NCBI GenBank assembly: GCA_963749495.1
Contig: CAVVMW010000023.1
Span: 736,001 to 800,000, forward strand
Direction: 5' to 3'
Source of the DNA: an uncultured bacterium
GTDB lineage: Bacteria > Verrucomicrobiota > Verrucomicrobiia > Limisphaerales > UBA8199
DNA: 64,000 nt
The notes beneath the pieces were generated by a model. That model did not search any database. It had not been told where the DNA came from and saw only the letters and a program-made list of their open reading frames with translations. Each line of letters begins with the position of its first letter. Within the stretch, counting starts at the first letter, position 1. This document shows positions 1 to 64,000 of the stretch, one piece after another. Position numbers and translations under genes: made by a program.

Positions 1-145
1 TAAGCGGCAGGGAATGCGATAGGGCCACCGCCTTTGGATTGTTCAGCCAGCTTTCAGAGTAACAGAATCCCACCTGGCCATGCTCATTTTGAATGAGCTG
101 GCCGACCAACTCTCGACGCAAGTAAACGTCCAGCTTGTGCGACAT
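1..145 (-). CDS. hipA: HipA-family toxin kinase, N-terminal part (runs off the window edge)
   Basis: ATG at 145 reads MSHKLDVYLRRELVGQLIQNEHGQVGFCYSESWLNNPKAVALSHSLPL, a typical HipA N-terminal (couple_hipA) pattern. Lies directly downstream of an HTH antitoxin. Confidence 0.85.
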   Translation of the reverse strand, partial: MSHKLDVYLRRELVGQLIQNEHGQVGFCYSESWLNNPKAVALSHSLPL

Positions 146-148
146 CCG

Positions 149-379
149 TTAAACTCCCTTCTTGTCGTCCCTAACGGGCGGAACGAACTCGATTTTGATG
201 CCCAGTGTCTGGAGGACGGTAAGGGCCTTGCCAAGCTGGCAGGTGGGCTTTCCCTGCTCCATCTCGATGATGAACCGCAAGCCTGTGCCGGAGGTCATCG
301 CCAAAGCCTTCTGCGTGACCCCCATGCCCTTGCGGGTGCTTTTGACCAACTCGCCAATGGTTTTAGCTGTATGCTGCAT
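149..379 (-). CDS. hipB: HipB/y4mF-type XRE HTH antitoxin
   Basis: 76 aa XRE HTH (IGELVKSTRKGMGVTQKALAMTSGTGLRFIIEMEQGKPTCQLGKAL), 3 nt upstream of the hipA start. Confidence 0.85.
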   Translation of the reverse strand: MQHTAKTIGELVKSTRKGMGVTQKALAMTSGTGLRFIIEMEQGKPTCQLGKALTVLQTLGIKIEFVPPVRDDKKGV

Positions 380-380
380 G

Positions 381-496
381 TTACCGAGCGGTAATATTCT
401 ACCACTTCTGCGAAGAAATCAAGCGAATTGTTCCCGAACGGGAATAATTTAGGCAGCAGGTACAACCCTGACGGTCTATATTCCCGGTCGGGAATA
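381..496. promoter_or_regulatory. Three palindromic operators upstream of hipB
   Basis: TTACCGAGCGGTAA (381-394), TTCCCGAACGGGAA (431-444) and TTCCCGGTCGGGAA (481-494). HipB proteins are known to autorepress through multiple palindromes. Confidence 0.75.
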
Positions 497-708
497 AAAG
501 TTCACCACTATGCGGAACGGCTCGGAACGACAAGTTGAGCGTGCTTTCAGCGGTTCAACGACTCGGTTCCAAGATTCCCAAAGTGCGTCTCTGCCCCAAA
601 CCATGTTGGCAACGCTCGAAAGCCGAAGAGCTTTGCTCAATGAAGATCTGCGGCGCATAAGGCCAGGCTCCAGCATTTCATCATCCCCGCAAGGCCAAGA
701 GAAGCACG

Positions 709-924
709 ATGCAAATCATGAGAGAGCGAATAAACACCCTCGTCGACAAGGCGTATTCCATCCATGAAGAATTGGAAAGGATCGAGCGCGAACTGCGCCA
801 CCACCTAATCAACAAAGGCAAACTTCCGGAGGGGCAAGCGTTGTGCCATCTGGCACAACTCGGTTTGAGCGCATGCCGGGACCGGCTGCGCGAACTCCGG
901 GAGATGGTCCACGCAACCCGGTGA
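709..924 (+). CDS. Small helical hypothetical protein
   Basis: 71 aa, ATG start, coiled-coil-like composition, upstream of the methyltransferase. Confidence 0.5.
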   Translation: MQIMRERINTLVDKAYSIHEELERIERELRHHLINKGKLPEGQALCHLAQLGLSACRDRLRELREMVHATR

Positions 925-994
925 GCGCCCCTGCAGGCGCGAAGGAAGGGACTCGAAACAAGAACCGCCGTGCCCGCCAAGGAGAAACCCAAAA

Positions 995-2344
995 ATGCTG
1001 ACCGCCTTTCAGAAGCTCGGTTGGAATCGAAACTGCCCGCGCGTCTGGATTGAATCCACCCGGCTCCAGCAGTTGGGCTTTGAGGCGGGCAGCTTTCTGG
1101 ACGTGCAATTCAGGGCCAACAATACCCTGCACATGGTTCCCGTTGGTCACCACACCCGCAACCGGGTGTCGCAACGCCTGATGTCGGGGTTGCGCTGCCC
1201 GATCATCAACCTGAACAGCCGCCGGCTCCTGAGCGAGTTTCAAGGGCACACGGAAATCAAACTGGTCGCGAGCCACAAGATGCTGCGGGTGTCTCCTTCG
1301 GTGCGGTCGTTCCACATCCGGCGCCACCGGGAACAGAGCCTACCCCTGCAGACCGTTGAATACTTTGCCGGCGGCGCCACATTGACCAGCGCCATCACCG
1401 ATGACCCGAGGTTCAAGCTCGTCGCGGCCGTCGAAATCTCGCCCAGGTTCGCTTCGCATTTCGCTCTGGAGCACCCCGGCGTGCCACTATACCAATGCGA
1501 CATTCGTGATCTGGACCCCGGCGACCTGCCACCGGCCGCGTTCATGTTCGCCAGCTTGCCTTGTACTTGCTTTTCGACCGCCGGCACGGCCAAAAAACAC
1601 TTGAAGAAGGCCAACGAACTCGGCGACACGGGCAACCTGTTCCTCGCCTTTGCGCATCACGTCGCTGCACAGATGCCGCTGGCGGTAATGGTCGAGAACG
1701 TCCCTGGCTTCTTTGGGAAGGCCACAATAGCCGGACGCGTGTTGATGGCGCATCTCGAGCGGCTCGGCTACCACGTTCATGGCTTCGAGCTGAAACCGTG
1801 GGATGAATGGGCTGAACCCCAAGACCGGAGGCGCGGGGTCATGGTCGCCACTCTGTTCTCCCGTTTTTATCCGAGCATCCCGATGACTCCGTTTCTGGGG
1901 ACCGCAGGAGACTACCTGGACGCACCCGACCCCGAACGCGACCGCCGGGAAGCCGGCCGGATCAGGAATCGGATTGCGGGCAGAGAGAGGCACATGGAGC
2001 GGCACCGGGCGGCGGGTGACCGGTTCGGTTTCAGCGTGATCAACCATCAGAGCCGGAAGGTGCCAACGATCCTGCGCAGCTACTGGAAGGTAAACATGGG
2101 GCCGTTTGTCGAATGTGAGGGCGGCGTTCGCCTGCTGCGAATCCCTGAAATCGAACGCTTGATGGGCTTCGCGCCGAAGAAAGGCTTCACCAGCCGGTCC
2201 TACCCGACGGCCGTCGAGATTCTGGGGCAAGGCGTGCAAACCCGCATTTTCCGCCAATTGCTGCGTCAACTGGGCGACTTCCTTGAACACATGCTGAAAA
2301 CCGGCAAAGTGGCGGCGCCGCCGCAGCGCCGGCTGTTCGACTGA
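995..2344 (+). CDS. DNA (cytosine-5) methyltransferase with an extra N-terminal SymE/AbrB-like domain
   Basis: Motifs I (EYFAGG), IV (SLPCTCFS), VI (MVENVPGF), VIII (PQDRRR) and X (LGQGV). About 115 extra N-terminal residues (PRVWIESTRLQQLGFEAG). Confidence 0.9.
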   Translation: MLTAFQKLGWNRNCPRVWIESTRLQQLGFEAGSFLDVQFRANNTLHMVPVGHHTRNRVSQRLMSGLRCPIINLNSRRLLSEFQGHTEIKLVASHKMLRVSPSVRSFHIRRHREQSLPLQTVEYFAGGATLTSAITDDPRFKLVAAVEISPRFASHFALEHPGVPLYQCDIRDLDPGDLPPAAFMFASLPCTCFSTAGTAKKHLKKANELGDTGNLFLAFAHHVAAQMPLAVMVENVPGFFGKATIAGRVLMAHLERLGYHVHGFELKPWDEWAEPQDRRRGVMVATLFSRFYPSIPMTPFLGTAGDYLDAPDPERDRREAGRIRNRIAGRERHMERHRAAGDRFGFSVINHQSRKVPTILRSYWKVNMGPFVECEGGVRLLRIPEIERLMGFAPKKGFTSRSYPTAVEILGQGVQTRIFRQLLRQLGDFLEHMLKTGKVAAPPQRRLFD

Positions 2345-2608
2345 CAAGCTGGGTGGAGGACGACGCGTGCGGTTGCTGGGCCGAGCGCAGGATCCGGTTG
2401 AATTGCTCCTGGAGGGAAACAGCCCGCAGGAACGCAACACCAGTCGAAACGAAGTCGAAAGCGGGGCGTGCGCGCTTCAGGGCCGCCGCCGGACTTTCCG
2501 CTTGCACTCAAGATAATCCCTTCCAAGCGCCGCTCGTTTAACGCAACGGGCCTGAGGGTCAACGAAAAGCAGTTTGCCGCGGGCGAGACGTGCCGTCAGT
2601 CACGGGTT

Positions 2609-2872
2609 TCAGCCGAATAAATCGAAGGAAATGCCACGAGGCTGCCGAGGTTTAACCGCCTTCTTGACCTCTCGTCTCACCAGTTTCCTGATCTCCTTCT
2701 TCTGCTTCTGTTCCGCGCCCTTGCCGGACAGAGTCGCACAAGCGCCCGCAACGGCCATACCGGCGGCCAACGCGCCCAGTTTTGGGAGGCCGCTCCGACC
2801 GATGCATTGGAAGCGTTGGCCGCCATCCTGTATCGCCTGAAACAACTGACTTTGTGTGCCCGAGAACTTCAT
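2609..2872 (-). CDS. Small hypothetical protein with one hydrophobic segment
   Basis: 87 aa, hydrophobic stretch LGALAAGMAVAGACATL followed by a basic tail. Confidence 0.4.
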   Translation of the reverse strand: MKFSGTQSQLFQAIQDGGQRFQCIGRSGLPKLGALAAGMAVAGACATLSGKGAEQKQKKEIRKLVRREVKKAVKPRQPRGISFDLFG

Positions 2873-3200
2873 ACTTCATTGTACGCCGAGGGGAGGGTGT
2901 AATTCGGGACGTTGGCCTGCCTTGTTCCCGGTCGTTTTCGCCATGCTCCATTTTAGGCCGCAAAAGGGTGTCTTGCGGCTCACCTCCGGCATCGGTCGCT
3001 CGGCGCCCGTTTCCTGAAAGCAAACGAGACCCGCCATGGGTGGTGGAAATGCGGCGGAACTGCCCCCCTTTTGGATTTCGCTGTCCTGTTTTGGGCCTGA
3101 AATTTGCTCTTTGCGCCTGCAAATTTGTGAAGTACACGCGGCACAAACACACCCTCCCAGTCATATAATGGAGGATGAACGTGGCTGAAGACAAAAAACC

Positions 3201-3659
3201 ATGAAAACCAGAAGGATTTTGACCCTGGCCCTCGGCGCGCGATTGTTCCTCGGAATAACTTCTTCGTTCGGACAAACCAATGACCAGACAGGCGTTGTCT
3301 TGAAGCGGGACAGCGTTGTCTCGAATTTGGGCGAACCTCGAAATCAGCGGGTGATCGCCAAAGGCGCCGACGCTGGCCGCGATCATTTGATTCAAATCCG
3401 CAATCAGGTCAACCGACGCCCTGCCGGCGCCGGGGCTGCCGCAAACGACGCCCCGACCGAAATAGGCGACCTCGAATGGACCGGCCAGTACGTCGAACGC
3501 TTCCTGCGCATACCGGAGGGGAACTCCGGAAAACCGAAGCTCGTCAGATTTCTTATCCCTGTCTACCGGGGAAAAAGCACTAAACCGGAGGCGTCGGTTG
3601 GAACCGAGGATAAGCGAGAGCAAGATCAACGGGTGCCGGAAGTCAGTTCCGCGCAATAG
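3201..3659 (+). CDS. Hypothetical exported protein
   Basis: Signal-peptide-like N-terminus MKTRRILTLALGARLFLG; TATAAT at 3164-3169 upstream. Confidence 0.5.
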   Translation: MKTRRILTLALGARLFLGITSSFGQTNDQTGVVLKRDSVVSNLGEPRNQRVIAKGADAGRDHLIQIRNQVNRRPAGAGAAANDAPTEIGDLEWTGQYVERFLRIPEGNSGKPKLVRFLIPVYRGKSTKPEASVGTEDKREQDQRVPEVSSAQ

Positions 3660-3752
3660 GGGTAAGGTCGCCTTTGCTTGCCGGTGTTGGTGCCTGAAAT
3701 ACCCTCCGCCGCAATTTATCATGGGTGGAGTTTAGTCTCGAATCGGAGTCGC

Positions 3753-4580
3753 ATGAGTACGACGTACCTGGACAACTATTTGAATGACATCGGACGATTC
3801 GCGTTGCTGACAGCGGAAGAAGAAATCGAGTTGGGCAAGGCCATACGCGAAGGCAGCGGCGACGAAACCTCGCGGGCAGAAATCAAATTGATCGAGGCCA
3901 ACCTCAGGTTAGTGGTGTCCGTTGCCAAACGCTGGCAGCACACGCACCTCAACATGGAGGAATTGATCTCCGCCGGCAACGAAGGGCTGCAAATCGCCGC
4001 CAAGAAATACAATTACCGCGTGGGCACCCGTTTTTCGACTTACGCCACCCAATGGATCGAGCAGAGCATTCGCATGGCGGCCAATCACGCGCACACGGTC
4101 CGAGTTCCGATCCGGCGCTCTTACCAGCTGCACAAGGTGCTCACCGCTCCCAGCTACAATGAAGACGCCCCATGCCAGGACGCGGAACAAATCGCGCGCG
4201 AGACCAACCTGCGGGTTTCCAACGTCCGTTACGTCCTGCGCAACCGGGTGACCGAGGTGAGCCTCGATTCACCCGCCTGCGATGGGAGCGACGAATCAGT
4301 GGGCGGGGTCATCCCGGACGAGTGCTGTCTCCAGCAGGAGCTGATGCAAAGCGAAGACCTCGAGATCGTCCGCAAAGCCTTGGCGGAGTGCCTGAGCGAA
4401 CAGCAACAGTTTGTCATCAAGCAGCGCTTCGGATTCGACGGGCCCAAGGTAACCCTCAAGGCGATTGGCGATCAAATCGGGCTGACCCACGAGCGGGTTC
4501 GCAAGATTGAGCAAAAAGCCCTGGCCAGCCTTCGCCAGAAGCTCAGCGAGGCGCTCCAGCTTACCCTGGAGGCCGCTTAA
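3753..4580 (+). CDS. RNA polymerase sigma-70 factor, RpoD/RpoS-like (regions 1.2-4)
   Basis: YLNDIGRFALLTAEEEIEL (1.2), LIEANLRLVVSVAK (2.1), RFSTYATQWIEQSI (2.3-2.4), TLKAIGDQIGLTHERVRKIEQKAL (4.2). Confidence 0.93.
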   Translation: MSTTYLDNYLNDIGRFALLTAEEEIELGKAIREGSGDETSRAEIKLIEANLRLVVSVAKRWQHTHLNMEELISAGNEGLQIAAKKYNYRVGTRFSTYATQWIEQSIRMAANHAHTVRVPIRRSYQLHKVLTAPSYNEDAPCQDAEQIARETNLRVSNVRYVLRNRVTEVSLDSPACDGSDESVGGVIPDECCLQQELMQSEDLEIVRKALAECLSEQQQFVIKQRFGFDGPKVTLKAIGDQIGLTHERVRKIEQKALASLRQKLSEALQLTLEAA

Positions 4581-4645
4581 GACGAAGCGCTGCCCAAGAG
4601 CGGGATTTGCTGCCGGGGAACTCCCCCGTCACACCAGCAGCGCGG

Positions 4646-5861
4646 ATGAAATTTCAGCGGAGCCATTACGTCCCGGAACCTTACCGCATCGCGTCGCTGG
4701 GCGGGCGGCTCCTCCAGATACCCAAGGCCGAAGACCGACGGCTTCAGAGGGAAATTTACGACCAGGTCAAACACTTGTGCCCGGTCCAATGGCATCCCGA
4801 GCAGGTCCAGAAGCGCATACGGGAGGCTCTCGGCGCCGGCACAAAGAAAATGGCCTTGCGGGCCGACTTGCGGAATTGTTTCGGCACCATTCCCCAGACC
4901 CTGGTCTGTTCCCGTGTCGAGGCTCTGCCTTTGCCCGAACACTTGCGGCAGGGTCTGCTCAATGTGATCCGACCCGTCCCACGGGGCTTGCCCACGGGAA
5001 GCCCGCTTTCTCCCTGGCTGGCCGAGCTGGTTCTGCGCGACGTGGACGCTGCGATGGGCCGGTTCGCTCACTATTTCCGCTACGTGGACGATATTCTGCG
5101 TCCTGGGCAGCGCCGAGGAGTGCGCGGCCGCCAAAACATGCCTCGAGCAGGTGCTCCGGCCCTTGGGGATGGCCTTGAGCCCTGAAAAAACCTGCATCCT
5201 GCCCGCTGAAAAACTCGTCTTCCTCGGCCGCTCTTATCAAACCCTCGACGACACGCGGTTGCTCGAAGTGGACCTGGGCGGCGACACGTTCCGATTGCCC
5301 AACCACAAGCAGGTCTGGTTCCGCGTCAACAAGACCGGCCGGCCTTACAGCGACGCCGGCGGGCGCATCACCTACAGCCTGAGCTGCCTGCTTAACCGCA
5401 TGAGCCAACAGCCCACGCCTTACCTGCTGGAGATGCTGATGCTGCGCCCTCCGTGCGAGGACGCCGCGCTCAATCGCATCATCCAGACTCCCGAGCTGAT
5501 CATCGACCAGGGCCTGCCGCACGCCATGCACGGGAAGATATACCGCCACTATCTCTCCAGCGTGAAAGGACTGCTCGGACGCAAAGCGGCTCTGCCCATC
5601 GGCGCCGCCGGCGAAGTCTTCCGTTGGCTTCACCTGACGAATCACATTATGCAGGCAGGCCGGCTGCCGGAGGATTACCAGGAGGCGGCGGCGGAATGGC
5701 CGGAATTCCTCGAAGCCTTGGAAGCGGGTCAATTCGAGCCCTACCACCGGCGGGTCAAAGAACTTTTCAAGCAGGAATACCGGCTTCGCACCGGACTGCG
5801 CACAGGGGCAACCGCGCTGCCGGCGGTCAAACCAGCCGTGGCGGCCTTCACTCTTGATTAA
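4646..5861 (+). CDS. Compact reverse transcriptase with an unknown C-terminal domain; split by a +1 frameshift at about 5094 (about 404 aa when restored)
   Basis: RT motifs RLLQIPKAEDRRLQ, ADLRNCFGTIP, GLPTGSPLSP and YFRYVDD in ORF 4607-5185; LSPEKT and VFLG in ORF 5151-5861. Removing one T from GATATTCTGC gives YVDDICVLGSAEECAAAKTCLEQVLRPLG. Confidence 0.88.
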
Positions 5862-7276
5862 GAGACTGAGAAGCTGACCCGTTCGCCGCCTGGTCCTTGT
5901 GATTTCTCGGCCTGGATGGAAAACAACCGCGGTTGCGGCCTGGGATCGTAAAGCGCATTCCAGAGGCCTTTCCGGTGGGCGATCGCATTCAGGTTCGCCT
6001 CGAGAAATTCCTGCATTTTGGGGTGATAAGGCTGGAAGTTCGTCACCCGAGCCAGTCCCTGCTCCACCAGAAGTTGGTTGACGCAAACCTCCTTGCCGGA
6101 GGCCGGATCCCGCGCATAGAGGTAACACGGCAGCCGTCCATAGAGCGCCGGTTGATTCTTGGCCACTTCCACGCGCACCTTCGAGCCCGGGGGAGTCAGT
6201 TGCCGGACCATTTCCCAGGCCTTCTGGGCGCCGGGCTGGGATTTATCCGGGCTCTGATGGTCAACCTCCGGCGTGTCGATGCCGATCAAGCGGTAACGCC
6301 CGCGCCGGCCTACAAAGGTGTCTCCATCCACGACCTGCGCCACTGTTTCGGTGCTCGACTCCAGCTCGTAGGCGGATGGGGCGATTCGGATCGTGTGATG
6401 GCCCCATTCGCGCGCTTTGACGGCCGGGCTGACGCGGCGAAGGGCGATATTGTTGTCGCCCACCGGGAAATTGCGCAATGCCTCCAAGAATTCCGGGTCA
6501 ACCTGGCCATCCCCATTCACCGGAATACCTTCCTGCACGCCGCGGGCCACGAGGTCCAACCGCTGGTCCTGTATGATGCGGTTGCCCATCTTGATGTAGC
6601 GTTTCAGGGCGGCGATCGCCAGCAACAAACCCACCACGCCTTTCAGGCCCATCGATTTGTAGGCCAACATGCCGGCCAAGGCGCCCAGCACCGCAAGTGT
6701 CGGCGGGCTGGCCTGGCGCACAAACCCTAACGTCGCATCGAGCATCCTGTCCCCAGACAGTCCCGGCAGTAGATCCATGTCCTCGCGTGTCTCGACGGGA
6801 TAAAGGCTCGAATCCACGCTGGCCTGCCCGTGAGGCAACCCTGCCGGTGGCGGCGCTTCGGATTTGATCTCCGGCGACTCCTGCCGCAGGAGTTCCATTT
6901 GCTGCTCAAAGTACGGGTTGGCCTCCGGCGGAGATACCAGCCAGAAATCCTCAGCCGGCACGAAGAGGCCCCCGGACTTGTTCCTGGCCAGCTCCTGCAG
7001 AGTATCGTCAACGTTCTGCACGGGTCTGCGCGTCCTGCCGTCGGCAGTGCGGACCTCCAGGTCCTGAGGGCGCAAATGAGAGAAATAGACCATGCGCACC
7101 ACGTCGCTGTCCGCAGCGCAGTAAGAGACCCCGGTGGCCAGGTCATGGAGTTGAAGCGACGGATCCGAAGCGACTCCCTTGAGAAAGGCCGGCGCCGCCT
7201 TCTGAAAAGGCAGCTCTTTGCTTGGATCCGGCTTGTCGCCTGCTCGCAGCAAAACGTAGCCGGCAGTATCGGGCAT
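5858..7276 (-). CDS. Membrane-anchored thermonuclease (SNase-family) protein
   Basis: C-terminal VVDGDTF, RLIGIDTPE, YGRL and VNQLLVEQGLARV motifs; two central hydrophobic helices. Confidence 0.85.
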   Translation of the reverse strand: MPDTAGYVLLRAGDKPDPSKELPFQKAAPAFLKGVASDPSLQLHDLATGVSYCAADSDVVRMVYFSHLRPQDLEVRTADGRTRRPVQNVDDTLQELARNKSGGLFVPAEDFWLVSPPEANPYFEQQMELLRQESPEIKSEAPPPAGLPHGQASVDSSLYPVETREDMDLLPGLSGDRMLDATLGFVRQASPPTLAVLGALAGMLAYKSMGLKGVVGLLLAIAALKRYIKMGNRIIQDQRLDLVARGVQEGIPVNGDGQVDPEFLEALRNFPVGDNNIALRRVSPAVKAREWGHHTIRIAPSAYELESSTETVAQVVDGDTFVGRRGRYRLIGIDTPEVDHQSPDKSQPGAQKAWEMVRQLTPPGSKVRVEVAKNQPALYGRLPCYLYARDPASGKEVCVNQLLVEQGLARVTNFQPYHPKMQEFLEANLNAIAHRKGLWNALYDPRPQPRLFSIQAEKSQGPGGERVSFSVS

Positions 7277-7279
7277 ACC

Positions 7280-7552
7280 TCATTCTACGGGCTCCGAGGG
7301 GTATCGCATCAACGATGCCCGCAAGGAACGGCGCAACTTTTCCAGGATCGGCGCGTCGTTCCCAGCCGCCAAGACAAACGGGATCACCTGGCGACTCAAG
7401 GCGAGACGGTAGGGAGGATAAAACATGTTCACCTTGATGTGCCGGGGAAAGCGCGCCATCAACTGCCTGAAATCCGGCAGCAGGCACAGACACCCCAGAT
7501 CCACCAGGGGCATGCGCACAACCATGATTTGCCTGGATTGGGCGATCCTCAT
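7280..7552 (-). CDS. Hypothetical protein
   Basis: ATG overlaps the prepilin stop (TGATG); ends 3 nt before the thermonuclease start. Confidence 0.5.
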   Translation of the reverse strand: MRIAQSRQIMVVRMPLVDLGCLCLLPDFRQLMARFPRHIKVNMFYPPYRLALSRQVIPFVLAAGNDAPILEKLRRSLRASLMRYPSEPVE

Positions 7553-7917
7553 CAAGGCGCGGGGGCCCAATAATAAATCCCGTTGGTTTGGGTGAGGACC
7601 ACATCCTCGGCGCTGACAAGAGACGCGAGGAAGCCGGCAGCCTTGAGCGCCGCGATTCGGCCTGGACTGTCGGTTGGAGGGCAAACCGGTGCCTGGCCCA
7701 AACCCGGCGCAGTGGAACTGTTATAGTCCAAGAGCGAACGCTCCGCGCCATTGAGGGCGGCAGCGGCGCCGGTCCGGCGCAGGAGCAGCGCGCTGTCCTT
7801 TCCCGACACGAACACCGCAATGACAACGCCGGCCAGGATCAATAGAACGGACACCACCGCGATCAGCTCGATCGCCGTAAAGCCTCGTAGTCGCTGCCGG
7901 CTGATGGTTCGGAGCAA
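7552..7917 (-). CDS. Prepilin-type N-terminal methylation domain protein (start uncertain)
   Basis: Type IV prepilin cleavage motif RG|FTAIELIAVVSVLLILAGVVIAVF. Confidence 0.75.
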   Translation of the reverse strand: MLRTISRQRLRGFTAIELIAVVSVLLILAGVVIAVFVSGKDSALLLRRTGAAAALNGAERSLLDYNSSTAPGLGQAPVCPPTDSPGRIAALKAAGFLASLVSAEDVVLTQTNGIYYWAPAP

Positions 7918-8381
7918 GGTTTCGCGAAGCTGAAGGCAACGCAACAGTGCTTGTAAAGCCGCGTCCCGACGACGTATGCAAGCACCCACGCCAGGCCGGC
8001 AGGGGACGGCAGCAGGAAGCTGAGGGACAGGTTATTGGCGTGGAGGCAAATCTTGGTCCAGGAATAACCCATCCGCAGGAAATGGATGTAGAGCGAATAG
8101 CAAATCCCCACGTGCAACAATCCGGCCAGCAGGATCAGCTTCAAGAGCCATTTGTGTTCGCGGTTGTGTTGCTGAAGTTGGCCCAGTTGCGCCCCAACTT
8201 CCCGGTAAAGGGACGCCCCGGCCGGACTGGAAGCGGTTTGCCGGGAGAGGTCCGATACCATTTGGTCAATGCGCCGGTTGAATTTCTCCACGTTGAGCCC
8301 AGAATAGAGGAAGATGAGCGCTTGCAGAATGATGACTGCCAGGCTCAGGCGCGACAGAATCAAATAGTAACGTTTCACCAC
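7863..8381 (-). CDS. Multi-pass membrane hypothetical protein
   Basis: Three hydrophobic segments in 172 aa. Confidence 0.55.
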   Translation of the reverse strand: MVKRYYLILSRLSLAVIILQALIFLYSGLNVEKFNRRIDQMVSDLSRQTASSPAGASLYREVGAQLGQLQQHNREHKWLLKLILLAGLLHVGICYSLYIHFLRMGYSWTKICLHANNLSLSFLLPSPAGLAWVLAYVVGTRLYKHCCVAFSFAKPCSEPSAGSDYEALRRSS

Positions 8382-8398
8382 TCCAGTATAAGGCTTTC

Positions 8399-8803
8399 AT
8401 GCGCCGCCTATGGTTCCATGGCGGGTTCACACTGGTTGAAATCATCGCGGTTGTCGCGCTGCTGGCGATCCTCGGCACCGGCGCCTTGGTTGGCCTTAAG
8501 CAAGCAAGAGACAACACCGCATTTCGAAAGGCGGTGCAGGACCTCAATGCGATCGATCTGGCCAAACAGACCTGGCAGCGATTCCATCCCAACGACACCT
8601 GGCCGACCAACGAACCCGACCGCTGGAACGCCGTCGCCGGACAGCTTAACCTGACGGGCAGCGCGGTGGAGACGCCGGCAGGAAGCGGCTACTACTACTG
8701 GGACAGGTTCACCCCGGCGGGCTACGCTTTCCACATCGGCTCGCTCGCAGACCCGGCCGCCGGCCAGTGCAACGGGACCCAGATCACGCGGCCCCTGGAT
8801 TAA
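8399..8803 (+). CDS. Type IV pilin/pseudopilin-like protein
   Basis: GG|FTLVEIIAVVALLAILGTGAL prepilin motif. Confidence 0.85.
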   Translation: MRRLWFHGGFTLVEIIAVVALLAILGTGALVGLKQARDNTAFRKAVQDLNAIDLAKQTWQRFHPNDTWPTNEPDRWNAVAGQLNLTGSAVETPAGSGYYYWDRFTPAGYAFHIGSLADPAAGQCNGTQITRPLD

Positions 8804-9525
8804 AGTTCGGCCCACTCGGGAGCCGGGTGGCCGCGAAACTGCGGCAGGTCCATCGAATGCAGGCTGCCCAGGAACGCGACCAGGTCCGGGTCGTAAACCG
8901 GCCGCACGGCAATGGTCTGGTCCGACCGCAACAGCACGCGCTCGCAAAAGATTCGGGCCACATGGCAGCCGTCCGGACAGCCCACCTTGACTTCCTGGGC
9001 TTCCAAGACACCCACCATCAAGCGATTGGCCGAAATGGAGAGGCGGCCTTGCGCGGTGACGCCTTCCAGATAGTCGGCGACAATATAGGAGTCGGACAGA
9101 TCGTCGGCCGACAAATTGAGGAAGTTCAACTCGCCGCGGCAGGAAACCCGGCTGTCCCGCATCAGGATTTCCTGTATAGTCTGCGGTTCCTGGGCTTGTT
9201 CATTAAACTCGTCTCTGGGGCCGGAAACCTCGTTCGCCTCGATCCAACTGCGTGAGAGATCAAGGCGCCTGGCCCGGACCACCGGCAGTTGAATGTCCCC
9301 GGTAACCTTCAAGGAAGCCACCTCCACCTGACCCATCGGCGAGGGCAAACCGTGGCCGCTGACAATCTCGAGGATGGCCTGGCTGTTCCTGACCGTCACC
9401 AACTGCGCCCGGGGGTCGGGCAGGTCATAATGGCGGTCACCGCAGAAGGCCCGTCCGTGGGCGCCCTGGGTGAAGTCCAGGACCAGATGATTTCCATCTT
9501 CCGGGCCGAACGAGCCTTTCGGCAC
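8800..9525 (-). CDS. Hypothetical protein, beta-rich
   Basis: 241-aa ORF with protein-like composition; no motif recognised. Confidence 0.5.
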   Translation of the reverse strand: MPKGSFGPEDGNHLVLDFTQGAHGRAFCGDRHYDLPDPRAQLVTVRNSQAILEIVSGHGLPSPMGQVEVASLKVTGDIQLPVVRARRLDLSRSWIEANEVSGPRDEFNEQAQEPQTIQEILMRDSRVSCRGELNFLNLSADDLSDSYIVADYLEGVTAQGRLSISANRLMVGVLEAQEVKVGCPDGCHVARIFCERVLLRSDQTIAVRPVYDPDLVAFLGSLHSMDLPQFRGHPAPEWAEL

Positions 9526-9601
9526 ACCGGGAACGGGAGCGGAGGGAACATCTGGACCTCAAAGAGCCGAATCCTTCAAGCTCACCAGCACCGACAAGGA
9601 A

Positions 9602-11125
9602 ATGTTGGACCAGCTTCAAGCCGTGGCTGTTTGCCGCGGTTACAAAGCCGAACTCACCAGGCAGGGCAACCGGTTCGCGCTCGCCTTGAACCAGCAACTG
9701 CACGTCTCGGTCGGCGCGGGAGACCAGGGTTTGCAATGGGACACCCAATCACCGGCCGAGGAGATCGTCTGGTGCGCCTCTACCGACTCCACCAACCTCA
9801 TCATCCGGCGCAACGGCAGCGCGTCTGTGATCGGCAACTGCCTGACTGAAGGCTTCAATCTGCCGGCCCTGGATTTGGTTGCCATGTTTCGGCCGACCCG
9901 CAACGCTGGTTTGTATTTGCAATGCATCGGCCGCGGACTGCGCCGCGACCCCGAGAATCCAAAGAAGGACCATTGCCTCATCGTCAACGTGATTGACACC
10001 GCCAAGCGCAAAGGGGGCCAGAGGTTTCCACTGCCGACCGAGGACGATTGCCGCATTTACAGCGCCTTGCACAACCGGCGAGCCTCGATCCCGGAAGTCT
10101 TCCTCAGCTGGTTCTACTCCATCAACGATCTGGAGCGGTTGGTGCAGGAGCAGATCAGCGTGGACCAGTGCGGCCACCTGGACACGCCAGAGAAGGTCCA
10201 TCGCCTTCTGTCACCGTCCTGGATGCAGTTGCTCCCCGGTCAACCCGTCAATGGCAGGCTGCCGCGCATCTGGACCCCCGACGGGCAATACCCGGACCTG
10301 CTGCAACCATTCCGCGTCAACGACCCGGAGGCGTTTCGCCTGCTGGCATCCCACAAAGGCTGGGTTTATCTCCCGCACAACCGGCTCCCAAAGCACGAGG
10401 AGGCGCTCATTGAGCTTGCGTCCCAGGTGGCCAGCCGGGATGGCTCGGGGCCGAATTACACGATCGAGACCCTGATCTCGCGCGACGCCCAGCTCCGCAA
10501 CTTCATCTTGAACCTGTTCGACCCGAGGCAGTCGCTCAAAGAGCAAGCCGCCAAATGTTACGACCTGCTGCCCCTCTGCGACGGAGGCCCAAAGGTCGCC
10601 TGGTTCAAGGTCATCGCTCTGCAGGCGGATTTTAACTTCATCCAATGGAAGGACGCCGCTCGTCCCGGCATCAACCGGTTCCTGGTCCGGACGTCGGCGG
10701 GACTGGTTTACGCCTTCCGGCAAGAAGGATCGGGCGCCATCCAGCCGGAGCCGGGCTACGTGTACACCTACAATGATCTGCCCGACTTCGTGAAGACGAC
10801 CCGGTGGGCCAATCAAGGAATGTCCGGGAAACAGGCGGAGCACGTGTGCCGGATTCTTTCGGTGTCGCTCGCTGAAGCTGAGCGCCTGCGGATCAGCAAA
10901 CTGTCGGCCTCCGCGCTCATGTCCAATCACTGGCACAAATCCAGGCTGAAGCGGATCTCCGAGACCCTCCAGACTCCCCAAACGCTCATGCCCGCCGTGT
11001 ATCAGGAGAGCATCCCCATGGCCTTTTCTGACGAGCTGGGGGAGACACTGCGTGAAGCACAAAATGACAGCAGGGAGAACGCGGAAATGTGCCCCGTTCC
11101 GGCCGCCGCCGACGAGATCTTTTGA
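9602..11125 (+). CDS. SF2 helicase C-terminal portion lacking the ATP-binding domain (probably truncated or chimeric)
   Basis: Motif V (LTEGFNLPALD) and motif VI (YLQCIGRGLR) start about 80 aa in; no Walker A or DExH motif. Confidence 0.65.
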   Translation: MLDQLQAVAVCRGYKAELTRQGNRFALALNQQLHVSVGAGDQGLQWDTQSPAEEIVWCASTDSTNLIIRRNGSASVIGNCLTEGFNLPALDLVAMFRPTRNAGLYLQCIGRGLRRDPENPKKDHCLIVNVIDTAKRKGGQRFPLPTEDDCRIYSALHNRRASIPEVFLSWFYSINDLERLVQEQISVDQCGHLDTPEKVHRLLSPSWMQLLPGQPVNGRLPRIWTPDGQYPDLLQPFRVNDPEAFRLLASHKGWVYLPHNRLPKHEEALIELASQVASRDGSGPNYTIETLISRDAQLRNFILNLFDPRQSLKEQAAKCYDLLPLCDGGPKVAWFKVIALQADFNFIQWKDAARPGINRFLVRTSAGLVYAFRQEGSGAIQPEPGYVYTYNDLPDFVKTTRWANQGMSGKQAEHVCRILSVSLAEAERLRISKLSASALMSNHWHKSRLKRISETLQTPQTLMPAVYQESIPMAFSDELGETLREAQNDSRENAEMCPVPAAADEIF

Positions 11126-13545
11126 TGCATTACAGCCAGAACATGGAGACGGTGCTCGCCCGCGCGAAAGAATTCGCGCAGCAGCTCCAGCACACGGCCA
11201 TCAGCCCCCTCCACCTGTTGCTCGCGCTTCTCAAAACACCTGAGTGCCAGGCCTACAAGCACCTGGAAAACCAGCAGGCGCCCATCCAGAAGCTCGCGGA
11301 TTACATCACCCACAACCGGCTCAACCACGAGCCCTACGGAACGCCGACCGGCAGTCTCAATACCAAGAGCAAGTTCATCCTCAACCAAAGCGGACAGATC
11401 TCCCAGCAAATGGGCAGCGGCTACACGCGCACCGAGCACTTGCTGTTGGCCCTGCTCACCGACCAAGGCCTCGCGCGCGACGTTTACCCGGTCGTTGGGA
11501 TCCAGAACGAGCGGCTAACTCACGCCATCCTCACCCAATACGGGCTGCAGGAGCAATTGGTCGGCGCACCTGAAGGAACCGCGCCCAACCGGGAATTCAC
11601 CCGGGTCTGCATCAGCCTGAACGAATTGGCCAGGAAAGGGAAACTCAACCCGGTCATTGGCCGGACACGCGAGATTCAGCGCACGCTGCAGATTCTGGGG
11701 CGGCGCCGCAAGAACAATCCGGTCCTGCTGGGAGAAGCCGGCGTGGGCAAGACCGCCATCGTCGAAGGCATAGCTCAAAGCATCGTAAAGAAGACCTGCC
11801 CGCCTTTGCTGCACAACCGTGAGATTTTCATTTGCAACGTGGCTTCGATGGTCAGCAACACCGTTTTTCGCGGGCAGCTCGAGGGGAGGATCAAGGCCAT
11901 CCTCGATCATGTCCGCAACAACCCGAACATCATCCTCTTCATCGACGAAATCCATCTCATCGTCGGGGCGGGCAGTTCGATCGGCGGCATGGACATCTCC
12001 AACATGATGAAGGCCGCCTTGAGCCGCGGCGAAGCCCGCGTCATCGGCGCAACCACGCTGGATGAATACAACAAGACCATCGCCAAAGACTCCGCGCTCG
12101 AAAGGCGCTTCCAGCCGGTGCGCGTCGAGGAGCCGCCCGACGAGGACGTGCTGGCCATCCTGCACGGCAGCCTGCCGGTGTACGAGGAGCATCATCATGT
12201 CCGCTACGCGCCGCAAGCCGCGCTTGCGGCCCTGCAATACTCGAAGCGATACATCCATGATCGCCAGCTGCCCGACAAAGCCCTGGATGTGCTGGACGAG
12301 GCCGGGTCGGCCGCCAAGATGAATCCGCCGGAAGCTCCAGCAGCCCTCAAGGACCTGGACCTAGCGATAGCCCGGCTGACTGCGGAGAGGGTCCGGGCGG
12401 CCGCGCAAAAGCAATTCAACGAGAGGCAGGCTATTCTCTCCCGCTTGCAACAACTCAAGGATCAGAGGCAGGCAATCCTTCGCAAGCAACCGGACACGCG
12501 GATCGTCACGGAGGACCACATTCGCAGCGCGGTTAGCGTCATGAGCAACATCCCCGTGGCACGACTGACCGCCGAGGACAAGCAATCCGCCCTGTGCCTG
12601 CACGAAATACTGGGCCGTGAGGTCATTGGCCAAAAGCGCGGCATCGCGACCGTCGCCCGATTCCTCCGGCGTGGCCGCACCCGTCTCAACGATCCCAAGC
12701 GGCCGATGGGTGTCCTCCTCCTCTTGGGCCCCACCGGGGTTGGCAAAACTCTATTGGCGAAGCGAGTGGCTGCCCACATGAGCGGTTCCGAGGACCAGCT
12801 CATCGCCCTGGACATGAGTGAGTACATGGAGCGGCACAGCGTGGCGCGATTGATCGGATCGCCTCCGGGCTACCTTGGTTACGAAGACCAAAACACCCTG
12901 GTGGAGCAGGTCCGCCGGCAGCCTTATGCCGTCGTGCTGTTCGATGAAATCGAGAAGGCCCACCCGCAGGTTTGGAACATCCTGCTCCAGATTCTTGAGG
13001 AGGGGCGCCTGACCGACGGGCAGGGGCGCACAGCCAGTTTTCGAAACACCTTGATCCTGATGACCTCAAACGTCGGATACGAGCACTTCCGCAAGAAAAG
13101 CCTCGGCTTCAACCCCAACCTTGCCTCGACTAATGGGGCGGTGGTGGACGCCGTAAAGAAGGAGTTCCGGCCGGAATTCCTGAATCGGATCGATGATCTT
13201 GTCATTTTTGAACCCCTCACCAGGGACGATTGCCGGCAGATCATCGACCTGGAAGTGGAGAAGATCCGGCAGCGCACGAAGTACGCGACGTTGACCCTCT
13301 CGCAATCTCTTAAAGAGAAGGTTCTCAGGGAGGGATTCTCGGAGGAATACGGCGCGCGCCAGTTGAAAAGGATCCTCGAATTGTTGGTGACCGATCCCAT
13401 CAGCGACGCGCTGCTAAGAGAAGGAATCAGCGGCACGGGGGACATTCTGGCGGATTACGACGCGGAAAAGGGGGTTCTGGTCCATGAAGCGGGATCCGCG
13501 CCGCAGAACACGTCGGCGCCAGAACCCGTCCCGGCAGCAGTTTGA
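11125..13545 (+). CDS. clpC: ClpC/ClpB-family AAA+ chaperone ATPase
   Basis: Clp N-repeats (HLLLALL twice), NBD1 GEAGVGKT and FIDEIH, NBD2 GPTGVGKT and [27 protein letters not shown] overlaps the upstream TGA. Confidence 0.9.
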
Positions 13546-13585
13546 TCATCACTGACCCATTCAGAGCGCGCGGGCCCCTTGTAAC

Positions 13586-16167
13586 TTGCCCGCGGAGTGG
13601 GAAGGCTACAGAAGGAAAGTGAACGCCTCATCACGCAAGCCGCCCAGGAGCGGGGGTTACTACCGAGCCGTCAAGGCCGTGGATAAGCTCAAACCCGGCG
13701 ATCTGATCCTCGCGTGGACTGAGGAGACGGGTGAAATCAAAGCGATGCGAGGAGCGGCGCAATTCTACTACGAGGAGGGAGAATTTGCCGTCCACTTTGA
13801 ACCGGCTCCCGCCGGACGCGCGGAACGGCTGGCTGAGCTGGAGCAATTGCTGGCCCAGGCCGCGGCGGGAGAGGACATCAACAAAACGGCAGGCTTTCTG
13901 GTGGAACAAACCGAAGGCGACCCAGGGGGGCAAGCCCTAATCACGACTCGGAAACGCAACGAAATCGTTCAGGCCAAGCGAGCTGCGCTCCACGCCAAGC
14001 AGAGAGTCGAGGTGCTCAAAACGGAGCTGAAAGGCATTCTGGTCGAGCAGGAGAAGATTCTTGAGCTGGCCGCGGCGAAATGGGGAGACCAACTCGCCAG
14101 GCTCAACTACGCCATCGAAAGCATCAATCTTTACCTGGGCCGCGACGAACAGTTCACGTGCATCCAGGAGGGAGAACCGGCGCCAGCCGGAGAGCCCATC
14201 ACGATTCGCCAGACCGTCTTGTTCATGGACGAGGAATGCGCTTTGCAAGCCGAGGAGGGCGGCATCGACTTCAAAACCATAAGCGATTTCGACCAGTGGC
14301 TTTGTCAGCCAGCCCATTTGGGGCAGGTGCTGCCAGAAGCCAAGGGCATCGTTGCGATGCGGCTTCGCCGGGGGGAGAAGTTTTATGCTGACGCGACCTT
14401 CTGGGAGAGAATCATGTTCAACCAGGCCAACGGAGGCACGTACATCCTCGTCCGCAATGGCCAGAAACTTTGGCGCGTCTGGAACAACCTGGAGCTGCCA
14501 GGGCACCTTTACCCCACCAAAGCCGAATTCGAGTCGCTATTCTATGACAAATGGGGCCAGGAACCTCTCCAACCGGGCAGTCTGAAGTACCAAAAAGCCC
14601 TCAACGAGGCCCAGGGACTCCGCAAGCTCTACCTCCAGGCGGCACTGCTGCTCCAGGGGATCGTGGACCGCACCCGGGTCTTTCATCCATTGCCGGTCGA
14701 ACGCGTTAACCTGCTTGACCCGAACCCGCATCCGGCGGTCATTCGCCTCATCCGCGATGCGGAGAACCTGCTGGGAAGCGGACGGCCACCCTACGCCGAA
14801 TGGAGACGCGAACTCAACGACCGGCTTGAGGTTGGAAAACGCATCGTCTTCGGCGGAACCTCCTACATGCGCTACCAGCACGAGGACCAGAAGTACGGAT
14901 ACAGCCGCACCCACCCCAAATTCGTTGATTGGCCGAAGCGCGATGTCGTTTACACGCTGGCTGACGTTGCGTCTGGCGGGCACGACTTTCAATTTCAGTT
15001 CCAACGGGAGGGCACCGAGCGCCGCGCAACCTTCAACCTCTACAAGAGGGACGATTTCATTCTGAATTTCGACAACGCCACCGAGGAAGACATCGAGTTT
15101 TATCTGGGTGACCGGGCCAACCGCCACGATTACCTCTCCAGCTTCCCGCTGCTCCAAGCTACCCTCCGGCTCAAACGCGAGGAGAGAGAAAAAGAGAAGC
15201 CATTCGTGGATTTGCTGGTTCGGCACGCGGCAGACCAATGCGGAATGGACCAAGGGCAAGCCCGGCAGTGGCTGACCGCCATCATCCCCTGGTGGAAGCA
15301 AAGGAACAAATTCTCGCGGGGGCTCACCAGTGCGGAGAAGGCGGCATACCGGCAGATATTGAACGAGGTGCGGTTGCGGCTTGAGATTCGCGCCAACCCA
15401 GCGGACACACAAACCGCGACCCGAATTGCTGCCGCGCGCCCCGACTGGCTGGTTATCGCCAAGGACACTGGTTACGGCGTCACCTGCCTCCGGCGCGTGC
15501 CAGGAATTCTTGGCCTGGTGATTAGAGAAACCTGGAGCCCTGACGGTCAGGTCCTGAAGGCGACTGCAGATTGGTTCATGCCTGGTTCGGAAACCGGCCG
15601 CTGGGAGGTGCTGGCGGCTCGCCCGGAATGGGCGGCATGGCCCAGACATGGCCGACGGCGCGAATTTCTCTCCGAACTGGAATACCAACAGCTATTGGCC
15701 GAAATCCGAGAGATTATCGCGAAACAGGAGGAGGGCGAGTGGAGGACTTTTGTTGCCGTAACCGCGTCCCAACACGCCCTTCATGTGCATGGCGTCCGCG
15801 AACGCGATCGTTACTGGAACAGCCGGCGCGCAGCCGAATGGACCCTGAAACAAGCGAAATGGGAAAGAGTGAAAGGAGTGGCGAGACTTCAACCATGGGC
15901 GCACTGGGCCACGCTTTCGGCACAACTTTGCCTTGATCCCACCGACAAGAACCCAAATCAGCCTGCAGAGAACGGTGGCACACCGGAATATGAAAACTCG
16001 CGCCTGGGAAACCTGGCGCCAGACCTCCGCCGGCTGCCCTTCACGGTCCATGGCCACCGACTGCTCTGGTTCGATGAGGCGGCCCTTGCTGAGTCTCGCA
16101 AGATACTGCTTAAAGAGGCCACCAAACAGCGTCGGAAGAGTCGGCGTTGGGCTATAGTGCGCTTTTA
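13586..16167 (+). pseudogene. Large hypothetical protein, 5' part, interrupted by IS21
   Basis: Reading frame ...WAIVRFY joins EDHIERVLKERL... at 19601 once the IS and one TTTTA copy are removed (about 964 aa). Confidence 0.8.
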
Positions 16168-16242
16168 TGTCAGCGGCGGCGGGAACGCGGATGAAAAGCG
16201 CCGGTTCCAAAATCTGAGCGGGCGGAGGGTCGAAAAGCAAAC

Positions 16243-16266
16243 AACCGGCAGCTTCTGCTGCCGGTT
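16243..16266. terminator. Perfect hairpin downstream of istB
   Basis: AACCGGCAGC-TTCT-GCTGCCGGTT: 10-bp stem flanked by A/T runs. Confidence 0.5.
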
Positions 16267-16296
16267 TTGCGACGGAACTGATAGTGGAGAACCGGA

Positions 16297-17037
16297 TCAC
16301 GTTTGGATTTGGTCTTTCATGCGAAAGCTGGTGCCTTCGACGACGACCGTCTCGGCGTGATGGAGGAGCCGATCCAGGACGGCGGAGGCCAGCGTGGCGT
16401 CATTGTTGAAGATGCTGGCCCACTGTTTGAAGGGTTTGTTGGTAGTCACCACGATGGAACCGCGCTCGTAGCGCTGGCTGATAACCTGGAAGAGCAGGTC
16501 GGCGCCATGCTGGTCGATGGGCAGGTAGCCGATCTCATCCAAGATCAACAGCCGGGGACGGAGGTATTTGCGGAGTTCACTTTTGAGGCGGCTGCTTTTC
16601 TGGGCGGCGCTGAGTTGGTTGATGACATTGATGGCGTTGGCAAAGAGAACCGAGTGGCCCTCCAGACAGGCCGCGTAGCCGAGGGCGGTGGCCAAGTGGG
16701 TCTTGCCCAAGCCAACGTTGCCCAGGAAGATGGCGTTGGCGTTCTGTTCCAGGAACTGCAGGCGAAAGAGGTTCTGCACCTGGAGCCGATTGATTTTCTT
16801 AAGCCAATCCCACTGGAACTGTTCGAGGGTCTTGATGACCGGAAAGCGCGCGGCCTTCACGTGCAGGGCCACGGCGCGCTCCCGGCGCTGCTGGTATTGG
16901 CCGTCGATGAGCCGGGCCAGGTATTCGGCGTGAGTCCAGGGCTGCCGGGCAGCCTGCTGGGCCAGGTCGTCGTATTGCGCCTTCAGGAAAGGCAGTTTGA
17001 GGTAGTCGAGTTGCTGAGCCAGGAGGGAGGGGTTCAT
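16297..17037 (-). CDS. istB: IS21 helper ATPase IstB
   Basis: GNVGLGKTHLA, LILDEIGYLP, AVLDRLLHHA. Confidence 0.95.
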   Translation of the reverse strand: MNPSLLAQQLDYLKLPFLKAQYDDLAQQAARQPWTHAEYLARLIDGQYQQRRERAVALHVKAARFPVIKTLEQFQWDWLKKINRLQVQNLFRLQFLEQNANAIFLGNVGLGKTHLATALGYAACLEGHSVLFANAINVINQLSAAQKSSRLKSELRKYLRPRLLILDEIGYLPIDQHGADLLFQVISQRYERGSIVVTTNKPFKQWASIFNNDATLASAVLDRLLHHAETVVVEGTSFRMKDQIQT

Positions 17038-18512
17038 GGTTGGGGAGAGGGCGGGTTGGGGTCATAGGGACTCAAGTCGGCCGGGGGCAGGTCCAGTTCC
17101 AAGAGGTCCTGCCGGCGGGTCAGGTGCAAGGGCGAGGGCGCCACGGCGTGGCGCTCGCGTTGTTCCAACAGGTTGGCGATGTATTCGCAGCCGTACGCAT
17201 CGAAGGTCAGGGCGTCCTGGAGGGCGCGGGCCACTTTATCGGGGCCGTAGAGTTGGCTCAACGCGACGATCTTTTGGATGTGATGGGGAGCGTTGAAGCG
17301 TTTTTCCCGGAGTTTACGGCCGTAGAGTTCGGCCTGCGGTCCCAGGCTCAGGAACGCTTGCAGGCAGGTTTGGTCGCGGGCGCGGTGACGCTGCGTCAGG
17401 AGTTCCTGGATATGGTCGGGGTTGCGGATGTCCTGGCGGCGGTCGTAGCCGCGCAGGTGGGTAGCGATCAGCTTTTCGTGGTGATAGCAGAGCACTTGGT
17501 CAGGATAGATTTTGAGGCTCAGTTGCTGGGAGGCATAGAGGTGAGGCACGGTGTAGCGATTGGTCTCAAAAACGACGCGGCAACAACTGTTGGCGCTGGT
17601 GGGCCGGACGACTCCGCAGTCATAAGGACGGAGCGGCAGGGCTTTGAGCAGGGGCTTTTCCTGAGCAAACCGTTCCAGGGGTTTGACGTGGGTCTCGCCG
17701 TGGATACGCACGTTGGCCACGGTATCCTGCCACTGCCGGGCGGCGGGATTGACGGCCTCGAAGGAGGGGATCTGCAAACCGCTCAGGAAGTTCTTTTTGA
17801 CGTAGCCCACGCCATTTTCCACGCGCCCTTTTTCGTTCGCCTTTTTGACCTGGCAGGCGACGGGGACGAAGCCATGGTGGGCGGCGAAGTCCAGGTAGCG
17901 CGGGTTGAAACGGGCCGCAGCGCCCAGCGGATGTTCGAGCACCCCGACCTTGAGATTATCGATCATGACTTTAGCGGGGATGCCCCCGAAGAACTCGAAG
18001 GCATGGCGGTGGCAGGAGAGGAACTGTTCCATGCCTTCGGAGAGGGTAAACTCCACATAGATGAGGCGGCTGAAGCACAGGACCATCACGAAGAAGCTCA
18101 AGCGCCGTCTGGTAGAGCCGACGGTGACGGAGCCGAAGCTGCCCCAATCAACCTGCGCGCATTCCCCCGGGGCAAACTCCAGCGTCAGGAAGGCGGGTTT
18201 GCGCATCGGGCGCACCAGGCGGACAAACTCCTTGAGGATGCTGTAACCGCCAGCGTAGCCCTGGGGTTTGAGTTCCTGGAGGATTTGCTGAGCGCTGTAA
18301 GGATGACGTTCCAGCAGGCCAACAATCCGGCCCTTGAACGCGTCGAGCTTACTGGGGCGTTTGCCGCCTCGGCGTTGGTGATAGCTGGTCTGCTCCGCCC
18401 ACTTGGCGACGGTTTTGGGGTCCAGTTGAAGTTCCACCGCAACCTGGGCGGCAGTGAGATGCTTTTCATCCAAGAGCACTCGAAGCTGGCAGAAGGTGGG
18501 GTAATCGATCAT
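17034..18512 (-). CDS. istA: IS21 DDE transposase IstA
   Basis: PGECAQVDWG, MIDNLK, KGRVENGVGYVK, RIHGET. Confidence 0.95.
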   Translation of the reverse strand: MIDYPTFCQLRVLLDEKHLTAAQVAVELQLDPKTVAKWAEQTSYHQRRGGKRPSKLDAFKGRIVGLLERHPYSAQQILQELKPQGYAGGYSILKEFVRLVRPMRKPAFLTLEFAPGECAQVDWGSFGSVTVGSTRRRLSFFVMVLCFSRLIYVEFTLSEGMEQFLSCHRHAFEFFGGIPAKVMIDNLKVGVLEHPLGAAARFNPRYLDFAAHHGFVPVACQVKKANEKGRVENGVGYVKKNFLSGLQIPSFEAVNPAARQWQDTVANVRIHGETHVKPLERFAQEKPLLKALPLRPYDCGVVRPTSANSCCRVVFETNRYTVPHLYASQQLSLKIYPDQVLCYHHEKLIATHLRGYDRRQDIRNPDHIQELLTQRHRARDQTCLQAFLSLGPQAELYGRKLREKRFNAPHHIQKIVALSQLYGPDKVARALQDALTFDAYGCEYIANLLEQRERHAVAPSPLHLTRRQDLLELDLPPADLSPYDPNPPSPQP

Positions 18513-18910
18513 GGCCGACCTCCCGCCAAGGCCCGGCGCAGGATGTCGCCCACGCACTGAGCTTGCTCGCTGCGAGGTGCGTCCGGGGCCACCGGCTCGG
18601 AGGAGACCTCCGGCAGGGCCAGCACCTGGTAGAGAGGTTTTTGATAGGCGATGAGCCCGGCCCGCTCCAATTGCTGACGCGCTGAGGCCAGTTCCAACGG
18701 ATCCAGCTTGAGCTGCCGCCCCAGGGCCGCCTCGGAGTAGTAACTCAGGCCTTGGGCGTCGCCGACAGTGACCAGGAACAGGTAGAGAGCCCAGGCCCGG
18801 TGGTCGCAGGTTTTCAGATGGTGGTGACGAATCAACCGGTGGTCCACCCAGCTAAAACTGCTGGGGACCTCACGGAGCCGATTGGGTCGGAGGAGACGTT
18901 TGATGATCAT
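18509..18910 (-). CDS. IS21-borne accessory protein (wHTH-like)
   Basis: FSWVDHRL...LYLFLVTVGDAQGLSYYS...LERAGLIAY; stop overlaps the istA start; lies inside the IS ends. Confidence 0.75.
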   Translation of the reverse strand: MIIKRLLRPNRLREVPSSFSWVDHRLIRHHHLKTCDHRAWALYLFLVTVGDAQGLSYYSEAALGRQLKLDPLELASARQQLERAGLIAYQKPLYQVLALPEVSSEPVAPDAPRSEQAQCVGDILRRALAGGRP

Positions 18911-19418
18911 AATCAGAACATGGTTTTTCGTTGCGTTGCTCTGGAAGCACCCGCCCCAGAATGATGCAACCCTGTTCTATCAGGCGGCGGATCAAAGGCT
19001 GGATGTCATCTTGTAACGTACTGCCCGCAAACATCGAGAGCAGTCCGATAAACGCGGGCTCCTGTGCCAGGCAGAAATCTTGTAACGTACGGGGCAGAGG
19101 TCTCGGTACGTTACGAGATGTCTGCTCGGGGTTAACCGCTTCTGCCTCAATTGGTTGAGTGCCTTCAGACGCAGGGGTTTTCCGCTTCCAATACCCTGGA
19201 TGAGCCTTGCGCCAAGCCCGCACCCGGTCGGTGCCTTCGCCCTGCCGAAAGTGCGAAAGATTTTTGGGTTGGCGATACCAGCGCCGCTGGCTGGCGAGCT
19301 TGCTGGCCCGGCGGCAATCCGGTTTTTCGCAGTAGCGTTGATGCTTCCGGTTCCGGTAATCCGGGAAGAAAAACGCGTTGCAACACTGGCACTTACGTCG
19401 CTTGGACTTTGGGCTCAT
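18870..19418 (-). CDS. IS21-borne accessory protein with N-terminal Cys cluster
   Basis: CQCC...QRYCEKPDC, RVRAWRKAHPGYW; lies inside the IS ends. Confidence 0.7.
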   Translation of the reverse strand: MSPKSKRRKCQCCNAFFFPDYRNRKHQRYCEKPDCRRASKLASQRRWYRQPKNLSHFRQGEGTDRVRAWRKAHPGYWKRKTPASEGTQPIEAEAVNPEQTSRNVPRPLPRTLQDFCLAQEPAFIGLLSMFAGSTLQDDIQPLIRRLIEQGCIILGRVLPEQRNEKPCSDYDHQTSPPTQSAP

Positions 19419-19600
19419 CGCGCCCCAACAGCAACACAGCCGCCGAGCGGATCAAAACAAAACAATCGGCCCGAAGAAGAACCAAGGCGAAGAAGCAAGA
19501 AGAGCTCTCAGGAGAATAGCCGGAAGAAAAGACCAGGGAAGAAGAAGGGAATTTCAAACCAGCGGTTTTCCGGGAATATCACTCCGCCGCTGGCATTTTA

Positions 19601-19913
19601 TGAGGATCACATCGAAAGAGTGTTGAAGGAACGGCTCTGGGAACATGAAAAACAGAAATACCTCGCCGACGGCGGCCTGGCCGAACTCTGGGAGGACCAT
19701 CGCAAGACAGTGAAGTTACATCCACTGGAACTCGACAGGACCGATCTGGAGAGCTGTTTGAGGTTTCTGGTCAATGCAGGAATTAAGCTGGCCGGCCGGC
19801 AGAGTGGCGAAATATGGGCGCTGGCCGTTGAGAAGGGCTGGACGCCCGGCAACCCGGAAGCGAACCGCAGCATACCGGCCAATATCCCCTTACCCGAACC
19901 AGAGGAAGAGTGA
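19601..19913 (+). pseudogene. 3' part of the IS21-interrupted large hypothetical gene
   Basis: In frame with 13586-16167 after IS removal. Confidence 0.78.
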
Positions 19914-20895
19914 AAAGCCGTACCCAAAGCCGCTCCTGGTTCTTGTTCACCCGGGCAGTTTGTGCGGCAGCTATCAGACCGCGCATGATTGGCACAAGGA
20001 CTGGAGGCGTTACGCGAAAACGCGGCGCGAACAGCTCTGCGCGGAGTTCACGTTCCTGGATGCATACAAAGCGGTCGTGTCAGGGACCGAGTTGGACGAC
20101 GAAATCCAGCGGTACCCGAATGTGCAAGCGGCTGTCTCGTCGGCCAACCGAAGGTATCAGGCTCACGGCACCGAAACAGGCCTTGTCCAAGCAGCCCGGA
20201 GAATCTTCAGGGACTTTTCGGAAAGGGCCAATGCGATGATCGTCACCGGGGCTTGGGCCGACCGCGAAGGCCGCTGTGCGTGGACAGTCTATCGAGAACT
20301 GCGGCGTCTGAGCAGGAATCGGCTGAAGGTGACGGTCTCCAGATTGGCCGCGCGTCACGACATCGCGCAGGCCGAAATTGAGGCCGGCGCAACCCACCCT
20401 CTCGGAAACTCGCCTTCGCGAGTGCGCTGGCATGTCGCTCATGACCGTGAGGCCTACAGCCTGAACGAAGGCCACTTGCGCTACCACAGCGAGAGAACGC
20501 CGGAATGGGAGCTCCTTGGTCGGCGGTTAAAGGCCATCGGCGGTTCTGTCGTTTGCGCCGCTTTTGAAGAGGACATCCAACTGATTCTACGCCACGGCAA
20601 GACATGGGTGCCCCTTCAGAAGGACATTGTCATGCGGCGCGGAGAGGCTATCCGCTGTCACGATAATTCCATTCTGCTGCAGGAAGCCTACCCCCATCTG
20701 CACGTCTGCACGGGATACGCGCTGTCAAACGATGGAATCTGGCGAAGCCATTCGTGGTGCTTCGAGCAACATACCTACCGGATCATTGAGACCACCGTGA
20801 AGCGGGTGGCTTACCACGGAGCTGTACTGGTAAGGGGAACCGGGAAGAGATCCCAACTCACCAATCCCGATACTCGCAACGCACGGCGGCTCTAG
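19910..20895 (+). CDS. Two-domain hypothetical protein (start uncertain, possibly frameshifted at the 5' end)
   Basis: N-terminal LLVLVHPGSLCGS...IVTGAW; C-terminal CHDNS...TGYALSNDGIWRSHSW with a Cys/His pattern. Confidence 0.55.
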
Positions 20896-21485
20896 CGCCG
20901 AGGCAAGCCGGGTTCAGGCGCAAGCTCCGCTCCTCAGGCAACAACCGGCCCAACACCAAAATGAAGAACCGATACAAGAGGTCCATCGCCGGCCGGGTCA
21001 GCCCGGATACCGGAAGGCCATTGAAGCGAATCCCAAGGCTGGATGCATAAAACAGCTTGAGAAGCTGACCGGTGGACCGGTCGTGTTGCCTGAAAAACCA
21101 AGACCCAGACCGATCAGGGAACGCATTCACTGTAAGCGGCTGACGATGTTCCACCTCGGGTGCCTCGGGCGCGGCAGCACTCCCAACGAGGTGCGCGTAT
21201 TGGGATACCTGGCGGGATAGAAAGACTCAGACCCCAGCCGACTTGAAAGCGTGTTCGCGCACCTGCTTGCCGGTACGCAGTAGATGCGAAATAGCCGGTT
21301 GTATTCGCAAAAGTCCTTGCAGGCGTCTGCGGACGAGCTGGTTGCAAGCGCCTTCAAGCTGTTTGCCTGATTACAGCGCCTTTCCCACACCTTTCCTGAA
21401 GGCACGAGATACAAGGCATCTCGTCATGGAGACGCATTGTCCTGTCTGACTGATGCCGGCGGGAGCTCGAAAGAAAGGTAACTAC

Positions 21486-22905
21486 TCAGGGCGTTTTGGA
21501 TCCCACCGGCAGAAAGGGATGACCGTCGAGGGTGTTGCGGAGGTGTTCGAGCACCGGCAGGCCGTGCTTGCGCAGGGTCGCGATGTAACTACGGATGCGT
21601 GCGTGACAACGGGCGCCTTCCAGAGTGCGAAAGCAGCCAGATATCTCCACCCGGACCTTGATCATGCGGAAGTCGCGTTCGGCTTCGTTGTTGGTAAAGG
21701 GCAATGTGAAGTTCGACAGGAATGCCAGAATGCATTCATCGCAGCCCTGGAGCCGATCCAATAAGTTCTGTTCTTTGGATTGCTTGGGGCGCTTTTTCTT
21801 CATTTGCTCCGGGGTGAGCGGATTGGCTTGGCGGCCAGCGCGTATTACCTTCCTGTATTGCTGATACCACCGGTCCACCTCGGCTGGCGTCAAGGGTGCA
21901 TCCCGAGCCTTTCGATCCTTGACGCACTTCAACATCTCCAGGAAGAGGTCGTAAAGGTCTTTGGCCCATTGTTGGTGGTGTTGCTCAAAGAGGAACACCA
22001 ATTCGCGCATCAGGTGGCTTTTGCAGAAGGTGTGAAGGCAGTTCTCAAAGGTTAAGTAGCTGGCGTGGAAGTCATGCATCAACCAACCCTTGAATCGGGG
22101 GATGACGCCCATGGCTTGCATCGCCTCTTTGCCTCGGGTGAGTTGGACGCTCAAAAACGTCAGCAGGGGCGTGCAAATGACGTGCAGCCAATGGGTGACC
22201 TTGTTGATGGGCACGCTGGTTTCGTCGCCGTGGAGAATGGGTTCTTGGGGCAGGATTTCCACCAGGCGCTCTTCAAAAGGTTGCAGCCCCTGGTATTGTT
22301 CTTGGCGAGCGCTTTGCAGGGTGCCTTCACTGACGGCAAAGCCGAACATCTCCTGGCCCATTTCGCGGATGCGGCGGCTGGCCCCCTCTTGGGCGTCGTA
22401 GAGGTAGGTCAGCAAGGCGCGAAAGTTCTTCCCGTATTGGACCGGGGCTTTAATGTCGAGCGGAAAATCAGCCCGGCAGGTTCGCCCGCAGATGGGGCAC
22501 TCTTTGATTTCAGACTCGATGCTCGGTGCATTCCAAGGTCAGCGTGGGCAAGTCGAAGACTTGGCGAGGCTCAAAATCCACCGCCGGTTCCTGGGAAAGA
22601 TCCTCGCCGCACCCACACTCCAGCAGCGGATGAATCTGGATGTGCTTGGGCTTTTGGCTGGGTTGGAGGGTGCGACCGGGATGGCCGGGTTGACCGCCGG
22701 AGGGGCGCCCGGACTTTTTTCGCAGGCTCTTGGGTTTGGGCTTTTCGGGGCCGTCCGTGGAAGGAGGGCGCGAACTGTTACCGCTATTCTGGGAGGCCGC
22801 GTCCCGCAGGCGGGCATTCTCGGCTTGTAACTCCAAAGTGTAGTCAACCAATCCAGCCAAGTCGGCCCGGCCCAACGCCATGAGCCCGTTGCGGTCTTTA
22901 ATCAC
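21486..22905 (-). CDS. IS66-family transposase with a +1 frameshift near 22513
   Basis: NSGNSSRPPSTD, GGQPGHPG, LHGDET, LMHDFHASY, CKSHLMREL, FTNNEAERDFRMIKV. Confidence 0.88.
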
Positions 22906-23785
22906 AGAGTTGGCCAGGCACATCTGCAGTTAAAGGATAAAGGTAAATGTCCTTGCAAGGCGCATGGACCTGATTGTCCCGGTGCCGCTCATTCTGGCGG
23001 GTTCGTCCGCGGGTTTGGCCCACCCGAATCCAGTTGGCCGCCTGGTAAGCGGTGCCCCGGAAGCGGTCCGGTTGCACAAAGGTCTCCAGCAGGTAAAGAC
23101 GATGATGGTAGCGCGCTTGCCAGTCGGCATCGATCCGCTGGGCGATTCGACCAAGAATGTGGCTGGCCAGACGCTGGACTCCAACCCAAGGCAAAATCAG
23201 GAACCGGCTATTGTTGGCGATCAACGGCAAGCCGGCAGCCCGTTGCTGGGCCGACCAACCGATCCACCGATCGCGAGGCGCGCACTGCCAGGCCGCCGCT
23301 CCAAAGAGCAGGCACGCCAGATCCGCTCCCGCGCAACTCCTAATCAAATAGCCCAGGTTCTCCCCAACTGGGCCGCCATAGCTCAGGTAATGGTGCCGGG
23401 CCAAATACCGCTGAAACCGAGGATAGTCCGGATGCCTGGGGCGGACCACTTGCACCTCCAGGGGCAGCAGCGAAGACAAGTCCGCCCGGATCGGCTCAGG
23501 AACCACTGAGTCAAAAAGCTCGAAACTCAGCAGCGGACCTCGTCCAACCGGCATTCGCCGGCGTTCCGGCAGTGCAATGAGTTGGCGCCGCTGCAGCTTG
23601 AGTAACAGCGTCCGAGCCGCCATGTCTTTGAGCTGGCCGGAGGCCGAATACCATTGCCATCGCTGAGCCAACACCTGCGACAAGCGCCAGCGGCTCCAAA
23701 GCGGATGGGCCTCAATCAAGGCCCTAATCTCTCCGATCTGGACGTTACTGATTTTGCGGCCTTGAATGATTTCGGCTTCGAGCAC
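22898..23785 (-). CDS. DUF4338 (DruA-like domain) protein inside the IS66 element
   Basis: HHYL...GENLGY, RDRWIGW, NNSRFLILPW, LETFV...FRGTAYQAANW. Confidence 0.85.
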   Translation of the reverse strand: MLEAEIIQGRKISNVQIGEIRALIEAHPLWSRWRLSQVLAQRWQWYSASGQLKDMAARTLLLKLQRRQLIALPERRRMPVGRGPLLSFELFDSVVPEPIRADLSSLLPLEVQVVRPRHPDYPRFQRYLARHHYLSYGGPVGENLGYLIRSCAGADLACLLFGAAAWQCAPRDRWIGWSAQQRAAGLPLIANNSRFLILPWVGVQRLASHILGRIAQRIDADWQARYHHRLYLLETFVQPDRFRGTAYQAANWIRVGQTRGRTRQNERHRDNQVHAPCKDIYLYPLTADVPGQLCD

Positions 23786-23895
23786 GCGCCCAGATTACCA
23801 GGTGGATTTGGGGGAGTCCCGTACAAAATCAAAGTATTTTGCGGCCTCTCTCTCTCTCCGCCGCTGTTCACCCGGCCCCGCTCGGACCTGAGTAG

Positions 23896-26800
23896 TTACT
23901 CGGTGAGAGACTCAATGTGGGTCTTGGTGCAAGCTACCAATTGGTTCAACTGGGAAACGTTGAGGCTCGCGCCGGGGCGATTGGCGTTGAGAAAGGTTCG
24001 AGCCTCGTTGGCGCAGTTACCCCATTTGATTCGGGTTTCAACACCTTTCACCACGACATCAACGCGTTGTTCGAGGGCGAGGCCCTGTTGCGGGAGATTC
24101 AGGGTGGCAAGGTTCCCTTTGACGAGGCCCATGCGGTGTCTGGAGTCGCCAATTTTGGCGAAGTCAATTTCGTCCTGTTTTTCGAGCCAGCGGGGGAAGA
24201 ACTGGATAACGGCCTGGCGGCACTGTTCGATCATCGGTTCGACCAGCTTAAACTGTTCGGGAGTCCAGGCTTTGGGACTCTGTAGCATCTCGGAGTGAAG
24301 TTTGTGAAAGGCTTCGCCCCAGCGACTGAGGTTCCCCGCATTTTTGTGCTCATAGGCGTCATCGTAGTCGGAATGGAGCTTTGAGCATTTCTGCTCCCAG
24401 CGTTCGAGGGACGCCTTGGCCTGCGAGGTTTGAAGCTCCAGGAGTTGATGGCGGTCGAAAAGGAACCCGGGAATCTGGACGGAGTTGCGGAGGGTGGCAG
24501 CCTTTTTGCCCCAGTCAACTTTATCAACGTGTGTCTGGGCGGCTTCCCACTCAGCGAGCAGTCTTTCCCACGCGTCGGATTCAATCTTTTTGACGAGGCG
24601 GAGATGGGTTTCGTCGAGGACATCGAGCTGCAGAAGGCTTCGGTTACCGAAAGCCTGAGATATCCAAGCGGAGGGATTGGTAGCTTTGCCGCTGAGCGTG
24701 AAGGCGAGTTTATCGCGGCGAGCGCTGATGAACAGGCCAAGGAGGAGGCCGGCGGAGGCGAGGTTGCAGCCGAAGGGGGGCAGGCAGAGGTTACGAATCT
24801 CCTGGCCCAGGGCGAGTCCGTGGTTTTTGTCGAGGGACTCCTGCAAGGCGCGGAAGATAGAGGCGGCCTCCCTGTGCTTGGGGAGGAGTTGGACATGGCC
24901 GTCCGGGCCGATTACATCCCAGCCGCTGGCGAGAAGGAGAGCTCGGGCGCGGTTCTGCATCTGGGCTGGCCGGGCCTGTATCCAATCGTGGGTGAGGTCT
25001 CCCTGGAAAAGGGCGATAGTGAGTTCGCGGCAGTCGCGGGCGGCGTTGCCCTGGGTCGTCTGATAGCCATCGAAGGGGAAGCAAAGGGCGTGGGGATAGA
25101 GAGCCTGGAAGAGACTGGCACCAAAGGCGTCGAGGCGAGCGGGCTGGATGGCGACGTTGGAATGGCAAACGTAGGAACGCTCCTTGATGCGGTCGGCGAT
25201 TTCGTTGGTGAGTTCGTCGAGGAGCTGGCTCTCGCGCTCGGCGATGAAGTTGGTGAACTGGGCGACCTCGGGGGTGCCGGCGGTGTTCTTGAGAACGACC
25301 CACTCGGCGATAGCGCTTGCGAGGTCGCCGGATTTGTCGTGCAGGAGGACGGCGAAGATAGGGAGGGTCTTCCAGTTGCGGCCTTTGTCGGCGGCCAGTT
25401 CGGCGAGGGTAGTGCGGACGGTTACCTGGGTGTCCTGGATGTCGTCGTCGGGGCCGACGTAGCAGAAGATGACGCGGCCACGGGCGGTTTCAACATCGAA
25501 GGCTTGCGACCAGTCGGTGTAGGCTTCACGCAGGTGCTGCGGGAGGAGCTGGGGGCAGGAGCAAGCAGCTTCAAAGCGCCACTCCTTGGTTTGAATGCGG
25601 AGTTCCTCGGCGAAGGCGGGTTTGATCTCACCCAGATGGGATGACCAGCTTTGGCCGTAGCTGGCAAAGAGTTCCCCGAGTTGTTCGGGGGTGATGGAAC
25701 CGATCTTCTCGCGGAGCCATTTATCGAAGGCAGCGCGGGGGACAGCGTCCCCGATAATCTCGTATCTGTTGGCGCGGGCGTTCCAGCCGATGACTCCGTA
25801 GTCGGCGGTAAGTTTTTGGAGGGCGCGGTTGGTGTCGTGGGAGGAGGTTCCCGCGAGCATGGTGAGGGCCTGGTTGGCCTCGCTCTGGGCGCCCACACGG
25901 AGGCCGATCTTACTGGAGATGAGAATGGCGCGGAGGAGGTGGTCCTCCTGGGGCGTGAGATTGTGCTCGTAACGATCGCGTACGGCCATGAAGGCGTGGG
26001 CGATGGCGGCTTGTTGGCCGTAGCTTTCGGCGCCGATGAGCTCTTTGACGACGGCGTCGGTGCAGACGGTCGCCGCGGACAGGGACCAGGGTTGGCCGTC
26101 GGGGACTGCGGCCGTACGGTGAAGGGAGATAGCGTCTTCGAGAAGGGAGACGGCGGAGCGTTGCTGGAGGGATTTCCCTACGGAGGCCAGGCGATAGAGG
26201 AACCAGGTAGCGGCTGGGTGGAGCGGCCAGCACCCTTCCTTGACGATCTTGGCAAACCGGGCCGGGTCGCACCACAGCGCATGGTCTTCCCAGCCTGGGA
26301 GCCATTTCCGCATGAGGGCGAAGTGGGGGTCGTCGGTTTTGGTGGCGTCGGCGGCCGTCTGAATAGCGGGAGGGTTGCGCTTCTCGATCAGGCTAGCGAA
26401 GATGGTTTCGAGGTTGGTGGAGAGGTAAACCTTGCGGGCGGTGTCGAAGCGGCCGATGTAGCGATTGATTTCGTCGCGATGATCCTGGGCGACGCGAGCG
26501 ATGTAAGCTTTAAGCTCGTGCTGGATGAAGCAGAGGAGGTGGAGGCAATGGGGGTTGGCCTGGACGCCCTCGAAAAGCTGCTGGAGGCCGGCGCTGCCGG
26601 CGATGTGAGGTCGTTCGACGGCGAACTCGAGGTAGCGACCGAACTCGTCGAAAATGATCAGGAGGCCTTGGAAGGGGCCATCCTTGCCACAATACGCGGT
26701 GGCGACAACGGCGAGGAGATCCTGAAGGGACTCGCGGCCGACGGCGCTGATGGCTACGCCGTTGGCCTCTTCAAAGACCTGGTTGACGACCTTGAAGGCG

Positions 26801-27480
26801 TGTTCGTCGCCCTGGCCGAGGCGGGCGACGAGTTCCTTCTTGGAAAGGTCCGCACCGAAGTGGGCGGAAAAATCCTTCCGGTACAAGTCGAAGCTCCGCT
26901 GGACGAACTTCTCGGCGGCTTTGAAGCGGGGCCGCAACTCCTCGATGGGAGTGGTATCAAGGTTAAGGGCGCGCAAGCGCAGGAGAAGCAGCTCGGTAAT
27001 CCTGGAGGCAAGGTCGAAGTTCTCCATGCCGTTGATGGCGAGGACGAGGAACGGCTTGGCGTGGTGCTGGAGGTCGTGGCGGATTTCCTCGGCCAGAGGC
27101 TTATCAACGGTGCGGATATTGTCGAGAATCCGTTTGGATTCGGGGCCGCTTGGATCGCCAAAGAGAGTGGCCAGAGTGAGGCCAAGATGGGATTTGCCAG
27201 TGCCGTAACCGGCAATGGCGAGGGTGAAGGGGTTGTCAGCGGCGGCGTCTTTAGCGAAGGAGCGGACGACGTCGCGGGTGAAGGTGGCGGTATCGGTGAG
27301 GCGGTGGTCGCGGGCGGCCCCGAGGTCCTGTTGAGCAACGCCATGGTAGGACGGGCCGTGGAAGACGAAGCTAGAGGCGGCCTGTTTGGTGCGGGGTTGG
27401 TCGGTGTAAAACCAACTGATTTGAACAGCGCCTTCAAACAGCTGCTCCCGGCGGAAGGCAACGAGATCGGCGAGTTTCAT
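23896..27480 (-). CDS. Large P-loop ATPase (SspC/BrxC-like), C-terminus truncated by the IS66 element
   Basis: Walker A AGYGTGKSH, Walker B IIFDEFGRYLE, WPLHP; stop codon comes from the IS end. Confidence 0.75.
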   Translation of the reverse strand: MKLADLVAFRREQLFEGAVQISWFYTDQPRTKQAASSFVFHGPSYHGVAQQDLGAARDHRLTDTATFTRDVVRSFAKDAAADNPFTLAIAGYGTGKSHLGLTLATLFGDPSGPESKRILDNIRTVDKPLAEEIRHDLQHHAKPFLVLAINGMENFDLASRITELLLLRLRALNLDTTPIEELRPRFKAAEKFVQRSFDLYRKDFSAHFGADLSKKELVARLGQGDEHAFKVVNQVFEEANGVAISAVGRESLQDLLAVVATAYCGKDGPFQGLLIIFDEFGRYLEFAVERPHIAGSAGLQQLFEGVQANPHCLHLLCFIQHELKAYIARVAQDHRDEINRYIGRFDTARKVYLSTNLETIFASLIEKRNPPAIQTAADATKTDDPHFALMRKWLPGWEDHALWCDPARFAKIVKEGCWPLHPAATWFLYRLASVGKSLQQRSAVSLLEDAISLHRTAAVPDGQPWSLSAATVCTDAVVKELIGAESYGQQAAIAHAFMAVRDRYEHNLTPQEDHLLRAILISSKIGLRVGAQSEANQALTMLAGTSSHDTNRALQKLTADYGVIGWNARANRYEIIGDAVPRAAFDKWLREKIGSITPEQLGELFASYGQSWSSHLGEIKPAFAEELRIQTKEWRFEAACSCPQLLPQHLREAYTDWSQAFDVETARGRVIFCYVGPDDDIQDTQVTVRTTLAELAADKGRNWKTLPIFAVLLHDKSGDLASAIAEWVVLKNTAGTPEVAQFTNFIAERESQLLDELTNEIADRIKERSYVCHSNVAIQPARLDAFGASLFQALYPHALCFPFDGYQTTQGNAARDCRELTIALFQGDLTHDWIQARPAQMQNRARALLLASGWDVIGPDGHVQLLPKHREAASIFRALQESLDKNHGLALGQEIRNLCLPPFGCNLASAGLLLGLFISARRDKLAFTLSGKATNPSAWISQAFGNRSLLQLDVLDETHLRLVKKIESDAWERLLAEWEAAQTHVDKVDWGKKAATLRNSVQIPGFLFDRHQLLELQTSQAKASLERWEQKCSKLHSDYDDAYEHKNAGNLSRWGEAFHKLHSEMLQSPKAWTPEQFKLVEPMIEQCRQAVIQFFPRWLEKQDEIDFAKIGDSRHRMGLVKGNLATLNLPQQGLALEQRVDVVVKGVETRIKWGNCANEARTFLNANRPGASLNVSQLNQLVACTKTHIESLTE

Positions 27481-27492
27481 AGGTATGACGTT

Positions 27493-28326
27493 CTAAACGA
27501 GATCCTGATAGATGGTGGGCCAGACCTCGGCGGAAGGGCAGAGGCGGGTGATGACCCAGGGGCGAAGCTGGCGGTTAACATCAACGAAGCCGCGTTCCTG
27601 GATAAGCGCCAGCAGGTGGTCGCATTGAGCGGAGGACCAGCCGCCGACATCCTGCCAGTTGGAGGCCGATTGAAGGTCGTTGGCGGCGACCTCGCGCTGG
27701 TCGGGGAAATGGATTTCGAGGAGAGCGAGCAGCCAAGCGGCGTAGCCTGTGAGGAACTCGTTGGAAATGGGGGCAGGGTTGCGGCGGTAGGGTGCGTTTT
27801 CGGCGGTGGACAGCAGGCGGGTATCGAGGAGGGCGGCAGTGTCGGTATAGGTGCGAAAGAGCGGGCCGACAAGGGAGGTCTGAAGCTGGCCGCCGGACTG
27901 GTCCTGGAGGAATTGTTCGACCTGGGCCGGGTCGAGGGAATCGCCGAGAATGGGGCAACCTTTGACAAAAGTGAGAAACCAAGCCTCGGCGCCGGCATCG
28001 GGGCGGCAGAGGTGAAGGTGAGCGAGCCACTGGGAGAGTGGAAGCTTGAGGAACTTGTCTTCGAGAAAGACGACGCGGCCGAAGTGGGTCAGGCGGGGAG
28101 ATTTGATGGCTCCGCGTTTGCCGGGGAGCGTAACCAAGCCCATCGCGCAGCAATAATCGAGTATGGCTGGAGTTTTGCCATCGCTCTTGCCCATGGGAAT
28201 TCCCGTCTGAGTGGAGATCTCCTGGATGGTGCCACTCTTCTCAGAGGCGGCTAACGAGAGCATGGCCGTGAGGTAAATCCTTTCGGGGACAAACGTGCGG
28301 TGGAAGCTGAACGGCAGACGCGGCAT
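27493..28326 (-). CDS. DUF4007-like (SspB-like) protein, second copy
   Basis: FSFHRTF N-terminus, YCCAMGL, LTHFGRVVFLEDKFL...SQWLAHLHL...AW, matching the DUF4007 layout. Confidence 0.65.
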   Translation of the reverse strand: MPRLPFSFHRTFVPERIYLTAMLSLAASEKSGTIQEISTQTGIPMGKSDGKTPAILDYCCAMGLVTLPGKRGAIKSPRLTHFGRVVFLEDKFLKLPLSQWLAHLHLCRPDAGAEAWFLTFVKGCPILGDSLDPAQVEQFLQDQSGGQLQTSLVGPLFRTYTDTAALLDTRLLSTAENAPYRRNPAPISNEFLTGYAAWLLALLEIHFPDQREVAANDLQSASNWQDVGGWSSAQCDHLLALIQERGFVDVNRQLRPWVITRLCPSAEVWPTIYQDLV

Positions 28327-28336
28327 GGGGAAAGGG

Positions 28337-31300
28337 TTAGGTGGTGTGGACGGTCACGCGGGACTCGATGGGAGCGATCAAGATGCGGAACTGTTTTGTC
28401 TCCAATACCCCAGCCTGGCTGAGAGAGGGCCCGACGGAATAGCATTCGCCCTTCTTCAATTTAGAGAGGTGCTGGACCCAGACTTCGGATTTCTCGCCAG
28501 TGGAATTGGCGAGGATGGCGGCATATTCCTGAAGTTCGGTCTCGGCAGGACGGAAAAAGAGCTTGTGGGCAGCCTGGAACATGCGGTCTTGTTCATCCTG
28601 CTTTAGGTTACTGAGGGTCTGGGTAGCGAGAATGAGTGCGAAGCCGAACTTGCGACCCTCGGTGAGGAGACCGCCGACGGGGCTGTCGAGTTTGTGGCTG
28701 AGGTTCTGGGCTTCGTCGAGGACGACAACTTTGGGCCGGTCTTTGCCGCCGGAACCGCGATAATACCAATAAAGGTCAATGAGCGAGAACTCGGTGACGA
28801 GGCGAGCGAAATCCTTACTGGAGCCAACCAGTTGCAGGATGTGGCAGCGGGAGAGGTGATCCGAATACCAGGCGTCCCAGCTCCCGACTTTTTCCTGACC
28901 GAAGGGGGTAGCGTCCACGAAGGGTTGGATTTTGCTGAGGACGGAGGCGGCAAAGGATGACTGGGCAGATTCCTCGTCGATCGTGGCTTGGAGCATTTCT
29001 GGCAACTTGTCGAGGCACATCTTGTCGCCGTAGGCTTCGATGCCAGCCTTGACGACGGAGTAAAGGGCGCTTGTCTGTTGATCGCCCATATTGTAAACGT
29101 CACCGAAAACGTCCTTGATGCGCTGGGCAGTGTTGACGATTTTCTCCGGCTGCGGGGTGTTGCCGATGAGGTTAACCTGGCGACGGAAGGGATTGATGGG
29201 GACGGGCTCGAACTGAACGCGATGCTGAGTAGGGTTGAGAAAGTCGCGGCTTGCGGTTCTCAAGTTGATTATCCTCGAAGCCATTGGTGTAGTCCACGAT
29301 GAGGGAGTTTTGGCCGGCCTTAGCCAGCTCGCAGAGGATGGCCTGAATAGCGTAGGTCTTGCCCATGCCTGAGCTGCCGAAGATGAGGAGGTGGCGGTTG
29401 GACAATTGGGGGTGACCAAACTCCCAATAGACGAGACGACTGCCGGTGGAATCTTTGCCGAGATACAACCGTTGAGGGATGGGAGGTGAGGGTTGAGTGA
29501 TGCTCTCTGGTGATGTGTGAGGCTTAGGGCCAGGCGCTTGGGGCGTGACGGGGGCCGCCGGCGCTGGGGCAGCGGGGGCTGGACCTGGCGCCTCGGGAGC
29601 GGGCGGAGGGGTGGGCGGCTTGGGTTCAGCCTGCCAACCGGCGAGGCAAAGGGGTTGATTGCTTGAGGGGAGAACCGGGGAGATGGTGCCGGCGCAAAGG
29701 TTGCGGATGAGGTGGCAACCGGTGGCGACGTTATCAATACGCATGGTCTGGCCTTCGAACTCGAAATCCCAGCCGTCCTCCAAGGTGCAAACCGCGTCGT
29801 TGCGATCGCACCAGAAGGTAACGGCGGTGGCTTGCCAGCAGATGCTGAAGTAGCCCTCGGTAAGTTTTTCGAGAGCGGCGATGGTCTTGGCCTGGTCGGG
29901 CTGTTTGACCTGGCTCTTGCTGGCAATAAGCCGATGGAGTTGGAGCCACCAGTAGCGTTGGTCGGGTCTTTGGCGTTTGCGATCGGATTCTTGGGTGCGC
30001 GGGCGAAAGCAGGCGATGAGATGGCGGAGGCCGTTGTCGAGCCTGCTCGTGGGCCTTGATTACGTGATCTTCGTTTTGAAGGGCCAGTTTACATTCAATC
30101 AAGTGAGCGGTCAGGTGAATGCGGTCGTCCACGATACGGGCGCGCAGGTGGAGGAGGTCCGGACGCTTGGCCAAAGGGGTGTCATCGAACCAGTGGCGGA
30201 AGGCGTCGAGGGAGACGATTTGGTCGCACACGACATCCTTGTCCTGGGGAATGAGTTTGCGGATGAGGGCATAGGCAACGTAATCACGGATGTACTCACT
30301 GGCGCCGGTGGCTTTGACGAGGGACAGGCCGGAAACCCAGCGAGACTGGGCGAGGACACTTTCAGCGATGATGTCATTGTTGTCGGTCTCCCAGGGACCG
30401 AGCAACTCGCCGACTTGAAGGGCGATTTTGGAACGTAAGTCCGCGAGGTGGAAAAACTCGGTGGAGATAGTGTAGTTATGCTCGCCGTGGGCGCCGACGC
30501 CGGTGCCAAAGCCGATGATTTCGCGCTGCCATTTACCCTGGACGAGCTTGCCGACCAAGCGTTCGTCCACGCAGGGTCAATGCATACCACCCAGGCACTG
30601 CGGCGGTGGAACTCATCCACCGCCCTTTCCCAAACAGTGAAGTCGCCGATGCCAAGGACAACGTGGTGAAGGCCAGGGGCTTTATCCAATTTCAGACGGG
30701 CCATGACCTCGGCGTGGAGGGTGGAGAGACGGAACTGCCGATTGCTGATGACGCGTTCGCGGCGGTTGCGGTAGGCAGGTTTTTCGAGAGCGCAGCAGAC
30801 TTTCTCGAGGATGGGGAACTTGCGCCGGTTGTCCATCTCCTCGTAAGGCGTGATGAGGGTAAAGTCGTTTCCGTCTTTGCCGGCGCCGATGAAGTTCATC
30901 AGGAAGACAAGGTCCGCCTCGAAGGAATTGGCGAGGATCTTGACCAACTGATCGTAGTTTTTATCGGGGGTAATGATGCGGTGAGCGACAGAGATGTCGC
31001 ATTGAGCGTAGTGGCTGAACTTGGGGTTAGCGGCGGCCGAGTTCCAGCGGTCGCGCCATTCCTCGATCCACCGGACAACGTCGGTATCGTCGGAGGTTTC
31101 CGAGAAGACGGTGACTGCGAGATGATAGATACCGGCGGTAGCTGGGGAGTCGGCGTCTGGCACGATCAGGCCGCGGACGAAGGCATCAAGTCCAGCAACC
31201 AGTGGTTGGATGTCGCCGCCGCAGTAAGCGGCGATGCGGATGCCATCTTTGGCCTGGGGATGAAGTTGACGATAATCATCGAGGGTGCGTTCGATGAGGA

Positions 31301-33620
31301 CCGAATCGCGGGTTTGGCGAAAGAGGTCAGCATCCGTGATTTCGTCGCCCTCGGCGCCTTCATAACGGAGCAAAACGCGGGTGGTGAGGGTGGCTTCGGA
31401 AAGCGGTGGATTGCCGAGGAGGTGGATCAGGCCGTTGTCCTGGATTTGGGTGACGAGGCGTTTCTCCGCGTCGCAGAGGAGGCCGGTTAGGGGCAGTTTA
31501 ATTCTGGCGAGATCGAGGATGTAGGCCCATTTGCGGTCGGTGAAGGAACGAGAGCGGGTGACGGCGAGGTCCTGTTCAACAGCGTGGCAGAAGACGTCGC
31601 ACAGGAAAGCGCGTTGATGTTCGAGCAATTCGATGAGAGATGGGTGGAGGGCGGTGACCGCGGCAGCGGGCTCGAACGGGTCCCAATGCCAGCGGTCGGT
31701 GCGTGTGAGGGAGTCGCTGCCGAGAGTGAGGAACGCCTTGAACAGGAGGGGGCCGGTGTCGCTATTGGCGGCGGGGCCGGGGCTGACAAATTTCTTGTAG
31801 GCGCTTTGAAAGGCGGCGAGCAATTTCCAACCGCTCTCGAGGCCTTTATAGAAACCGTCTTCGTGGACGGCTTTGATGAAGCGACCATATTCGAAGGCCA
31901 GGATCCGCAGATCGGGGAGGAGAGGGTCGGTGGGCGGGAGCTCTGGCGCCTGAAGCAGGTCGAGCATCTCGCATTGGTCGCTACGGAGGCACTGGAGGAG
32001 GATGCGGTTAGCGTCTTCCTCGCTGCGGGTGAGCATCAGTTCGTTGAAGAACGGGACAGCGAAGACGGGCAGGCAAGCCGTGGGAGAGTTTTGGAGTTCC
32101 TTGTAGGCCCACTCGAAGAGGGCCTGGATGTTGCGATAGGGGTGGGTTTCGGGGAATCGCCACTGGAACTGGCGGATGACCTTGAGGCCGTCGCGGGTGG
32201 TGATGGAAACTCGAAATTGCAGTCCGGGTTCGGAGGCGCGGGCGGAGCGGTACTCCATGTCGTTACCCGGGGTGAGCGGGCAGAGGGTCGAGCGGACGTC
32301 CACGGACTGTTCGCCAGCGGGAGCAACGCCCGAAATGCGGAGGTTGCTCTGAAGCAGATCGTCCAGGCCGCCGATGCACTTCTGGAGCAGGCGACGGGCG
32401 TTGTCGCGCATGGTCTCCTTGTCTTCACCGTCACAGTCGTGGCGGAAGCAGGAAGCGGCTATGGAGATGCTTGAAATGGCTTCCTCGGCAAGGAGATTGG
32501 CGTCGTCCGCCTGTTCCTTGAAGGCGCGGAGGGTGGTCCAAACGGCCTCCAGGACGACTTCGAGAGGCGAGCCGGAGAGTTTCTTGATGCGCTCGGTTTT
32601 GTCGGGATCGGGATCCTCCTTCTTCTTTTTGGCTTTGAGGATCTGATCGCGGATGAAGACGAAATTCGCGCCGAGGAGCTGGTCGGCGGAGGACTGGTCC
32701 CGCTGGTCGATGAACCTGATCAGACCGGCTACGAGGTCCGGCGCGTCGGCGTAGGGACCGAGGTCCTCTTTTTCAACGGTGATTTCGCCCTGGTTGAACT
32801 GTTCGGAGAAAGTGGCGACGGACTTGAGGGCCTTCTTCCGTTTGGCCTCATCAATGTAGTCATGGTAGCCAAAGAAGGTGATGGCGTCATTGATGTAACC
32901 TTCGAGGGCTTTGGGCTTGGTGATTTGGGGCAGATTGCGCAGGAGTGGGAGGCCGACGGAAAAAAGGTTGCGGCCCATTGCGCGGAGGACATCACGACCG
33001 TCCTGAGCAGCGGAGAGATTGAGGCCTTCCAGGAAAGAACTGACGCGGACCAGATCCATTACCTGGCAGGCCTGGAGCGTCTGGAGAAAGAGATCGATCT
33101 GCTCCAAGTGTTCCTCCTCGCAGGCGATGTGTTTATCAGAGAGCCAGGGTTTCAGCCAGGATTCGAAACTGGCGTCCATATGCTGACTCCAAATGACCTT
33201 GCGGTCCACGAGGTAGAAATCTTCAAGGCCGGCCTGGTCGGTTACCTGATCCACGCCGACCAGGAGGATGAGGACGAGGCGGCCGGGGGAAAGGGAGACG
33301 ATGTTGCGATAGCTGGTGATGTGGTTTTTGGCATCCCACCAATCCTTGGATTTGACGAACTCAAAATCCTGGCGGATGGCGGGGTCCGGGCTGGCAGCCC
33401 ACTGGTTGCCGAGCTGGTGGGCGATTTTGAAATGGTAATCAACTCTGGTTCCCGGCACCGCGAGGAAGTCAGCCAGGCTGGAGCAGACGGCCCGGACCAC
33501 GGGGGCGGGCAGAGATTGGAGGACGACGCGGATGGAGCGACCAGAGGCATCGTCGCGTTCGACGGCCAGTTCGACGTGGCGTCGGATGAGGTCGGTGATA
33601 GAAGAGGCGAGCCATTTCAT
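28337..33620 (-). CDS. DndH/SspH-like large protein with C-terminal HerA/FtsK ATPase; three frameshifts (about 1760 aa restored)
   Basis: NRHLLIFGSSGMGKT, VVLDEAQNL, EGRKFG..LILATQ; PD..IECK nuclease-like motif. Indels near 30573, 30042 and 29258 join four track ORFs. Confidence 0.72.
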
Positions 33621-33635
33621 GGTAGGAATCTCCGG

Positions 33636-35264
33636 CTAATGCGTATTCTGGGCGGTAACGACGTCGCCATCGAATGGGTTATGGACCAGAGAGCAGGCGT
33701 CCGAAAGGTGGATGAGGAAGCCGGCGGTGCGGAGCATTTCCTCGAACCAGGCAGCGGAGGAACTGATAGCGTCCTCAAGGGGAGTGAGGTCAGACCAACG
33801 GCAGGCTTGCTTCAACTGGCCGCCCGAGATGGCGATACCGTAGTGGGCGTAGAGCACGGACCTGAAGGAATCCAAGGTGCATTTCTGGCCAGGCCGGACG
33901 AGGGCGAGGACGAGGTAGCGGAGGATCTTGTCGTTGAGGGTAAAGTGAGCACCGGGTCCGCGCTGGGGCACAATGAGGCCAATCTTTTTGCCCAAAGAAA
34001 GCAGGAGCTTGTGGCCGTATCGGCGGTCGGCCTCGGCGTAGTCCTTGTCGTCGGCCACCTGACGGATGTCGTCGTGGCGCAGGGCGGAATAAATCAGATT
34101 CTGGACGGCCATGAGATTGCGTTCGGAGAGTTTCCAGGATGCGCGGTCGCGTTGGGAGGGGCTGGCGATTATCCAGGCAAAAGAGAGGGGGCCGCCGTTG
34201 GTTTTCCGATCCTGGTCCAAGGTGAGGTCGTAACGGGCGCTTTGGGCGCACAGGCTGCGGAGAACCTGGAGGGCACAGCCGACGGAGAGAAGCTCGACGC
34301 GTTCGATGGGGTCGATATTGGCGCGGCAGAGCCGGGCAATTTCGACGGCGAAGAGATAGCCTTCGCGCCACGATTCTTCCGGGCACCAACCGCATTCGGC
34401 CGCGTTGCGGTTGTCCGTGTAGGCTGCGGTGCTGGCATCAAGCTGGTCAATCCATGAGGCCAGTTCCTGGATGCCGCGTGGACATTGGTTGGTGATGGAT
34501 GGCAGGGCGCCGGAAAGGTGTTGGTGAAGGGATGATGGTGCCGCTTCAGGGCCGGAAAAGCCGAACTGGGATTGGTTGACCCAGGCAGCGACGGTGGCGT
34601 CTGATTGACGGAGAGCGTTACATATCTGCAGGTAGATCAACTCTCCGCCTCGAGCCAGGAAGCGGTGCTTTGAGATGCTGAAGTATGTTGATAGGTGTTG
34701 CAGCGCATCGTCCCATGACAGGTTGTCCGCGGCGTTGGCCTGTGTCTCATTCCACAGGGTTTCGCCTGCCAGGACGCCGGGCGACACCGGCATGAAGGTT
34801 TGTGCGCACCAGGTGCGGCTGAGGCCGGCGCCTTGGAACCCCTGGAACAAGTTTTCCAACCCGCGTAGAACGTCATCTTTGGAGACACCATTGGCGGTTT
34901 CCATTTTGCTCTTCATATCGAGGAGCAACTGTTTGTAGTGCTGCCGGTGGCTGGCGTGGCGGGTGTCCAGCTTGGAACTGCCGAGAAAGGCAAAGAGCTT
35001 CAGGTTGAGTCGCATTTTGGGCCGGTAGCAGAGTGGGGTATTGGGCGGCCAGCTAAGGAGTTGATCGCGTGACGGCACGAGAGGACCATCGCCTAGATCC
35101 GATTGTCCAATGAGTTTCTTGGAATGCAAGACGAGTAAGAACTCGGCTAGCAGCTCCAAAGCAGTTTGGTCCGCAAAGAATCGGCGGCCGAACAGAACAA
35201 TCGCGGGATTGCGATCTTGATCCTCCGTATCGAGGGTGAGGTTCGGGAATGGTGTTGGAATCAT
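33636..35264 (-). CDS. DndG/SspG-position hypothetical protein of the PT restriction module
   Basis: Sits between the F-like and H-like genes; C-terminal LRTAGFLIHLSDACSLVHNPF resembles the DndG C-terminus; ATG overlaps the upstream stop. Confidence 0.62.
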   Translation of the reverse strand: MIPTPFPNLTLDTEDQDRNPAIVLFGRRFFADQTALELLAEFLLVLHSKKLIGQSDLGDGPLVPSRDQLLSWPPNTPLCYRPKMRLNLKLFAFLGSSKLDTRHASHRQHYKQLLLDMKSKMETANGVSKDDVLRGLENLFQGFQGAGLSRTWCAQTFMPVSPGVLAGETLWNETQANAADNLSWDDALQHLSTYFSISKHRFLARGGELIYLQICNALRQSDATVAAWVNQSQFGFSGPEAAPSSLHQHLSGALPSITNQCPRGIQELASWIDQLDASTAAYTDNRNAAECGWCPEESWREGYLFAVEIARLCRANIDPIERVELLSVGCALQVLRSLCAQSARYDLTLDQDRKTNGGPLSFAWIIASPSQRDRASWKLSERNLMAVQNLIYSALRHDDIRQVADDKDYAEADRRYGHKLLLSLGKKIGLIVPQRGPGAHFTLNDKILRYLVLALVRPGQKCTLDSFRSVLYAHYGIAISGGQLKQACRWSDLTPLEDAISSSAAWFEEMLRTAGFLIHLSDACSLVHNPFDGDVVTAQNTH

Positions 35265-38200
35265 AAGACCTCGAGGACGCCGTTATTGAGTGCGAATTTC
35301 TGGGTGGCGAAGCGGTGATTGGTCTGAAGGCGGACGAGCATCACGTCCTGTTCGGCGGAAGCTTTATAGGCATTCAGAAGCTGGGCTTTGAAGCGTTCGA
35401 GGCGGTCGAGGTAGCCGGCCTGGATGGAGCTGGCGATGTCGCCGGTATGGCGCTGGATGACGAAGTTGAGGAACGGGAGCTCCAATTTGAGGAGGGCGCT
35501 GGAGCGGGATTCGGTCAGCAGGAGATCGGATCGGCGGGAAACGCCGGGCCAGGCCTTTTCGTTGAGGGCGAGTTTGAAATCGCTGCGATTGAGGCGAGCA
35601 AGGACGACCTGGGCGCTTTGGCGGATGTCGTGGCCGTGGCGGGTGAGGGTGATGTAGAGATTGTCGTCCAGGGAAGAGCCTTCTTCCGGGAGGTGGAGGC
35701 CGGCGAAGTGCTCCTGGAGGACATGCAGGACGTTCTTGAGAAGGCGGTCGCGGTCAATGTTGCTGAGCTGGGCGCCTTGTTTTTGCCAGGCGGCGTACTC
35801 TGGCAGCATACGAGAGTTGAGGAAGGCGGCGACATATTCGCGGGCGATTTCAGGCAGTTGGAAACTGCCGAAGAAAAAGAGCAGGCGGCGGAGTTGGGCG
35901 CGGCCCTGAGAAGGGTGAAGGCCTTCGGCTTCAGCAAGTTTGCGACCGAGTTGGCGGAGGCTGGCGAAGACGGTCTTAAGGTTATCGGGGACGGCGGGCA
36001 GGGGTTCGTCCTCGCCACGCATCCAGAGTTTACGTTCCAAGCTTGGAACGAGGTGGCGTCCCGCACCGATGGTGCGGAGGACGCGAACGGCTTTAAGTTG
36101 GAGAGCGCGGTCGTCAAATCCGGTGGCACCTTCGCCCCAGAAACGATTGAAGAAGAGGAAATCGGTGATGGGGCGGGAGATGGGGTGGAGGGACTGGCCG
36201 GAGACATCCTGGCAGGTGAGTCCAGAGGTGATGGCATAAGCGAGGTGGGCTGTGGTCTGGCGGAGAGTGAGGCGGTCGCCATACTCGAAGAGGCGGCGAT
36301 AGACCAAGCCGACCCGTTCGCGGATAGTGGCCCAATTGTTCCGCAGCAAGGCGACGTTGCGGAAGACAGGGCAGGCGTAGCGGCAGGACTGGGTGGCACA
36401 CGATTCCCATGGTTTTTCGTCCACCATGCGCTGGAAGATGTTGAGAGTGGCATTCAGGTTATCCACCTGAACGAGGTTGACCACATCAAAGGCTCCTGAC
36501 GAGAGGGAGAACTGCGAGGGGGGCTTGACGGAGAGGGCATCAAGGAGGGTGTTCTCCAGGTCGGGCCACTGACAGGGTTGGTCCTCGAGCATCTCCTTGA
36601 AGGTGGCAAGGAGGGTGCCGGTGTTGGAAATGATGAAGAAACGCTCGGAGTTGGCGGAGCAGGCGCGGGTGAGGACGCGGAGGCGGTCGAGCGCGGGGAG
36701 CTCGCTCATATCCTTCACCAGCGTAATGCGAGGCTGGCTGGGAAGGTGAATTTCCTCGACGGGTTGAAGGGGTTGGGAGAGGGGCTTGTCCATCGCCAGA
36801 GCCTTCAGGGACTTAAAGAGTTCGAGACCGATGGTGGATTTGCCGTCGCCAGCGTGGCCGGTGAGGATGACATGGCGGCGGTCCTTGCCGGTGAGCTGTT
36901 TGCGGGCGTAATCGGCGACGGCCGAGGGGACATGGATCAAACCAAAGAAGGGGTTAAGGGCCTGGGTTTCGGCGAGGGAATTTTCGTTGGACCCCGTCGT
37001 ATTCTGCAAGGAGTTGAGGTAGGCGAGGAAAGGGTTGCCCGGGACAGGCTCGATGCCGAAGGTGACTTCGGGGATAGGGGTCTCAGGGCGGGTGGGTAGT
37101 GGGGCCGGAGCGGGAGCGGGAGTACCGAGCTTCGACCCAGGCCTGAGTGAGGCCACGCAGCATTTCGTCAGCGTCACTGAAGCGCTGGGGCTTTGTGGTA
37201 GCTACGGCATGGACGAGCCAATCGTGAATGGGAGAGGGGACGGGTTCGGAGCGCAAGCCGGCGACGTCGCGGCAGGCAGCGCCGACCACGGGAGTTTCGT
37301 ACGGCCTGAGTCCGTAGAACCATTCGAAGAGGGTGGTTCCCAGCGCAAAGAGATCGCCACTGGGACAGAACTCCAGGTCAGCGCCGTTGCGGAGGTCGGG
37401 GGCAACGTAGCCCTCGGTGCCGACATAAGTGGCAACGCCGGGCGGGGAGGCGACGCCGAAGTCAATGAGGACGGGGTGATTGGCGGCGCGGAGCAGGACG
37501 TTATCGGGCTTGATGTCATTATGCAGCACGGGGGCCGGGTGGCCGTCCGCTTTGCGGCCGTGGAGCTGGGCCAAAGCCTGGAGGAGAGCTTGAGCGACCT
37601 CGATGAAGCGGTCCTGGGTCGGATGTTTGCCTTCGCGGATTTCGTTGCGCAGCGAGGGGCCCTCGATGAGGTTTTGAACGAGGAAGAAGCGCTCATTTTT
37701 CCAATGGCCGAGGGACTCGACGCGGACGGCGTAGGGGGAATTGATGGCTTGAGCGGCGCTCAGCTCGGCGCGAGCGCGGTCCTGGGAAACATCGGCATTG
37801 AAGACCTTAAGGGCGACGCGCTCTTGCTGCGAGCCGCGGATGGCGCGATAGATCTGGGCGTGGCCGCCCTGGGCGTGCAGGGCTTCGATCTCGAACAGGT
37901 CATGAGTTTCTCCGGGGCTGAGTTGCCGGTTGGGTAAGAGGGGAGCGGGGGCAGCCGGTTTGGCGGGGGCAAGCAATTCAAGGACCTGCTCAACCCGCTG
38001 AAAGCGTTTTTCAGGTGCGGTTTGGACCAGGGCATGGACGATTTGGCGGGCGAGATCCGGAATAGGCGGGGCCAAGAGGTCAAGCTGGCGTGGCGGCAAC
38101 TGCCCGCCGGTGGCAGCGAGGTCTGCGGAAGCGCTGAAGGGCGGATGACCGGTCAGCAGCTCGAAGAGAATTACGCCAACGCTAAAGAGATCGGTTGCCT

Positions 38201-39824
38201 CGCTGGGTTCCTGTTTGAGGAACACCTCAGGAGCGGTGTAGGGATTGGGTTTGATGACGGAGGCATCAGGGATGACGGTGACGTGGTTTTCTTCGAGCTG
38301 GTAGGCGAGGTCGAAATTCATCAGGCGAGGAATGGCTCCGCAGATGAGGACATTTTCAGGTTTGAGCATCCGGTGAATGACCGCTTGCTGATGCACGACC
38401 GCCAAGCCGGCCAGGATGCCATGCACCAAGGGCAGGGCTTGCTCCCAAGGCATGCCCCGGGGAAAGTGATCGAGCAGGTCGGCGAGAGTGCCTTCCTCGG
38501 ACCATTCGGAGCCCTCAATGACTTGGCCGCATTCGTGAGGGACGCTCCAGACGCGCAAGAGGTTGGGGTGCTCGCCGGCTTTGGCGAGGGCGTCCAAGGT
38601 GTTATTAGCTTTCCGCAGGAAGCGCTCGCGCTCGGCGGGCGGGGCTTTGAGGGGCGGGGAGAAAATGCGAAATCGCTGGAGATTACGGCGTCTTCCGGTG
38701 GTGGAGCGGACGATCAATTCGATGAGGTCTTCACGCTGAGTGAGGCGGTCAACGACTTCATAGCCGGGGAAATTGTAGCCTTTAATGCGATCGAGAACGC
38801 GGAGGCTTTCGAACTTCGCGGCGACAGCCTTGATTTGTTCCGGGCTGAGTGTGCGACTGGCGTATTGGGCCTGTCGGTATCTGAGAAAATCCATGAAGCG
38901 GTGAATGCCCGCGAAGGTGGGATTATGCTGGTCGGTATTGGTTGATGAGGCATTGACGACGGCGGCTTCCGGGTTGGTCAGCACCACTACGGACTCGAAC
39001 CAGAGGTCGGGAAGCGTGGGGAAGGCATGGCGATAGATGCCGCGGAGGATCTTGGATTTGAAGCGATTACTGGCGTGCGGGTCGGGGCGATACTGGGAAC
39101 CATTTATACGCCAAGTGCGAGCGCCTACTTCGATGCAACCAGTCCAATGTTTTAGCTCGGTGACAAAGATGCCGAAACCGCATATTGCGATTAGGTCGCA
39201 CTCGTAGTAATCGTTGGTCGCACGGTCGTAAACCTCGAGTGTTGGGATGCCGTCTCCTAGGGTTGCCGATTGAAGGAGGCTGCATATGGCTCTGAGGCTT
39301 TCTGCCTCATGGGGGAAGCGGCTAATGCTCCCGCCTGCGGCAGGGGACATCTCTGATGGCTGCGAGCCGACCGTGTTGCGTCCTGCAACCCAGCGCTGCA
39401 GAATGGCTTCCGCAGTTGTGAGGACGTAATCCAACTGTTTTCCTTCGGTGAGCTCTTCATAGAGGTCCTCGTCCAGGTAGGCGTGTGAGACAAGCCGGGC
39501 TAGGGCGCCCGGGCCGCCAACTGATTCCGTCCGAGCGAGCTCGGTTTCCATACCTGGGAGAGGAGCAAGTTTCCAGAACCCGGTGGTCCGTAGATGAAAA
39601 AATGGAGCAAGAGGCCTGTCTCTGTTGGTAGAAGCCGCGTACTTAACAAAGAGTGTGGAGAATAGCTGGCGGAAAGTGGTGTCAAAGAATATTCTGTTAT
39701 CCCTTAGCCTCCCCTGCTTCAACCCCGTGAGCACGGCCAAAACGGCCAGTAATCTGTGAGGCTTCGTTGTCGCAGGGTCGTTGGCGAGATCAGTCACATC
39801 CTTCAGGAACTCATTGGTAGTCAT
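35261..39824 (-). CDS. SBD-NERD-Ser/Thr kinase x2-P-loop fusion (DndF/SspF position); +1 frameshift near 37136 (about 1520 aa restored)
   Basis: SBD-like KPH..LL and PFFHLRTTGFWKL; NERD ECDLI..ELKHW; kinases HRMLKPENVL/NFD and HNDIKPDNVL/DFG/GTEGYVAP; P-loop LTGHAGDGKS. Removing one G from GCCTGGGTCG fuses the two ORFs. Confidence 0.78.
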
Positions 39825-41003
39825 CGAAAGTTTCCTTTGGCTTCAGGAGCCTGGTCGGGGTCACGGGCTAAGGTCGCGATGGTTGCGAGGACCTGCTGGC
39901 AGGCGGAATCAATTTCACCCTGGGTATTGTTTCGCCCAATTCCGAATCGAACCGTGCATCGGGCGTCCTCGCGGGAGAGCCCTAGGGCCAGTAAAACGTG
40001 GGAGGGAGAAACGGTGCCGTCGCTACAGGCAGAACCCCCGCTAAAGCATACGCTCGGCGTGTTGGCGATCAAGGCGTCGGCTTGCATGCCGGGAATTGTG
40101 ATATTAGTCGTGCCAGGGAGACGTTTGGAAAGGGATCCGTTGGCAGTTGCTCCGGGTATTTGGCTTAGCAGTGCGGCTTCAAGGCGGTTTCGGAGATCGG
40201 TGATGCGCTCGAACGTCCCGTGAGAGATCGCGGCGGGCGGCGGTGCATGCAGCAGCAAATCCGACGATGCCTGGAACATTGAGTGTACCTGCTCGAAGAG
40301 CACCCTCTTGCGCCCCTCCCCTCAGTAGAGGGACAACGAATCGCCGGGGATTGCCCTGCCTTACGAAAAGGGCGCCGACCCCTTTTGGACCATAAAGCTT
40401 GTGGGCGCTGAAAGAGGCGAAATCCAGGCCGAGGCCGTAAACATCGAGAGGCTCTTTGCCCAAGAGTTGCGTAGCATCGCAGTGCATGTAAGCTCCGCAA
40501 GCGCGGACACGGTCCGAGATTTGCCGGATGGGCTGTATCGTCCCGATCTCATTATTCGCTGCTTGAACGGAAACGAGGAGGGTTGAGTCATCTAGGAATT
40601 CATCCAGGGAATCCAAGCGCGCAGCGCCGCTGTGTTCAACGCCGAGTTTCTGGATTGCGAAACCTAAGTCAGAGAGCCGTTCTGCGGGGGCGAGGACCGA
40701 TTTGTGTTCGATTGATAGCACGATGATTTTGCGTCGTTTATCGGCGGACCAGGCGCAGCTTGAAAGAACCTGGTTGTTGCTTTCGGTCGCCCCGCTCGTG
40801 AACAGGAGCTCCGAAGGGTCGCAACCGAGCTCGGCCGCAATCGTCTCTCTGGCTTTTGTGACGGCGACATGTGCCTGGCGCCCAAGCTGATGCACGCTTG
40901 AGGGATTGCCGGATTGGAGGGTGAAAAACGGGCCCATAGCCTCGACCGCTTCTGGCGCGCAGGGCGTCGTTGCGTTGTGGTCCAGATATATGGTATTTGG
41001 CAT
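39821..41003 (-). CDS. Cysteine desulfurase (IscS/SspA-like); +1 frameshift near 40213
   Basis: YLDHNATTP, FTSGATESNN, SAHKLYGPKG (PLP Lys), SGGSACS (catalytic Cys). Confidence 0.9.
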
Positions 41004-41027
41004 GGTGCGGTGCGAGCGGCCTCGGCT

Positions 41028-41861
41028 CTAGAGGTGGCAGACTAGGCAGCCCGCCGGATCGCTGGAAAAGACGTCCATGAGGGAGCTGTCGCATTTCGGT
41101 TTGTGGGTGGATTGCTGTCGGCGCTCATATTCGTCTTTGATCTGAGCGATTCGCTCTGGTTTGGCGAGCTCGGCGAGGCTCTCCCCCTGTACCCAGGTGT
41201 ACGAAATCCCTGTGACCGCATCTGTTTTCTCATACTCCATCGCTTTTTTAAAAAGGTCGGGGTGCTTCTCTAACAGTCCGACCCATTCGCGCCGTTGCTG
41301 GTAAAAGCAGAAGTAACACCCCGAGCGAGACCGCCACTCGTAATAGGAGGGAAGGCCGAGCTTTCTGTGCATTTTGAGAATGTGAAGTACGTCGGCGTGT
41401 TTGATCCCGTCTTCAATAAAGGGAAAACGGGCGGTTATGTTGGGTTTTGTGGAAATGTAGCCCTTGCGGTGTGGCTCGTCAGCCCGAATGCCAATGTAGC
41501 TTATGACGGGGTCATCGCCGACGTATTGTTCAAACGGTTTGATCTTAAGAGGCTCCGTACACCAGCGGACTTGCGGCGAAGGAAGATAGCCTTTTCTTCT
41601 TTCGAGAAGGTCGTCAAAATTGTACCCTTCAGCCTTTAGATGGACTATGGGCTTATTAAGAAAGACCTGAAGCTTCTTTAAGTAGTCATAAGTTTCGTCA
41701 AGCTCTTTGTCTGTGTCGCAGAAGACGTACTCCAATTCGGGAAGTTTGTCTCTCATGTAAAGGGCGAGAGCAGTGCTGTCCTTTCCTCCTGAAAGCGACA
41801 ATATATGCCTGGGAGGTTTGGCATCTGGTGCTGGTGCGTTCGGCGTTTGGGGTGCGCTCAT
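41028..41861 (-). CDS. PAPS-reductase-family protein (SspD-like)
   Basis: SGGKDS, RWCT, IGIRADE, RSRSGCYFC, C-terminal CLVCHL. Confidence 0.88.
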   Translation of the reverse strand: MSAPQTPNAPAPDAKPPRHILSLSGGKDSTALALYMRDKLPELEYVFCDTDKELDETYDYLKKLQVFLNKPIVHLKAEGYNFDDLLERRKGYLPSPQVRWCTEPLKIKPFEQYVGDDPVISYIGIRADEPHRKGYISTKPNITARFPFIEDGIKHADVLHILKMHRKLGLPSYYEWRSRSGCYFCFYQQRREWVGLLEKHPDLFKKAMEYEKTDAVTGISYTWVQGESLAELAKPERIAQIKDEYERRQQSTHKPKCDSSLMDVFSSDPAGCLVCHL

Positions 41862-41869
41862 TGGTGTGG

Positions 41870-44800
41870 TTAATCCTCTCTTTCCTGGAGCTGCTGTGCG
41901 AGCGCCAGGAGTGCCGCACATACGGGCTGACGGGAATTGTGTCGTAGAACAGGGCTGAGGAATTCTCGTAGCTGCTTTTGGATTTTCTGAGCTTGACCAC
42001 GCTGCTCAGGGGAGAGTTGCGCCGTTAGAGCACGATACGCATGGCGTGCCTGGAGGCCTTCGGCTTCGCCGAAGAGAATGCCGACTGACTTGGCATGACT
42101 GGGAAAGGCATCGACTTCAGAGTCCGTCCAGGAATTCAGCGGGGCGTTCGCCACCAACTCAACTACGGATGCTATGCCGGCTTGGTGTGTGGTGGCCTGG
42201 CTGACGCGTTCCAGGAAAGACCGAAGCTCTGTATTTGTCGCGAATGGTTCGATTCGGATCGCTGCCTCCCGGAGAGCTTGCCAACCTTGGGGCTGGGGCG
42301 GGAAACCACATGCTCGCAGGAGATGGTCTTGAGCTTGGCGTAGGGTTGTTGGTGTGACGTCGCGGAGAGCCTGGAGTCTCTCGTTTAGCTTATTGAAAAA
42401 GGAATCGAGCGTGGCGGGGCCGATGCCTTCGTCGGGGATTGGGTTTAGGCCAATCGCTTGTGGCAGCTCGACAAAGAGGAAGTTCTCTGGCGATTTGGCG
42501 CTATTAAATGCCTGCCTGAGGGATTTGACTTCCTGTGGCAGGCGATTTGTGCGCCAAGCCAGTTCCGGGAGAGAGCGAACCATGGAGAAGAGCGCGCGAA
42601 CCACTGGTACGGTGGCAGGTTTGGTACTTAGTCCCTTGGCGAGGCGAGCTACTATTTCACGGCGGGCGCCTTGCACGCGCGTGCCGGCGATTGCGAATAG
42701 TTCGGGGCGACGGAGGACGGTTTCAAAATCGGCGATACCAGGGTTGGGAAGGAACGTGCCCTCACGGTACAAGGTGACTTCATCGGCATGGACGAGCATG
42801 AAGGCGCAAAGGAGTACGGGGTGGAGACCGTCCATGACTCCATGGGGCGGTGCGGCGAGCGAACGGAAGAGCTGGTCGAGAGGCTGGGGTTCGGGCTGGG
42901 GCGTAAAAACCAGGTCAGAAAGCCGCTGCCAAGCCGGGGCTAGGCGAGTGGGATGTCTGTTGGGTGGAGCAGTGAAGTGCCAGGCTCCGGAGTCGTCCTG
43001 AGCGTGGATCCCGGTGGCGTGGAGTACCGATTCGTACATGCTGCGCTCCGGGGGGTAGCCCTCGATTCCGAGAGCGGGATTAGAACCACGCGTAAGCATG
43101 GCCTCAATGAGGTTACGCCGAGCGGCAGCGGCGGCCGAAGATAGAGACCGGCGGACAATCAACTCGTTGCGAATGCGAGGAGCATTGTCGAAGAGCAAAT
43201 TGCAAACCTGGGAAAGCAGTTGCGAAACGTTAACCCGTGACTGGGCCGGCATTTGCACTCCTTGGTAGTACCATACGCATTTGCTGCCAGCGGGGTCATC
43301 GCGGGGATCGAGCAGGCGGTGAACACTTGCCTTCAACAGTTGCTCAGCGTCGGCAATGCGCAGAGCCAACTCCCGCCGGGATACTCGGTCGTCGCGAAGC
43401 TGCGGTGTGTTTTCCCAGACCCACCGCAGAGCGGCGAGTTCGGATGCTGCGGAACGAATTTCACCAATGTCCTGGGGAATGGCTATAAGGAGATTGTCGA
43501 TGCCTGGTTGAAGTGTTTTGACAAGATCCTGGTATTGCTGAACCTGACCCACTGAAGAGGAAAGGCAAACCACGACCTGCCCGTCGGAGTTCGACTTGCC
43601 TGTGGCGCTGCGCTGGAGTTCTTCGACATTATCAACATAGCTGACCGAGAAGAAACGCAAGGCGCCGGTCTCAAAACTATGACGACGCGCAACAAGAGGG
43701 AGAAGTTCCAAATAGCGCGCCAGCGTGGCGGAGAGGCCAAGAGTATGCAGAGTCCTGCGCGAGCCTTCGGCGACCTTCTCGTCGAGGTCCACGTCACTGC
43801 CCTCCCAGATACGGTAGGTTTCGTTGAATTTGCGATAGATGAGGATGGATTGATCCTTGAGCAATGCCAGACCCGTCGCCACCTCGGGACTAGGAGCAAT
43901 GGTATCGGCTAGCGCATAGTGGATGACCAGCTTGCGGGCGCTGAGCGGGCTGAATTCGCCGAGGGCGTTGAGAATGCCGATGCTTTTGACGAGCTTGACC
44001 TGGTGCGGATGAAGGGCGTCCTTTCGATCCAGAACATCGGCCGCCTCCATCCATCGCCGGGCTTGGGGCTGCCGGAACAAGCCCAGACCGAAGTTCTGGG
44101 TGAAGTAATCAAAAAGGTGCTCCAGTCGCACAAAGTGAGGATGCTCAGGGTTTAGCTCGTGGCTCCGAAGGAAGGCTTGGAAGCCAAACGGTTCTAGGCT
44201 GCTCAGGTAGGAGAAAAGACTGCGCTCGTTTTGGGCAAAGCGGCGGAACAGAAACGGCAAGGCGACCAGAGTGCAAGGATGCAACGGATAGGCGGCCAGT
44301 GCCGTGGCCTCAAAGTCGTCCCGGCGCATTCCAGAGGGGATGATTCCGCACTCCCCGCCGAGCTGGACGATGGCTGTGATCTTCCTGCGCAGCGTTTCGT
44401 CGTGTGATTGGGCCTTCCAGCGAATCGCCGACGCGATCATGCGGATCACTTGGTCGGCTGGCTCAAGAAAAGCCACGTCCTCGTAGCGTCCCTGTATTTT
44501 TGCCCATTCCCTACGGGATACCATGTCGAGATGCTGGCCATAGTCCTCGAAGGATTGGTGGAGGAGCCCAAGGAGGAGAAGCGGTTTATCGGCGCTTCGA
44601 GAAGCCTGCTCGGCAAGCTGCTGCAAGAGAAAAACGTCGGCCTTGTTCGGACTGCGGGCGGCGAACTCGAAGAGCTTGCCAAACTCGTCAATGAGCAGGA
44701 GCACACCGGAATAGCCGGCATGGATCGCAGTCGAATTAACCTCAACCAGGGCGCCAACCACGGCGGCACTGTCGAGGAAGTTGTCTCGCTGAGCCTGGCG

Positions 44801-45176
44801 GAGCAGATGGCCAAGGTTTCTGGCGGCAGATTGGAACTGACGCCCCGGTGCTAGAGAAACAGCGGCGGAGGTACCTTGGAGAATGCAGACGGACGTGGCG
44901 GCCCGGCGGGCAGTGATCAAGATGGGGAAAAAGCCCTTCCTTGATTCTTCGAACGCCTTTACTCCGAGCAACCGGCTAGCGAGGGCGGGGTCCACGCCTT
45001 GAAGTTGATGGCGTGCGGTAGTAGTGGATTCACCGGTGGGGCAGAACAGGCGAGTCAGGAAAACAGCGAAGGCGGATTTTCCGACACCGTAAGGGCCGGT
45101 GATGGTCCAGGCTCGATAAGGGGAATTGTCGCGGAGACCTTCAGCCACCCGATTGAGGACCTGGCGGGCGGTGGGA
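41870..45176 (-). pseudogene. SspC-like ATPase, 3' part, interrupted by an ISAs1-like IS
   Basis: TGPYGVGKS, LIDEFGK, YPLHP, FAQNERSLF; joins 47372-47493 in frame (about 1142 aa). Confidence 0.85.
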
Positions 45177-45186
45177 GTGACGATGT

Positions 45187-47371
45187 CACGGCTTCGGCGG
45201 ATCATTGCGTAAGTTGTTGCTGATCAATTGGATATAACGTGGGACTGGACAAAGCCCCCCGAGGCTGCCAAACTCGGCGGCATGATTTGTCCTGCACAGA
45301 TAAAACGGACCTCCAAACCTGAGGACCTCGTCACCCAAATCCTCCGAGAGACCACCGATAAGACGATCACCGTCGAGTTGGTCAAGAGCCTTGAGGAGGA
45401 AGCTCGGTGGAACAAACTGATCCGAAAACACCATTACCTCAAAGAGCATCGCATGGTCGGCGAGTCGCTTCGCTATGTGATCAAGAAAAAGGGGCGATGG
45501 ATCGGCCTGTTGGGTTGGTCCAGCGCCGCCTTCCATCTGCGGCCCCGCGATGCCTGGATCGGCTGGACCGACGCTCAGCGACAGGCCGGACGCCACCTGC
45601 TGGCCTGCAACGCTCGCTTCGCGCTGCTTAGGCCCAAAGGCCGCTCGCCCAACCTGGCTTCCCACTGCCTGAGCCTCAACCTCCAGCGCCTCAGTGCCGA
45701 CTGGCTGGAACACTACGGCCACCCCATCGCCTTGGTCGAAACCTATGTGGACCCCAAACGGTTCGAAGGCACCTGTTATCGTGCCGCCAATTGGTTTGAA
45801 ATCGGCGTGACCAAAGGCTGGGGACGCTCCCGCCTGGATTTCTATCAACTCCACCAGCAGCCCAAAGCCATCTTCGTGTATCCGCTGGTCCGCAACGCCC
45901 GCCAGATCCTCTCGGCTCCGCTCATGCCGGCAGCTTGGGCGCCCTATCGCCGAGAGCCCCCGCCTCAGGAATATCCTTTGAGCGGAAAACAAACCCAAAG
46001 CTTGCTCCACGCCCTGGCCCCACTCCACGACCCCCGCCGCTACCGGGGTTGGCGCCATCGCCGCGTCGCCTCCATTGTGGCCATTGCTGCCGCCGCGATG
46101 ATTGCGGGCAACAACTCCCTGATCGATATCGGCGAGTTCTCCCAGTCCCTCAACCAAAACCAACTCCGCAGCCTGCGCGCCTGCCGTTGCCGCAAGACCC
46201 GCAAGTTCATCCCTCCCAGCGAAACGACCATCCGCCGAATCCTCCAGCGCCTGGACCCGACAGAATTGGACAGGCTGATCAACGATTGGCTGCGCTCCCA
46301 CCTCAAGAACGCGGGCATCGCCGCACTGGCCGTCGATGGCAAATGTGCCCGCACCGCCACCAAAATCAACGGACAAGGCATCCAACTCTTCGGCGCCCTG
46401 GACACCCAAACCCAACTCTTTTGCCGCCAAATCCAAATCCCGGCCAAGACCAATGAAATACCCACCCTCAAGGACCTGCTCCGGGACTTGGACCTGCGCG
46501 GCACCTTGGTCAGCGCCGACGCGCTCAATACTCAGACCGCCACCGCCGACCATGTGGTCGAGGAAAAAAAGGCCGACTACCTCCTGGTCGTCAAAGCCAA
46601 TCAACCCAAGCTCTTCGACAAACTGGCCCGCCTGTCTCACGCGCCGAAAGGCGTTTTTTCCCCCTGAGCACATCACGATTGACCAAGGCCATGGACGGCA
46701 TGAAACCCGCGAGGTCTGGCCCTTTGAAGTCACACCCCAACAGTGCGGCTTCCCACACGCCCTCCAAGCCGCCGTCATCGTGCGCACTACTCACCATCTC
46801 AAAGCCGTTCGCGTTACCGAAGAGGCCGAACTGGTCTTGAGCAGCCGCCCCAATGCGCAGATGGATGCGGCGCAATTGCAGGCCTTTCGCCGTGGCCATT
46901 GGAGCATCGAGTCGGTCCACTACGTGCGCGATGTCACTTTCGGCGAAGATGCTTGCACCGTCCGCACCGGCCACGGCCCGCAAAACCTGGGTGCCTTGCG
47001 CAACCTGGTCATCGGCCTCTGTGCCCTGGATGCTGCCCGCCAGCACAAAGCCACCTCCTATCTGCCACGCTTTCGCTGTGCCGCCAGGAACAATCGCCGC
47101 TTGGCCATCGACCTGGTCGGTCGTCCTCTGCTCAATAACACCTGATGGGGTGCTCCCCTGAGTCTGAGCATCGGTTCGGCTCTGATCGGTCTGGTCTCTC
47201 TGCATGCCGGACGTTTCTATGGCTTCCCACATTGCTGCCCGGATCTGAGCAAATCCTTCCTATAACAGCCTGGCAATTGACAGTGCGCGAGCCGTTGTGG
47301 CGACAAGATCCTCGCCTGCGCTCACGCCCCGATTCCACCCGACAAGGGCCGTTCTAAACGCCGAAGCCGTG
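45187..47371 (+). mobile_element. ISAs1-family element with a DUF4338-fused transposase
   Basis: IR CACGGCTTCGGCG / CGCCGAAGCCGTG; 10-bp target duplication GTGACGATGT at 45177-45186 and 47372-47381. Confidence 0.92.
45228..47145 (+). CDS. DUF4338-ISAs1 transposase fusion encoded in two frames (shift at TTTTTTCCCCC near 46660)
   Basis: DUF4338 motifs (HHYL, RDAWIGW, ETYVD, CYRAANW), then LAVDGK, KTNEIP, ADALNTQ, VKANQP; second frame carries GHGRHETR and RGHWSIE..HYVRDVTFGED. Confidence 0.88.
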
Positions 47372-47493
47372 GTGACGATGTAGTCGCCATTTCGTTGGCC
47401 GCCAGCGTAGTCCTTTTCGAGATTGACCGATCGCAGAAAGCGGGCGCGGACCTGAACACAATCAGAGAGGGTTTGGCAGGGGGCTGGTTTCAT
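47372..47493 (-). pseudogene. 5' end of the SspC-like ATPase
   Basis: MKPAPCQTLSDCVQVRARFLRSVNLEKD...YIVT, continuing as PTARQVL after the IS. Confidence 0.85.
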
Positions 47494-47498
47494 CGGGC

Positions 47499-48425
47499 CT
47501 ACGTTCGGTAGTGGCTTTCGAGAAGCCGCATGGAGTCGAGTTTTTGGCGCCGATAGATCTGCTTGAGCCCGGCCGTTTCGTCAAGCGCGATAACGCCTCC
47601 GGTCATGTCCTCGATGGCCTCGATGTACTCAACGAGGCTGTTTTCATCCAGCTTGAAGGCTTGCCCGGGGCTTTCGATGCCGTATAAGCACTCCTGAACG
47701 CTCATGGGATTGCGCTCGGACTTGCTTCTGGCGAAATACTCGTCCAGCGCAACGACAAAAACGGCGGCAGGGAGTGACGGTTTGGGGCCAATGGCAAAGC
47801 GGAAAAACTCGCCGTCCGGGGATGCCTGCATGAGGCCGAGTTCCTGGAGTGGACAATCAAAGGTCTCTTCGGCGACTTCAGGACGAGTCCCATTGCGCAC
47901 CGGCAGATACGTTCTGAGGAGGCAATCAATGTCGCGGGCGAGCGACGATTCGCGGACTCGGATCGAGTGCTTTTCGGCAAACGACTTCACGAAATCAACC
48001 AGTTCGCGCTTTGAAAAATCAGGCCGGTGGAAGTGGCCAAAAGCCAGTTGCCAGCTCGTGCCAATGGTCGGATTAGAGACCAGCAGCCAATGAACGAGCC
48101 ACAGCGAAGCGTCGTTCTCCAGGAACGGGTCCCATCCTCCCTTCAACAAGAGCCGTTTTGCGAGGGTGGAGGGTTGAAAGACGCGCTTAGTGGCGTCTTC
48201 GGGGGCGGGTTTCTCCTCGAGCATCTGGGTCGCCAAACACCAATGGCGGATGCTCTCAACCATATTCTTGCCCACGCCCAAATGAACAATGGCGTCCTCG
48301 GCCGAGAAGATGTCCGGGGATTCAGCGGCTGACTTCACACCTTTCTCGATCCAGCCGTAGCGGAAGGCGAACGTCTGGTGGCCTGAGAACTTCATCTTTT
48401 TTGCAGCTCCGGACATCTCGGACAT
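47499..48425 (-). CDS. DUF4007 family protein (SspB-like nickase)
   Basis: FSGHQTFAFRYGW, LGVGKNMVESIRHW, WDPFLE..SLWLVHW, CPLQELGL, ETAGLKQ. Confidence 0.88.
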   Translation of the reverse strand: MSEMSGAAKKMKFSGHQTFAFRYGWIEKGVKSAAESPDIFSAEDAIVHLGVGKNMVESIRHWCLATQMLEEKPAPEDATKRVFQPSTLAKRLLLKGGWDPFLENDASLWLVHWLLVSNPTIGTSWQLAFGHFHRPDFSKRELVDFVKSFAEKHSIRVRESSLARDIDCLLRTYLPVRNGTRPEVAEETFDCPLQELGLMQASPDGEFFRFAIGPKPSLPAAVFVVALDEYFARSKSERNPMSVQECLYGIESPGQAFKLDENSLVEYIEAIEDMTGGVIALDETAGLKQIYRRQKLDSMRLLESHYRT

Positions 48426-49984
48426 ATTGATACTTGCGAAAATCGCGCCGTTCCATGCAGATTGCCGTTCAACAGACCAATGCCCCTGCGAACTTGTATA
48501 CGGCTCATGTTGTATGCTGAATCGCAGGGTTCTGCAATTCTTTTGCGATTGGAGCTTCTGGAGAGCCGGGTGCGCTTATTCAGGCCGAAGAGGGCGGCGT
48601 GAATGGATATTGCCAGGGTCGGTGATCGGGTGGCCCGGGGTGGCCCCGGCACGGGCAGGCATATGCGCATGGCGACGGCTTCCTATGGCTGGGCGCTTGG
48701 GGCGGTCCGTTCGGCATCGCAGCGAAGCTGGGCGCCGTCGAGCAACGTCCGGCTCATGAGCCTGGACATGGAAAGTGAGGCCAAATACGCCGGTTTTCTT
48801 TCAGGGTAAGCAAGGGGCCGAGGCGTTTCCCCCTTTACTGCTCTTGGAACCGTTTTCTGGCACGCCGACTGCTTTCATCAACCGATTTACGGAGGTTTTT
48901 TCGCCGGGTGTCGTAGGGCAAGCCGTCCAGCCACAGACTATCTGCCAGAGCCGCCGTTTCCCGTTCCCCGCCCTATGGGCCCAGGCGAAACGGAAACGGG
49001 AAACGACGCCTTGGGTCCACGCAACGGCACGCCTTGCCAAACTTTGCTGGAGCAAGCCAAAGGCGTTAAATCCCGGGCAGTCCGGGGGGACAGCGCCCCC
49101 CAGGACCACTCCGCTGAGCGCCGAGCTTGGCTTGATCGGTTGGAGCAAGCGCCCTCTGCCTGACAAACTGCGCACGGCCTGCGGTTCGAGACGGTTGCTG
49201 ACCTACCTGCCAGAGGACTGGGCTGAGCAGGCACTTGGGGGCGCACCTCCTCTGCCGGCAGACTCAAGGTCGCAGATGTTCTCATCGGTATCGCGCCTAA
49301 GCAAGAGAAGCCGGTGGCGTGACGTCCGCCAGGCACTGCAGGCAGGGCGTTGGAAGGAATGACGCGGCCGGTGCGTTGCGACATCTCACATAAATTCAAG
49401 GAAGATGCGCGACGCCGGGGCGCCAGGCGGGCACTTGAGGCGAGCGCGGTGCCCCAGACCCGCGCCTCCGGGTCGAACAGACCAGCGCATCGCTTCAGTC
49501 GCTGGTCGGGATGGATGTCGAAGGAGTCGGTGCCAGGTTGGCCCGGACCTGATTCCCGTAGCCGAGAACCAACCGGCCGACGTTGGACCTCCCCAGTTCC
49601 GGACAACCCGCCTGGACGCCGGGATCACGGTAGCGCATGGCGGACCTGGGCAAGGCGCTGAACTGGCCTCCCTTGCGCAGACACCAGCCCAGATGCCGGC
49701 GCACGGTGCTGGCCGGCTCGCATTCCTGAGGCGCGTGCCGAAGTTGGACGAACTCTAAATGAACCGGCTGATCGGGACGGTCCGCCAAGTCCAGCGGAAA
49801 TTGCCGGGTGAGCCCCTGCAACTGCCTCCGGCCCAGACCCGCCAGCGCCAGCGAGCGCAGGAGGGTCGAAGTAGCGGGCACCCGCTAGCAGAACGTTCCA
49901 CCGGCGGAGACGCCCCGGCCCAAGCGTGAAATCATATTCACGATTGTCCAGGTACCGGACGTTCGCCACCAAGAGCCGTTCAAA

Positions 49985-50581
49985 GTGCATGTGAAGCAGG
50001 TTGCCTCGGAGACTCTCCTCAGAATCTGCCAGGAAGGCGCCAGATTTCCAACGCTGGACACCGGACTCCGGGGCAAGCTCGGGTTGTCTCATGAGGACAT
50101 GGGGCTTCCGCTGAGAACCTTCCGCAAGCTCCCGGTCGCCGGGGTCGGACTGGTGATCACCGAGAACCTGATGAATTTCGAGACCCTTCCCGGCGTTGAA
50201 GGAGCGCTGGCCATCTTCGGCGGCGGCAACGCCGCGGAAATCCTGATCACGGTTGACTGGCTCATGGACTGCAACGTTCTTTACTGGGGCGACATTGATG
50301 AGCACGGCTTTCACATTCTCTCGCGGCTGCGGCACAGGTTTCCCGGCATCCGAAGCCTCATGATGGAGGCCGACCCCCTCAAGGCCTTCCACGGCCTGGC
50401 CGGCAAAGGGGAACGCGTCGGGAAACCTCCGGCCAATTTGACCGCTTCGGAGAACGACGCCTACGCGGAGGTCGCGCGGAAAAATCTTCGGCTCGAGCAG
50501 GAGAAGATCCCGCATGCCTACGCCCTGCAGGTGTTGGCCAAGGCGCTGGCAACGTCCCCTGCAAAGCAGCAGACGAGGTAA
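49985..50581 (+). pseudogene. Wadjet JetD-like Toprim (DUF2220) C-terminal remnant
   Basis: ITENLMNF, FGGG, YWGDIDEHGFHI, RLEQEKI; N-terminal half missing and no jetABC nearby. Confidence 0.75.
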
Positions 50582-50796
50582 ACGCGGAGCGGGAGGCACC
50601 CGCGGTCCAATCGTGAATCCCGTGCGGATCTTCCTCGAGGTCTCCTCAAGCTGACCGAAGCCGGCACGAGGAAGAGACCTGCCGGCACGGGCTTTCTCTG
50701 ACATTCCAATCCCATGCGGCATGAAGCTCAAAACACCAGGCAGGGCCTTATAATGGGGAATACCGCCTCGGGCGGAAACGGATCGAACATTGAACT

Positions 50797-51312
50797 ATGA
50801 AGCCACGACTACTGGCAGCCCTCGCAGCGGCGTCCTGTCTGGTCGGGTGCGGCACGACCCACCTGCAGGATGAAGACGAACGCGCGGTATTCAACCGAAC
50901 CCAGGAGGTCGGCAGCAAGCTCGCCGTCGAGCTAAGCCGCAAGAACCCCAAGGCGGTCGTGATGGTTACCAGCTTCCAGACCGCCAACGACCTCCAGCAA
51001 ACGGACGGATTCGGCCGGATCGCCGCCGAACAGGTTGCCGGGTGTCTGGCCAGGAGAGGGTTGCGCGTGGTCGAGGTGCGGCTGAGGAACCCTGAGGATC
51101 CGCCCGGCCGGAACTCCCAAACGCCGGCGGAGTTTGCTCTGTCGCGCGATGCCAAAAAGATCGCCCAAGAAGCCAAGGCCGATTACGTGGTGACCGGGGT
51201 TTACGCGCACGGCAAGTTCAACAGCATCGTGGCGCTCAGAGCCATGGATACGAATGGTGTGGTCCAGGCTTCTTACAATTACACGGTGCCGGCGCGCCTC
51301 ACCCCCCGGTGA
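50797..51312 (+). CDS. FlgO-like outer-membrane lipoprotein
   Basis: Lipobox LVGC; VTSF..NDLQQT..FGRIAAEQ, EFALSRD, YVVTGVY. Confidence 0.75.
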   Translation: MKPRLLAALAAASCLVGCGTTHLQDEDERAVFNRTQEVGSKLAVELSRKNPKAVVMVTSFQTANDLQQTDGFGRIAAEQVAGCLARRGLRVVEVRLRNPEDPPGRNSQTPAEFALSRDAKKIAQEAKADYVVTGVYAHGKFNSIVALRAMDTNGVVQASYNYTVPARLTPR

Positions 51313-51487
51313 CCTGACGAAACGGGGCCTTATCGGGTGCGTGCAGCTTTGAGTATGGCGCTCCGGTCCCAATCAAAGCTGACGGTTGCCGGCATAGGCC
51401 GCCCGGCACGGGGGATTCAACAGTCAAGGGGGCGGCCTTTGACGGGGCCGAGGAAGAGCCTACGGCCAAAATCCACCGCCGACGCGA

Positions 51488-52474
51488 ATGAGGAATCCCA
51501 ACGCCATCAGACCGCAGGCGCAGGAGCTCAACGAAAGCATCCGTCGGCCGGAGGACATTCTTAAGCTCCCGGTGGGGCCGGTCATGGTCGAGCCGAAATT
51601 CGACGGCTCTTTCGCCTACATCACGCGGGATCGCGCCACGGGGGAGACCGTGATCTGCACCAGGGATGGAAACCAAATCCAGCTTGAACCGGCAGTCCAA
51701 AACTTCATCGGCCATCACTTTGCGCCCTTGACGGAGCACTTCCTCTTCGAAGCCGAGATCGAGCCCTCACCCTGGACGGAAACCAACAAGGTCCTCTTGA
51801 ACGGCAATCTCTACACCGCCAAGCCAATGCCATTTCAGATTCACCTTGTGGTGCATGATGTGCTGCCCATGGACGAGATCGGAAAGCCCGCATCCAAGGC
51901 GCGCGAACGTTACGGTTTGATGCGCAGCCTGGCCGGTGTGGCGGAAGAAGTGAAGCTGGCGCAACCGTACGTCTGGGACAAAAGCGAGCGCGCCAGTATC
52001 TGTATTACGCCTTGTCAGGAGCTCACGCTGGGCGAGGCCGCCGAGTTGTTTCGCCAGGGGTGGGAGGCCGGGAAGGCCCGGAAGCGCGTCATGGTGGCCG
52101 GGCTTCCCTACGAGGGCATCGTGCTCGTGAACCCGGAAAGCCTGCACAAAGGCGGCCGGAGCAACAAATGGAAGGTGAAGCCGTTTCACACCCTGGACAT
52201 CCGGGTCACGGAACTCAGGGCAGGGCACAGCGGCACAGTCCCGCTCTTCGAGGTCCACGGGTACGACACCAAGACCGGCGACACCGCCAAGATCACCAGC
52301 GGAATCAGTCCCGAAATGTTTGCGGCGCTCGAGCGCACCGAAAAGCGATATGCCGCCATGGTCGTCGAGGCAGAGGTTTCCTCGCTCAAAGATCTGAACG
52401 CCGCCAACCCGACCCTCTTGACGATCCGCTACGACAAGATGGGCTCGCCGAAACCGGAGCCAGAACTGGTTTGA
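51488..52474 (+). CDS. Minimal ATP-dependent DNA ligase-like nucleotidyltransferase
   Basis: Motif I EPKFDG, III FEAEI, IIIa VHDVL, IV YEGIV, V WKVKP, followed by an OB-like tail ending IRYDK. Confidence 0.78.
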   Translation: MRNPNAIRPQAQELNESIRRPEDILKLPVGPVMVEPKFDGSFAYITRDRATGETVICTRDGNQIQLEPAVQNFIGHHFAPLTEHFLFEAEIEPSPWTETNKVLLNGNLYTAKPMPFQIHLVVHDVLPMDEIGKPASKARERYGLMRSLAGVAEEVKLAQPYVWDKSERASICITPCQELTLGEAAELFRQGWEAGKARKRVMVAGLPYEGIVLVNPESLHKGGRSNKWKVKPFHTLDIRVTELRAGHSGTVPLFEVHGYDTKTGDTAKITSGISPEMFAALERTEKRYAAMVVEAEVSSLKDLNAANPTLLTIRYDKMGSPKPEPELV

Positions 52475-52557
52475 GAGACTCGCAATCTCCCTCCTCGCGT
52501 GAACGCTGTGCCCGCAATGCCGGGGAGGCGCTCGTCGGACCAGGCCAAACACAAAGC

Positions 52558-52857
52558 ATGAGCGACACATTCCACTACACGTTCAAGTGCCCCAGGTGTG
52601 AATGCCCGACTTTTGAGGAGATTCTCACCGGGGTGACGCAGAGCACCGTTTTCCAGCGGGTCAATTGCGACGACGGCTTCGCGGAGCCTGACTACCAGAA
52701 CACCTCAACGGAAGGCGGAGAAATCAACCGTTACCAATGCCAAAGCTGCGGTTTTGTCCTGTGCAATGAGCGCGGGGAAACCATTAAGGATCCTCAGGCC
52801 CTGCGGCAGTGGGCGGAGAAACACGGCCACAAGCACCCCGAGGATTCACCGGGTTAG
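52558..52857 (+). CDS. Small zinc-ribbon protein
   Basis: CPRC and CQSC pairs in 99 aa. Confidence 0.6.
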   Translation: MSDTFHYTFKCPRCECPTFEEILTGVTQSTVFQRVNCDDGFAEPDYQNTSTEGGEINRYQCQSCGFVLCNERGETIKDPQALRQWAEKHGHKHPEDSPG

Positions 52858-52873
52858 CTGGTTAGCTCGAACG

Positions 52874-52901
52874 GAAGGGTTCGACTCCCTTCACCCGCTC
52901 C
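52874..52901 (+). other. tRNA-Gly-like 3' fragment (T-arm plus acceptor strand), possible att site
   Basis: AAGGG-TTCGACT-CCCTT-CACCCGCTCC resembles a tRNA-Gly 3' end; no matching 5' half upstream. Confidence 0.6.
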
Positions 52902-53091
52902 CTCCCTCTGGCTCAACCACGTGCGCGAGACTCCTCGGAAGATTTACAGCAGCAGCTACAGCGAATTCGCCCTCGTGAGGGGGCGTTCGCCGACGCAAAA
53001 TGGGTCAGTGGCAGGATCGATGGAGATGAGTCACGCCGTAAGGGTTTCGACTGCATAGCGCACCGGCCGACGGTCACAGTGACGAGGATTC

Positions 53092-54528
53092 TCAGGTCCG
53101 ACACGGCAACACCGCCCGATCTCCCCGCGCGAGAATTGATTTCGATGAACTGCTACAGTGCAGGCATGTCGCACTGGCTTTGCAATCAGCCGACATCCAA
53201 CGGCGCTCGCGGCAGAAATGCATGCTGTAACCTCTTCGCGCGGACTTGCTGAACAGACCGGAGTAGCCGAGAAGAAAATCGTTCGCCGCCTGCGCTGCGG
53301 CAACAGCGTTCAGCGTTATGACGCTGGGCGCAAACACCAGTTCATCGTCCACGTACGCTTGTCGTTGGCGTTCCCGCTCCGTGAACGCTTCTTGTTGCAG
53401 CTTGGCGGCAGAGATAAGCCCGTTGCAAAGCAGACAGCCGCCGCCGGCATGAGGCAACACGGGTCGCGAAACCGCGAAGATTTCACCGATTTCGCCGGTT
53501 TCCTTGTCAACGGGAACCTTCGAACCGACTTGGACGCCCGGGATTTGGTACTGATGCACAAGGGCGTTGAAGACCAATCGAGCTTGTGCAGAGTCGGCGC
53601 AAAGAAAAATGAAATCGGCGTCTTTGAGCAACAACGCAGCGTCGCGTCGCGTGACGTCGTCAACCACCGCACGATAACGGATTCTCGGATTTGCGCGTTT
53701 TGCAACACGCTCTGCGACCTTCACCTTGAACCTCGCCAAGCGGCGGCCCAACCTTTGCATCCCACTCCAGTTCATCATCGAGAGGAACACCCGGGCGTCG
53801 CACGGCCGCGAGCCGACGACGCGCGGTTGGTTGCTCGGATCGAGTTTGTCAAAGTCAATTCCGACAATTTTGCCGATTCCCAGGTGCGCCAGCCATTCGT
53901 TCAGGAGCGAGCCGGCGCCGCCGAGTCCGATGATGCCCACCTTTGCTCGCTTCAGGATTTCCTGACCTCCCGCTCCAAAAATCAGGGACTGGCGGTGATA
54001 AAGTGGAATGGCCGCGATGGGTGACTTCTGTGGTGACGGGTAAAGCCGGCGGATGTTTTGTCCGATGACAACGAGGTTTTCGAGCGGGAACACACCCTCC
54101 ACAGTCCAGATGCTTCCCGCGACGGCTTTACGCGCAAACACGAGCGCGCCGACCGGGCCCCCTCTGGTAATATCCAGCAGCGCCGGGTAGCCGCGACGGT
54201 GCGACTTCACGTCGGCCGTGGAAAAACCCACGAAATCATCTCCCTCGTGACAATGCACGGCGAGGTAGCACAAGTTCTCTTGCGCGCAATGATGCGAAAC
54301 ACGGGCGACGAAATCGGCCGTGAGCGCCCGATAGCCATACTTTCCCGGCACGTAATCAATGCCGTCTTTCGCAACGAAAACCTCGCGGGCAAGCAAGCGC
54401 GCTTCGCGGCCTGATTCGCAAATGCCGGCGGCAATAATCGCTCCGTGCTCGTCAGCGTCGCCGGGGAACAAATGGGACATGAGTTGCTCGAAGAGCGTCT
54501 CCGAAATTCTGAACGTAAATTTCTTCAT
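53092..54528 (-). CDS. JAB peptidase-ThiF/E1 fusion protein
   Basis: JAB: EHGA...HCH-x8-S-x2-D. E1: GLGGAGS, DFDKLDPSNQPR, CADS, CLLC and CLHC Zn sites. ATGA overlap with the E2 gene. Confidence 0.88.
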   Translation of the reverse strand: MKKFTFRISETLFEQLMSHLFPGDADEHGAIIAAGICESGREARLLAREVFVAKDGIDYVPGKYGYRALTADFVARVSHHCAQENLCYLAVHCHEGDDFVGFSTADVKSHRRGYPALLDITRGGPVGALVFARKAVAGSIWTVEGVFPLENLVVIGQNIRRLYPSPQKSPIAAIPLYHRQSLIFGAGGQEILKRAKVGIIGLGGAGSLLNEWLAHLGIGKIVGIDFDKLDPSNQPRVVGSRPCDARVFLSMMNWSGMQRLGRRLARFKVKVAERVAKRANPRIRYRAVVDDVTRRDAALLLKDADFIFLCADSAQARLVFNALVHQYQIPGVQVGSKVPVDKETGEIGEIFAVSRPVLPHAGGGCLLCNGLISAAKLQQEAFTERERQRQAYVDDELVFAPSVITLNAVAAAQAANDFLLGYSGLFSKSARRGYSMHFCRERRWMSADCKASATCLHCSSSSKSILARGDRAVLPCRT

Positions 54529-54920
54529 TGGCCTCTTATCCAATCCAACACTTTTGCCAGCTTGAGAGCGGCGGTGTCCGTTTCCGGATTCAAACGATTC
54601 GAGCGGCGTGACAGCATGATTGCCGGTTCGGTCGCCTTCGGCGTTCGCCACTGGTTGTTCAGGTTGAACCCGCCGCCGAGCGAACGTCCGTCCTTTCGTT
54701 TCAATGCCGGAATGCAGAAATGCGGATAAATGTCCGCGAACGGATATTGAAACGTGATTGGGAACGCGAGCCACGACACAGACGGCTCGTACTTATCGCC
54801 AAGGATCAGGTCGTGAACCTTGACGTAGGCACCGCCGTCTGTGTCCGGGTCAACGTCCATCTGGCGACGGGGAAATGCGACTCGGATTTCCGCGATCGCT
54901 TGTTGAACCGCGGCTGTCAC
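54525..54920 (-). CDS. Prokaryotic E2-like (UBC-fold) protein
   Basis: YP...YPHF..P.L.R.DG...LSRRS...NP..DT pattern; located between the Ubl and E1 genes. Confidence 0.75.
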   Translation of the reverse strand: MTAAVQQAIAEIRVAFPRRQMDVDPDTDGGAYVKVHDLILGDKYEPSVSWLAFPITFQYPFADIYPHFCIPALKRKDGRSLGGGFNLNNQWRTPKATEPAIMLSRRSNRLNPETDTAALKLAKVLDWIRGQ

Positions 54921-54922
54921 GG

Positions 54923-55669
54923 CTAGGAGTTGTCGTCGGGCGTGACACAACGGAATTCCTCGCAGTCCCTGAGCGTGACTTTTTCGGAGTCGCCGATGGA
55001 TGCGCCCAGGGTGCCGTCCGGCTTCACTTTGTAGAGAACGCCATCAAGGGTGATTTTTACCTGCTGCGCGATGGCGGTCTGCTTGATTTCGAGACCAGTG
55101 ACCCGCCGTTTGTGGAATGTCACCGGATAATTGTTCACCTTCACCGTGATGGTGACGCGCTCCGTGCGAAACACTGGGCCGTCGGCGAAGTTGGCCGCCT
55201 CGTCATCCGCGATTGGCTCGTCGTGCGGCAACTCGTAGTCACGCAGCAACTCGACTTGCGCTGAAAGCTCGAACAGCCGGCGCAAGGTCGCACCAGTCTG
55301 GCGGGGATCAAGAGTGATTTCCCATTCATCGTCCACCACGAATGCACATTTCGCCGGTTCATGGCATGGCGGTGGCGGCGCGGCTTCGCAGAGCGGGATC
55401 ACTCGGAAGACATTTCCCGCTGCCAGATCGATCTCGGCCTCCTCCGCGACGACCACGTCATTGCGGGATTGATAATCGCGCACCAGCACGAAGCCCGCAC
55501 CGATGCCGGCCTGGTCTTTGATGGTCTGGGCGGTCACGACCCGTCGAGGCATTGAAATCGCCCGATCGTTGACGAGAACCGCCCACTTTGGCGCGGGGCG
55601 GCAATCAGGCGCTTCCTTCGCCAGGGCTTTCTCCTGGCCCATTTGAATTTCCGAATCAGTCATAATCAT
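54923..55669 (-). CDS. Multi-ubiquitin (three beta-grasp) protein
   Basis: Three related ~70-aa units (VNDR..VTAQTIK, VDDE..TGATLR, VNNY..VTGLEIK); C-terminus VTPDDNS. Confidence 0.82.
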   Translation of the reverse strand: MIMTDSEIQMGQEKALAKEAPDCRPAPKWAVLVNDRAISMPRRVVTAQTIKDQAGIGAGFVLVRDYQSRNDVVVAEEAEIDLAAGNVFRVIPLCEAAPPPPCHEPAKCAFVVDDEWEITLDPRQTGATLRRLFELSAQVELLRDYELPHDEPIADDEAANFADGPVFRTERVTITVKVNNYPVTFHKRRVTGLEIKQTAIAQQVKITLDGVLYKVKPDGTLGASIGDSEKVTLRDCEEFRCVTPDDNS

Positions 55670-55849
55670 AACTTCGATTTTCTTTGTGTTCTGGACGCCG
55701 CCGAAGTTGTTCATCCGTCTGCGGCGAGCCGTTCCAATAGGGATTGCTGAAAACGCGGCCGACCGTGGGGCAAAGAATTTGCCGTTCTGCGAAAGATTTT
55801 CCCCCAAAGGCCAAGACTTGTTAGCCTGTTACGTGTGAATGGACCAACT

Positions 55850-56437
55850 ATGGACGACAACGCAATGAGCAAGCTGGGTGCGGTGGACTGGGACGATGCC
55901 GCGCCCCGGCTGCTTCAGTTTGCGCGCCGGTGGGCCGCTGGCCTTTACTATTGGTGCGAAGGCACCGCGCTGCCCAACGGGATGGGCATCGAGGACGTCG
56001 TCAAGGATGCCGTGGCGGCGTTCGCGCGCGGTGAACGAAAGTTCAATCCGCGTTTCGAGGTCATGGTCCAGTTGAAGGGCGCAATCCGCAGCATCCTGTG
56101 GAACATCCACAAGCGGAAAGCCGCGGGGTTGACGAGTTCGGAAGCGCCAGCGTTCTTCGAGGCGCAATTGGATGCGGCGCTCGACCCGGCAGCGAAGGCT
56201 GAAAGTGAAGATTTTTGCCGGACGTTGCTGGAAAGCCTCGCGGGCAACCAGCAGGTCCAGGACAGGCCGGAGTTGCTGGCCGTTGTGAAAGCGTATGCAG
56301 GCGGCGCCGAGTCCGTCGAAGAGTTGGTCGAACAAACCGGCCTGCCGGTGCGCCGCATCTACGAACTGCGCCGGCAGATGAGGGAGATCGCCGCTAAGGT
56401 CTTGGGAAGATTGAGCAGAAAGGGAAAAGCGTTATGA
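55850..56437 (+). CDS. ECF-like sigma factor / sigma-like regulator
   Basis: Region-2-like RLLQFARR...EDVVKDA...RKFNP...AIRSILWN and C-terminal HTH VEELVEQTGLPVRRIYELRRQM. Confidence 0.68.
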   Translation: MDDNAMSKLGAVDWDDAAPRLLQFARRWAAGLYYWCEGTALPNGMGIEDVVKDAVAAFARGERKFNPRFEVMVQLKGAIRSILWNIHKRKAAGLTSSEAPAFFEAQLDAALDPAAKAESEDFCRTLLESLAGNQQVQDRPELLAVVKAYAGGAESVEELVEQTGLPVRRIYELRRQMREIAAKVLGRLSRKGKAL

Positions 56438-56805
56438 GCAAGAGCTATCAGAATGCCGTTGAGCACCTGCATCTGTTTCTGGCCGACACGGAGGGCGAGA
56501 GCCGTGACGAGGTTACGCGTGGATTGCGCGCGGCGGGAGTGGATGTCAACCGATTTATTTCCGACATCAAACGGATTGCCGGGGTGCGAAGCGGGTTTTC
56601 CCGTGTGGGACGGTTCGCAAACAAGACGCGCGCGCAGATTCTGAAGCTGCTCGAAGAATTGCAGCTTGAAACTTCGGGGGCGTTTTCAAACGTCGGCCTG
56701 GCGGCCCGGGAAGGCGGCGGATTGAATCAGTTGTCCGATGAGCAACTTCGAACGTTGCTGGAAAAACTGGAGGCGGAGCGGTCGCACGACGAGTTGAAGG
56801 ACTAA
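56434..56805 (+). CDS. Small hypothetical protein coupled to the sigma-like gene (possible anti-sigma)
   Basis: ATGA overlap with the sigma-like stop; 123 aa, helical. Confidence 0.6.
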   Translation: MSKSYQNAVEHLHLFLADTEGESRDEVTRGLRAAGVDVNRFISDIKRIAGVRSGFSRVGRFANKTRAQILKLLEELQLETSGAFSNVGLAAREGGGLNQLSDEQLRTLLEKLEAERSHDELKD

Positions 56806-56835
56806 AGGGAGGTCTCTCGTCGCAAGCACAACAAA

Positions 56836-57831
56836 ATGACTGCCTGGAAGCCCAAACGAAATGGTTGGAACGGGCCAACCTGGTCCGTCAGCCGCAACCA
56901 ACAGCTCCAGACGTGCGAGCGCAAATACTATTTCCAGTATCTCGCTGGCGCACGGGTCAACGCCACCGAACCAATGCAACGGCGGCTCGGGATGCTGAAA
57001 AAGCTCAAAAGCATCCGCATGTGGGAAGGCGACTGTGTGCATTGGGCCGTCGCCCGTTTTCTCGGAGCGGTTCGAGACAAACGCAGTTTGAGCGCCGAAC
57101 AGGCACTGGCTCAGCTGCGGGATAAGATGGAACGTGAGTGGCAATTCTCGGAGCGGAGGTGTTTCCGGACGCAGCCGCTGCTCATTGACAAGGGCGGCTT
57201 GGGTCTGGTGGAGCACGAATACGATAGCGTGCCGGCGGGCGTTACTGCCGACAGTGTGTACGACGATGTCGCGAGTGGATTCCACAAATTCGTCGCGTGG
57301 GCGGACGGCATCTGCGCGAGAATTCGAGTTGCTGACAACGTTTGGATTGAGCCGCCCGTGTTTGGCCCGGAAGCGCCGGGCTTCCCTCTGGACGGCGTTC
57401 AAATCATCGGGAAGGTGGACCTTGCCATCGAGAAGAGCGGTGAGTTCTTTGAGATTTACGACTGGAAGACCGGCGGAGCACCGGTTCAGAAGAGATCCTG
57501 CATCACGCAAAACGAACTCCAGGTTTGCGTGTACCAATTGTGGCCGCATCTCTCGATGCGACTGCCGCTTAGTCTCGTGTCGAGCCAGTTGGTTTATCTG
57601 GGCGGTGAAACGCCGGAAGCCCGCACGCATCGTCTGGATGAAAACTCAGTGCCCCTCGTTGTTCAAATGGTGCGGAACAGCGTCGCGTTGGCAACCCGTT
57701 GGGAAAAGAATTTCGAGAAGGGCCTGTTGCGGCTGAACGATTTGGATTACGCCGCCTGGCCCGGCGCTTGTCGCGAGTGCGCGTTCAAAGCGGTCTGCCG
57801 TGAAAGTTTGCATTATGAAAACGTCGCCTAA
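56836..57831 (+). CDS. Cas4/RecB/AddB-like PD-(D/E)XK nuclease with a four-Cys cluster
   Basis: N-terminal CERKYYF; GKVDL, IYDWKTG and QVCVY motifs; C-terminal CRECAFKAVC. Confidence 0.88.
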   Translation: MTAWKPKRNGWNGPTWSVSRNQQLQTCERKYYFQYLAGARVNATEPMQRRLGMLKKLKSIRMWEGDCVHWAVARFLGAVRDKRSLSAEQALAQLRDKMEREWQFSERRCFRTQPLLIDKGGLGLVEHEYDSVPAGVTADSVYDDVASGFHKFVAWADGICARIRVADNVWIEPPVFGPEAPGFPLDGVQIIGKVDLAIEKSGEFFEIYDWKTGGAPVQKRSCITQNELQVCVYQLWPHLSMRLPLSLVSSQLVYLGGETPEARTHRLDENSVPLVVQMVRNSVALATRWEKNFEKGLLRLNDLDYAAWPGACRECAFKAVCRESLHYENVA

Positions 57832-60214
57832 CCGAAAGCTGCTGGCGGCGTCTCTGTTTGCCATCAGCGGGCTGCAGGGACTGCCGTTCAAGTTGCGTGT
57901 GCTGCGCGTCGTCAATGCGCTGCCGAATGACAATTATCGTCCCATTCGCCTGCAGGGATGGGCCGACAACCTCTGGCATGACGTGCTGAAGTGCCCGGTG
58001 TTTCCGACATCGCGCTTTGACTTTCCGGGGTTCATCGTTCCGGCCGACGCGGCCGCGGAAGTCGGTCAGGTGATTTCCTTGCCTGGTGTAGCAGATAAAG
58101 AGTTCCGCATCGAGGTCACTGATCGCGTTTTGGAAATCGATCCGAAACAGGCGCGGCCGGAGGAGCGCGACTTGGCGGGCAAGATGATTGAGCGCGTCAT
58201 CAGCGACCGTCTCAGCTCGCTCAAGTCGAAATTCTGGCGGACTGAATGGACGCTTTATTTCCACCTGCTTCCCGAGAACGAGCGGGAAGCACGTGACCGC
58301 GTCAACGCCTATCGCGGGTTCAAATTCGGCGTCGTGTTGCTGGAAACCGGCGAGCTTCTGTTGGCCGGCGACATTCGCACGAAATACATCGGGCGTCGCT
58401 CGCTTGCTCAATACGATCAGGTGGAGCGCGAACTCGTATTGGCTCGGCATCTGGACCTCGAAGTTGACATCGAAGACCGCGCCACGTTTGTGCGTGACAA
58501 CGGCTCGGCGAAATATTCGTGCCGCTACGCCGGGCCGACGGGACAATCCATCAGCGAGTATCGCATCAAAGAATTGAACCAGACTGTGCTGGACTTCTAC
58601 GTCAAGAACTATCCCCGACTCCGCCTCGATCCGAATGATGCGGCTGTATTCTTCGACAGCGGCGGGAAGAAGAAAGACATGGCTGCGCCGGCGTCACGAA
58701 TGTTTCCGGTGTTTACCACCGAGGATGAGAGTTTGCGCGAGTGCTCGATCAAACCCCAGATGACCCCCGAAGCGCGAGTTCAGGAAATCCATTCGTTCCT
58801 GGGCGAGCTCGCGGGATTGAATTACGCGGGACGGGACCTCAGCATCGATCGCGAACTCGTTACGCGCGAGCGCAGCATTTTTCTTCCGCCGAAACTTGAA
58901 TACGGCAAGGGCAACATTCTTGCACCGTATCCGCAGAACGGCAGGGCCGGCGCTGTATTACCCGATCTTGAAAAAGCGATTGCCGACTGGCGATTCAGCA
59001 AAATGCCAATGCTTTATCGGCACGGGCCGTATTTCAATGAGCCGCTGCCGGACGTGGTGTTCTTCTACCCTGATGGATTGCCTCGCGATATACGCGAAAG
59101 ATTTCTGGAGCAACTCGACCTGGAAATCCTCAAACAGACCGGATCGAAGATGAACGTCATCGCGCGCCGCTCGTACCGAATCGGACAAGCCGAGCGGAGC
59201 GGCGCGTCGCTGCTCGCAACCATCAAAACAGTTATTGGCGAACAGCCCGGAATGTTCCTGGCACTCGTCGCTCTGTGGGATCGTTTCCTTGACAGCGTGC
59301 ATCCGAATTTGAAGGACGCGGTGAAAGGCCGCCCTTCGCAATGTGTCACCGAGCGGGTGCTGCGGACGATTGCGAATACTACCGACCCGATGCGCGCCAC
59401 AGGGCGCGTCCGAAACCTCGCGCTTGGCGTTTTGATTGCCGCAGGCGTGCAACCCTGGGTCTTGTCGGAAGAACTGCACCACGACGTTTACATCGGCATC
59501 AACACTCTGCATGGCCGGGTCAGTTATCATTTTCTTTTCGGCAAGGGTGGTCGCCAGGTTTTGACCTCGCTCGGAGCGTCCATTAAGCGGGGACGAACAC
59601 AAGAGTCGCTGGACAAAGTGGAACTTCGGACAAGAATCGAGTCCACTGTTCGCGAGATTCATCAGGCCGGCCATCCGCTTCGCAGCGTGGTCGTCCATCG
59701 CGACGGACGCTGGTGGAAGCGTGAAAGTCAGGCGCTCAACGAAGCGGCCTCGAATTTGGTTCGCGACAAGATTCTGGCAAAGGATTGCGCCATCGGGGTG
59801 GTCGAAATCCGCAAGAGCCATTTTCCCGTCCGGCTGTTCACGAAAGTTGGGCCGCCGGCAAATCAGCTGCTGAATCCGCTTCCCGGCACTCACTTGGTGC
59901 TCGATCAGCAACGCGCTTTGCTTTCGACGACGGGCAGACCCGGCGCATGGGACAAGAGCGAAGGGCGAACCGCGGGAACGCTTCTGCTGAATCTCATCGA
60001 GAGTTCCCCGCCGATGGACATCGAGGCTTTGGCGGAAGACGCTTACCGGCTCACGCATCTAAATTGGAGTGCGCCCGAGATTGAAATTTCCGTCCCGGTC
60101 ACGATTCGGTGGAACGACGATGCGCTGCGGGCTTCGCTCGTTAGCCAGCAGCAGGAGGAAGATGAAACTTACGACGAGACGAACGAACTTAAGATGGAAG
60201 GAGCGAACGTATGA
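57815..60214 (+). CDS. Long prokaryotic Argonaute (N-L1-PAZ-L2-MID-PIWI), tetrad N-E-D-D
   Basis: PAZ-like TVLDFYVKNYP; MID H..LK...SQCV..NLALG..G.QPW; PIWI YIGIN, VVHRDGR, VEIRKS, LTHLNWS, PVTIRWND. Confidence 0.9.
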   Translation: MKTSPNRKLLAASLFAISGLQGLPFKLRVLRVVNALPNDNYRPIRLQGWADNLWHDVLKCPVFPTSRFDFPGFIVPADAAAEVGQVISLPGVADKEFRIEVTDRVLEIDPKQARPEERDLAGKMIERVISDRLSSLKSKFWRTEWTLYFHLLPENEREARDRVNAYRGFKFGVVLLETGELLLAGDIRTKYIGRRSLAQYDQVERELVLARHLDLEVDIEDRATFVRDNGSAKYSCRYAGPTGQSISEYRIKELNQTVLDFYVKNYPRLRLDPNDAAVFFDSGGKKKDMAAPASRMFPVFTTEDESLRECSIKPQMTPEARVQEIHSFLGELAGLNYAGRDLSIDRELVTRERSIFLPPKLEYGKGNILAPYPQNGRAGAVLPDLEKAIADWRFSKMPMLYRHGPYFNEPLPDVVFFYPDGLPRDIRERFLEQLDLEILKQTGSKMNVIARRSYRIGQAERSGASLLATIKTVIGEQPGMFLALVALWDRFLDSVHPNLKDAVKGRPSQCVTERVLRTIANTTDPMRATGRVRNLALGVLIAAGVQPWVLSEELHHDVYIGINTLHGRVSYHFLFGKGGRQVLTSLGASIKRGRTQESLDKVELRTRIESTVREIHQAGHPLRSVVVHRDGRWWKRESQALNEAASNLVRDKILAKDCAIGVVEIRKSHFPVRLFTKVGPPANQLLNPLPGTHLVLDQQRALLSTTGRPGAWDKSEGRTAGTLLLNLIESSPPMDIEALAEDAYRLTHLNWSAPEIEISVPVTIRWNDDALRASLVSQQQEEDETYDETNELKMEGANV

Positions 60215-60621
60215 GTCTATTGGGATTCATGTCCGTCAAGTTGGACAAGCAGCAAACGTTGCTGGAACGGCTCAACGAGGCGCTGCTCATGGTTCAAAGC
60301 GAATCGCTGGGCCGGGCCGCCGACCTCGGCTTCACGTCGGCGCAAATTGCCGCGGCGAAGGAAACGCTGCGCGAGTTCGTCAATCGCTTGCGGACAAAAC
60401 TGGCGGGCAACCAGGACAACGAAGAATTGAACGTCCTGGTGGCGCGAATTCGCGAAGGCCAGTTCGAGCTGAATGAATGGCTGGAGGAATTAGCGCAACT
60501 CGAAACGCAGTTGGCGCAACCCGGGCTGCTGCCGCTGACGGCCATTCCCACGCTGGAAGGAGTTTTGGCGATACTGGATGAAGAACTGACTGCCGAATTC
60601 AACCGGCTTTATTCGCGATAA
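60211..60621 (+). CDS. Small alpha-helical protein coupled to pAgo
   Basis: ATGA overlap with the pAgo stop; 136 aa, Leu/Glu-rich amphipathic helices. Confidence 0.75.
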   Translation: MSLLGFMSVKLDKQQTLLERLNEALLMVQSESLGRAADLGFTSAQIAAAKETLREFVNRLRTKLAGNQDNEELNVLVARIREGQFELNEWLEELAQLETQLAQPGLLPLTAIPTLEGVLAILDEELTAEFNRLYSR

Positions 60622-60636
60622 GCACAAGGATGGGGC

Positions 60637-61788
60637 ATGCCTTCATACCGGATCGCCAAGACGGCGGAATTGGATATACTCTTCGATTGGCTGGAGGATC
60701 AACTCCGCCAGCTGCGGCAGACCAATCCTGACCATCGCGTCGTCCTTGATTATCTCGACCAGCAATACACCCAGGCCGAGAACAAGCTTGCGCTCCTCCA
60801 GGCTTTGCTGGCGCTCAAAGACCCGAACCTCGACAAACGCGCCGACAGGCTGGCTCACGACTTGTCTCGCCACGTTATTCCGACGGCGAACCACTATATC
60901 GCGGGTCTGCAGCGGCAAGGCCCGCAGGACCGGCGAGTAAGGCAGGTGCTGCTGCGTCTGTGCCAGCGGCTCCGGTTGGATTGGATTGAAGACATCCTGG
61001 TCTGCTTGCTGCGGGATTTGGCATTGCTGGCTGAATACCGCGGAATCTTCGCCATCCCGGTGTTCTACGGCCCGCCGCATCTGCTGGAGACAATTCTCGA
61101 AGTCCCCGGAATTTATCACGAATTCGGTCATAGCGTCTTCGCGAGGGATGACGTGTTCCTTCGCGAAATGTCCTCAATCGTGAAGCGCCATTTCGTCCAA
61201 CTGAAACAACAGGCCGGCCCGATTCCACCGGTGCAGAAGGCGCTCCGCGACCAGGAACTCGACCGTGCCGCCAACTCCTGGAGTGCGCTGTGGTTGGCCG
61301 AGGTTTTCGGCGACCTCTTCGCGGGATATGTTTGCGGGCCGGCCAATCTGGCTTCGATGGTGGACCTGGGCCGCGCTCAAGGTTTTCCTCCCTACCTGCT
61401 CGCCTCAAACTCACACCCGCCAAACTGCGCTCGCGTCCTGGTTTCCTATTTCGCCCTCTCCGACCAGCAACGTCAGCATCCAACCGTGCAAAAAATCCAC
61501 GACGCATGGCAGCATTTTGCCCGGGGATTTACACCCGGCCAGGATTATAAGTTGCGTTGTGCTGAGGATCTCTTGAGGTCGGTGGCCAACGCGGTCAATG
61601 CCCTCATCGCGCAACACCTGCCAAATATTCCTCGGTACACAAAGATGCCTCCTGATCTGGCATCGGCGCGGGCTGTGAAAGCCGGTATCGCCCTTGAAGA
61701 CCTTATCAATGCCGGGGTGACGATTCTCTTTGAAGCGCCGGCTGAATTTTCTGCCTGGCAGCAATCCTCTCGCCTGCTGATCGCGTGA
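60637..61788 (+). CDS. HEXXH gluzincin-like metallopeptidase
   Basis: YHEFGH, downstream EVFGD..A...GP and SHPP...R; starts 15 nt after the previous gene. Confidence 0.7.
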   Translation: MPSYRIAKTAELDILFDWLEDQLRQLRQTNPDHRVVLDYLDQQYTQAENKLALLQALLALKDPNLDKRADRLAHDLSRHVIPTANHYIAGLQRQGPQDRRVRQVLLRLCQRLRLDWIEDILVCLLRDLALLAEYRGIFAIPVFYGPPHLLETILEVPGIYHEFGHSVFARDDVFLREMSSIVKRHFVQLKQQAGPIPPVQKALRDQELDRAANSWSALWLAEVFGDLFAGYVCGPANLASMVDLGRAQGFPPYLLASNSHPPNCARVLVSYFALSDQQRQHPTVQKIHDAWQHFARGFTPGQDYKLRCAEDLLRSVANAVNALIAQHLPNIPRYTKMPPDLASARAVKAGIALEDLINAGVTILFEAPAEFSAWQQSSRLLIA

Positions 61789-61876
61789 GCACTGGCACAT
61801 CAACTTTGCCTTCGTAAACGTAAGCGGAGCCTTCTGTAATCCGTGCAACGTTCTGGACGGCTGCTCGCGCTACCCG

Positions 61877-62671
61877 GTGGAACGAGAGATACAGGAAGCG
61901 ACAGAGTCGGCCGATGCCGAGCTGGTGCTAAAACGGGCCAGGGAGAAGCACCCCAGGCCCGGCCGCAGGTTATTGTTCCGCACAGGTGTTGGCGAAATTA
62001 GACTCCAGCGAGTATCCTCGCCGGCTCCCCCCCAGATGCGGAAAGTCGCCGAGAATCTGAAGCATTTCTGGCGACAGAATCCTACCTGTACTCTTGACGA
62101 CCGTCGATCGCGGCGACAACAACATCGCGTTTGTTGTAAGATCAACAATAACTGAACCTTGGCCGCCCAGCTGGCTGAAGGAACTGCTTCAACAGCCCCC
62201 CCCGCACCTCAAGCAGGGGAGGCACTGCGGGATGGACCTGCATTCTTGGGCAAGCTCATGGCTGCGCCCAACAAACAGCGCCAGTGGCCAAATGCAATCA
62301 GCCAGCAGCCAGATCGAGTTCAAAGACCTCCCGCCGCGCACCGCACCGGCGCCAGTCGAAGAAGTAAGCGAGCTGGAAGAGGTCCTCTGCGCGCTCTTGC
62401 TCGCTCAAACCCCGCCTCAGAAGGTGGAGACGAGCCAGCAACTTATCTGCGCCGCGCTCCGGGGCGAGGAACTCCACCTGCTCATCGGGCCGCCGCGCCT
62501 CCACATCGGGCGGATGAACGGCTGTCTCAAAAGGACCATCAAGCTTTCCGGGGAAACGGTGGTAAGGACACTGCTGCGGGTCCTGGTAGGCAGGAACGCG
62601 CCGGAACCTCAGCCGTGCCCGGAAGGGCAGGCCCAGAAGAAAGTAATCCGCCAAACATCAAGGCAAACTGA
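61877..62671 (+). pseudogene. Hypothetical gene, apparently broken by frameshifts
   Basis: Overlapping track ORFs 61877-62155, 62094-62783 and 62159-62671 look like pieces of one gene ending just before PRTRC E. Confidence 0.3.
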
Positions 62672-62680
62672 TCACGTTTC

Positions 62681-63133
62681 ATGTTCACCAAAATCGCAAA
62701 GCCCTTGCTCGAAGGAGAAAGCACGCTCCACCTGGTTGTCTGCCGGGACAGTGACACCCAACTGCGCGTCACTGTCCATGTGATGGACCCCAAGCCGGAT
62801 GCCAACGCGAAGGAATCGGCGCTCTCGCGGCCTGTCACCATCGTGGACACGCCGGAGAATTTGGACGCCACCCTGGGTGACCAGCTCGCCAATTTCCAGG
62901 CGACTCGCCAGGAAGCGCGGTCCTCGCTCGCAGACGTTACCGCGGCACTCAAGGAGGAAGCTGACCAGAACCGCAAGAAGGCCCGGCAAACCCGCGCCAA
63001 ACTTGGAGCGCCTGAGAAGACTGGCGTCTCGGATACCACAGCCGCCAAAGCTGAGCGAACCGGAACGGCCCAAATGCAGCTTGGCGAGGCCACGCCAGCC
63101 CCGGCGCCCGCCCCCGTTGCCGCCGCAGCGTAG
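62681..63133 (+). CDS. PRTRC system protein E
   Basis: MFT.I...L.VTV...ALSRPVTIVDTPENLD..L followed by an Ala/Lys/Pro-rich tail. Confidence 0.8.
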   Translation: MFTKIAKPLLEGESTLHLVVCRDSDTQLRVTVHVMDPKPDANAKESALSRPVTIVDTPENLDATLGDQLANFQATRQEARSSLADVTAALKEEADQNRKKARQTRAKLGAPEKTGVSDTTAAKAERTGTAQMQLGEATPAPAPAPVAAAA

Positions 63134-63160
63134 CCAGAAACACAAAGGACTATCGACATT

Positions 63161-63382
63161 ATGAGCGTTACAGCCACCGCCAAGCTCAAACCCCTGACCC
63201 GGGTTTTCCAGTGGAACGGATTGGAAATTCCCGATCCAAACCCGCGTTTGAAGCCGGAGGAAGCAATCAAGCTGTTGAGCCCGGTTTACCCGGAACTCAA
63301 CAACGCCTCCCTTGAGGGCCCCTCTTTCCATGGGGACGATGAGGTCTACAAGCTTTGCACCCGCCTCGGCACCAAAGGGTGA
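63161..63382 (+). CDS. PRTRC system protein C (ubiquitin-like)
   Basis: RVFQWNG..IPDPNP....EE...YPELNNA..EGP...GTKG C-terminus. Confidence 0.88.
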   Translation: MSVTATAKLKPLTRVFQWNGLEIPDPNPRLKPEEAIKLLSPVYPELNNASLEGPSFHGDDEVYKLCTRLGTKG

Positions 63383-63482
63383 AAAGAGGGAGGCGAACTT
63401 CGCCGCGTCGCATCCTTCGCGCGTGCCATTGCGAAGAGCATCCCCTGATCCAAGAGGCCCGGCGGGAGCCCACCCAGCAAAC

Positions 63483-64000
63483 ATGCGTTCAAGCCCTGTC
63501 CGAGTTCCTCGCGGCCATCCGCGAGGGCGCACCCGAGGCCCAGGGTCTCAACGGACCGCTGACCGCTTATTAGCGACGCCGCTGCCGCACCTGCACCCGG
63601 CGGTTCCCGGCCGTTTGAAAGTGCGCGAGCACGAATACTCGGCGGCGCTCGTGTACTCCCACCTGACCCAATTGGGCTGGGTGCAGTCCTTGCCCAAAGA
63701 CAGCATCTTGGCTGGGGCCGCGCGATGCCTCACTGGGCGAGTAGCCCGGTATCGGCAGCGGCGGCTCCCGCTGGAGTTTTGCCTCGCCACCAATCTCCAG
63801 CATCTGCCACTCGGCGGGGAGGCCGGCGACGCCGCCATTGTGGTGAGCGTACCCGACACGCAACTGATCGAGTTGCAGCAGCCAATCCAACGTTTGGAGA
63901 AGAAGCACCCGCAGGCGGGTCGTTTCGTTTGGAGCGCGTTGCATCGCGGGTTGGGCTCCTGGGGGAGTACTGTTCGCCTCAGTGCCTGCTTTATCTTCTG
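63483..64000 (+). CDS. Probable PRTRC system protein F (partial, runs off the window)
   Basis: Open frame from ATG 63483 to the edge with LPHLHPAVP and RLEKKHPQAG; follows proteins E and C. Confidence 0.55.
   Translation, partial: MRSSPVRVPRGHPRGRTRGPGSQRTADRLLATPLPHLHPAVPGRLKVREHEYSAALVYSHLTQLGWVQSLPKDSILAGAARCLTGRVARYRQRRLPLEFCLATNLQHLPLGGEAGDAAIVVSVPDTQLIELQQPIQRLEKKHPQAGRFVWSALHRGLGSWGSTVRLSACFIF

Follow-up and report, generated by a model that had tools for sequence, protein, structure and literature searches.

Within the window, a stretch of DNA of 64,000 nucleotides, the ORF listing contained an operon of six tightly packed ORFs on the + strand, here called g1 to g6. The genes and the features within them were as follows:

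55835 (GTG) or 55850 (ATG) to 56437, + strand: g1, 200 or 195 aa, regulator with a C-terminal HTH
56434..56805, + strand: g2, 123 aa, no family match
56836..57831, + strand: g3, 331 aa, PD-(D/E)XK nuclease of the Cas4 family, with the four cysteines of an Fe-S cluster
57800 (GTG) or 57815 (ATG) to 60214, + strand: g4, 804 or 799 aa, VbAgo-type long-A pAgo
59501..59503, + strand: Asn568 codon AAC, the g4 position of the first DEDD Asp (VbAgo D550)
60211..60621, + strand: g5, 136 aa, predicted partner of g6
60637..61788, + strand: g6, 383 aa, HExxH protein with an N-terminal three-helix bundle and a zincin-like catalytic domain
61117..61131, + strand: g6 HEFGH motif (residues 161-165), with an unchanging H, E and H throughout alignments A1, A2 and A7
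61300..61312, + strand: g6 E222-V-F-G-D226 codons, family consensus ExFCD, with E222 as candidate third metal ligand

ATGA overlaps joined g1 to g2 and g4 to g5, at 56434 and 60211 respectively, and g3 and g4 overlapped by 17 nt if g4 starts at the ATG at 57815. There was a gap of 30 nt between g2 and g3 (56806-56835) and one of 15 nt between g5 and g6 (60622-60636). All of the overlaps and gaps which had been put forward in an earlier reading of the letters alone (the original prediction) were reproduced in the ORF listing. The gene content which it gave was also found, namely a regulator, a small protein, a Cas4-like nuclease, a long pAgo, a second small protein and an HExxH protein; its description of the first gene as sigma-like stood less well.

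The best Pfam matches of g1 were to HTH_28 (E = 0.0021) and to Sigma70_r2 (E = 0.01), the latter with 16 bits versus a cut-off of 24 and shared by only 1 of 9 members of the g1 family. Comparison by hhalign with 14 ECF sigma factors from the same genome gave an E value of 0.0019 (prob 14.5%, 153 columns). None of 141 g1 homologues contained a Pfam domain, nearly all of the named ones were called "hypothetical", and they were seen only in this operon type. From these comparisons g1 appears weakly sigma-70-like, with regions 2 and 4 collinear. The second gene, g2, is translationally coupled to g1 via the ATGA and had no family match in profile searches; its N-terminal ~55 residues are conserved and its tail is variable and basic (alignment A5: 10 loci, 24–71% identity). 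By hhalign, g2 was related neither to the XRE regulator of a sister operon type nor to g5.

The nuclease, g3, matched Pfam PDDEXK_1 (4.1e−25) and the PADLOC model Aga_Cas4-like_Nuc (6.8e−23), and all 11 homologues in the alignment have C27, C312, C315, C321, D195 and D209-W210-K211. Among PDB sequences, g3 matched no Cas4-family chain, apart from weak AdnAB-type matches. The best PADLOC matches of g4 were the pAgo_II models (1.3e−56), and phmmer aligned g4 end to end with VbAgo (PDB 9v65_A: 7.8e−207, 692 bits, residues 12–793 versus 3–775). The pAgo of a related locus, L014, is 43.5% identical to g4 and matched VbAgo 9v65_A over 782 of 782 residues (1802 bits), and the pAgo of locus L043 matched PliAgo 7r8f with 1817 bits; both loci encode homologues of g3, g5 and g6. 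VbAgo, PliAgo and PnyAgo are reported to cleave RNA with DNA guides and to have a DEDD tetrad in the available portions of PMC10448046, PMC13219720 and PMC9360449. Judged by these alignments, g4 is a member of a published group, the long-A pAgos with DNA guides and RNA targets ("D-R"). As it is about equally distant from PliAgo (E = 2e−22) and from the 8xih/9wmd chain (E = 3e−24), it may form a third group beside the PliAgo and PnyAgo groups.

The DEDD tetrad was intact in 77 of 78 family pAgos, the window pAgo (NEDD) being the sole exception; the other 14 of the 15 aligned pAgos have D at its first position. E602, D635 and D773 are retained. Because Asn replaces the first catalytic Asp, the window pAgo may bind without cutting, and RNA cleavage may be absent from this particular copy. 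The translation also ends in an acidic tail resembling that of VbAgo.

Using g6, we collected 16 related loci (L001–L016). All six genes were present in unchanged order in 11 of them (L003–L011, L014 and L015), a recurrence which exceeds chance. Identity to the window genes across the six-gene loci was 30–47%, with the exception of the contig shared by L003 and L001 (86% identical), where g2 was 72% identical and the other genes 79–86%. L012 and L013 keep g3-g4-g5-g6, and L016 is a distant version consisting of an XRE gene, g3, a pAgo, a 119-aa gene and g6. In L014, g5 (100 aa) and g6 (350 aa) have shortened frames, which may be due to assembly error or decay.

The original prediction had named rare co-occurrence of pAgo homologues with g5 and g6 as one observation which would count against it. 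Behind pAgos of this type the g5-g6 pair occurs across many phyla, and a pAgo was present in 68 of 80 further loci; the association is therefore real, and rare co-occurrence was not found. The core of g3, pAgo, small gene and g6 was present in 61 of the 80, with an intact pAgo but no g3 match in 2 more, and g5 lies directly 3′ of the pAgo in most loci. An XRE-HTH gene was found directly upstream of the cassette in 70 of 75 loci, with g1 and g2 in its place in the 11 six-gene loci. The regulators of the two operon types show no homology, while hhalign shows g5 to be a homologue of the ~120-aa gene in the XRE-type operons (prob 93.6%, E = 2e−7) and g6 is homologous across both types (prob 100%). 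An intact pAgo was missing from 10 of the 80 loci (6 without trace, 4 with remnants only), and these retain the XRE-HTH, a ~121-aa g5-like gene and g6; the scars in the 4 are either the start of the nuclease (its first ~87 residues) or the end of the pAgo (its last ~75). Restriction or methylase genes adjoin some of the pAgo-less g5-g6 copies. The distribution of g6 is defence-like: among 301 genomes sampled from the phylum 1 had it, as did 3 of 41 relatives, and it was found in none of the 3 other genomes of the genus. PADLOC assigned g3 and g4 only, and none of its models matched g1, g2, g5 or g6; assignment of the whole set to a described system, the other observation named against the original prediction, was thus not found with PADLOC.

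We aligned g6 in sets of 17 (A1), 22 (A2) and 45 (A7) sequences, the latter two sampling the diversity of about 1,000 representative clusters. The invariant residues of g6 are H161, E162, H165, E222, D226, P261, P262 and R266, with HExxH, E222, D226 and HPPxxxR invariant in both A2 and A7. The AF2 model (pLDDT 94.7 for the whole protein, 89.6 for the domain) consists of an N-terminal three-helix bundle (1–95), a zincin-like catalytic domain and a C-terminal helical domain, and places E222 within a helix (217–233). No Pfam family was matched by any of 22 members, hhalign against an M48 alignment gave a prob of 3%, Foldseek returned nothing at E ≤ 0.001 and no toxin-antitoxin family was matched. 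The best VIA matches of the domain model were BepA (Z 5.5, 127 aligned, rmsd 4.0), ZMPSTE24 (Z 5.1) and M13 (about 5), and zinc peptidases, which we take to belong to families M48 and M13, made up most of the top 12 rows that cover the catalytic region (1 to about 220 in the model; Z 4.4–5.5). The nearest named Atlas clusters (scores 0.78–0.79) have Peptidase_U49 or M48 in 16–25% of members, which is a lead only. The model of g6 thus resembles zinc peptidases only weakly in fold, and we consider it fairly likely that g6 is a metal-dependent hydrolase.

The N-terminus of g5 is invariant at M1, S2, G5 and S8, and R132/R136 stand at its C-terminus (alignment A3, where all 10 of 10 sequences share M1, S2 and G5). 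Of 70 copies from the broad family, 64 have S2 and 65 have Y11. The g5-g6 complex was modelled with an ipSAE of 0.78 (0.78–0.79 in three runs) versus 0.00 for the best control, a mark which 116 of 157 solved complexes attained, as did 2 of 215 mismatched pairs, counts which are only roughly valid here because our own alignments were used. The runs share at least 88% of contacts and the partner pLDDT is at least 82. In the predicted interface g6 H161, E162, H165 and E222 meet g5 residues 1–13, so that the conserved N-terminus of g5 would sit in the HExxH cleft. Binding of g5 and g6 to each other is likely, and the predicted model fits g5 either as inhibitor or as substrate.

The explanation which we favour is that the window locus is a complete regulator-variant copy (sigma-like g1 plus g2) of the published D-R pAgo operon, which was the source of the laboratory enzyme VbAgo, that is, a known kind of system, carrying an unexplored latent-protease module whose role we infer; taken as a whole, operon copy and module together, this has about an even chance of being right. 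In this cassette g1 and g2 would control transcription. g3 would process the ends of invader DNA and supply or promote small DNA guides, by analogy with ACE1 of APACE1 as described in the accessible part of PMC12094033, a role carried over from a different Cas4 clade. The pAgo would load 5′-phosphorylated DNA guides and then bind complementary transcripts, the in vitro cleavage of which is documented for its 43.5%-identical relative VbAgo in the portions available of PMC10448046 and PMC13219720. g5 and g6 would form a 1:1 complex; with the g5 N-terminus predicted to lie in the g6 cleft, the pair would be a latent metalloprotease to which an inhibitor, or a first substrate, is bound. As the pair remains, under a regulator, after deletion of nuclease and pAgo, it would be a semi-autonomous module of the toxin-antitoxin kind, dispensable for RNA cleavage by the pAgo and giving the cassette an effector or switch that acts as a second line (abortive-infection type). 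That the module is toxin-antitoxin-like or an effector is a tentative proposal, of rather less than even probability, and its retention after pAgo loss could also reflect recent deletions rather than addiction.

It is also conceivable that g6 acts like ImmA/IrrE or CalpL, cleaving the cassette regulator on a signal. The substrate would then be the XRE repressor in the common operon type or, in the window, g2, paired with g1 in an anti-sigma-like role. Cleavage would turn on the operon or a larger regulon, and g5 would be an inhibitor or sensor. A regulator gene, XRE-HTH or g1 with g2, does almost always head the cassette, it remains with g5 and g6 after pAgo loss, and g1 is coupled to g2. Many sigma/anti-sigma pairs are translationally coupled, and CRISPR type III systems offer precedents for a protease combined with an anti-sigma and a sigma factor. 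However, g6 shows no similarity to ImmA/IrrE (Peptidase_M78) or to the Lon-type CalpL, none of the 22 members matching a Pfam peptidase, and the sigma nature of g1 is putative. The regulator was swapped while g5 and g6 stayed homologous, which fits poorly with the regulator being the specific substrate, and there is no reason to keep the regulator of a deleted pAgo; we regard regulatory cleavage as doubtful. The original prediction had instead proposed a relay in which target-bound pAgo signals through g5 to the g6 protease as obligate effector, as in short-pAgo and long-B effector systems. The pAgo stop and g5 start overlap, g5 follows the pAgo in most loci, the predicted placement of g5 in the g6 active site suggests that its displacement could activate g6, and the window tetrad is substituted as in effector-dependent pAgos. 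As the tetrad is intact in all other family members these pAgos should need no effector, and three of them cleave RNA alone in vitro, according to the text available of PMC9360449 and PMC10448046. The effector-coupled pAgos described to date are catalytically inactive (PMC10620215 and PMC12094033, in the parts covered), and 10 of the 80 loci have g5-g6 but no intact pAgo. As stated, the relay is thus unsupported and distinctly unlikely, although the contact at the HExxH cleft, one part of it, is supported by the predicted complex.

Two further readings concern the chemistry of g6. One is that g6, with g5, trims the pAgo, for example at its acidic auto-inhibitory C-terminal tail, or aids guide loading. 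The acidic C-terminus of VbAgo (764–782) obstructs the nucleic-acid channel, and activity in vitro rises when this tail is deleted, as given in the accessible part of PMC13219720, and the window pAgo has a similar tail with a candidate protease gene two genes downstream. This is scarcely probable, since g5-g6 persists without a pAgo, the C-terminus of PliAgo (from a locus with the same pair) has no such role in the portion available of PMC9360449, and recombinant VbAgo, PliAgo and PnyAgo are active without g5-g6. The other is that HExxH serves a different metal-dependent reaction or structure only, with g5-g6 as a scaffold. g6 belongs to no peptidase family by sequence, its fold matches are weak and HExxH enzymes with non-proteolytic chemistry exist (e.g. 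PMC12636437, in the part covered). The invariance of H161, E162, H165, E222 and D226 across A2 and A7, the predominance of zinc peptidases among the best VIA matches over the catalytic region and the partner peptide predicted in the cleft make this very unlikely.

Of the known systems, the D-R pAgo operons (Lisitskaya 2022, PMC9360449) are like the window in having a long-A pAgo (family DEDD), a Cas4-like PD-(D/E)XK nuclease before it and a regulator at the head, which is an HTH regulator in the PliAgo group and a sigma-70 factor in the PnyAgo group; g1 differs from the latter in falling below the Pfam sigma-70 cut-off. The HKQK description of the PnyAgo group agrees with the HK-type MID residues of the window pAgo, and the own locus of PliAgo (L043) has homologues of g3, g5 and g6. 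Within the available text, that paper names the nuclease, regulator and sigma factor and makes no mention of the two downstream genes, nor are g5 and g6 described in the covered parts of the other papers searched on these pAgo operons. The system is better known than the original prediction had assumed, as the pAgo type and the nuclease-regulator operons are published.

VbAgo (PDB 9v65; PMC10448046, PMC13219720) belongs to the same family as g4 over its full length, and L014, the locus near-identical to its own, and L004 both carry the six-gene operon. The window pAgo shares with it the tetrad residues E, D and D, the MID residues and the acidic C-terminal tail, and has N568 in place of catalytic D550. 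In the portions available of both papers VbAgo is studied only as an isolated recombinant enzyme; the 2023 paper never uses the word operon, and the 2026 paper uses it once, on short pAgos. APACE1, a two-gene system of a DNA-cleaving long-A pAgo together with ACE1, an enzyme of the Cas4 family (PMC12094033, accessible part), resembles the window in combining an active long-A pAgo type with a Cas4-family nuclease that has a D-DxK motif and an Fe-S "staple" of 1+3 cysteines. At about 278 aa, the cyanobacterial ACE1 is shorter, whereas g3, at 331 aa, is closer to the ACE2 mean of 313, and that text, unlike the window, has no protease or small partner. The long-B systems BPAN, BPAS and BPAM (PMC10620215, in the part covered) likewise place a full-length pAgo and a nuclease in a small operon, and the best PADLOC scores of g4 are with the pAgo_II models. 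However, their pAgos are catalytically dead with the effector downstream, in contrast to a DEDD family which aligns with VbAgo and has its Cas4-like nuclease upstream.

As in M48 peptidases and other gluzincins, the HExxH of g6 is followed by a Glu ~57 residues on in an ExxxD context and then by HPxxxxR. We take the ExxxD and HPxxxxR of g6 to resemble the M48 motifs. g6 has no Pfam or profile match to M48 peptidases or to the defence protease Lit (Peptidase_U49), and it is soluble, with an N-terminal bundle and C-terminal helical domain of its own. A dedicated small partner further sets g6 apart from BepA, ZMPSTE24/Ste24 and Lit.

Six tightly packed genes were found on the + strand, and the gene composition put forward in the original prediction stands after ORF calling and family searches. 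The genes, with coordinates from the ORF calls, are:

55835 or 55850 to 56437, + strand: g1, the regulator gene
56434-56805, + strand: g2, encoding a 123-aa protein
56836-57831, + strand: g3, encoding a Cas4-like nuclease
57800 or 57815 to 60214, + strand: g4, encoding the Argonaute (pAgo)
60211-60621, + strand: g5, encoding a 136-aa protein
60637-61788, + strand: g6, encoding a 383-aa HExxH protein

The junctions described there were also recovered: in the ORF coordinates ATGA overlaps occur at 56434 and 60211, two gaps measure 30 and 15 nt, and g3 and g4 overlap by 17 nt, provided that g4 starts at the ATG at 57815. The GC content of the region (0.57-0.60) is unremarkable. A consensus promoter scan was uninformative (2 sites vs 2.0 expected), and a scan for terminator-like sites found 17 vs 8.8 expected in shuffles (sd 2.7), none of them on the + strand at the 3' end of the operon. 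Among public sequencing runs, no RNA run was listed for the window and the best DNA run shared 0.23 of words.

An alignment of g6 homologues, searched against genomes, retrieved 16 loci, the ORFs of which were compared to the six window proteins by BLAST. The order g1-g6 was complete in 11 of these (L003-L011, L014 and L015), with identities of 30-47%, except on the contig shared by L001 and L003, where they were 79-86% (72% for g2). L012 and L013 hold g3-g4-g5-g6, L016 is a distant version with an XRE-type HTH at its head, L017 is a 3-kb contig containing only fragments and L018 has a weak g6-like gene amid transporter genes. At L002:7079-11653 a copy of g3-pAgo-g6 is split into several frames, with the pAgo in at least 4 pieces, representing either a decaying copy or poor assembly. 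It should also be noted that L001, L002, L010 and L012 are labelled as the unrelated taxa Bifidobacteriaceae, Methanobacteriaceae, Bifidobacterium and Nitrosotalea; these metagenome-bin labels are unreliable.

The g4 product is a full-length N-PAZ-MID-PIWI protein, matching pAgo_II in PADLOC (1.3e-56). By its end-to-end alignment with VbAgo (PDB 9v65_A; phmmer E 7.8e-207, query 12-793 against chain 3-775), it belongs to the VbAgo-type long-A family of DNA-guided RNA-cleaving ("D-R") pAgos. Its residues H501, K505, Q514 and N539 align with Y484, K488, Q497 and N521 of the MID 5'-phosphate pocket of VbAgo, as listed in the accessible part of PMC10448046, giving a pocket of the [Y/H]K-Q type. VbAgo is a mesophilic enzyme from a Verrucomicrobia bacterium which uses DNA guides to cleave RNA (PMC10448046, PMC13219720, available sections). 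Such cleavage has been demonstrated for VbAgo and its relatives PliAgo and PnyAgo (PMC10448046, PMC13219720 and PMC9360449, each in the text available), and by analogy the window pAgo would be expected to target RNA in cells.

VbAgo carries the catalytic tetrad D550, E584, D617 and D756 (PMC10448046, PMC13219720, in the sections available), while the corresponding residues in the window read N568-E602-D635-D773, which is not an intact DEDX. The Asn codon is AAC (59501-59503). DEDD was found in 77 of the 78 aligned family pAgos, with the window as the sole exception (the first alignment contained 15 pAgos). L001, the closest relative (86% identical), has Asp at this position, and two public contigs with ~87% identity (X3 and X7) have G at 59501, which also gives Asp. 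Asn568 is read from the assembly alone, because the only near-identical public contig (X1, 59295-59445) stops short of 59501. This copy is perhaps cleavage-dead, judging by the substituted tetrad.

The pAgo of L014 matches VbAgo with 1802 bits over all 782 residues (1639 bits for that of L004), and because of this full-length match we consider that VbAgo's own or a near-identical locus carries the six-gene operon. At L014:4310-5630 the g5 and g6 frames are 100 and 350 aa, compared to 136 and 383 aa elsewhere, which may reflect either a long-read frameshift error or decay.

Upstream of the pAgo gene and overlapping it, g3 encodes a protein matching PDDEXK_1 in Pfam (4.1e-25; 89.6 bits vs a cut-off of 22) and Aga_Cas4-like_Nuc in PADLOC (6.8e-23). 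The PD-(D/E)XK motif (D195 and D209-W-K211) is invariant in 11 of 11 homologues, as are one N-terminal and three C-terminal Fe-S cysteines (C27, C312, C315 and C321); the available text of PMC12094033 describes such a 1+3 cysteine Fe-S feature for the Cas4 family. A PDB sequence search gave nothing beyond weak AdnAB-type matches (E 0.087). By analogy with the Cas4-family enzyme ACE1, g3 may supply the guides.

The last gene, g6, belongs to a large family which is entirely unannotated. Its 39 close homologues are all unnamed and without Pfam domains, and a profile search of 1.84 billion representatives returned 1,044 representative clusters with E ≤ 0.001, of which 460 pass 1e-10 and 124 pass 1e-30; almost all have a length of about 380 aa. 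H161, E162, H165, E222, D226, P261, P262 and R266 do not vary among 22 sequences, and the equivalents of HExxH, E...D and HP...R are invariant in 45 more distant sequences (alignment A7). The AlphaFold model (pLDDT 94.7) has a three-helix bundle at 1-95 and a helical C-terminal part, with short strands at 121-144 in between; HExxH is placed on helix 156-170, preceded by the strands, and E222, a candidate third metal ligand, on helix 217-233.

Structure searches with the whole g6 model were swamped by helical bundles, the VIA hits being three-helix bundles which matched residues 1-95, and for this reason the catalytic domain was also folded alone (pLDDT 89.6). The best VIA matches spanning the catalytic region were then mostly zinc peptidases: BepA (Z 5.5, rmsd 4.0, 127 residues aligned), ZMPSTE24 (Z 5.1), M13 peptidases (Z 4.4-5.1), including Zmp1, PepO and neprilysin (Z 4.6-5.1), and lethal factor (Z 4.0-4.2), all with Z values below the tool's confidence level. 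Foldseek against the PDB gave nothing at E ≤ 0.001 for the full or the domain model, and ZMPSTE24 appeared for the full model only, at probabilities of 0.6-0.8 and E 0.6-1.1. The Atlas look-alike clusters are unnamed, the named ones (U49 and M48) scoring < 0.8.

None of the 22 g6 members matched a Pfam peptidase family, and a genome scan with PF01435 (Peptidase_M48) did not report g6. Membership of M48 was rejected, as an hhalign comparison with 20 M48 domains taken from related genomes gave a probability of 3.3% with similarity at HExxH only. We therefore call g6 zincin-like rather than M48, on the basis of the weak VIA matches, the empty Foldseek result and the restriction of the M48 profile similarity to HExxH. 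We take g6 to be a probable protease.

The products of g5 and g6 are predicted to form a complex. The pair reached a model score of 0.78 (runs of 0.78, 0.79 and 0.78) vs 0.00 for the best control; as a rough guide, using our own alignments, 116 of 157 solved complexes attain this mark, compared to 2 of 215 mismatched pairs. The runs share at least 88% of contacts, and the partner pLDDT is at least 82. In the predicted interface, g5 residues 1-39 and 109-134 face the g6 bundle (50-86), strands 127-136 and H161, E162, H165 and E222. The most conserved part of g5 is its N-terminus. These models predict a capped-protease complex, in which an inhibitor and a substrate would look alike.

We also examined how the pair is distributed outside the six-gene operons. 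Since the diversity of A7 precluded a locus scan, a subfamily subset (A8) was used, and this retrieved 80 loci from many phyla, which were classified with HMMs built from the first locus set. Nuclease, full pAgo and g6 were found together in 61 loci and a full pAgo without a nuclease match in 2; the pAgo was split or truncated by the contig end in 5, a remnant only remained in 4, neither nuclease nor pAgo was present in 6, and the upstream sequence was too short in 2. PliAgo's own locus is among the 80, as L043 (1817 bits vs 7r8f). A g5-sized ORF, homologous to the window's g5 (hhalign probability 93.6%, E 2e-7), abuts g6 in 72 of the 80 loci, and the first gene of the cassette encodes an XRE-HTH protein in 70 of the 75 loci with enough upstream sequence.

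In 10 of the 80 loci the g5-g6 pair is kept without a pAgo, and the pAgo-less loci retain the XRE gene, the g5-like gene and g6. Four of these contain deletion scars between the XRE gene and the pair: the first ~87 residues of the nuclease at L044:6310-6639 and L066:6310-6639, its first ~22 residues at L089:6444-6644, and the last ~75 residues of the pAgo at L053:6349-6633. This pattern reads as a loss of nuclease and pAgo by deletion, in which the pair was kept. Two other pAgo-less pairs (L056:2920-11646 and L057:4882-6564) adjoin defence-type genes, comprising GmrSD_N, an AAA_15/DUF3696 ATPase, a DUF1156 methyltransferase and an Eco57I-like methylase.

At the head of the operon, g1 has a weak C-terminal HTH_28 match (E 0.0021) and a Sigma70_r2 match of 16 bits, below the cut-off of 24. 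Among 9 members of the g1 family Sigma70_r2 appears, below the cut-off, in 1 and is absent from 8. The 11.4-Mb genome of the window (88% complete, 5.8% contamination) contains 107 Sigma70_r2 matches, and g1 is not among them; one lies in the window at 3888-4076, distant from the operon. A g1 profile recovered no sigma factor from the PDB, the best match being a Trp-repressor-like protein (E 0.11). Regions 2 and 4 of the sigma-70 family were not recognised in g1 by the curated models. An hhalign comparison with ECF sigma factors from the same genome gave E 0.0019 at a probability of 14.5%, with an ECF alignment which contains at least one mistranslated row (L134) and makes this comparison weaker, and Sigma70_r2 or r4 is carried by 18-40% of the members of the Atlas neighbours of g1. 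We consider that g1 bears a weak but collinear likeness to sigma factors.

All 141 g1 homologues lack Pfam domains, and nearly all of the named ones are "hypothetical". A search for loci with g1 reached the six-gene operon type only, with no Bacteroidota PnyAgo-type loci. By hhalign, neither g1 nor g2 showed any relation to the XRE regulators, nor g2 to g5. Since g1 and g2 are unrelated to XRE while g3, pAgo, g5 and g6 are homologous, the head of the cassette appears to have been exchanged between operon types. NCBIfam and PHROGs provided nothing useful for g1, g2, g5 or g6; the latter three also had no match in Pfam or PADLOC, and no PADLOC model covers g5 or g6 in either the window or the XRE-type loci.

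The distribution of g6 is patchy and island-like, a pattern which is usual for defence cassettes. Of 301 genomes sampled in the phylum, g6 was detected in 1, the window's own; 3 of 41 relatives had it, as did 0 of 3 further genomes belonging to the genus, and two alignments searched against viral contigs found no g6 relative. The operon is flanked on both sides by ubiquitin-like modules, and the neighbouring features are:

51488-52474, + strand: 328-aa ORF with no Pfam match at E ≤ 0.01
53092-55807, - strand: three-gene ubiquitin-like conjugation cassette, divergent from the pAgo operon
62681-63382, + strand: 150-aa ORF of no family followed by a 73-aa Prok_Ub gene (PF14454, 1.1e-18), ~900 nt downstream of g6

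The conjugation cassette encodes a 294-aa Multi_ubiq protein (PF14452, 3.1e-11), a 141-aa protein of no family and a 560-aa ThiF/E1 protein (PF00899, 2.8e-26; weak PADLOC E1-E2 matches, best 3.9e-10), and could be another system of defence or mobile-element type within this island. The 328-aa ORF contains a KFDG stretch, which bears some resemblance to the nucleotidyl-transferase (ligase) motif.

We favour a reading of the g5-g6 pair in which g5 would cap g6 as a latent protease, and the pair would be a semi-autonomous effector or switch, similar to a toxin-antitoxin. The predicted interface over the HExxH residues and the survival of the pair without pAgo are consistent with this, and neither PADLOC nor Pfam contained a toxin-antitoxin match for g5 or g6. 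Alternatively, g6 could cleave the cassette's own regulator; an XRE gene accompanies the pair even in pAgo-less loci. We regard this as possible, if rather unlikely. That g6 is not a protease at all would fit the absence of Pfam peptidase matches and sits beside an invariant HExxH and mostly zinc-peptidase structural matches; we think it very improbable. Maturation of the pAgo by the pair, which has to be set beside the loci where the pair persists without a pAgo, seems about as doubtful.

The original prediction proposed a relay in which the pAgo signals through the g5 protein to the g6 protease. The pAgo-less loci show the pair without its proposed trigger, and we hold the relay to be quite unlikely. 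Also unlikely is a reading in which the operon would do with an Argonaute what the protease-sigma relays Craspase-Csx30-RpoE and CalpL-CalpT-CalpS do in CRISPR systems. Here, the pAgo bound to a foreign transcript would dislodge or expose g5, which the N568 copy could also do; uncapped g6 would cleave first g5 and afterwards g2 or proteins of the host, and either the sigma-like g1 would be freed to reprogramme transcription or dormancy would follow. If this were true, VbAgo and PliAgo, the best-known RNA-targeting pAgos, would have been studied minus their signalling half.

The results bear on the natural function of D-R Argonautes through the conserved pair, its predicted capped-protease complex and its outliving of the Argonaute in decayed loci. 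VbAgo and PliAgo, which are being developed into programmable tools for cutting RNA, have been investigated as isolated enzymes; both stem from cassettes with a near-constant conserved pair of a small protein and an HExxH enzyme. In the literature searched, the natural function of D-R Argonautes was nowhere tested in cells, no description of a metalloprotease module in an Argonaute system was found, and no paper was found on the genes downstream of D-R pAgos. The available discussion in PMC9360449 leaves their natural function open, and a 2024 paper states, in its accessible part, that pAgos have been analysed in vivo for DNA-guided DNA nucleases only (PMC11162769). The parts of the VbAgo papers available contain no operon discussion, "operon" occurring 0 times in one and once, for short pAgos, in the other (PMC10448046, PMC13219720).

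The original prediction recognised no characterised system related to the operon; its kinship with VbAgo and the published D-R operons show that there is one. In the sections available, Lisitskaya et al. 2022 (PMC9360449) describe two D-R pAgo groups, each in operons of uniform gene composition, in which a Cas4-like PD-(D/E)XK nuclease gene precedes the pAgo; this is joined by an HTH regulator in the PliAgo group and by a sigma-70 factor in the PnyAgo group (HKQK MID pocket). The same sections name no genes beyond the nuclease, regulator and sigma factor, and the supplements, as well as Tables S2-S3 of PMC6299218, may list downstream genes. From partial texts, Makarova 2009 placed Cas4-like nucleases next to three long pAgos (PMC2743648), Ryazansky 2018 did not find defined operon compositions, with one group excepted (PMC6299218), and the Cas4-family ACE1 cooperates with DNA-cleaving cyanobacterial pAgos, with ACE2 uncharacterised (PMC12094033). 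The six-gene operon resembles the D-R operons in its Cas4-like nuclease directly upstream of the pAgo; where those have an HTH regulator or a sigma-70 factor, g1 has its weak HTH_28 match and a Sigma70_r2 score under the cut-off. It differs from BPAN, described in the accessible text of PMC10620215 as a catalytically dead long-B pAgo with an effector nuclease downstream, as the tetrad of the window's family is DEDD in 77 of 78 members and the nuclease is Cas4-like and encoded upstream.
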